Origin: Thermodesulfobacterium commune DSM 2178
Lineage (GTDB): Bacteria; Desulfobacterota; Thermodesulfobacteria; Thermodesulfobacteriales; Thermodesulfobacteriaceae
DNA length: 32,000 nt
Reading direction: 5' to 3'
NCBI RefSeq assembly: GCF_000734015.1
Contig: NZ_CP008796.1
Coordinates: forward strand, 1,170,001 to 1,202,000
Below are positions 1 through 32,000 of this stretch, piece after piece. The stretch's first letter is position 1, and each line of letters starts with the position of its first letter. A program made the translations under genes and the position numbers. The notes beneath the pieces were generated by a model. That model saw nothing but the letters and a program-made list of their open reading frames with translations, ran no database searches and had not been told where the DNA came from.

Positions 1-2813
1 ACCCAAAGGCCCTTGTTTCTCACCTTGTCCAACACCAGGCTAACCTCCTGCCAGAAATAGAGTTTAAGTTTTTCTTAGACGGAAAAGAATACAGAATCAT
101 AAGAAGGCTTCCTTTCAAAGAAAAAGGTAAAAAATTAAGTCTATGGATAGAAGGCAAATTTTTTTCTGACAAAGAAAAAGAGGTCAACAGTAAAATACAG
201 TCTTTGATAGGGCTTAATGCCGAGCAGTTTAAAAAGGTCTTTCTTATTCCTCAAGGAGAGTATCGTAAAATACTTCTTGCAGAAAAAAAGGAAAGAGAAG
301 AGCTTTTTAAGATCATCTTTGACACCTTTTTGTTTGCCGAGTTAGAAGAGTTTTTTAAACTTAGTCTAAAAGAACTCCAAAACCAGATCAAGTCAAACTT
401 AGACCGGGAAAACCAGATCAAAAAACTGGCTAACATTAACGAATTAAAAGAACTGGAAGATCAAATAAAAGAAACCAAAAAAAATCTTTCAACCTTAGAG
501 GCAGAGGTTAAAAACCTTACTAAGGAAAGAGAAACTCTAAGTCAGGAAATATCAACCAAACAAACCCTCTTGTCTGACCTAAAAACCTTTCGTGAGGTTT
601 TACAAGGGTTAGAGAATCTCTTTGCCTTAGAAAATGAGATAAAACAAAAAGAAAACAGGTTAGAACTTTTAAACACTGTTAAAGATTATTTGCCTTTTTA
701 TGAAGACTTTAAAAAATTTAAACAGGAAATATGGAAAGTAAGGTTTAAAATCAAAGATCTTTCTGCCAAAAAAATAAAACTATCTGCAGTTTTAAACACC
801 CTTTCCCAAAATCTCTCCCAAGTTTTATCTCAAATTCCAGAAATAGAAGACCTGAAGTTAAAAGTAAAGGAGTTGAAACAGTTAGAAGAAAAGCTTAAAG
901 AAAAAACAGCGTTAGAAATATCAGTCGATCAACTTTCTAAGGAGGTTCAGTCTAAAGACGAAGAAATTTTTTCAATCCGGGAAGAAATTAAAAAACTTAA
1001 ACAACTCCTTGAGGAAAACTCAGAAAAATTAAACCTTTTATTAAAAATTCAAAGCTGGCTTAACGAAGAAAAACAAATTAGACAGCTCTTAGAAAAGTTT
1101 ACTAAACTAAACCATTTCTTAAGTAAAAAACCTGAATTAGAAAACAAAGTAGCTAATCTTTCTACTGAAATAGAGAAGTTAGAAAAGCAAAAACAGGAGT
1201 TTGAGGTTAAAAACCTTGCTTTAACGGTTGCTAAAGCTTTAGAAGAAGGAAAACCTTGCCCTGTCTGTGGGTCAACCTCTCATCCCTCTCCCATCACCGA
1301 TAAAAACTTTACTGAAGAATTAAACAATCTAGAAAAAATTTTAACAGAGAAAAAAAGGGATTTTGAACACTACAAAACTCAGTTTCAAACCTTGGAGATA
1401 AGGATTGACACATTACAAACTGAGCTCTCCCCTTATCAGGAAGAAGAATTAAAAGAAAAATTAGCCCAAATAGAAGCACAAAAAAGTGCTTATCCAGAGC
1501 TTGTTTCCCAGTATCAAAAGAATCCTATGATCATTAAAATCCTTGAAGGTAAAATCAAAGAACAAAAAAATATCCTTTCTAAAAAAGAAACAGAAGAAAA
1601 AGACCTCTCTTTAGCCTTAGAAAACCAAAGAAAGAAGCTTTTGCTATCAAAAGGACGCCTGGAAGAATTAACAAATAGTTTAAAAGCTCTCCTTACAGAA
1701 GAGATAAGTTTAGAAGCTTTAAAAAGAAAAATCGTTACCGAAGAAAAAAAGATTACTGAGTTTGAAACCCAAAAAACCGACTTAGAAAAACAGATAAACA
1801 GCCTTACCAACCAAAAAACCGCGATAGAACAGGACTTAAAAAACCAAAAAGAATTTTTGCAGCATCTTTTAACAAACTATAAAGCTAAGGTTTTTAAACT
1901 GTTACCCCTAAAAAGACAAAAAATTATAAACCGGTGGGACGAGTTTGAGGAACTAAAACCTGAGATAGGTAAAATCCAAACCTTAGAAGCTGAAATAAAA
2001 GATTTTTATCAGAAAAAAGAAAGGCTTACAGCAGAAAAGGAAAAATTAACCCAAAAGCTTGAAAGTTTAGGCCTAAAAAACTTAGAGGAAATAGAAGCTC
2101 AACTTGAGGTAATCAGTCAGAATTTAGAAGCATTGACCCAAAAAAAAGAAAGGTTAGAACTTACCTTTAAACGCCTAAATCAGGAAATAGGGATAGCCTA
2201 TCAAAAGTTAGAGCAACTTGAGGGTTATCTCAAAGAATACCAAGAGTTAGGGAAAGAAAGAGAAAGATTAGAAAAAAGATTTGGTTTTTTAAGTAAACTC
2301 TGTGATCTTATTTCAGGGAAAAACCCTAAAGGGATCTCTTTTCATTCCTTTGTAGTTTCTATGTTTGCAAGGACTATTTTTCAAAGGGCTAACGAATATC
2401 TGAAGGAGTTTTCCTTTGGAAGGTATACCTTTGTAGAGGACATGTTTTTGCAAAAAAACGTCTCAATCGAGGTGTTTGACGTTTATACAGGAACCAAGAG
2501 GGAGGTTAAGACCCTTTCAGGAGGTGAGTCTTTTATAGCTACCCTTGCCCTTGCCCTTGGAACTTCAGACGTTATCACCTATCTTTTTAAAACCAAGCCT
2601 TTTGAGTCTCTGTTTATAGACGAAGGGTTTGGTAGCTTGGATGAAAAAACCTTAGAAAAAGTGATAACCATCCTGCTTGGTCTGTCTGAAAAAAGTGGAA
2701 GGATTATCGGGGTTATCTCCCATCTTGAATACATGAAAGAGGTCTTTCCATTGGTTTTGGAGGTGGTAAAAGACCGTAGTCTTGGCAGTAAAATCAGGTT
2801 GATACAGAAGTAG
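1..2813 (+). CDS. sbcC: SbcC/Rad50-family DNA repair ATPase, 5' end off-window
   Basis: The frame of ORF 204..2813 stays open back to nt 3, so the gene enters from upstream and the TTG at 204 is not the true start. It has a very long K/E/L-rich coiled coil and a central CxxC zinc hook (KPCPVCGS, about nt 1254-1274). The C-terminus carries the ABC signature LSGGESF and Walker B/D-loop LFIDEGFGSLD. Confidence 0.85.
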   Translation, partial: PKALVSHLVQHQANLLPEIEFKFFLDGKEYRIIRRLPFKEKGKKLSLWIEGKFFSDKEKEVNSKIQSLIGLNAEQFKKVFLIPQGEYRKILLAEKKEREELFKIIFDTFLFAELEEFFKLSLKELQNQIKSNLDRENQIKKLANINELKELEDQIKETKKNLSTLEAEVKNLTKERETLSQEISTKQTLLSDLKTFREVLQGLENLFALENEIKQKENRLELLNTVKDYLPFYEDFKKFKQEIWKVRFKIKDLSAKKIKLSAVLNTLSQNLSQVLSQIPEIEDLKLKVKELKQLEEKLKEKTALEISVDQLSKEVQSKDEEIFSIREEIKKLKQLLEENSEKLNLLLKIQSWLNEEKQIRQLLEKFTKLNHFLSKKPELENKVANLSTEIEKLEKQKQEFEVKNLALTVAKALEEGKPCPVCGSTSHPSPITDKNFTEELNNLEKILTEKKRDFEHYKTQFQTLEIRIDTLQTELSPYQEEELKEKLAQIEAQKSAYPELVSQYQKNPMIIKILEGKIKEQKNILSKKETEEKDLSLALENQRKKLLLSKGRLEELTNSLKALLTEEISLEALKRKIVTEEKKITEFETQKTDLEKQINSLTNQKTAIEQDLKNQKEFLQHLLTNYKAKVFKLLPLKRQKIINRWDEFEELKPEIGKIQTLEAEIKDFYQKKERLTAEKEKLTQKLESLGLKNLEEIEAQLEVISQNLEALTQKKERLELTFKRLNQEIGIAYQKLEQLEGYLKEYQELGKERERLEKRFGFLSKLCDLISGKNPKGISFHSFVVSMFARTIFQRANEYLKEFSFGRYTFVEDMFLQKNVSIEVFDVYTGTKREVKTLSGGESFIATLALALGTSDVITYLFKTKPFESLFIDEGFGSLDEKTLEKVITILLGLSEKSGRIIGVISHLEYMKEVFPLVLEVVKDRSLGSKIRLIQK

Positions 2814-2814
2814 C

Positions 2815-3450
2815 TTGATGAAAGTAGTGGTATTAGCCGGAGGAAAAGGAGAAAGGATAGGAGGAGATAAGCCTCTAAAGACCTTTTTAGGGAAACCTTT
2901 AGCCTACTGGGTATTTAACATCGCTAAAAAGATTAACCTGCCCGTATATTTCTCAGTAAAAAACACAGACCAAGCCCAAAAAATAGCAGAGGTTTTACAA
3001 AGGCTAAACGTTCCTCTACAAACGATCGATTTTATCTTAGATAAACATCCTGAGCTCGAAGGGCCTATTTCTGGGATATGGTCTGTAGTCTCTAAGTTTA
3101 AGAATGAGGCCATTCTTTTCTTAGCAATAGACCAGCCTCTAGTAGAGCCTGAGTTTCTTAACTGGTTAATCTCCCTCTCAGAAGTTTTTTGCCATAGTTT
3201 TGTGATTCTTTCTAAGGGAGAAGACAAAATCAAACCCTTTCCAGGTATTTATCCTGGGTGGCTAAACGAAGAGATAGAAATTTTTATAAAAATTTCTCCC
3301 AAGTATAGCCTTTTTAGGCTTTTCAATTATCTTATAGATAAAGGAAGGGTTTTGACCTTAGAGGACTCTTATATAAACCCCAGGAACTTCTTAAACCTGA
3401 ACACTTTGGAAGATATTAAGGAAGCGGAGAAATGTTTTTACCTGAGATAG
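2815..3450 (+). CDS. mobA: MobA-like NTP transferase (molybdenum cofactor guanylyltransferase-like)
   Basis: N-terminal VVVLAGGKGERIGGDKPLK nucleotide-binding motif, an internal LAIDQP block, and a size near 210 aa. The likely start is the ATG at 2818, one codon after the TTG. Confidence 0.65.
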   Translation: MMKVVVLAGGKGERIGGDKPLKTFLGKPLAYWVFNIAKKINLPVYFSVKNTDQAQKIAEVLQRLNVPLQTIDFILDKHPELEGPISGIWSVVSKFKNEAILFLAIDQPLVEPEFLNWLISLSEVFCHSFVILSKGEDKIKPFPGIYPGWLNEEIEIFIKISPKYSLFRLFNYLIDKGRVLTLEDSYINPRNFLNLNTLEDIKEAEKCFYLR

Positions 3451-4595
3451 AGGACCCCAAAAACACCAAAGTTTTTCTGGTAGACGATGACGACCAGATA
3501 AGAGCTTCTCTTTCTGAGGTTTTAAGTTTAGAGGGATTTCAGGTTTTTTCTGCTAAGACTGGGCAGGAATTTTTGGCTAAACTTGAAGAGGTAGACCCAG
3601 ACATTGCCCTTATAGATTACCTGCTCCCAGGAGGGTTAGATGGCCTTTCTCTTTGCAAAATCATCAAAAACGACTATAAAACCTTTGACATAGGGGTAAT
3701 CATCATCACAGGAGTAAACGACTTAGAGACCAAGATGAGGTGCCTTGCCGCAGGGGCAGACGACCTCTTAACCAAACCGGTATTTATCCCAGAACTTTTT
3801 GTAAGGATTAAAACCTTAAGCAAAAACAAAAAATACCGGGAATTTCTTAAAAACTACCAGCACAACCTCGAAAAGGAAGTCATACAAAAAACTAGAGAAC
3901 TACAAAAAATCTATTTAGGCCTAAGCGAAGCCCATGAAGAGATAAGAAGGCTTTCGTTAGAACTCATCCAAAGACTTGCCAGGGCAGCTGAATACAGAGA
4001 CGAACATACCGGGGCTCATATCCACCGGATAAGCTTTTACTGTACAAAAATCGCAGAGGCCTTAAACCTTTCTAAGGACCAGATAGAAATCCTTCAGTAT
4101 GCCTCTCCCCTCCATGATATAGGGAAATTAGGTATCCCAGATAAAATCTTACTCAAACCTGGACCTCTTACTCAAAAAGAATGGGAGATAATGAAACTCC
4201 ATACGGTAATTGGAGCCCAGATCTTAGAAGGTTCTAACTTAAAATACCTGAAGGCTGCACAGAAAATTGCCCTTTACCATCACGAAAGATGGGACGGCAG
4301 AGGGTATCCCTTTGGTTTAAAAGGTAAAAAAATTCCCCTTTTTGCAAGGATCGTTGCCATCGCGGATGTATTTGATGCCCTTACCTCCAAAAGACCTTAC
4401 CGAAAAGCTTTACCTTATGATGTAGCCTTTCAGGTGATCAAAAACGAAAAGGGAACACGATTTGATCCAGAACTGGTAGATATCTTCCTTAAAATCAAGC
4501 CAGAACTTGTAGAAATCAAAGTCCTGTTTCAAGATGAAGAAATACCTCATCTTTTTAAACTTTACAAAAAACTTGAAGAAGAGGAAGAATCTTAA
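3432..4595 (+). CDS. Response regulator with REC domain and HD-GYP c-di-GMP phosphodiesterase domain
   Basis: REC domain (VFLVDDDD...IALIDYLLPG...LTKP) followed by HD-GYP hallmarks HDIGKLGIP and HHERWDGRGYP. It overlaps the mobA-like 3' end by 19 nt. Confidence 0.85.
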   Translation: MFLPEIEDPKNTKVFLVDDDDQIRASLSEVLSLEGFQVFSAKTGQEFLAKLEEVDPDIALIDYLLPGGLDGLSLCKIIKNDYKTFDIGVIIITGVNDLETKMRCLAAGADDLLTKPVFIPELFVRIKTLSKNKKYREFLKNYQHNLEKEVIQKTRELQKIYLGLSEAHEEIRRLSLELIQRLARAAEYRDEHTGAHIHRISFYCTKIAEALNLSKDQIEILQYASPLHDIGKLGIPDKILLKPGPLTQKEWEIMKLHTVIGAQILEGSNLKYLKAAQKIALYHHERWDGRGYPFGLKGKKIPLFARIVAIADVFDALTSKRPYRKALPYDVAFQVIKNEKGTRFDPELVDIFLKIKPELVEIKVLFQDEEIPHLFKLYKKLEEEEES

Positions 4596-5401
4596 GTTGA
4601 TGACAAAAGCCTTTTAAAGGTTAAAGCGTCTGAAACTGCATGTCCTAAAGCTGTATTGTCAAAGTAAACCCAGATCTCCTTTACATCAAACTTTTTTAAT
4701 CTTTCAACCAAACCTTGCAACTCATCTTCTTCATACTTAGAAACATAAAGTTGTTTTCTTCCATGCAGTCTTAGATACAAAAAATCAGCAGTTTGGACTT
4801 CATACCACGAAGGATATCTCACCCCGCAGTCAGAAAAACAAAGGCATACCCCTTTTGTCTTAAGTAACTCTGTAAAACCTTCGTAATGAAAAGACTGATT
4901 TCTTATTTCGATAACTATCTGATAATCTAAAGGTAGCACCTCTAAAAAACTTTCTATCAAATCCTTATCAAACCTTAAAGAAGGAGGAAGCTGAAACAAA
5001 AGAACTTTAGCCTTTTCCTTTAAGGCACTTACCCTTTTCAAAAACTCTTTCAGGTCTTCGGAGATATCTTTTAACCGTTTTACATGGGTAATAACCTTTG
5101 GTGCTTTCACTGAAAAGACAAAATCACCAGGGGTTTCCTTATACCATTTTTCTAAGGTTTTAACAGAAGGAAGCTTGTAAAATGTTGCGTTAATTTCTAC
5201 GGTGTTAAAATGGTTAGCGTAGATAGAAAGCCAGTCCTTGGGTTTAGATTCTAAAGGATATAAAATTCCTTTGAAAGAATAATAGCTCCAACCAGAAGTC
5301 CCTATGTAGTATTTCATTCTATAGGTCTTAGGTTTAGATTTCCTCTTTGATTGATAGTTTTTGTTTTTAAAGGTAAAATGTTTTTTAAATTTTACAACCA
5401 T
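4592..5401 (-). CDS. DUF72 (YecE-like) family protein
   Basis: YYIGTSGWSYYSF...FNTVEINATFY is typical of DUF72. The conserved domain begins at the internal ATG at 5317 (MKYYIGTSGW), which may be the real start. The stop overlaps the convergent regulator stop in a shared TTAA. Confidence 0.8.
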   Translation of the reverse strand: MVVKFKKHFTFKNKNYQSKRKSKPKTYRMKYYIGTSGWSYYSFKGILYPLESKPKDWLSIYANHFNTVEINATFYKLPSVKTLEKWYKETPGDFVFSVKAPKVITHVKRLKDISEDLKEFLKRVSALKEKAKVLLFQLPPSLRFDKDLIESFLEVLPLDYQIVIEIRNQSFHYEGFTELLKTKGVCLCFSDCGVRYPSWYEVQTADFLYLRLHGRKQLYVSKYEEDELQGLVERLKKFDVKEIWVYFDNTALGHAVSDALTFKRLLSST

Positions 5402-5421
5402 CTGAAAATAGACCTTGCAGG

Positions 5422-5709
5422 ATGAAAAAAAGTTTTAAAAGTCTTAAAGATTTAAAGCTTTTTACCAAAAAACTATTCAAAGAACGGTTTAAAGGATTGC
5501 CTGAAGGGGTTAAAATAGAGGTTGAGGCTTTAGAAATAAATCCGCCTCAGGTGAGGATTTTTCTTCCCTTTTACTCTGAGGGGAATCTTATCAGGTGTAA
5601 TGAAGTGGATTTTTTTGTGGAGGAGCTGATGGACTTAGGGATAAAGGCTGAGGTGGTTTATCTTGACGACAGCCTTGAGTTAGAAGGACTTGAGTTAAAG
5701 GGGCTGTGA
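5422..5709 (+). CDS. Hypothetical 95-aa protein, translationally coupled to mqnB
   Basis: The open frame ends in TGATG overlapping the mqnB start. I recognise no motif. Confidence 0.4.
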   Translation: MKKSFKSLKDLKLFTKKLFKERFKGLPEGVKIEVEALEINPPQVRIFLPFYSEGNLIRCNEVDFFVEELMDLGIKAEVVYLDDSLELEGLELKGL

Positions 5710-6329
5710 TGAAAGAACCCTTTTTTCTTGTACCTTCAGAGTTTGAAGCTTCAGCCCTTTCGGGTTTAGACGTAAAATATGGCTTAACAGGTATAGGGTT
5801 GGTTGAAGCTTCTCTTACCTCTATACTTCTTTTTCAAAAACAACCCAACCAGAGGTTTGTGCTTATCGGATGGGCAGGAGGTTATCCTGATACCGGATTA
5901 AAGGAAGGAGACATAGTCATTGCCTCAAAAGAGGTGTGGGTTGACTTTGGAAGGTGCTATAAAGACCGTTATGAAGGCCTACCAGATAAACTAAAAGTAA
6001 AAAGAGAGATAGAGTTTAACCCGGTTTTGACCGAAAGGGCAGAAAACTTGCTTAAAGCTAAAGGATTTAGGCCTGTGGTTGGTCCTATGGCTACGGTGTG
6101 TGCTACCTCTTATGACCCTGAAAGAAGTCTTTTTTTTAGAAACCAGTTTAACGTGATTGCGGAGAATATGGAAGGATTTGGAGTAGCCAAGGCTGCAGAA
6201 ACATTTAAGGTTGCCCTCTTAGAAATTAGGGTAATAAGTAATCTCTTAGACAGTCCTGATAAACCCTGGGATTTTCAGGTTGCTTCTAAAGTTTTAAGAG
6301 AGGTGGTTTTATGCCTGAAAAAGCTTTAG
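5706..6329 (+). CDS. mqnB: Futalosine hydrolase (nucleoside phosphorylase fold)
   Basis: PNP/UDP-phosphorylase-like pattern (GIGLVEA, GWAGGY, ENMEGFGVA), about 205 aa, lying directly upstream of and overlapping mqnD. The likely start is the ATG at 5709. Confidence 0.7.
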   Translation: MMKEPFFLVPSEFEASALSGLDVKYGLTGIGLVEASLTSILLFQKQPNQRFVLIGWAGGYPDTGLKEGDIVIASKEVWVDFGRCYKDRYEGLPDKLKVKREIEFNPVLTERAENLLKAKGFRPVVGPMATVCATSYDPERSLFFRNQFNVIAENMEGFGVAKAAETFKVALLEIRVISNLLDSPDKPWDFQVASKVLREVVLCLKKL

Positions 6330-7138
6330 AGATAGCCCTTTCTCCCTGCCCAAACGATGTTTTTATCTTGTCTGGGCTTATCTTAAAAAAGGTAGACCCT
6401 GGTATAAACTTAGCTTTCCGGTTTGAAGACATAGAAACCCTTAATCAGTTAGGGTTAGCTGGAGAAATCTCTGTTATCAAAACCTCTTTTGCCATCTGGG
6501 ATAAACTCTATCAAAGGTATGACCTTATGCCTGTAGGGGCAGCCTTGGGTTTTGGGGTTGGGCCTTTGGTTGTGGGGTTAAAACCTTATGATTTGGAAGA
6601 TTTCCCTGAGCTTACTGTGGCTATACCAGGGGAGCATACCACCGCTCATCTGCTTTTTCGTTTTTTTTATCAGGGAGAAATAAAAAAAGAGTTTATTCGG
6701 TATGACCAGGTTATCCCTTATCTGTTAGAAAACAAAACCGAGCTTGGGGTTTTGATACACGAAGGCAGGTTTGTTTATCAAAGATACGGTCTTTACAAGA
6801 TATGCGACCTTGGAGATTACTGGGAAAAACAAACTGAAGCTCCGGTGCCTTTGGGAGGTTTTTTTATCAAAAAAGACCTTCCTTCTGAGGTAAAGCAAAC
6901 ACTTGTCAATGCCTTTAGAGAAAGCCTTCTTTGGGCTCAAAAAAACTGGGAAGAGGTTTTACCCTTATTAAAGTCTTATGCCCAGGAACTTGACGAAAAG
7001 GTTATAAAACTTCATGTAGAAACCTATGTAACTGAACACAGCTTTGATTTCAAAGAAAACTCTTTAAAAGGGTTGACGTATTTAAAAAACTTCTTAAAAA
7101 TAGAAAAAGACATCAACAAATTAATCTGGAGAGGCTAA
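6311..7138 (+). CDS. mqnD: 1,4-dihydroxy-6-naphthoate synthase (MqnA/MqnD family)
   Basis: N-terminal SPCPNDVF motif, FEDIETLN and GAALGFGVGPLVV blocks characteristic of MqnD; about 275 aa. Confidence 0.8.
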   Translation: MPEKALEIALSPCPNDVFILSGLILKKVDPGINLAFRFEDIETLNQLGLAGEISVIKTSFAIWDKLYQRYDLMPVGAALGFGVGPLVVGLKPYDLEDFPELTVAIPGEHTTAHLLFRFFYQGEIKKEFIRYDQVIPYLLENKTELGVLIHEGRFVYQRYGLYKICDLGDYWEKQTEAPVPLGGFFIKKDLPSEVKQTLVNAFRESLLWAQKNWEEVLPLLKSYAQELDEKVIKLHVETYVTEHSFDFKENSLKGLTYLKNFLKIEKDINKLIWRG

Positions 7139-7828
7139 ATGGAATTCTGGAAGCTTTTTTGGCAAACAGGATACGTTGGTAAGGCTGTACTTTTGGTACT
7201 AGTCTTTTTTAGCGTCCAGAGCTGGTATTATATCCTTGCCAACTACTTCAGGTATAGAGCTTTTATCAACGACCTTTCAGACTTTAACAGAAACCTCGAA
7301 AACACCAGAGACTTTGTTAGTTTGATCAAAATGGTCAAATCCTTAGACCAGAGCCTGATTTCAAAGAGTATAAAAAGGTTGGTAGCAAGCTTTGGAGAAA
7401 TCTATGATTATTATTTGCGCAACAATCAACCTAAGATCTCTGATGAGAAGTTAAAAATCACCTTTGCTGAAAAAGAGCTTGAAGATTTAATTTTATTAGA
7501 AAAGGAGCGGATGCTTTTAAACCTAAGACATGGGTTAGGTTTTCTTGCAACTACTGGCAATGTGGCTCCCTTTATAGGACTTTTTGGGACAGTATGGGGT
7601 ATCATGAAGGCCTTTCATGACATCGGATTAAAAGGAAGTGCAAGTCTGGCTACCGTTGCTCCTGGTATTGCAGAGGCTCTTATCAACACTGCCATGGGAC
7701 TTTTCTGTGCTATCCCGGCTGTGATGGCTTATAACTACTTTCTGTTAAAAAACGAAAGGGTCAACAAGGAACTGGAGGTTGTGTTAAAAAAGTTTTTCTT
7801 GGGATTAAAAAGAGGATTTTTGAGTTGA
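7139..7828 (+). CDS. MotA/TolQ/ExbB-family proton channel protein
   Basis: An N-terminal TM segment, a long cytoplasmic loop, then the conserved FLATTGNVAPFIGLFGTVWGIM and ATVAPGIAEALINTAMGL blocks. The ATG directly follows the mqnD stop (TAAATG). No TolR/ExbD-like ORF follows. Confidence 0.75.
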   Translation: MEFWKLFWQTGYVGKAVLLVLVFFSVQSWYYILANYFRYRAFINDLSDFNRNLENTRDFVSLIKMVKSLDQSLISKSIKRLVASFGEIYDYYLRNNQPKISDEKLKITFAEKELEDLILLEKERMLLNLRHGLGFLATTGNVAPFIGLFGTVWGIMKAFHDIGLKGSASLATVAPGIAEALINTAMGLFCAIPAVMAYNYFLLKNERVNKELEVVLKKFFLGLKRGFLS

Positions 7829-7900
7829 GGGTTCTTGCAGTTTTAGGTTTTTGAGGTAGTGTATTTATTTATTTACTAAAATATTAACAAGGAGGGTAAC

Positions 7901-8224
7901 ATGGGAGCACCAAAGGTAACAGATGAGACTTTTGAAACCGAGGTTCTCAAATCTCCTATTCCTGTGCTGGTAGATTTTTGGGCTGCCTGGTGTGGTCCTT
8001 GTAGGGTGATTGCACCTATCATAGATGAGTTGGCTGAGGAGTTTGAAGGGAAAGTTAAGGTGATGAAGTTAAACGTAGACGAAAACCCGGTTACTCCAGG
8101 GAAATATGGAATAAGAGCCATCCCTACCCTTATCATCTTTAAAAACGGAGAACCTGTAGAGGTAATCGTAGGTGCGGTTTCTAAAAACACCATAGTAAAC
8201 GCCTTAAATAAAGTCTTAGCTTAA
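7901..8224 (+). CDS. trxA: Thioredoxin
   Basis: 107 aa with the WCGPC active site, the [15 protein letters not shown] block, and a strong AAGGAGGG RBS upstream. Confidence 0.95.
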
Positions 8225-8229
8225 ATGAT

Positions 8230-9012
8230 ATGGATAAAAAAAACAATCTAACCATTATCCTTTGCTGGTTTTTAGTTTTTGGACTGCTTTTTGGTCTTTA
8301 TGGTTGTGGAACTATCTCTAAGATTGGCTCACAGCTTACCTCAAGGTTAGAAAAAGAAGTTTCTAAGAAAGCAGATAAAGAAGAGGAAGAAGACTTAGCA
8401 ACCCTTTTAAGAGAGGCTGAGAGGCTTTTTAACAGAGGAAGTTATGATTTAGCTTATGAATACTACAAAAAAATAAGCGATATGTATCCAGGAAGTCCTC
8501 AGGCCATCCTGGCTGAGCTCAGGATGGCTGACTCCAAGTTTTGGGCAGGAGAATATTTAGAGGCACTCTCCCTTTATGAGTCTTTTGAAAAATTTTATCC
8601 TAACAACGAGGCCATCCCCTATGTGATTTTTCAAATAGGCACATGCTATTATAAGCTTAAGCTAAGTTATGACCGCGATCAATCTTATGCCAAAAAGGCG
8701 ATAGAAACCTATGAAAGATTACTACAAAACTATCCCAAGAGCCCTTACAGGGCTGAAGCTGCTAAAAGGATTAAGGAACTCCGAGAACAGTTAGCTACCC
8801 ATGAATTTTATGTAGCGCAGTTCTACTACAAATTAGGATACTATCGTGCAGCTTACAACCGGGTGCTTTACATCCTTAACAACTTTTCTGACACCGATGT
8901 CTATCAACAAGCCCAAAAGGTAGCTTCTCTTTATTATCAAAAGGCTTTACTTGAAACCAAAGAACTTGCTGAAGGGACTAAAAAAGACTTCTGGGGGGAT
9001 AGATTCCCTTAA
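8230..9012 (+). CDS. bamD: Outer membrane protein assembly factor BamD (TPR lipoprotein)
   Basis: Signal peptide ending in the lipobox-like GLYGC. TPR-like repeats with the BamD-typical YPGSPQA, YPNNE and YPKSPY helices; about 260 aa. Confidence 0.75.
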   Translation: MDKKNNLTIILCWFLVFGLLFGLYGCGTISKIGSQLTSRLEKEVSKKADKEEEEDLATLLREAERLFNRGSYDLAYEYYKKISDMYPGSPQAILAELRMADSKFWAGEYLEALSLYESFEKFYPNNEAIPYVIFQIGTCYYKLKLSYDRDQSYAKKAIETYERLLQNYPKSPYRAEAAKRIKELREQLATHEFYVAQFYYKLGYYRAAYNRVLYILNNFSDTDVYQQAQKVASLYYQKALLETKELAEGTKKDFWGDRFP

Positions 9013-9043
9013 GATTTTTTAAATAAAATAAATCCTATTTCGT

Positions 9044-9286
9044 TTATTCGGGAAATTTAAAATCAATTTCTTTAGGTGGTTTTTCTTCTGTGTTAGGTTC
9101 TTCTCCTATAGAAATTCCTTCCTGGATAGAGGGCTTTTCTTCAAAGTCATCAATCGATAAGAAAGGCTCGTTAGCAGGGCGAGGGAAGTGGCCCAAAACT
9201 TCAAGGATAAGGGTCATACTGTTCCCGCATCGTAAACACTGGGTATACTCCTCAGAAAACACATAACCACACTTAGGACATTTCAT
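9044..9286 (-). CDS. Small zinc-ribbon protein with acidic tail
   Basis: CPKCG...CLRCG four-cysteine ribbon in the first 22 aa. A G-rich RBS (AGAGGGGG) sits about 7 nt upstream of the ATG. The start overlaps the last 14 nt of secA. Confidence 0.5.
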
Positions 9287-12029
9287 CTTTAACCCCCTCT
9301 TCTAAGTTTCTACCACAGCATTTTTTATACTTCTTACCACTCCCGCAGGGGCAAGGATCATTTCTTCCGACCTTGTGCACCTTAACCGGCTGAGGTTTTT
9401 CAGAGGTCTCTTTTTCTTCAAACACGTCTTCTCTTTTATATTCTAACTTCTGAGTATCTACTTCTTCCTCTAACTCAAGGACCTCCTCTATCTCTTTTGC
9501 CTCTTTTATCTCCACCCTGAAAAGATAGGAAAGGGTGGTTTCTCTTATCTTTCTCATAAGTTCTACAAAAAGATGAAAGGCCTCTTTTTTATATTCCTGA
9601 AGCGGGTTTTTCTGCCCATACCCTCTTAAGCCTACGCTATCTCTGAGATGGTCAAGCATGAGTAAATGTTCTCTCCAAAGGGTATCGATGGTGTTTAGTA
9701 AGAAATACTTCTCGATAGCCCGCATGTTATCAGGACCTATGACCTTTTCTTTATTTTCGTAAACCTCTAACAGGGTGTTCTTTAAAAACTCTAAAACTTT
9801 GTCCTTTGAGTGTTTACCTTCAGCAAAGGCTACGTTAAAGGCAAAAATCTCTTTTATTCTTTCTACCAGACCTTGCAAATCTTCCTGGGTAAGTTCCTTC
9901 CTTTCTAAAAATGTGTCTTCTACAAGCTCCTGCAAAGTTTCTTCTATCATAGATACTATCCAGCCTTTTACCGAATCACTTTTCAAAACCTCTTTTCTCT
10001 GAGCATAGATGGTCTCTCTTTGCTGGTTCATCACGTCATCATACTCAAGGAGATGCTTTCTTATCTCAAAGTGATAGGCTTCTACCTTTTTCTGAGCTTG
10101 TTCTATAGCCCTTGACAACCAGGGATGCTCTAAAGCCTCACCCTCAGGAAGGCCTATTTTTTCCATAAGGCCTTTTAGTTTATCTGACCCAAAAAGCCTT
10201 AAAAGGTCATCTTCAAGCGATAAGAAAAATCTGGATGCCCCTGGGTCACCCTGTCTTCCTGCCCTACCTCTTAACTGGTTGTCAACCCTTCTTGATTCAT
10301 GCCTTTCTGTACCTATAATATAAAGTCCACCAAGTGCTCTTACCTTTTCTGCGTCTCTCTGGCACTCAAGATATTTTTCATAAAGCACCTTAGCCCAGTA
10401 ATCCTTATACTTTTCTGTTGGATCTAAGCCCTGTTTTGCCATGGCCAGAACTTCGTTCCAGGCCCTTTCGTCTATCTCAGAAAGGTCATAGCCTTCAGCC
10501 TCAAGCTGAGCCTTAGCAAGCCCTTCAGGATTACCACCTAAAAGGATGTCTACCCCTCTACCAGCCATGTTGGTTGCGATGGTAACTGCATAGGATCTTC
10601 CTGCCTGAGCGATGATAGCTGCCTCTTTTTCATGATGTTTGGCATTAAGCACCTGATGAGGAATCTTCCTTTTCTTTAACATCTTAGATAAAAGCTCGCT
10701 TTTCTCTATGCTGGTAGTACCAACAAGCACCGGTCTTCCTTGCTTGTAGGCGTTTTCTATCTCTTCTACTACCTTTTCAAACTTTTCCTTCTGTGTCCTG
10801 AAAACCACATCTGGATAGTCAATCCTTATCATCGGTTTGTTGGTAGGGATAACCACCACGTCAAGGTTGTAGATCTGTTTAAACTCTGCCGCTTCGGTTT
10901 CAGCCGTTCCGGTCATTCCTGCAAGTTTTTCATACATCCTGAAATAGTTTTGGATGGTAATCATCGCCAAAGTCTGGTTTTCTGCCTCTATCCTTACCCG
11001 CTCTTTTGCCTCTATAGCCTGATGAAGCCCATCACTCCATCTTCTTCCTGGCATGAGCCTTCCTGTAAACTCATCCACGATGATGATCTTTCCATCCTTC
11101 ACCACATAGTCTACGTCTCTTTTAAACAGATGATGAGCCCTTAAGGCCTGATGGATATGATGGACTAACCTAACATAACGAGGGTTGTAAAGGTTCTTTA
11201 TACCCAAAAGTTTTTCACATTCAGCAATCCCTTCTTCAGTTAGGGTAGCATTTTTGGTCTTTTCATCTACCGTAAAATGTATGTCCTTTTTCAGCTTTCT
11301 TACGATTTCGTCTACAAAATAATAGATATCGGTAGATTCTTCAGAAGGTCCTGAGATGATAAGAGGGGTTCTTGCCTCGTCTATAAGGATTGAGTCTACC
11401 TCGTCTATGATGGCATAATGATGACCTCTTTGCACCATATCGTCTAAAGAATACTTCATGTTGTCTCTCAGGTAGTCAAAACCAAACTCGCTGTTAGTTC
11501 CATAGGTAATGTCGCACTGATAGGCTTTTTTCCGTTCTTCATCATCCATCTGGTTCTGTAAATACCCTACAGTTAAACCTAAAAATCTATAAACCGGACC
11601 CATCCACTCAGCGTCTCTTTTAGCAAGATAGTCATTTACGGTAACGATGTGAACGCCTTTTCCTGTCAAGGCGTTAAGATAGGCAGGAAGGGTGGCAACT
11701 AAGGTCTTTCCTTCTCCTGTTTTCATCTCAGCAATTTTACCCTGATGTAAAACCACACCTCCGATAAGCTGCACATCAAAGTGTCTCATCCCTAAAACCC
11801 TTCTTGCAGCCTCTCTCACCACCGCAAAGGCCTCAGGCAAAAGGTCGTCTAAACTTGCCCCGTTTTCTAATCTCTGTTTAAACTCTATGGTTTTTTGAGA
11901 AAGTGCCTCGTCAGAAAGTTTTCTGATTTCAGGTTCTAAGCTGTTTATCTTTTCAACGATAGGCCTTATCTTCTTTAACTCTCTTTCGTTTTTTGTCCCA
12001 ACAATCTTGGACAAAAGCTTGGTAATCAT
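9273..12029 (-). CDS. secA: Preprotein translocase ATPase SecA
   Basis: 918 aa with MKTGEGKTL Walker A, the [23 protein letters not shown]-like motif, [10 protein letters not shown], and the C-terminal zinc motif [27 protein letters not shown] upstream. Confidence 0.97.
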
Positions 12030-12170
12030 CGGCTTATCTTTCCTCCCTGCAAATTTATGTTCGTGTATAAGTATCGTGTTTTAAATTTAATACCTTTTAA
12101 GCATAAAACAACCACCTTACTAAACCCGCACTTATATGCTATATTGAAGAAAGTTATCTCGAGAGAAGCC

Positions 12171-13343
12171 ATGATAAAAATAAAAGAAAACATCGAAGAT
12201 TTTATCGTATCAGAGGTTGCAGAAATCTTCCCAGAGGGGAAAGGGGAATATTCTTTATACTTGCTAAAAAAATACAACGTTTCTACCTGGGATGCCTTAG
12301 GAAAAATAGCCAAGCTCATCAGAATTCCGATGGATTCTATAGGGTTTGGAGGGCTAAAGGATAAAAAAGCCATAGCCCAGCAGTTTATAACCATCAAAAA
12401 CGGTCCCAAAAAAGACATAAAAACCAGGGAATTTGAACTGACTTATTTAGGCCAAACCAACAAACCCATGTCCAAAAACCTTCTCTTAGGGAATCGCTTT
12501 GAGATAAGGGTAAAAAACTTCCCGATTGACCCTAAGAGATTAGACCAAGAAGTTAAACTTATCCAGACCTATGGGATAGCCAACTATTTTGACGACCAGA
12601 GATTTGGTTCAGTCAAATCCTCTAAGGAGTTTGCTGCAAAAGAGATCATCAAAGGAAACTACGAAAGGGCACTTTATCTTATGCTTGCTGAGGCAAGCCC
12701 CTCAGAGATAGAAAAAACTAGAAAACTTAGAGACTGCCTAAAAAAACACTGGAGAGATTTTAAAAGGTGTATAGAGTTTGCCCATCTATCCTGGGAAAAA
12801 AACTTGCTTAAATTTTTGTCAGAGCATAAACCCTCTAAACGAACCTTTAAAAGGGCTTTAAACCTGGTAGACCGGGAATACCTGTTTTTCTTAGGTAATG
12901 CCTACCAGAGCTATCTCTGGAACGAGATATTAAAAGAGATATTGCAAGAGTTAGGCCTAAACCACTTTAAAGCCTCCTATCTGTTAGGGGAGTTTTTCTT
13001 TTACCGCGAGGTTAATGAGGAGCAATGGAAAACTCTCAAAAACTTAAAACTTCCCCTTCCCTCTCCTAAACTGCGCCTTGAGTTAAACCACTCCCCTCTT
13101 GATCTCACAAGATTTTATGACAAGGTCTGTCAAAAAGAGGGATTTACAGACCTAACTCAGTTGAGAAGTTTTATCAAAGGTATGGTTTTTAAAACCTATC
13201 CCCGTCCGGCGGTTCTCTTTCCAGAGAACTTAGTCTGGGAAAAGATAAGTGATCAGGAGGTTAAGTTTATCTTCTTTTTAGAAAAAGGTTCTTATGCAAC
13301 CCTGGTGGTGAAGAGGCTTTTTTATGGTTGTACGCATTCCTAA
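12171..13343 (+). CDS. truD: tRNA pseudouridine(13) synthase TruD
   Basis: GFGGLKDKKAIAQQ catalytic-Asp motif, YFDDQRFG block, and a MIKIKENIEDFIV N-terminus typical of TruD. The ORF-track start at 12057 would add 38 non-conserved residues, so I prefer the ATG at 12171. Confidence 0.85.
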   Translation: MIKIKENIEDFIVSEVAEIFPEGKGEYSLYLLKKYNVSTWDALGKIAKLIRIPMDSIGFGGLKDKKAIAQQFITIKNGPKKDIKTREFELTYLGQTNKPMSKNLLLGNRFEIRVKNFPIDPKRLDQEVKLIQTYGIANYFDDQRFGSVKSSKEFAAKEIIKGNYERALYLMLAEASPSEIEKTRKLRDCLKKHWRDFKRCIEFAHLSWEKNLLKFLSEHKPSKRTFKRALNLVDREYLFFLGNAYQSYLWNEILKEILQELGLNHFKASYLLGEFFFYREVNEEQWKTLKNLKLPLPSPKLRLELNHSPLDLTRFYDKVCQKEGFTDLTQLRSFIKGMVFKTYPRPAVLFPENLVWEKISDQEVKFIFFLEKGSYATLVVKRLFYGCTHS

Positions 13344-14289
13344 CTGGTTAGGGGATGCCCTGATGGCAACCCCTGTTTACTACAACCTCAGTCAAAAGAC
13401 CAAAATCTATCTTTTTGGTCCACAACCTCTTGTAAACCTTTTTAAGTTCTTCCCAAACGTAAGCCTTCTACCTTATGAAAAAGGTAACACCTCGCAAAAC
13501 CTTGAAACTCTAAAACCCTTTAAAAACGAAACAGGGCTTCTTTTAACCAACTCTTTTTCCTCAGCCTGGTTGTTTTTTAGGGCAGGGCTTAAAGAAAGAT
13601 GGGGTTATGCCAAGGACTTAAGAAGTTTTTTACTAACTAAGGCCATAAAACCACCTAAACAAAAGCTCCATCAAAGGGACTACTATCTATACCTTTTAAA
13701 AACCTTGGGTCTTCCTTGTGAGTATAAAGACCTTGTCTTACCTCTGGGAGAAGAGGCTATCGAAAAAGCAAAAACCCTCTTAAAACCTACAGGAGAAAAT
13801 CCCTTTGTGATCCTTGCACCTGGTGCAGCCTATGGGCAAGCCAAGATGTGGCCTAAGGAATATTATAAGAGTCTTGCCTCAAGGCTGGTTAAACAAGGGT
13901 TTGTTGTGGTAATTGCAGGTGGAGAAAAAGAAAAAGAGGTAGGTGAGTTTATCAAGAAAGATTTGCAAGGAGTATACAACCTTTGTGGCAAAACTGACTT
14001 AATAGCAGTTGCAGGCATGTTTGTGTTAGCTAAAGCGGTGGTTTCTAACGACTCAGGGCTTATGCACCTTGCTGCAGCCTTAAGGATACCTCAAGTTGCC
14101 ATCTTTGGCTCAACAGATCCCCAAAAAACAGGGCCTCTAAACCCAAAGGCTATCGTATTACACCATAAAATACCTTGCAATCCCTGTTTTAAAAGAACCT
14201 GCCCGTATAACCACTATGAGTGTTTAAGATCTATTTCAGTAGATGAGGTGTTTAAAGCCTTAGATAAAATTTTTGGCATAAAAAATTAG
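13324..14289 (+). CDS. waaF: LPS heptosyltransferase (GT9, WaaF/RfaF-like)
   Basis: N-terminal RIPNWLGDALMATP, central PGAAYGQAKMWP, and C-terminal SNDSGLMHLAAAL...FGSTDP blocks typical of ADP-heptose:LPS heptosyltransferases. Confidence 0.75.
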   Translation: MVVRIPNWLGDALMATPVYYNLSQKTKIYLFGPQPLVNLFKFFPNVSLLPYEKGNTSQNLETLKPFKNETGLLLTNSFSSAWLFFRAGLKERWGYAKDLRSFLLTKAIKPPKQKLHQRDYYLYLLKTLGLPCEYKDLVLPLGEEAIEKAKTLLKPTGENPFVILAPGAAYGQAKMWPKEYYKSLASRLVKQGFVVVIAGGEKEKEVGEFIKKDLQGVYNLCGKTDLIAVAGMFVLAKAVVSNDSGLMHLAAALRIPQVAIFGSTDPQKTGPLNPKAIVLHHKIPCNPCFKRTCPYNHYECLRSISVDEVFKALDKIFGIKN

Positions 14290-14325
14290 TTTTGAATACA
14301 AGTTTTGATTACGCGGTTTTTTGGT

Positions 14326-15402
14326 TTACTTAGAGCGGTTTTTAAACAAAGGTTGAAACTTAAACTTGACGATTTTAAAGTAAACCCAAAGGTATAGAAA
14401 AACAAAAAACAGAAAAAACAAAATGAGAACCAGGGTATGTTTCCAGAAAAAGATGGCTGGTAGATAGCAAATAAAGTGGATAATCCAGATAAGAAGGGCT
14501 GTTTGAGCGTTTTTAAGTAATCTTTCGGATTCATCTCCTAAAAAGATTTGGGTTACCCTTTTATAAATCAACGTATGAAAATGAAAAGGATCTGGCTGAA
14601 AAGGAGAAGAACCTCTTAGAAATTTTCTTCTATATGCAGAAAAAAGGGTTTCCCAGACAGGGTAGGCACAGAGAAGGAAAGGAAACCATGGGGAGACATC
14701 AGGATATCGATCAACCATAAGGACAGCAAGCAAGGCATTAGCAAACCCAAGAAGATAAGCCCCGCAATCCCCAAGAAAAATCAACCCAAAAGGATAGTTC
14801 CAGAGAAAAAACCCTAAGGTGGCTGCAAAAAAGCCTAAGCTAAGATAGAGGAGAAAAAAATCGTTGTGTAGAAAAGAAACATAAGCATAAGCCAAAAAAT
14901 TCATCAAGGCAACCCCTGAGGCAAGTCCGTTAAACCCATCTATGATGTTAAAACTATGGGCAACCCCTGCTACAGCAAAAACGGTAAAAACATAGCTTAC
15001 AAAAGCTATTTTTAAAAGCTCGTCAAAAAAAGGAAGGTCAACCCTTGGAACAGAGGTAGATAACAAGACGATAACCAAGGCCCCAGAAATAAAACCGGCA
15101 AAAAGTCTAACTTTAGGAGAGACCTTTTTAGTCAAGTCTTCAAGAAATCCTGCGAAAACCACAGGAAAGGCAGATATCAGGACTTTTAAGTAGTCTAAGG
15201 TAAAATCTTTATTACCATAAAAAAAGGCAAAGCCTAAAAAGACGAGGCTCAAATAAATGGCAACCCCACCAACTCTTGGCACAGGCCGACAGTGAAACTT
15301 CTGAACCCCACAGGTAGGGTCAAAACCAATAGGGAATCGGATAAGAAATAAAGAAACTAAAAAACTAGCAAAAAAAACTAAAATCAAATAAGACATACCC
15401 AC
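14326..15402 (-). CDS. Polyprenyl-phosphate HexNAc-1-phosphate transferase (MraY/WecA family), initiating transferase
   Basis: About 10 TM segments with the NIIDGFNGLASG motif of the MraY/WecA/WbpL family. The second ATG at 15396 may be the real start. Confidence 0.75.
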   Translation of the reverse strand: MGMSYLILVFFASFLVSLFLIRFPIGFDPTCGVQKFHCRPVPRVGGVAIYLSLVFLGFAFFYGNKDFTLDYLKVLISAFPVVFAGFLEDLTKKVSPKVRLFAGFISGALVIVLLSTSVPRVDLPFFDELLKIAFVSYVFTVFAVAGVAHSFNIIDGFNGLASGVALMNFLAYAYVSFLHNDFFLLYLSLGFFAATLGFFLWNYPFGLIFLGDCGAYLLGFANALLAVLMVDRYPDVSPWFPFLLCAYPVWETLFSAYRRKFLRGSSPFQPDPFHFHTLIYKRVTQIFLGDESERLLKNAQTALLIWIIHFICYLPAIFFWKHTLVLILFFLFFVFLYLWVYFKIVKFKFQPLFKNRSK

Positions 15403-15430
15403 ATTTTACCAAAAAATTCAATTAAAACAA
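15403..15430 (-). promoter_or_regulatory. Candidate extended -10 promoter giving a leaderless wecA-like mRNA
   Basis: On the minus strand: TTGTTT, 16 nt including TGg, then TAAAAT (15408-15403), then 6 nt and the ATG at 15396. No usable Shine-Dalgarno spacing is present. Confidence 0.3.
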
Positions 15431-15573
15431 AGCAAATTAAACAATAAACTGTCTCTAAAAAAACTTTTCTCAAAACCCATAAAGTCTATTGGTTGTTTAC
15501 AGGTTTCTTACAATAGCTATGGCTTCAAGATAATCTCTTGGACAACCCTTTAATCTTACTACCAGAAAAATAC

Positions 15574-16986
15574 TTAACCCTTCCTGCCATAAATATCATC
15601 ATATCTTATAATATCGTCTTCACCAACATATTCTCCAACCTGGACCTCTATAATTTCAAGTGGTACCTTACCAGGGTTCTCGAGTCTATGAGGTGTCAAT
15701 TTTGGTACAAAAGCTGATTCATTTTCACGTATGAAGATCTCTTTATCTCCTATTGTCACCTTTGCGATACCTTTTATAACCACCCAGTGTTCCGAACGGT
15801 GATAGTGCATCTGTAGACTTAATTTTTCCTGTGGATTTACCACTATACGTTTAACCTTATATCGTGGCCCATCTTCCAAAACTGTATAGCTTCCCCATGG
15901 TCTGTAGACTGTAACGTGTTCTTCAACTTCCTTCCTCGAACGTTGTTTAAGCATGTTCACTATGTCTTTTACCTTCTGCGCTTCTCCTCTCCTTGCTATC
16001 ATGATAACATCATCTGTTTCGACCACGATACAATCTTCCAATCCTATAGTAGAAATCAATCTTTTGTTGCTAATTATAAGAGTATTTTTGGTATTAAGGG
16101 TTAGAGTATCACCTATTTTAATGTTTCCAAAAGCATCTTTATCAAACAAATCACATAAGGAATCCCACGATCCTATATCATTCCAGTATATATCCATAGG
16201 CAACGTTACAACTCTACTGGATTTCTCCATGATAGCATAGTCTATCGATATGTCAGGCATCTTGACAAACTTTGCTAACACGCTGTCAAAGTTCAAACTA
16301 AGAAGCTCGCTTATTTCAGGTGTATATCGCTTAAATTCTTCCATCATCACCCCTATACTAAAAGCAAACATTCCAGAGTTCCAGTAGTAATCACCTTGGT
16401 CTATGTATTTATTTGCAGTCTCTTTATCGGGCTTTTCTGTAAACCTTTCTACCTTGTAACATTCAATTCCATTACATAGGATCTTAAGCCTATCACCTGT
16501 TTTAATGTATCCATATCCTGTTTCAGGCCTATCAGGTTTTATCCCAAATGTAACTATATAACCTTCTTTTGCAATTTCCTCTACATTTCTTAGATATTCA
16601 ACAAATCTCTCAACAGGCCTGACAATATGGTCAGACGGACAAACGAATACTACCTCATCTTCAGAACATCCAAGCCTTTCAATACAATACTTAATGCCAA
16701 TAGCTATTGCAGGTGCAGTATTTCTGCTTATAGGTTCTAAAATAAGGTTAAACTTAGAAGACTTAGGTAAAGTTAAAACTTTTAAATCTGATAAAACATG
16801 AAATTCATATTCTTTGTTTGTTATTATAATCATGTCTTCGACAGACACAAACCTTAGAAGCCTTTCAACTGTCTGTTGTAAAAGAGAACTATTTCTGTTT
16901 AATTTTAGGAATTGCTTTGGATAGTTCTTTCTAGATAATGGCCAAAGTCTTGTACCACTTCCACCTGCAAGGATTATCACCTTCAT
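15574..16986 (-). CDS. manC: Bifunctional mannose-1-phosphate guanylyltransferase / mannose-6-phosphate isomerase
   Basis: N-terminal ILAGGSGTRLWPLSR nucleotidyltransferase motif. C-terminal cupin domain with the QMHYHRSEHWVV and PHRLENPG blocks. 470 aa, with an AGGAGGAGG RBS. Confidence 0.9.
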   Translation of the reverse strand: MKVIILAGGSGTRLWPLSRKNYPKQFLKLNRNSSLLQQTVERLLRFVSVEDMIIITNKEYEFHVLSDLKVLTLPKSSKFNLILEPISRNTAPAIAIGIKYCIERLGCSEDEVVFVCPSDHIVRPVERFVEYLRNVEEIAKEGYIVTFGIKPDRPETGYGYIKTGDRLKILCNGIECYKVERFTEKPDKETANKYIDQGDYYWNSGMFAFSIGVMMEEFKRYTPEISELLSLNFDSVLAKFVKMPDISIDYAIMEKSSRVVTLPMDIYWNDIGSWDSLCDLFDKDAFGNIKIGDTLTLNTKNTLIISNKRLISTIGLEDCIVVETDDVIMIARRGEAQKVKDIVNMLKQRSRKEVEEHVTVYRPWGSYTVLEDGPRYKVKRIVVNPQEKLSLQMHYHRSEHWVVIKGIAKVTIGDKEIFIRENESAFVPKLTPHRLENPGKVPLEIIEVQVGEYVGEDDIIRYDDIYGRKG

Positions 16987-17098
16987 ATGCCTTGTCCTCC
17001 TCCTTTTCTTTAAAAGTATATTCTTTTCTAAAAACTATACAGTCTAACAATTCCAAATCACCGTAAAGGAAACTAAAATTTACATCTTAAAGATTATG

Positions 17099-17860
17099 TT
17101 AAGACTTAACCTTTCTCATGTTAGCCCACCACTCAAGCACAAATGCAAGAAACACACCAAGAAAAAGAGCACTCACTGCAGAAACAGCTATAATCAACTT
17201 CCTTTTAGGTTTTACTGGCTGGTCAAAATATGTAGGCTTTTCAATTATATTTAAAACAAAAAAGTTGTATTCCCTGTTTTTATCTGGATTTTTAATAAAC
17301 GTAGTTTTATAGTTTTCTGAAACTCTTTTTAACTCCCTGTCCAGCTCCTCCACCGCAGCCGATACAATATCTTTTGCAATTTTTTTATCCTGATGAATAG
17401 CTGTAATCATAATAGACTGAGTCTTTGGGTCAACCTTTGATTGTAATATTTTTTCTAAATCTTCTTCATCTATGTTATCAAGTCCTATTTTTTTTAGACT
17501 GCCATAGGAGCTCTCTAAAATTTTTAAAACATTTTTTTTAAATTCTATACTATTTAGTATAGAAAGAGCTAAATTATTTGCGTTTGGCGGTGAGTTTGGT
17601 AGACTAAGAAAAACATTTTTAGGCTCCGTTGACTGAACTGTTTGCAAACTCTGTATCAAAGCTGGTGTTAAAAATGAATCTACCCAAACAGTAGCCCTTG
17701 CCTGATATATATTGGGCATTAAAAACACTGCAATCGTTGCAATTACAACCGAAGCAAAAACAACAGCTCCTATCAATTTAGCTCTTTTCTTTAAAACAAG
17801 TAAAAGCTCATAAAGATCAATTTCATCTTTACAGGTCTCTTTAACAACTTTTTCTTCCAC
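17099..17860 (-). CDS. wzz: Polysaccharide chain-length determinant (Wzz-like, short form)
   Basis: The N-terminal DEIDLYELLLVLKKR plus a TM segment is typical of the Wzz N-terminus. A soluble middle region is followed by a C-terminal TM segment (IIAVSAVSALFLGVFLAFVLEWW). GTG start at 17860, preceded by GGGAGG. Confidence 0.65.
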   Translation of the reverse strand: MEEKVVKETCKDEIDLYELLLVLKKRAKLIGAVVFASVVIATIAVFLMPNIYQARATVWVDSFLTPALIQSLQTVQSTEPKNVFLSLPNSPPNANNLALSILNSIEFKKNVLKILESSYGSLKKIGLDNIDEEDLEKILQSKVDPKTQSIMITAIHQDKKIAKDIVSAAVEELDRELKRVSENYKTTFIKNPDKNREYNFFVLNIIEKPTYFDQPVKPKRKLIIAVSAVSALFLGVFLAFVLEWWANMRKVKS

Positions 17861-17885
17861 TTTTAATACCTCCCAATTTAAAACT

Positions 17886-18131
17886 TTATTTAAAAAATTT
17901 TGTCATAAAACCTCTTCCTATACCTCTTTGGTTGGTCAAAATTATAATTTTTCCGAATACTTCTCTTAATATCTTCATCGCTTCGATAACACCAGGTAAA
18001 AACTCAAACTGTTCCCATCTTCTAACGTAATCATTTTCTATTTTCTTGTTTAAAACTCCATCTCTATCTAAAAACAAAGTCCAGCTTTTGTCAAAGTGAA
18101 AGTTTTTCAAATTCATTTTTTGCTTTTTCAT
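17886..18131 (-). pseudogene. gmhB: Truncated D-glycero-D-manno-heptose 1,7-bisphosphate phosphatase (HAD family), N-terminal 81 codons only
   Basis: HAD motif I FLDRDGVLN and motif II TNQRGIGRG are present. The ORF then stops after GFMTKFFK, 25 nt before the wzz start, so the K and DD motifs are absent. Confidence 0.7.
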
Positions 18132-18798
18132 AGTCCTCAGGGATTCCTATATCAATAAAATAAGCATCTGAAACATATCCGTAAAAATCAAAATCTTTAT
18201 AAAACTTTTGGAGAAAATCTTTTTCAAACGAAAATTTATATGGTAGATTTTGAGATAAAAAAAACTCTTTATTAATAATGTAGATACCACCGTTTATCAA
18301 AGTTTTATCTTTTTTTATACCCTTTTCGTAGAATGATCTTATCTTGCTTTTTTCATCAATTTCTACACTTCCATATCTTTCTGGATTTAATATTTCTTTT
18401 AAGGCTATGGTAACGAATGATTTTTTTGATTTATGAAAGCGGTAAAAATCTCTTAAATCTACTAAAAAAATAGTATCTCCATTTAAAACAAAAACATCTT
18501 TAGAATTAATCAAATTTAAACTCTTTTTGATAGCTCCTCCAGTACCTAACGGCTTTTCTTCTATGGAATATTTTAAACCTAAATTTAAAAACGAGTTTCC
18601 GAAATAATTTATTATCGATTCATGTTTATAACCTACAGATAAAACCACATTTTTGATTTCCATATGTGACAAATATTTTAAAACATATTCAAGAAAGGGT
18701 TTGCCATTTATATCAGCCATGGGCTTTGGAATATCTTTAATAACATTTCTTAATCTTGTTCCAAGTCCACCAGCAAGGACTATTGCTTCCTTGACCAT
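18091..18798 (-). CDS. hddC: Sugar-phosphate nucleotidyltransferase, probable D-glycero-alpha-D-manno-heptose-1-phosphate guanylyltransferase
   Basis: AIVLAGGLGTRLRNVIKDIPKPM motif, about 235 aa, immediately downstream of the hddA-like kinase and overlapping the gmhB remnant by 41 nt. Confidence 0.6.
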   Translation of the reverse strand: MVKEAIVLAGGLGTRLRNVIKDIPKPMADINGKPFLEYVLKYLSHMEIKNVVLSVGYKHESIINYFGNSFLNLGLKYSIEEKPLGTGGAIKKSLNLINSKDVFVLNGDTIFLVDLRDFYRFHKSKKSFVTIALKEILNPERYGSVEIDEKSKIRSFYEKGIKKDKTLINGGIYIINKEFFLSQNLPYKFSFEKDFLQKFYKDFDFYGYVSDAYFIDIGIPEDYEKAKNEFEKLSL

Positions 18799-18801
18799 TG
18801 T

Positions 18802-19824
18802 TTATGCCTTCCATGTTTCCAATCCATATTTTGTAAACTGATATCTTCTGAACTCTCCGCCAAATTTTTGCAATGCTTCAATTACTTTATACCTTGTATT
18901 TTCTGGACAATAAAGCATCATAAATCCGCCACCACCTGCGCCTGATATTTTTCCTCCAATTGCTCCAGCCTTTTTAGCAGTCTCATATATTTCTTCAATC
19001 ACAGGATTTGTAATACCTTCTGCCATTTGTTTTTTATACTGCCATCCATAATCTAAAATTTCTCCCACTTTATCCAGTTCACCTTTAAGTATTGCTTCCT
19101 TCATGAGTATAGCTTGTTCCTTCAGTTTATGCATTGCTTCAACTGACTTTTCCTTTTTTTCAATAACATTTTTCATTTGAGCCTCGATGATTTTTGAAGA
19201 GAGTCTACTTGTGCCTGTATAATAAAGGAGTAATCTGAATTGAAGTTCATTAATAATCTCTGGTTTTATTCTTAGTGGATTAACAATAACTCTGTCGTTA
19301 TCGTAAAATTCCATAAAGTTGAACCCTCCAAATGTTGCAGCGTATTGATCTTGTTTTCCTCCAGCCATTTTAAGGTCTTTTCTCTCTATTTCAAACGCAA
19401 GATGTGCGATTTCATATTCTCCGAGCGGCAATCTAAGCCATTCTACAAATGCTCCTAAAACAGCGACAACAAGAGTTGATGAACTTCCAAGCCCAGAGCC
19501 AGGAGGAGCATCTACATAAGTTGTTAGTTCAAAAGAAAGGGGGGTTTTAGTGAAATCTCTTACAATTCTGTTGTATATCCCTTTTAGAAGATCTAATTCG
19601 CCTTCAATTTCTAAGTATTCATTTGAGTCAAGCACCACTTTTTTTTGCGTGTCTACTGAATTAAAAACTATTTTTCCGTCATCTCGTGGTTCAAGGGTTG
19701 CATAGGCATACATTGATATGGTAGCATTTAAAACTGCCCCACCATATAAATCAGAATAGGGACTTACATCGGTTCCCCCACCTGCAAGCCCAAGTCTTAA
19801 AGGTGCACAAGACCGAATTATCAT
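18802..19824 (-). CDS. hddA: GHMP kinase, probable D-glycero-alpha-D-manno-heptose-7-phosphate kinase
   Basis: N-terminal APLRLGLAGGGTDVSPYSDLYGGAVLNATI, the PPGSGLGSSSTL GHMP motif II and GAGGGGF motif III. GAGGAGG RBS. Confidence 0.7.
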   Translation of the reverse strand: MIIRSCAPLRLGLAGGGTDVSPYSDLYGGAVLNATISMYAYATLEPRDDGKIVFNSVDTQKKVVLDSNEYLEIEGELDLLKGIYNRIVRDFTKTPLSFELTTYVDAPPGSGLGSSSTLVVAVLGAFVEWLRLPLGEYEIAHLAFEIERKDLKMAGGKQDQYAATFGGFNFMEFYDNDRVIVNPLRIKPEIINELQFRLLLYYTGTSRLSSKIIEAQMKNVIEKKEKSVEAMHKLKEQAILMKEAILKGELDKVGEILDYGWQYKKQMAEGITNPVIEEIYETAKKAGAIGGKISGAGGGGFMMLYCPENTRYKVIEALQKFGGEFRRYQFTKYGLETWKA

Positions 19825-19846
19825 GATAAGACCTCCTCAATAATCT

Positions 19847-21007
19847 TTAATATTTTTTTTCATAAATGGTCCAGGTGAAGTTATTTTTAATATATTCTCT
19901 CGCATTCCGTTTGATGTGTTCATATTTATCAGGATGAGCATGGATATTGTTTATTATATTTGCCATTTCCTTTGGGTCGTCAACTACTATAAAATGTTCC
20001 ATATTTTTGGCACCTATGGGTTTTGCTGCCAAGGAAGAGACAACATTAACTGTTCCCAAAGCCATACACTCAAGAATTTTATTCTGAATTCCTCCTCCTG
20101 TTCTCATAGGAGCTACAACACACAAGGCAGATTTTAATATTTCATATGGATCTTCTACAAAACCAGTAATTTCAATATCTGAATATTTATCTTTTAGGGA
20201 AGTAATTTTTTTTGGAGGGTAGGCTCCAACTATAATAAATTTAATGTTTTTATTTAAATGTGGAAAAACCTTATCTATGAACCACAAAACAGCATCTATA
20301 TTTGGCTGATAATTCATCTTTCCGAAAAAGGCAACATAATTTTTGTAATTTGGATTTACCTTTTCGTAAATTAGTAGATCTTCATTTACTCCATGTGGGA
20401 TCCATTCAGTTTTATTTTCATTTAGAAAAAATTCTCTTTCCTCTCTATTAAAAAATAAAGTTTTGTCAAATATTTCAATACATTTTTCCTCAAATTCTAA
20501 CAATTTCGCACTTTCATAGCTATAAATAAATCTCCAAAGTATTGATTTCGTATTTTGTGCACTTCTTCTATAATTTAAGCCTATAGAATCAGCCATATCT
20601 AAAATTTTAGGTTTATTTAACTCCATAACGTATTTAGCAGTTCTAACAAGTGTTGAGAAAATCAGATCATATTCGGTATAGATGGAATTTATGTATTGTT
20701 GAACATCTTTGAAATAGTAATAATTCACCTGTAAAGGTAAACCATTATATAGTGATTTCAGAGCATTCAGATAAAATTGAGTTTTTCGTTTTGGAAAAAG
20801 TTTAAATGTAATTCCAATTTCATTTGTCCAATCATAAAATTCCTTTGGTATTTCTTCTTCAACTATTGACACCAGATGAGCTTTAAAATGTTTGGAAAGA
20901 ATTTTAAGTAACCAGTAGTTCTTGAGCCTATCTCCACCGATTGGCGGATATGGAAGCCGAGAAGAAAGAAAAAGAATTTTTTGTTTATTAACAATATTTC
21001 TAATCAT
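19847..21007 (-). CDS. Glycosyltransferase, GT-B fold (group 1 / GT4-like)
   Basis: N-terminal LSSRLPYPPIGGDRL, and a C-terminal block (PMRTGGGIQNKILECMALG) resembling the GT4 E-x7-E region; 386 aa. Confidence 0.65.
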   Translation of the reverse strand: MIRNIVNKQKILFLSSRLPYPPIGGDRLKNYWLLKILSKHFKAHLVSIVEEEIPKEFYDWTNEIGITFKLFPKRKTQFYLNALKSLYNGLPLQVNYYYFKDVQQYINSIYTEYDLIFSTLVRTAKYVMELNKPKILDMADSIGLNYRRSAQNTKSILWRFIYSYESAKLLEFEEKCIEIFDKTLFFNREEREFFLNENKTEWIPHGVNEDLLIYEKVNPNYKNYVAFFGKMNYQPNIDAVLWFIDKVFPHLNKNIKFIIVGAYPPKKITSLKDKYSDIEITGFVEDPYEILKSALCVVAPMRTGGGIQNKILECMALGTVNVVSSLAAKPIGAKNMEHFIVVDDPKEMANIINNIHAHPDKYEHIKRNAREYIKNNFTWTIYEKKY

Positions 21008-21908
21008 TCTTCAATCCTTCTATTGTTCCTTTTATCCATGCTTTAATAGACTCAAAATTTTTAGAGCCTCTCAATATCTGATATATCCTAAAAGGAGTAT
21101 AAAGAAAAAAATGTAAAACTAAATAATAATAAAATAAAGATCTGTCAAACAATTTTTTTCTTACTAATACATTACTTTTAGCTAAATTATATAGCACAAA
21201 TGGTGTGGTTCTATATTTAATGATATCTATATCATGCCAGGCAAATGCATTAGGTACCCATAATAGTTCGAACCCTGCTTTTTTAACTCTAAGAGAATAG
21301 TCAAGATCTTCACCGTAAAAAAATAAGTTTTCATCAAAAAAACCAACTTTTTCTATAGCTTCTTTTTTTAATAAAAGAACACAACCAGTTAAAAAATCAA
21401 CTTTTTTTGGTTGAAGAATTTTGAAAAATGAAAAATCTACTGTTTTATTTTTATAAGGAATATCAATGCCCATAGTTAGTTTATTAAAATACCCCCCCGT
21501 ATGCCAGACTTTATTTGGATATTTTTCATAAAAAATGGTTGGTCCTGCTAATAATGCTTTTTTGTCTTTTTCTAAAGCATTAATAAGCAACGGGAGACAA
21601 TTTTTATCTAAATATGCGTCGTCGTTTAAAAGTAAAATATAATCTGTTTTATTTTCTATAGCAATTTTAATTCCTTGATTAACTGCTTTAGAAAATCCTA
21701 AGTTTGTTTTATTATTTATAAAAAATATGTTGTTATATATTTCTAATTTATTTTTCAAACCATTGAATATTTTAATATTTTCACTATTATCGATTAATAT
21801 TATTTCTATGTTTAAATCATTATTCATAACAGATTCAACTGCTTTAATTACAGAATTTACCTTATTGTAAGATACAATGATTACATAAATTTTGTTTTGT
21901 ATTTTCAT
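21000..21908 (-). CDS. Glycosyltransferase family 2
   Basis: YVIIVSYNK...ILIDNSEN...LLLNDD (DxD-like) pattern of GT2 rhamnosyl/glycosyl transferases; 302 aa. Confidence 0.7.
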   Translation of the reverse strand: MKIQNKIYVIIVSYNKVNSVIKAVESVMNNDLNIEIILIDNSENIKIFNGLKNKLEIYNNIFFINNKTNLGFSKAVNQGIKIAIENKTDYILLLNDDAYLDKNCLPLLINALEKDKKALLAGPTIFYEKYPNKVWHTGGYFNKLTMGIDIPYKNKTVDFSFFKILQPKKVDFLTGCVLLLKKEAIEKVGFFDENLFFYGEDLDYSLRVKKAGFELLWVPNAFAWHDIDIIKYRTTPFVLYNLAKSNVLVRKKLFDRSLFYYYLVLHFFLYTPFRIYQILRGSKNFESIKAWIKGTIEGLKND

Positions 21909-21942
21909 TTATACTCCTATCGACTGAACTACATTTTTAAAT

Positions 21943-23151
21943 TTAATTTTTAAATTTAGAGTCCCAAAAATATCCCATCATTAACCAATAAATAAAATTT
22001 ACAAAATAAAATTCTGTTGTATTTGATCCTATCATATTAATACTTAACCCCAGCAATGATAAATATACCGTTAATCTATTAATAGACATTTTATATAAAT
22101 AAAAACCTCTTAATACAAGGTATATGAAGAATCTAATATAAAATGGAATTAAAATTATACCAGTTTCACTCAATATCCTGAAATAATCTCCATCTAGAAC
22201 AGGTAAATAATCATTTTCTAAATTAAGAATTCTTCTTACTTGTCCTACAGTACCTAAACCAGTACCAGAGGGAATTGATAAAAAGTTATTTAGTCCATTT
22301 CTCCATAATGAAGATCTCTCCTCTATTGCTTCTCCTTTTATAAGAGAAACAAATCTCTCTAATAGAAAATCTATATAATATTCCAAAACTGATGTTATAA
22401 TCATTAATATTAAAACTGGAAAAATAATTAACAGAAAAATTAAATAAAGTTTTTTTTTGCTCTGGATATTTTGATTTATAGCAAGATAAGCAAGTATTAA
22501 AATATTATAAATGAATAAACTTATCCAAACACTTCTTTGCATTGTAAATATATCAACAAAATAAAAGATAAATAATAAAATAATATACTCTTTTTTGAAT
22601 CTTAAAATAACCATATTTAAAACAAAAACTGAAACTATTGTCATTAATGCTCCTAAAACTAAAGAACCAGATACACTAGACATTCTAAAAGCCATTACTC
22701 CTTCATATAAAATTGACCTTATATCTTCAAGAAAACTGGGTAAAGGGAAAAAACCATAAAGTAATATAGCTATAAGAGAATGAACAAAACCAACAAAAAC
22801 AATTGATATAACTACAAAATTAAACGGAATAATTCTACTGTAAAAGTATCCAATCATAGGTATTAAAAAAGTTGCTACACCAAAAATAGTAACTTCCAAA
22901 GATACTGTTTTCAAAATAAAGACGGATATTGGTATGTATAATATTAGTAAAAAAAAGGAAATTAAAAAAGGTATATCCATATGTGATAGGTATAATTTAT
23001 TTTTCCTAAAAATTAAATATATAAAAAATATTATTGGTATATAAAAAGAGTAATACAAGCTATTTCCTGTAACCTTTGCTACCCCTGGAAGTAAAGAGTA
23101 AAATGTCAACAATAAACTTAATATATAAATTTTATTTATCTTTATTGTCAT
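21943..23151 (-). CDS. wzy: O-antigen polymerase / ligase family membrane protein (Wzy-like)
   Basis: About 10-12 predicted TM segments, extremely AT-rich and F/I/L/Y-rich, located inside the glycosyltransferase block. The ORF-track start at 23232 is a TTG lying 100 nt inside the upstream gene, so I prefer the ATG at 23151. Polymerase versus ligase cannot be decided by eye. Confidence 0.55.
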   Translation of the reverse strand: MTIKINKIYILSLLLTFYSLLPGVAKVTGNSLYYSFYIPIIFFIYLIFRKNKLYLSHMDIPFLISFFLLILYIPISVFILKTVSLEVTIFGVATFLIPMIGYFYSRIIPFNFVVISIVFVGFVHSLIAILLYGFFPLPSFLEDIRSILYEGVMAFRMSSVSGSLVLGALMTIVSVFVLNMVILRFKKEYIILLFIFYFVDIFTMQRSVWISLFIYNILILAYLAINQNIQSKKKLYLIFLLIIFPVLILMIITSVLEYYIDFLLERFVSLIKGEAIEERSSLWRNGLNNFLSIPSGTGLGTVGQVRRILNLENDYLPVLDGDYFRILSETGIILIPFYIRFFIYLVLRGFYLYKMSINRLTVYLSLLGLSINMIGSNTTEFYFVNFIYWLMMGYFWDSKFKN

Positions 23152-23965
23152 TTTTTGTATCTCGAATATTTTTACTAAGTTCTTTATATAATTTAATAAC
23201 TTCTTCTTCATTAGGTAAATTACTTTTAGCAATTGCAGTTGCCCGATAAAAAGCCATTGCCAAAGATAAATATAAACCTATCCATCCATCTTTATATCCT
23301 TTTTTATATATAAATCTTCCAAAAAATTCACGGCAAATATGATAGAGTATCTTTATAGCAGGTTTTCCTTTATAGTTATATTTTGTTGAAAAGGTTTCGA
23401 AATCAGTATAAGTATTTAATTTTTCAATAAAATGCCGAACACTATTGTAATTAAAATGAATTATGGATGACTCTTTATCAATAATTTTACCTACTCTTGC
23501 TTTTGGATTTATTTTTATAAAATTATGTACTTCCGAGCCATAGGTGAGAAATCCTTTTTTAAAAAAACGCGCTATGACATCTTGATCATATCCCCAAGCT
23601 CCTCCTAGTAATTCTTTTCCAAAAAAGAAATTCCGTCTTGAAATCAATACTACATCAAAAATATCTTTATCTGCTATTTCTTTCAATCTTATTTTCAATT
23701 TTTTCGGGATTAATTCATCCGAATCTAGAGCCAAGATCCAATCATACGAACACTTAGATAACCCGTAATTCCTAGCAGGATCTGCATAACCAAGATATTC
23801 GTGCATATAAATTTTTGCTCCAAATTCTTGAGCAATTTCTATTGTTCTATCAGTGCTGTACATATCTATAATTACAATTTCATCACACCATTCTACACTT
23901 GATAAACATTCCCTTAAATATTTTTCTGAATTATATGTATGGATAACACAGGATATTTTACTCAT
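23132..23965 (-). CDS. Glycosyltransferase family 2
   Basis: ISCVIHTYNSEKYL...IVIIDMYSTDRT...ALDSDE (DxD) motifs. Confidence 0.7.
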   Translation of the reverse strand: MSKISCVIHTYNSEKYLRECLSSVEWCDEIVIIDMYSTDRTIEIAQEFGAKIYMHEYLGYADPARNYGLSKCSYDWILALDSDELIPKKLKIRLKEIADKDIFDVVLISRRNFFFGKELLGGAWGYDQDVIARFFKKGFLTYGSEVHNFIKINPKARVGKIIDKESSIIHFNYNSVRHFIEKLNTYTDFETFSTKYNYKGKPAIKILYHICREFFGRFIYKKGYKDGWIGLYLSLAMAFYRATAIAKSNLPNEEEVIKLYKELSKNIRDTKNDNKDK

Positions 23966-25071
23966 TTATAAGCTTCCAATATTTGGAAAATATTTTTAGC
24001 CCGTATTTCCCATGTATTTTTCATGAGAAACTGAAGAGCTTCCCGTTTTGAAAATTTAAGATAATTATTTTTTGTCAAAAATTCGATAGTATTTTTTAAA
24101 TCTTTATAATCATTATAGAAATAAACAAATTTTCTAAATTTCTCCATCTCTTTATAATAAATTGAAACTATATTTTTACCAAAACTAATATATTCATATA
24201 TTTTTACTGGATCTACAGACAAAATTAATTCATTTAAGATAAAAGGCATGATTAATACATCATAATCTTTAACAAATGATAATAAATTACTATGAGGTAT
24301 AATCCCATTATAAATAAGTCTTTTATGCTTAGGTATATCGACTTCACAGGGACCTACTAAAGTAACGGTAATATTAGGCAAATCATCCAAAAGTTTTAAA
24401 ATCTTTTCAAAGTCAAACCAATATGATATCGTTCCAACATAAAGCAGTTTAAAATATTTTTTATTTTTAACTATATAATTATTATCTGTATTATCTGTAT
24501 TTATATAACTATTTTCAAATTCACGAATAAGACCTGAAGAAATAGCATTATTTATCACATAAATTTCTTTCTTGTAGCCTCTTTTTTTTATTACATTTTT
24601 TAAGTTATCGCTACTGACAAAAACTATATCTGCTATACTAAGAAGTTCATGTTCTAATTTAAGAATTTTATTTCTTTCAATATCATCTTTTATTCCAATA
24701 TTATCATCCATACAATCATAAATTATTTTACTTTTTTTAAATCTATTCTTTATAAAATTAACATATGTTGGTGAAGTTAACCAAACATAATCATAATTAT
24801 TATCAAACATTCGAAATTGCAATTTTAAAATTGTGTCATTAATGATCCTACCAAACAAAGTATTTCTAAACCTTTGGTGAGGTAATCTATATAAAGCAAC
24901 AAACCTGTTTATATTGTTTTTTTGATTATGTACTAATAATTTTCTTCTATACCCATAAGTATAGACAACAGTTAAATCATAAAATTTTGCCAATTCTTCA
25001 GCTAAAAATTGCGGTCTTTGTTTTATCCAATTCCAATCAATATGCATAACATACAACATTTTTTTCTTCAT
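23962..25071 (-). CDS. Putative glycosyltransferase (TuaH-like, GT-B fold)
   Basis: N-terminal W-x-x-I-K-QRPQ-F-L motif, seen in TuaH-like polysaccharide glycosyltransferases as far as I recall. Operon position supports the call; weak otherwise. Confidence 0.5.
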   Translation of the reverse strand: MKKKMLYVMHIDWNWIKQRPQFLAEELAKFYDLTVVYTYGYRRKLLVHNQKNNINRFVALYRLPHQRFRNTLFGRIINDTILKLQFRMFDNNYDYVWLTSPTYVNFIKNRFKKSKIIYDCMDDNIGIKDDIERNKILKLEHELLSIADIVFVSSDNLKNVIKKRGYKKEIYVINNAISSGLIREFENSYINTDNTDNNYIVKNKKYFKLLYVGTISYWFDFEKILKLLDDLPNITVTLVGPCEVDIPKHKRLIYNGIIPHSNLLSFVKDYDVLIMPFILNELILSVDPVKIYEYISFGKNIVSIYYKEMEKFRKFVYFYNDYKDLKNTIEFLTKNNYLKFSKREALQFLMKNTWEIRAKNIFQILEAYK

Positions 25072-25074
25072 ATA

Positions 25075-26187
25075 TCAAAGTACCTCTTTTATTATATCTC
25101 TTATTCTATTACTTGCTTTTCCATCTCCATAAGGATTAATTGCTTTTGCCATATTATTATACTCAACTTCATTAGTTAATAAGACAGATACTTCTTTTAT
25201 TATCTTTTCCTTGTCAGTTCCTACAAGTTTAGCTGTTCCCGCTTTTATACCTTCTGTCCTTTCAGTTATTTCTCTCATAACTAAAACAGGTTTACCTAAG
25301 GCAGGAGCTTCCTCTTGTATCCCACCTGAGTCTGTTAGTACTAAATAAGATTTATTCATAAGCCAAATAAAATAAGGATACGATAATGGTTTTATGAGAT
25401 GTATCCTTTTATTACTCTTTAAAATTTTATACACAGGTTTTCTAACATTTGGATTTAAATGTACAGGGTACACAATTTCTACATCGTCATAATTTTCAGC
25501 TATTTCTTTTATTGCATAACATATATTTTTAAAAGGCTCTCCAAAACTTTCTCGCCTATGTCCGGTTACAAGAATTATTTTTTTTGAAAAATCAATAAAA
25601 TTAAAATATTCATAATATTTTTGTTCACCTTCTTTCTTTATAATTTCTAAACCTAAAAATAAAGCATCTATTACTGTATTTCCAACAACATAAACATTTT
25701 TCTTAATGTTTTCTTTATACAAATTTTCCTTTGCTTTTTTTGTAGGAGCAAAATGGTAATCTGCAAGATGTCCAATTAAAACTCTTTTCATCTCTTCAGG
25801 AAACGGAGAATATTTGTTATAACTTCTTAAACCTGCCTCTATATGAGCTATTTTCGCTTTTGCATAATACCCTGCAAGTGCACCTACAAATGCAGTAGTA
25901 GTATCACCTTGAATAAATATTAGGCTTGGTTTTTCTATTTTTATTACTTTTTCTAATTCTTTAATTATACTTGCTGTTATATTGTAAAGAGTTTGATTTG
26001 GTTTCATTATGTTTAAATCATAATCAGGTTTTATGTCAAAAAAATTTAATACCTGATCCAACATTTCTCTATGCTGCCCTGTGACGCATACTTTAACTTC
26101 AAATTCGTTATGTTTTTCAAATTTTTTAATCACAGGAGCCATCTTAATTGCTTCAGGACGAGTACCGAAAATAAAAAGTATTTTCAT
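25075..26187 (-). CDS. wecB: UDP-N-acetylglucosamine 2-epimerase (non-hydrolysing)
   Basis: KILFIFGTRPEAIKMAPV, VTGQHREMLDQVL, GDTTTA, HIEAGLRS and TDSGGIQEEAPALGKPVLVMR blocks. Confidence 0.9.
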   Translation of the reverse strand: MKILFIFGTRPEAIKMAPVIKKFEKHNEFEVKVCVTGQHREMLDQVLNFFDIKPDYDLNIMKPNQTLYNITASIIKELEKVIKIEKPSLIFIQGDTTTAFVGALAGYYAKAKIAHIEAGLRSYNKYSPFPEEMKRVLIGHLADYHFAPTKKAKENLYKENIKKNVYVVGNTVIDALFLGLEIIKKEGEQKYYEYFNFIDFSKKIILVTGHRRESFGEPFKNICYAIKEIAENYDDVEIVYPVHLNPNVRKPVYKILKSNKRIHLIKPLSYPYFIWLMNKSYLVLTDSGGIQEEAPALGKPVLVMREITERTEGIKAGTAKLVGTDKEKIIKEVSVLLTNEVEYNNMAKAINPYGDGKASNRIRDIIKEVL

Positions 26188-26197
26188 ATTCTCTTTT

Positions 26198-26992
26198 CTA
26201 GCTTAAATTAATATTATATTTATTATCTAAGTTACCGAAAAGTTTTTTCTCAACAAAAAGATAAATTTCTTTTCTTGGAAAGTCTGGTTGGAAAACTTTT
26301 ATATCTCTGAATCCAGCAAGCTTCAGGGCATTCTCTAAAGCTTTATGAGAAAATCTCAAAAAGTGATGAGGTGGATAGTCAATCAAGGAGTCTTTCCTGA
26401 TTAAAATCTCTGCAAAAAAACTCTCCCTATTTGGCACACTTCCACCTATATATCCACCTTCGTTTAAAAGCTCCCTAACCATCCTCAGAAACTCCATAGG
26501 TCTGTCCTGATGCTCAAGGACTTCAAAGAAGGTAATAACATCAAACTTAAGGTTTCTCTCTCTGGCAAAGTGATAAAACTCTTCTAAGCTCATGGCATAA
26601 ACAGTGTCCACCCCAAGATTTCTTTTTACAGCCTCCACGCTTTTTCTGTCAAAGTCTATACCCTAGACTTCAAAGCCATGCCTTTGGGCTTCTTTTAGAA
26701 AAACTCCATCGCCACAGCCCACATCAAGGAGTTTGCCTTTTATGTGCTTGGGAATATGTTCAAAAAACATTCTGTGGTTCTCACCTATCCTTAATCTCGG
26801 TGCTTCATGAAAGGCAATATAGCTTTCAAATACCTCACTCTCATAAAACTCCGGGATTATCTACAACGGCTCCCACCAGTGAAGGTCGCAGATGGGACAC
26901 TCGTATTTTTTGTATTCCTGCCTGTTGTAAGGGCTCGTGTATGTCTCCGCGTGGGTTTCAACCGCTGTTTGACAGACTGGACAGCTTGGCAT
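26198..26992 (-). pseudogene. Zn-ribbon / class I SAM-dependent methyltransferase interrupted by two in-frame TAG codons
   Basis: One continuous frame runs from the ATG at 26992 (GGGGG RBS about 7 nt upstream) to the TAG at 26198-26200. It reads MPSCPVCQ...CPICDLHWWEPL*IIPEFYE...LLDVGCGDGVFLKEAQRHGFEV*GIDFDRKSVEAVK... and joins the 146-aa ORF-track product. The in-frame stops are at 26861-26863 and 26663-26665, checked as offsets of 129 and 327 nt from the start. There are no frameshifts. Confidence 0.8.
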
Positions 26993-27016
26993 ACTAAACC
27001 CCCGTTATATCATAAA

Positions 27017-27739
27017 CTAACCCTCAAGCAAGCTCTCAAGCTTTTCTATCACCTGCCCTAATATATCTTTCATCTTCAGATAGTTTTGGTAGACCTCCTC
27101 ATGGGATAACTCAAGGTATTCATGGGCAAGGACGTTGCGGAAAGCTTCCAGGCCTTTTAGCTTTTCAAAGAGGTCCTTGTCTATAATGCCTTTACCGTAA
27201 GCGTTTCTTATTATGTCTTCGTAGCTGTCGCTTACCACCTGAAACTTGCCTGCCAGTACGTGGTCAAGGATGTCAAGGATGCTTTCCGCTATGAGAAAAA
27301 GCAACCTTTCCACTGAGTAATGTAGCCACCTGCTTTTTGTGTAATCTTCAAAGCTCAGGTCTCCAAGGTCTAAAAGGTCTTTTCTGTACTCCTTTAACTT
27401 TCCCAACCTACTTATGAAGTATCCTTTGTTTATTCTTCTGTGTTTTTCAAGGTATAGGGCATAGTCGTAAAAGTTTTTCTTGGCTTTGAGTTCATAGTCG
27501 TTTAAGATGTCTGCATCCCTGTAGAAAAGCACCTTGCCGTATTTTATGACCTCAAACTGAAGCACAGGGTTAGCCCTGTTGAGCCACACAAGGTCAACCC
27601 TGTCAGACCTAAGGCTTGAAGTTAATTCTCCGTAAAGTTGATAGGAATCTTTCCAGCTAAAGTCCTTGGTGGTGTAGAAGGCTAAATCATGAGGCATATT
27701 AATTGGTTTTGTCCCTTTCCACCTTTCTCTTACACCCAA
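27017..27739 (-). CDS. Single-ORF fusion: N-terminally shortened, motif-degenerate MNT (MntA-like nucleotidyltransferase) plus a complete HEPN/DUF86 (HepT-like) domain
   Basis: Residues 1 to about 100 resemble MntA (HDLAFYTTKDFSWKD, RVDLVWLNRANPVLQFEVIKYGKVLFYRD). Residues from about 105 to 240 resemble HepT, with AFRNVLAHEY (Rx4HxY) at nt 27116-27139. The TTG start is preceded by AGGAG at 7-nt spacing. The paralog at 29.7-31.4 kb shows the ancestral two-gene layout. Confidence 0.75.
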   Translation of the reverse strand: MGVRERWKGTKPINMPHDLAFYTTKDFSWKDSYQLYGELTSSLRSDRVDLVWLNRANPVLQFEVIKYGKVLFYRDADILNDYELKAKKNFYDYALYLEKHRRINKGYFISRLGKLKEYRKDLLDLGDLSFEDYTKSRWLHYSVERLLFLIAESILDILDHVLAGKFQVVSDSYEDIIRNAYGKGIIDKDLFEKLKGLEAFRNVLAHEYLELSHEEVYQNYLKMKDILGQVIEKLESLLEG

Positions 27740-27761
27740 GGCTTAACTCCTCTTGTTGAGG

Positions 27762-27790
27762 ATTATACCAGAAAAACTATAAAGTGTAAA
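27762..27790 (-). promoter_or_regulatory. Near-consensus sigma70-type promoter for the MNT-HEPN fusion
   Basis: Minus strand: TTTACA (27790-27785), 17 nt ending in TGG, then TATAAT (27767-27762), about 22 nt upstream of the TTG start. A homologous promoter lies at 31375-31403. Confidence 0.5.
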
Positions 27791-27890
27791 GAACAACTCA
27801 CACCAATAGATACCAGATTAAAGGCCTTGAGAACCTTCTTAAAAGACACAAAAACTACCTTTGTCTTCTTCCCAAATTTAGCGTTTCTAC

Positions 27891-29189
27891 TTAGTTAGCA
27901 AGTTTTCTTAAAAACCAAAAAGATAGTCCGCAAAGTACTATGTGAGCAAAAAAGGTCCCAAGGCAGATACCAATAATACCAAGCTTTAAAACCATAACAA
28001 AATAATACTTTAAAACAATGTTTACTAAAATACCTGCAAGTGCTACAAAGAAAACCTGAGAGAATTCGTTTTTTATCTGAAAGGTTCTAAAGAAAACTGG
28101 CCAGAGAATAACAAAAGGTAGAGAAAGAGCATAAAACCTTGTAGCCATGGCTGTAAGACTTGCGTCTGTTTGAGTGAAAGCTCCATGTCTGAAAAAAAGG
28201 ATTACAAGCATGTCTGAAAAAATAAAGAAAAAAAGAGCAAAAGCACTTCCAAGTAAAATAAGCTTTTTCGTGTAAAACATTAATTTTTCCCATGCACCTC
28301 CTACTTCTGAAAGTGAAGTTATAGCTATATGCTCAAACTTTATAATCCCTCTGGGAACAAAAGCAAGCATTGAACCATAAGTAAGAGCAGATACCCCTTT
28401 CTCCCCAACAACCGAGGCAAAGGCCCTGTCTGCCAGCACAAAAAGGTGAAAAACCCCATATAGAGCAAGAAGCATCAAAAATTGCTTAAACATAACCAAA
28501 ACTCTTCCGTCATAAAAAAACCTAAACCTCAAATGTGTTCTTGCTAAATAAGCAAGGTACAAAGTTGAAAGGGCTTGAGCCAAAGAAAAACTTACTGGTA
28601 TCACCCTAACATCACGCCACAAATAAAGGCCTAACCCAATAAAAAGAAAACTGAAAAAGGAAAATATAAACTCTCCCAAAAAATAAGAAGTAAAAAGCCT
28701 CTGACTTCTAAGTACAGCACCAAAGTGATGAAAAAAGAAAGAACAAAATAAATAAGGAAGTAAAAGGAGGAAAGAGCTTTTAGTGTACTCAAGTGCATAC
28801 TCTTTAAAACCAAAAGGAACTTTAAGAAGAAGAGGCAAGGTAAAAAAGGCTAAAGCCGTAAGACTTATGGCGAGAACACCTGTAAAGGTAAGTAAAAGCC
28901 CTGCAAGGCTTTCAAACTCTTTCATGTCCTTTAGCCTTGCTTGTACAAGGTTGGGAACACCGATTGAGTCAAACACATCAACGAAGATCAAAAAAACACC
29001 AAGTAAAGATAAGGCCATAAAGAAACCATCGGTTTGATAAGAAAACCCGAGAAAAATCGCTATGGCTAAGTTTTTTAAATAACCAAAACCTCTTGCAAGT
29101 ATATTGATAAAAGAACTTCTTAAAACTGCATCAAAAACTCTCTCAGGTTTAAAAAAATCAAAAAGAGTTTTCCAGAAAAGAAGTTTCAT
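27891..29189 (-). CDS. MurJ/MviN-like MOP-superfamily flippase (candidate polysaccharide-unit flippase)
   Basis: About 12 TM segments. The N-terminal pattern SSFINILARGFGYLKNLAIAIFLGFSYQTDGFFMA parallels the MurJ SR-LG-R...G...DAF-A motif. At 432 aa it is shorter than housekeeping MurJ. Confidence 0.6.
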   Translation of the reverse strand: MKLLFWKTLFDFFKPERVFDAVLRSSFINILARGFGYLKNLAIAIFLGFSYQTDGFFMALSLLGVFLIFVDVFDSIGVPNLVQARLKDMKEFESLAGLLLTFTGVLAISLTALAFFTLPLLLKVPFGFKEYALEYTKSSFLLLLPYLFCSFFFHHFGAVLRSQRLFTSYFLGEFIFSFFSFLFIGLGLYLWRDVRVIPVSFSLAQALSTLYLAYLARTHLRFRFFYDGRVLVMFKQFLMLLALYGVFHLFVLADRAFASVVGEKGVSALTYGSMLAFVPRGIIKFEHIAITSLSEVGGAWEKLMFYTKKLILLGSAFALFFFIFSDMLVILFFRHGAFTQTDASLTAMATRFYALSLPFVILWPVFFRTFQIKNEFSQVFFVALAGILVNIVLKYYFVMVLKLGIIGICLGTFFAHIVLCGLSFWFLRKLAN

Positions 29190-29421
29190 GTTTTGTTTTT
29201 AACCTTACCCATAGATTTAATTAAGCACCGTTATAACTATACCAACACTAATCCTCAGTTTCAAGAGATTATCTTTAAATTGTGAACTCAAAGAGTTAAA
29301 GATTTAATAAATCACAAGATTAAGATACAATTAAATATCCGACTACACTATTTTCTTTTTACCAAATAACTTGATAAAACAACCTTCGTTCAAAAACGAG
29401 GACAACCGAGGTAACCAGTAT

Positions 29422-29455
29422 TATTTAATTTCCAGGGCATCAAAGAAATTAAATA
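29422..29455. repeat. Perfect 11-bp AT-rich inverted repeat with a 12-nt spacer
   Basis: TATTTAATTTC (29422-29432), then cagggcatcaaa, then GAAATTAAATA (29445-29455), in the 315-bp non-coding gap upstream of the murJ-like gene. Confidence 0.6.
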
Positions 29456-29505
29456 TTTCTATAAAGAGTAAACAACCCTCTTAACCATGTTTTGAGAACT
29501 CTATT

Positions 29506-29685
29506 TTAAATTTTTCCACTTAATTGTTTCCCCTTTTCTACATTCATCTTTAGCCTTTTCAATCTCTTCTTTTCCTCAGCGGTAAGTAAGGAAACATCAA
29601 CTTCAACCGTTGTCTTCCAGAATATGTCTATTAACACATCTTCAGGTAATGTCTTCAAAAGATTAATGATTGTATATTCCGGCAT
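29506..29685 (-). CDS. 59-aa ORF missing from the ORF track (below the 60-aa cutoff), weakly antitoxin / addiction-module-component-like
   Basis: Hand translation gives MPEYTIINLLKTLPEDVLIDIFWKTTVEVDVSLLTAEEKKRLKRLKMNVEKGKQLSGKI. It starts 14 nt beyond the breakpoint where homology to hepT ends. No Shine-Dalgarno sequence is seen, so expression is uncertain. Confidence 0.3.
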   Translation of the reverse strand: MPEYTIINLLKTLPEDVLIDIFWKTTVEVDVSLLTAEEKKRLKRLKMNVEKGKQLSGKI

Positions 29686-29698
29686 AGAAAATGTCTAA

Positions 29699-29930
29699 TG
29701 TAATCCTCAAAGCTCAGGTCTCCTAATTCCAAAAGGTCTCTTCGGTATTCTTTAAGCTTTTCTAACCTTCTTAGAATACTTTCCTTTCTATAGACCATCC
29801 CTGCTTGCCCTTCTATGCTTTTCAAGGTATATGACGTAATCATAGTAGTCCTTCCAGCTAAAATCTTTAGTGGTGTAAATGGCTAAAACAAGATCGGAAT
29901 CTTTAATACTTTTGCCTTTGGTTAAAGAAC
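29699..29930 (-). pseudogene. Copy 2 of mntA (3' part, with an internal deletion of about 60 codons) plus the first ~33 codons of hepT
   Basis: Reads ...TKGKSIKDSDLVLAIYTTKDFSWKD|YYDYVIYLEKHRRASRDGL* with the stop at 29788-29790. The overlapping hepT ATG at 29798 gives MVYRKESILRRLEKLKEYRRDLLELGDLSFEDY. Homology to copy 1 ends near 29699. Confidence 0.75.
29923..29930. repeat. Target-site duplication, left copy (TAAAGAAC)
   Basis: An identical 8-mer lies at 31270-31277, and the two directly flank the IS. Confidence 0.8.
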
Positions 29931-31269
29931 GGGAGTAGAATATAAATTGTGTCTTTTAATAAAATATTTTAGAGGCATAATAAAAATTTTTAATATTTTT
30001 TAAATTAATGATAACATAAAACCTAAAAGACTAAACTAACCAGGAGGTCTGTAAAATGGAAAACTTAGACTTAGATTTAGAAAAAGTTTTAAGTGAAATC
30101 TCAAAAATTGAATCAAAAGAGGGTATCAAAATGGCTGCTGCACTCCTCTTAAACGCTCTCATGAAAAAAGAAAGAGAAATATTCCTTAGAGATAGTATTG
30201 ATAATAAAGCTAATGGTTACTATGAAAGACAACTTGCCTGTTTCTTAGGTAACCTTGGTATCTCTGTCCCAAGAGATAGAAAATCTGAATTCAGACCTGC
30301 TATTCTTCCTCCTGAATGGCAAAAAGCTGATGAATCCTTCCAGGACTTTATCCTTAACCTCGTTCTCCAAAGCTACTCCCCCAATAAAATCAAAGCCCTC
30401 TTGCAATCTATGAAACTCCCCTACTCCCCAGAACAAATAGAAGAAATTAAAGAAGAATTGTATAACCAAGCCAAAGAATTAAAAACCAAAGAATTGCCAG
30501 AAAATTTGTTTGCTATGTTTATAGACGCTTATCATACTCAGATAAAAGATACCGAAGCCAACAGAATCAGAAAAGCAGTTATTTATAATATCATCGGGAT
30601 AGATATGGAGGGAAGAAAAAATTTACTTTCTTATTACATTTATTTTGGTTCAGAGACGAAGGAGGACTGGCTCCAGATACTTAATGATTTGATAAAGAGG
30701 GGAGTTAAGAGGGTTATGGTAATAGTGAGTGATGATTTTCCTGGCCTTACTCAAGCCATAAAAGCCCTCTTTCCTGAGACAGATCATCAGCTTTGTTTTG
30801 TACACATGCAAAGGAACATCAACAGGAACATGTCTAAGCAGGATGCTAAAAAATTTTATGAGGAGTTAAGCATTATAAAGAGGATAGAGGAGTATGAGAG
30901 GGCCTTAAATAGATTTGAGGAATTATGTAAGAGTTATGAGAAGAAGTATCCAGCTTATATAAAGGGACTTTTGAAAAAGAAGGAGCATTATTTTGTTTAT
31001 AAGAAATATCCTGAGGGGGTGAGGAGGTATATATACACGACGAATGTGGTTGAGAATATAAATAGCAGGATAGAGCTGATAAGGGTAAATACAGGGGGAT
31101 ATTTTCAATCAATCAAGACAGCAGAGGTTGCGATATACATAACAGTAAGTCGGATTCAGAAAACGAGATGGCAAAAACCACTTCCTTTAATTAAGTCTGC
31201 TTTATACGAATTGAGGCAAATGTTTGTAAAGAGATTTTATAAGGAGACACAATTCTCTTGACAAGTGTC
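29931..31269 (+). mobile_element. IS256-family insertion sequence (1339 bp) inserted in mntA copy 2
   Basis: A single Mutator-type transposase ORF is flanked by the perfect 8-bp direct repeat TAAAGAAC. The imperfect terminal inverted repeats share the core AATTGTGTCT and an inner T-ATAAAAT stretch: left GGGAGTAGAATATAAATTGTGTCTTTTAATAAAAT, and the right reverse complement GACACTTGTCAAGAGAATTGTGTCTCCTTATAAAAT. Deleting the IS and one repeat copy restores ...VFIAYIFGSLTKGKSIKDSDLVLAIY in frame. Confidence 0.85.
30056..31261 (+). CDS. IS256-family (Mutator-type) DDE transposase
   Basis: 401 aa with NGYYERQL and VPRDRKSEFRP N-terminal blocks. SDDFPGLTQAIKALFPETDHQLCFVHMQRN is a near match to the Mutator-family transposase signature. 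TTNVVENINSRIE block and AGGAGG RBS are present. Confidence 0.9.
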   Translation: MENLDLDLEKVLSEISKIESKEGIKMAAALLLNALMKKEREIFLRDSIDNKANGYYERQLACFLGNLGISVPRDRKSEFRPAILPPEWQKADESFQDFILNLVLQSYSPNKIKALLQSMKLPYSPEQIEEIKEELYNQAKELKTKELPENLFAMFIDAYHTQIKDTEANRIRKAVIYNIIGIDMEGRKNLLSYYIYFGSETKEDWLQILNDLIKRGVKRVMVIVSDDFPGLTQAIKALFPETDHQLCFVHMQRNINRNMSKQDAKKFYEELSIIKRIEEYERALNRFEELCKSYEKKYPAYIKGLLKKKEHYFVYKKYPEGVRRYIYTTNVVENINSRIELIRVNTGGYFQSIKTAEVAIYITVSRIQKTRWQKPLPLIKSALYELRQMFVKRFYKETQFS

Positions 31270-31277
31270 TAAAGAAC
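31270..31277. repeat. Target-site duplication, right copy (TAAAGAAC)
   Basis: See 29923-29930. Confidence 0.8.
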
Positions 31278-31356
31278 CAAAAATATAGGCAATAAAAACC
31301 TTAGAATTTTTTATTAGAGTTTCTTCTCATGTGCTTAACGCTAAATCAGGGAGCAT
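31270..31356 (-). pseudogene. Copy 2 of mntA, 5' part (start codon to IS insertion point), with an in-frame TGA at codon 10
   Basis: The ATG at 31356 is preceded by AAGGAG (31363-31368). It reads MLPDLALST*EETLIKNSKVFIAYIFGSL, with the TGA at 31327-31329. The G-S of the nucleotidyltransferase GSx(n)DxD motif lies at the insertion site. Confidence 0.7.
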
Positions 31357-31374
31357 ATTAGACTCCTTTTTCGT

Positions 31375-31403
31375 ATTATATACGAAAGACTGCAAAGAGT
31401 AAA
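31375..31403 (-). promoter_or_regulatory. Promoter of mntA/hepT copy 2 (paralog of 27762-27790)
   Basis: Minus strand: TTTACT (31403-31398), 17 nt, then TATAAT (31380-31375). The surrounding sequence gttctttac-ctttgcagtctttc-gtatataat aligns with copy 1 gttctttacactttatagtttttctggtataat. Confidence 0.45.
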
Positions 31404-31407
31404 GAAC

Positions 31408-31530
31408 TGCTCCTACCAGTGAAGGTTACAGACAGAGCATTTGTTTTTTGTATTTTTGCTGGTTGTGAAGGCTTTTATAGGTTTTGGCGTGAGTTGCTAC
31501 TTCAGTTTGACAAATAGGGCAACTGGGTGA
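31408..31530 (-). pseudogene. Fragment homologous to the first ~43 codons (Zn ribbon) of the 26198-26992 methyltransferase
   Basis: Reads SCPICQTEVATHAKTYKSLHNQQKYKK, then a 1-nt deletion, then KCSVCNLHW*EQ. The full gene reads SCPVCQTAVETHAETYTSPYNRQEYKKYECPICDLHWWEP. The start codon is lost, and TGG has become TAG at 31413-31415. Confidence 0.65.
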
Positions 31531-31595
31531 GATTATCGTTTGCTTAGCCTATCAACTATGACATGGAACTTTTTTACTTGTAATAGTAAACGTAT

Positions 31596-31997
31596 CTAAT
31601 CAAGCAATTCTGCTGGTGTTTTTCGTCCTTTTATCGTGTTATCAAAATCGCTATCAAAACTAACTATAGTAAGTCCATAATACTCAGAAAGAGCGTATTG
31701 ATATGCATCATCAAAATCAAGATTAAATTGTTGTGCATATTTTATAATTCGGTCAAATTCCCTAAATGGGAGAGTTATTAGTGTAGCTATACCTCCAATG
31801 ATAATATCGTCAAAAAACTTTTTAAATATCTCGTGTTGTCTTCTGCGAAACAGTAATATCCCAATGGAATGAAGAGAAAAATCAGAAATAAAAAAATCAT
31901 ACTTATTTGTATTAGATAAAAGTAAAAGAGCCTCTTTAGATTTTTCTTATGATAATAAGATTTCGATAAAAATGTTAGTATCAAGTAAAAGTTTCAC
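31596..31997 (-). pseudogene. vapC: PIN-domain (VapC-like) ribonuclease gene with an in-frame TAA at codon 17
   Basis: Hand translation from the GTG at 31997 gives VKLLLDTNIFIEILLS*EKSKEALLLLSNTNKYDFFISDFSLHSIG...FNLDFDDAYQYALSEYYGLTIVSFDSDFDN...LLD*. The PIN acidic residues are present (DTN, D-A, FDSDF). The stop is at 31947-31949, and 31997-31598 = 399 nt is in frame. The start may lie off-window, and any vapB partner would be beyond 32000. Confidence 0.7.
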
Positions 31998-32000
31998 GAT

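What the first reader, a model, noticed from the sequence alone, without database searches (positions are those of the whole stretch)
27017..27790. MntA-HepT collapsed into one polypeptide: degenerate nucleotidyltransferase half fused to an intact-looking HEPN RNase half, with its own strong promoter
Seen in sequence: ORF 27017-27739 carries an MNT-like N-terminal half and a complete HEPN/DUF86 half with AFRNVLAHEY (Rx4HxY, nt 27116-27139) in one frame. It has an AGGAG RBS and a TTTACA-17-TATAAT promoter with TG extension. The paralog at 29.7-31.4 kb keeps the usual two genes, with the mntA stop at 29788-29790 and the hepT ATG at 29798 overlapping. Aligning the two copies, 25 nt in copy 2 between the conserved CA(T/C)AGA and the K(E/G) codons correspond to 9 nt in copy 1. 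That net 16-nt loss removes both the stop and the start and shifts the frame by one, giving an in-frame fusion. Copy 1 also lacks about 26 N-terminal codons. Where copy 2 reads FGS...DSD, copy 1 reads (L)GV...PHD. Established knowledge: in HepT/MntA (type VII) systems the MNT partner neutralises the HEPN toxin by AMPylating a tyrosine at the Rx4HxY motif, and this needs the GSx(n)DxD nucleotidyltransferase motif. Inference: the toxin active site looks preserved, while the enzymatic neutralisation looks lost and is replaced by a covalent tether. This is either a TA module caught mid-decay or a cis-inhibited single-chain HEPN RNase, an architecture I do not recognise as described. Its position between the flippase and the sugar-synthesis genes of a surface-polysaccharide operon is also unusual.
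Basis: partly seen in the sequence, partly recalled or inferred. Interest (0 to 1): 0.72.

Follow-up and report, generated by a model that had tools for sequence, protein, structure and literature searches.

The report
Fused, catalytically gutted MntA-HepT remnant
A toxin-antitoxin gene pair in Thermodesulfobacterium commune has been welded into one gene by two small deletions that also removed the antitoxin's enzyme centre; fused versions of this pair are already known and common, so this is a mildly interesting natural variant, not a new kind of system.

Summary
The ORF is real: 27017-27739, minus strand, 240 aa. It carries an MntA-like half, an intact-looking HepT/HEPN half (RNVLAHEY) and a near-consensus promoter. 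The same protein occurs in several independent assemblies, so it is not an assembly error.

- The N-terminus is not truncated or degenerate. 'GVRERWKGTKPINMP' is the native MntA N-terminus. A clean in-frame 111-nt deletion between TGATTTAG repeats removed helix 1, strand 1, GS, DxD and half of strand 2.
- Copy 2 is not an intact two-gene pair. It has a nonsense codon, an IS256-family insertion, a 189-nt deletion and a truncated hepT.
- The promoter is the ancestral operon promoter.

A syntenic relative (L003) keeps two genes. It shows the fusion is a 16-nt deletion at AAAGA microhomology.

The architecture is not new. About 40 of the top 150 cluster representatives are single-chain MNT-HEPN proteins. 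Fused 'FhepTA' was characterised in 2026, and its engineered NTase-less truncation is non-toxic because the tethered MNT remnant blocks HEPN dimerisation.

Best reading: a tether-silenced TA module in reductive evolution (dN/dS about 0.39). Interest is low to moderate.

The parts
27762..27790 (-). Sigma-70-type promoter TTTACA-17-TGgTATAAT. It is the ancestral mntA-hepT operon promoter.
   Evidence: 11 of 12 matches, TG extension. The same element lies upstream of the two-gene operon in L003 and of copy 2 at 31375-31403.
27747..27752 (-). GAGGAG ribosome-binding site, 7 nt upstream of the TTG start.
   Evidence: Read. The region is identical in L001.
27017..27739 (-). Fused ORF of 240 aa (WP_156095567.1; also annotated from Met15 as the 226-aa WP_051754541.1).
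27689..27739 (-). Native MntA N-terminus (LGVRERWKGTKPINMPH), not a degenerate GS motif.
   Evidence: Alignment with intact MntA proteins P0006, P0020-P0027 and P0039.
27682..27689 (-). Scar of the 111-nt in-frame deletion: the single surviving copy of the TGATTTAG direct repeat. The deletion removed helix 1, strand 1, GS, DxD and half of strand 2.
   Evidence: DNA alignment A1 against L003. Secondary structure taken from the AF2 control model of intact MntA.
27434..27688 (-). MNT remnant (half of strand 2, helix 2, strand 3, helix 3, strand 4, helix 4), aa 18-102.
   Evidence: profile positions 28-101 of 106. AF2 pLDDT is 34-66 with no strands predicted, against 88 for the intact MntA control.
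27416..27433 (-). Fusion junction/linker (INKGYF). The 16-nt deletion scar lies between 27428 and 27427. It removed the mntA stop and the hepT ATG, which overlapped the mntA 3' end.
   Evidence: columns 621-636, AAAGA microhomology in L003. The junction peptide differs in L001 and L017, where it reads ISKENL.
27020..27415 (-). HepT/HEPN domain, aa 109-240, with a full-length C-terminal helix.
   Evidence: AF2 pLDDT about 90. Foldseek to A. flos-aquae HEPN toxin 7AE9/7AE6: TM 0.85-0.89 normalised to target, rmsd 1.5-1.8 A.
27116..27139 (-). Rx4HxY motif RNVLAHEY (R201, H206, Y208).
27146..27148 (-). Glu198 in 'GLEAFRN'. This position is Gly in every other close-subfamily HepT row of alignment A2, and it is variable in distant fused relatives.
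31270..31403 (-). Copy 2, 5' part: promoter (31403-31375), ATG at 31356, an in-frame TGA nonsense codon, then ...VFIAYIFGSL up to the IS.
29931..31269 (+). IS256-family insertion sequence (1339 bp; Transposase_mut ORF 30056-31261) inserted at the GS codons of copy-2 mntA. 8-bp target duplication GTTCTTTA at 31277-31270 and 29930-29923.
29690..29930 (-). Copy 2, 3' part: mntA remainder with a 189-nt in-frame deletion between YYD repeats, stop at 29790-29788, and a hepT fragment (ATG 29798) cut off after ...SFEDYI.

Best explanation
The ORF is a recent single-chain derivative of the mntA-hepT (type VII toxin-antitoxin) operon. That operon normally sits between the MurJ-like flippase gene and the Zn-ribbon methyltransferase gene in this group of Thermodesulfobacterium.

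SHOWN
Two microhomology-mediated deletions made the ORF.
- A 16-nt deletion removed the mntA stop and the hepT start and joined the two frames.
- A 111-nt in-frame deletion between TGATTTAG repeats excised helix 1, strand 1, the GS motif, the DxD motif and half of strand 2.
The product therefore cannot AMPylate anything. The HEPN half keeps R-x4-H-x-Y, the acceptor Tyr and its full-length fold.

INFERRED
- The RNase is kept silent by the covalently attached MNT remnant (helix 2 to helix 4), which prevents the HEPN dimerisation needed for activity. This is by analogy with FhepTA experiments, not by AMPylation.
- The likely order of events was fusion first, which makes AMPylation dispensable, and then loss of the NTase core.
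- The module is in reductive evolution. It is a disarmed or locked toxin under relaxed but not absent constraint, not a newly evolved system.
For: ANATOMY
- (alignment against the syntenic two-gene locus L003).
- Both deletions are shared by three diverged alleles: the window, L001/L002 and L017-L019.

NTase CORE GONE
-.
- AF2 gives the MNT remnant pLDDT 34-66 with no strands. The intact MntA P0006 gives pLDDT 88 with a comparably shallow alignment.

HEPN INTACT
-.

MECHANISM PRECEDENT (Yao et al. 2026, PMC13000451)
- Natural fused and two-gene forms differ mainly at the junction.
- D41E/D43E and Y240F mutants of fused FhepTA are non-toxic.
- Deleting residues 1-53 (helix 1, strands 1 and 2, GS-x10-DxD) is still non-toxic.
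- About 50 aa of tethered MNT abolishes HEPN dimerisation.
- The part retained in that truncation (helix 2, strand 3, helix 3, strand 4, helix 4) is the part retained here.

FUSIONS ARE RECURRENT AND VIABLE
- P0003, P0005, P0040, P0041 and about 35 more distant clusters.

RELAXED BUT NON-NEUTRAL EVOLUTION
- Window versus L017: 13 synonymous and 21 nonsynonymous changes, dN/dS 0.39, one-sided binomial p=0.011 against neutrality.
- For comparison, dN/dS is about 0.04-0.05 across deeply diverged HepT alleles.

DECAY IN THE NEIGHBOURHOOD
- Copy 2 is a wreck.
- The downstream methyltransferase is fragmented here but is an intact 328 aa in L001.
- The L003-type hepT carries a 1-nt deletion that truncates its C-terminus.
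Against: - No expression, oligomer-state or toxicity data exist for this protein. The tether mechanism is transferred from a distant Shewanella homologue.
- FhepTA residues 83-276 showed slight toxicity and the remnants were proteolytically unstable, so a poorly folded remnant could release free HEPN.
- The G198E change, three residues before the catalytic Arg, sits at a position that is Gly in every other close-subfamily HepT. It could mean the RNase is already dead, in which case no silencing is needed.
- The dN/dS test rests on 34 substitutions and ignores transition bias.
- The order of the two deletions cannot be resolved, because every fused allele found has both.
Confidence: 0.55

Rival explanations
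1. Plain pseudogene. The fused ORF is a dead remnant. Either the HEPN half was already inactivated (for example by G198E) or the misfolded product is degraded. The open frame and the promoter persist only because too little time has passed.
For: - The NTase core is deleted and the MNT remnant is predicted to be disordered.
- G198E sits at a position that is Gly in every other close-subfamily HepT.
- Nonsynonymous changes are elevated around the junction: codons 103-160 show 11 nonsynonymous and 5 synonymous changes.
- The MntA half shows only 3 synonymous and 4 nonsynonymous changes, which is not distinguishable from neutral.
- Copy 2 and the adjacent methyltransferase are pseudogenes.
- Sister alleles (L001, L003) carry a C-terminally truncated HepT.
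- T. hveragerdense has a hepT fragment fused to a glycosyltransferase (P0038).
Against: - The 240-codon frame is open in three diverged alleles.
- Both deletions preserve or restore the frame.
- Overall dN/dS is 0.39, p=0.011.
- Position -3 from the catalytic Arg is variable in distant active-looking relatives.
- The upstream promoter and RBS region is almost unchanged between alleles: identical in L001, one base different in L002.
Confidence: 0.28
2. An adaptive, AMPylation-independent single-chain toxin-antitoxin. The unstable MNT remnant acts as a protease-sensitive lock. Its degradation under stress or phage infection releases HEPN dimers, in the manner of fused CapRel-type systems.
For: - Rx4HxY and the HEPN fold are intact.
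- A strong promoter is conserved.
- There is some purifying selection.
- FhepTA is degraded from its N-terminus in vivo, and the authors propose proteolytic activation.
Against: - Only one narrow clade carries this form.
- The two other apparently NTase-less fused hits were a mis-called start and an in-frame stop.
- Constraint is relaxed relative to canonical HepT.
- The neighbourhood is decaying.
- The L001-type allele has lost the HEPN C-terminal helix.
- No trigger is known.
Confidence: 0.12
3. The HEPN half is active but is AMPylated in trans by another MntA paralogue encoded elsewhere in the genome.
For: - The acceptor Tyr208 is retained.
[quoted passage not shown] That thermophile genomes often carry several is my own recollection, not tested here.
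Against: - No intact mntA lies in the 32-kb window.
- FhepTA could not be AMPylated intermolecularly even by its own MNT domain.
- The rest of the genome was not available to search.
Confidence: 0.04
4. Assembly or sequencing artefact at the junction or at the N-terminal deletion.
For: None found.
Against: The same junction and the same deletion appear in independent NCBI, JGI and Logan assemblies, and in diverged alleles.
Confidence: 0.01

Closest known systems
FhepTA, the fused MNT-HEPN toxin-antitoxin of Shewanella (SO_1440; Yao et al., Nucleic Acids Res 2026, PMC13000451), and in particular its engineered truncation lacking residues 1-53
   Same: - N-terminal MNT and C-terminal HEPN in one chain, joined by a short linker.
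- Very close two-gene relatives that differ mainly at the junction.
- R-x4-H-x-Y retained.
- The truncation keeps helix 2, strand 3, helix 3, strand 4 and helix 4 and is non-toxic. That is the segment kept here.
   Different: - Natural FhepTA keeps GS-x10-DxD and AMPylates itself. Here the motif is deleted.
- FhepTA has two regulatory cysteines in its HEPN domain. This protein has no cysteine at all.
- FhepTA sits on a prophage or mobile island. This gene sits in a polysaccharide locus next to an IS.
- The fusions are independent events. This protein's nearest relatives are the local two-gene modules and other Thermodesulfobacterium-type sequences, not the Shewanella proteins.
Canonical type VII HepT/MntA (S. 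oneidensis SO_3165/3166, PDB 5YEP and 6M6U; A. flos-aquae HEPN/MNT, PDB 7AE2-7AE9)
   Same: - Both halves are homologous by profile.
- The HEPN model superposes on 7AE9/7AE6 at TM 0.85-0.89.
- The ancestral gene order, overlapping stop/start and promoter are visible in L003 and in copy 2.
   Different: - One gene instead of two.
- No NTase active site, so the defining AMPylation-based neutralisation is impossible in cis.
Widespread natural single-chain MNT-HEPN proteins of about 270-300 aa (for example P0040, P0041, P0056, P0059, P0060); 'DUF86 occasionally fused to MNT' in Anantharaman et al. 2013, PMC3710099
   Same: Same domain order and the same HEPN motif.
   Different: About 33 of the roughly 40 fused representatives seen keep GS...DxD. 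This one does not, and at 240 aa it is shorter.
Fused toxSAS CapRel(SJ46) versus two-gene FaRel2/ATfaRel2 (as discussed in PMC13000451)
   Same: A two-gene TA collapsed into one chain, with intramolecular inhibition.
   Different: Unrelated folds. A phage trigger is known for CapRel; none is known here.

Membership tests
[quoted passage not shown] | Separate mntA (upstream) and hepT (downstream) genes | tested here: not met
   A single 240-codon ORF. The stop and start were removed by a 16-nt deletion.
[quoted passage not shown] | MNT with the GS-x(n)-DxD nucleotidyltransferase motif | tested here: not met
   A 37-codon in-frame deletion removes GS and the first Asp of DxD. The NCBIfam MntA score is 45.8, below the cutoff of 60.
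[quoted passage not shown] | HEPN with R-x4-H and the adjacent acceptor Tyr | tested here: met
   RNVLAHEY at aa 201-208. NCBIfam HepT_toxin score 67.8, above the cutoff of 60.
[quoted passage not shown] | Toxin neutralised by oligoAMPylation of the Tyr | not testable with these tools
   Needs mass spectrometry. In cis it is impossible without the NTase motif.
FhepTA-type fused MNT-HEPN | N-terminal MNT and C-terminal HEPN in one polypeptide with a short linker, closely related to two-gene pairs | tested here: met
   The MntA-derived half is 78% identical to the intact L003 MntA, P0006.
FhepTA-type fused MNT-HEPN | Self-oligoAMPylation through an intact GS-x10-DxD | tested here: not met
   The motif is deleted.
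FhepTA-type fused MNT-HEPN | Redox switch through two cysteines in the HEPN domain | tested here: not met
   The 240-aa sequence contains no cysteine (read).
FhepTA-type fused MNT-HEPN | The MNT part blocks HEPN dimerisation, so the full-length protein is a non-toxic monomer | not testable with these tools
   Needs analytical ultracentrifugation or two-hybrid assays plus toxicity assays. Inferred only from PMC13000451.
FhepTA-type fused MNT-HEPN | Carried on a mobile genetic element | tested here: inconclusive
   It lies in a variable polysaccharide locus with an IS256-family element 2.2 kb away and recombination breakpoints inside hepT. No prophage or island was identified.
Unitary pseudogene / decayed TA remnant | Disrupted reading frame or premature stop | tested here: not met
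   The frame is open in the window and in L017. In L001 only the C-terminal 20 aa are lost.
Unitary pseudogene / decayed TA remnant | Neutral substitution pattern (dN/dS about 1) | tested here: inconclusive
   dN/dS 0.39, p=0.011 on 34 substitutions. Constraint is relaxed about 8-fold relative to the background of 0.04-0.05.

The most novel reading that the evidence does not exclude
This is a naturally selected single-chain HEPN toxin that no longer uses AMPylation. Its only lock is a tethered, poorly folded MNT stub that blocks dimerisation. Proteolysis of the stub, for example under stress or phage attack, would arm the RNase. That would be a natural end-point of the route from two-gene TA, to fused TA, to a protease-gated toxin, and the intermediate states would be preserved in sister genomes.
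Probability: 0.15. Interest if true: 0.5.

Novelty: new variant of a known kind. Interest (0 to 1): 0.3.

Why it matters
The locus would be a small but neat natural experiment. One clade preserves four states:
- the two-gene operon (L003);
- the fused, NTase-less gene (the window and L017);
- a fused allele that also lacks the HEPN C-terminus (L001);
- a fully wrecked paralogue (copy 2).

If the fused protein is non-toxic while its HEPN half alone is toxic, that would corroborate in nature the 2026 laboratory finding that a covalent MNT tether alone can silence a HepT RNase. It would also show how an enzyme-dependent antitoxin can become dispensable.

It also matters for annotation. RefSeq names this protein simply 'HepT family RNase toxin', and there is no intact antitoxin next to it.

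Tried and rejected
- A genome-contig scan with the 240-aa protein returned only Methanophagales and other archaeal relatives and no Thermodesulfobacterium locus. I therefore could not survey paralogous mntA genes in the host genome or count fused versus split states by species.
- PDB sequence search found nothing for the MNT half at E<=0.01.
- Two apparently NTase-less fused hits turned out not to be natural parallels. P0138 has a mis-called start with GS..DxD in frame upstream. P0058 has an in-frame stop between GS and DxD.
- The 59-aa ORFs next to the modules in the window and in L003 share a length but are not homologous. I dropped the duplication model built on them.
- dN/dS between the window and L001 was misleading for codons 161-212 (dS about 1.8). 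The 3' part of L001 is a recombinant identical to L003. I replaced it with the window versus L017 comparison.
- I looked for an internal in-frame start with an RBS that could make free HEPN from the fused mRNA. None is evident around codons 103-130 (read).
- I considered G198E as an inactivating change. It is not decidable, because the position is variable in distant relatives.
Full report
WHAT IS THERE

The minus strand carries a 240-codon ORF at 27017-27739. It starts with TTG. A GAGGAG site lies 7 nt upstream (27752-27747). A near-consensus promoter, TTTACA-17-TGgTATAAT, lies at 27790-27762 and matches 11 of 12 positions.

Profile searches support both halves.
- Pfam HepT-like covers aa 116-219 (E=3e-20) and Polbeta covers aa 18-76 (E=3e-8).
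- NCBIfam HepT_toxin scores 67.8, above its cutoff of 60.
- NCBIfam MntA_antitoxin scores 45.8, below its cutoff of 60. It covers only profile positions 28-101 of 106.

The protein is WP_156095567.1 of Thermodesulfobacterium commune, which RefSeq names 'type VII toxin-antitoxin system HepT family RNase toxin'. On a 1.76-Mb NCBI contig the same gene is called from Met15 as a 226-aa product.

The identical sequence appears in an NCBI draft genome, a JGI metagenome and several Logan SRA assemblies. An assembly error is excluded.

Intact MntA proteins of this subfamily begin MSVKERWK... or LGVRERWKGTKPIDMPPDL.... The window's 'LGVRERWKGTKPINMPH' is therefore the native N-terminus. It is not a degenerate 'FGS...DSD'.

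A syntenic metagenomic contig, L003, shows the likely ancestral arrangement. Its gene order is MurJ-like flippase, promoter, mntA (145 aa), hepT, then the Zn-ribbon methyltransferase.

Aligning the DNA shows two deletions in the window.
- A clean 111-nt (37-codon) in-frame deletion. It is bounded by the direct repeat C(C/T)TGATTTAG, of which one copy survives at 27689-27682.
It is bounded by AAAGA microhomology. It removes the mntA TAG and the hepT ATG that overlapped the mntA 3' end, and it joins the two frames.

An AF2 model of the intact MntA P0006 (pLDDT 88) assigns helix 1 to residues 17-30, strand 1 to 34-40 and strand 2 to 54-60. The 111-nt deletion therefore removes helix 1, strand 1, GS, the loop, the first Asp of DxD and half of strand 2. 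It leaves helix 2, strand 3, helix 3, strand 4 and helix 4.

With an alignment of the same family, the fused protein's MNT part is predicted poorly (pLDDT 34-66, no strands). The HEPN part is predicted confidently (about 90). The HEPN part superposes on the A. flos-aquae HEPN toxin at TM 0.85-0.89.

The promoter is not the fusion's own. The same element precedes the two-gene operon in L003 and precedes copy 2 at 31403-31375.

COPY 2

Copy 2 does retain the overlapping TAG (29790-29788) and ATG (29798-29796). It is otherwise a wreck.
- It has an in-frame TGA nonsense codon near the 5' end.
- A 1339-bp IS256-family element (29931-31269; Transposase_mut) is inserted exactly at the GS codons. It has an 8-bp target duplication, GTTCTTTA.
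- It has a 189-nt in-frame deletion between YYD-coding repeats.
- Its hepT is cut off after ...SFEDYI.

HOW OLD AND HOW CONSTRAINED IS THE FUSION

Both deletions are shared by three diverged alleles: the window; JGI contigs L001/L002 (protein P0002); and Logan contigs L017-L019 (protein P0189).

L001 is a mosaic. From about codon 161 onward it is identical to the L003 allele. That includes a 1-nt deletion which truncates the HEPN C-terminal helix. Recombination breakpoints therefore lie inside hepT.

The cleaner comparison is the window against L017.
- It gives 13 synonymous and 21 nonsynonymous changes, dN/dS 0.39 (NG86).
- A one-sided binomial test against a neutral expectation of 80% nonsynonymous gives p=0.011.
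- Nonsynonymous changes are densest around the junction and the first HEPN helix, with 11 in codons 103-160.
- Deeply diverged HepT alleles show dN/dS of about 0.04-0.05.

Constraint on the fused gene is therefore relaxed but apparently not absent. The sample is small, and the test ignores transition bias.

One substitution deserves mention. Glu198 in 'GLEAFRN' replaces a Gly that is present at this position in every other close-subfamily HepT. The position is variable in distant relatives.

IS THE ARCHITECTURE NEW? NO

An exhaustive phmmer search of 1.84 billion cluster representatives found 857 relatives.
- About 40 of the best 150 are single-chain MNT-HEPN proteins of 250-300 aa.
- About 33 of those keep both GS...DxD and R-x4-H-x-Y.

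Close relatives also include independently fused forms with intact NTase motifs: P0003, P0005 and P0040.

Anantharaman et al. 2013 already tabulated DUF86 HEPN as 'occasionally fused to MNT' (PMC3710099).

Yao et al. 2026 (PMC13000451) characterised fused 'FhepTA' in Shewanella.
- Fused and split forms can be more than 90% similar and differ mainly at the junction.
- The fused protein AMPylates itself.
- Abolishing AMPylation (D41E/D43E or Y240F) does not make it toxic.
- Deleting residues 1-53 (helix 1, strands 1 and 2, GS-x10-DxD) is still non-toxic.
- A tethered MNT fragment of about 50 aa is enough to prevent HEPN dimerisation.

The segment kept in that engineered truncation is the segment kept in the T. 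commune protein.

MOST LIKELY MECHANISM

Shown:
- The product cannot be a nucleotidyltransferase.
- Its HEPN half looks intact.
- It derives from the local two-gene operon by two microhomology deletions.

Inferred:
- The RNase is held inactive by the covalent MNT stub through a block on dimerisation.
- Fusion probably came first and made AMPylation dispensable. The NTase core was then lost.

The surrounding decay makes reductive evolution of a disarmed TA module the most economical reading.
- Copy 2 is a wreck.
- The methyltransferase is fragmented here but is an intact 328 aa in L001.
- The L003-type hepT is truncated.
- T. hveragerdense has a hepT-glycosyltransferase chimera (P0038).

Rivals:
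- A plain pseudogene in which HEPN is already dead.
- An adaptive protease-gated single-chain toxin.
- Trans-AMPylation by a paralogue. This is unlikely, because FhepTA is not modified intermolecularly.
- An artefact. This is refuted.

POSITION IN THE GENOME

The site between the flippase and the sugar-modification genes is the conserved home of this module in relatives (L001, L003, L017). The genes downstream differ between strains. The module therefore sits at a boundary of the variable part of the polysaccharide locus. This fits the recombination breakpoints seen within it.

VERDICT

The headline novelty, an undescribed single-chain architecture, does not hold.

What remains is a natural NTase-less variant of a known fused TA type. 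It is probably a tether-silenced remnant. Interest is about 0.3.

Noticed in passing
window 29931-31269 (IS); target duplications at 31270-31277 and 29923-29930: An IS256-family element (401-aa Transposase_mut ORF at 30056-31261, imperfect terminal inverted repeats) is inserted exactly at the GS-motif codons of the second mntA copy. It has an 8-bp target duplication, GTTCTTTA. Several public assemblies of this locus start about 150-250 nt upstream of the flippase gene, which could be a repeat-induced assembly break (not checked).
   Followed up: yes
window 26198-26992 (-): The Zn-ribbon/SAM-methyltransferase gene downstream of the fused ORF is fragmented here into a 43-aa Zn-ribbon ORF (26861-26992) and a 146-aa Methyltransf_23 fragment (26198-26638). 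The same gene is an intact 328-aa protein in L001/L002. It is probably a pseudogene in this genome.
   Followed up: partly
window 31420-31520 (-); L003 1938-2040; faintly at window 27795-27830: A degenerate copy of the methyltransferase's Zn-ribbon coding 5' end (...CPICDLHWWEPL-like) lies immediately upstream of each mntA promoter. A real copy follows hepT. The TA cassette seems to have been inserted into, or duplicated together with, the 5' end of that methyltransferase gene.
   Followed up: partly
L003 2509-2871; L001 about 2050; protein P0004: The hepT paired with an intact mntA in sister genomes carries a 1-nt deletion (GAGGA-GTT) that truncates the C-terminal helix, giving a 120-aa product that ends ...SHEEFTRII. 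Protein P0004, which carries this truncated C-terminus, is recorded on 18 contigs. The toxin may be decaying even where the antitoxin is intact.
   Followed up: partly
L001 codon about 161 of the fused gene onward; protein P0038: Recombination breakpoints fall inside hepT. The 3' part of L001 is identical to L003 while its 5' part is identical to L017. In T. hveragerdense, P0038 joins the first 73 aa of HepT to a glycosyltransferase C-terminus. The module appears to mark a boundary for exchange of polysaccharide gene cassettes.
   Followed up: partly
window 31640-32000 (-), running off the window end: A partial ORF begins '...LLDTNIFIEILLS...' and ends '...ISFDSDFD...'. It looks like a PIN-domain (VapC-like) toxin gene just upstream of copy 2. 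It was not run against profiles.
   Followed up: no
L011 2647-3191 (Methanophagales MAG JAGGZZ010000233.1); also L006-L010: The only genome-contig hits to the T. commune protein were archaeal, from ANME-1/Methanophagales and other Methanobacteriota and Halobacteria MAGs. L011 matches residues 41-228 in one segment at 49% identity, which suggests another fused form and a cross-domain distribution of this subfamily.
   Followed up: no
protein P0147 (280 aa): One representative has the reverse domain order. The HEPN motif RNILVHAY is at residue 99 and GS...DVD is at residue 172.
   Followed up: no
window 27697 versus 27739: RefSeq holds two start calls for the same gene: TTG giving 240 aa, and the internal ATG at Met15 giving 226 aa. 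Homology to the MntA N-termini and the GAGGAG site favour the TTG.
   Followed up: yes
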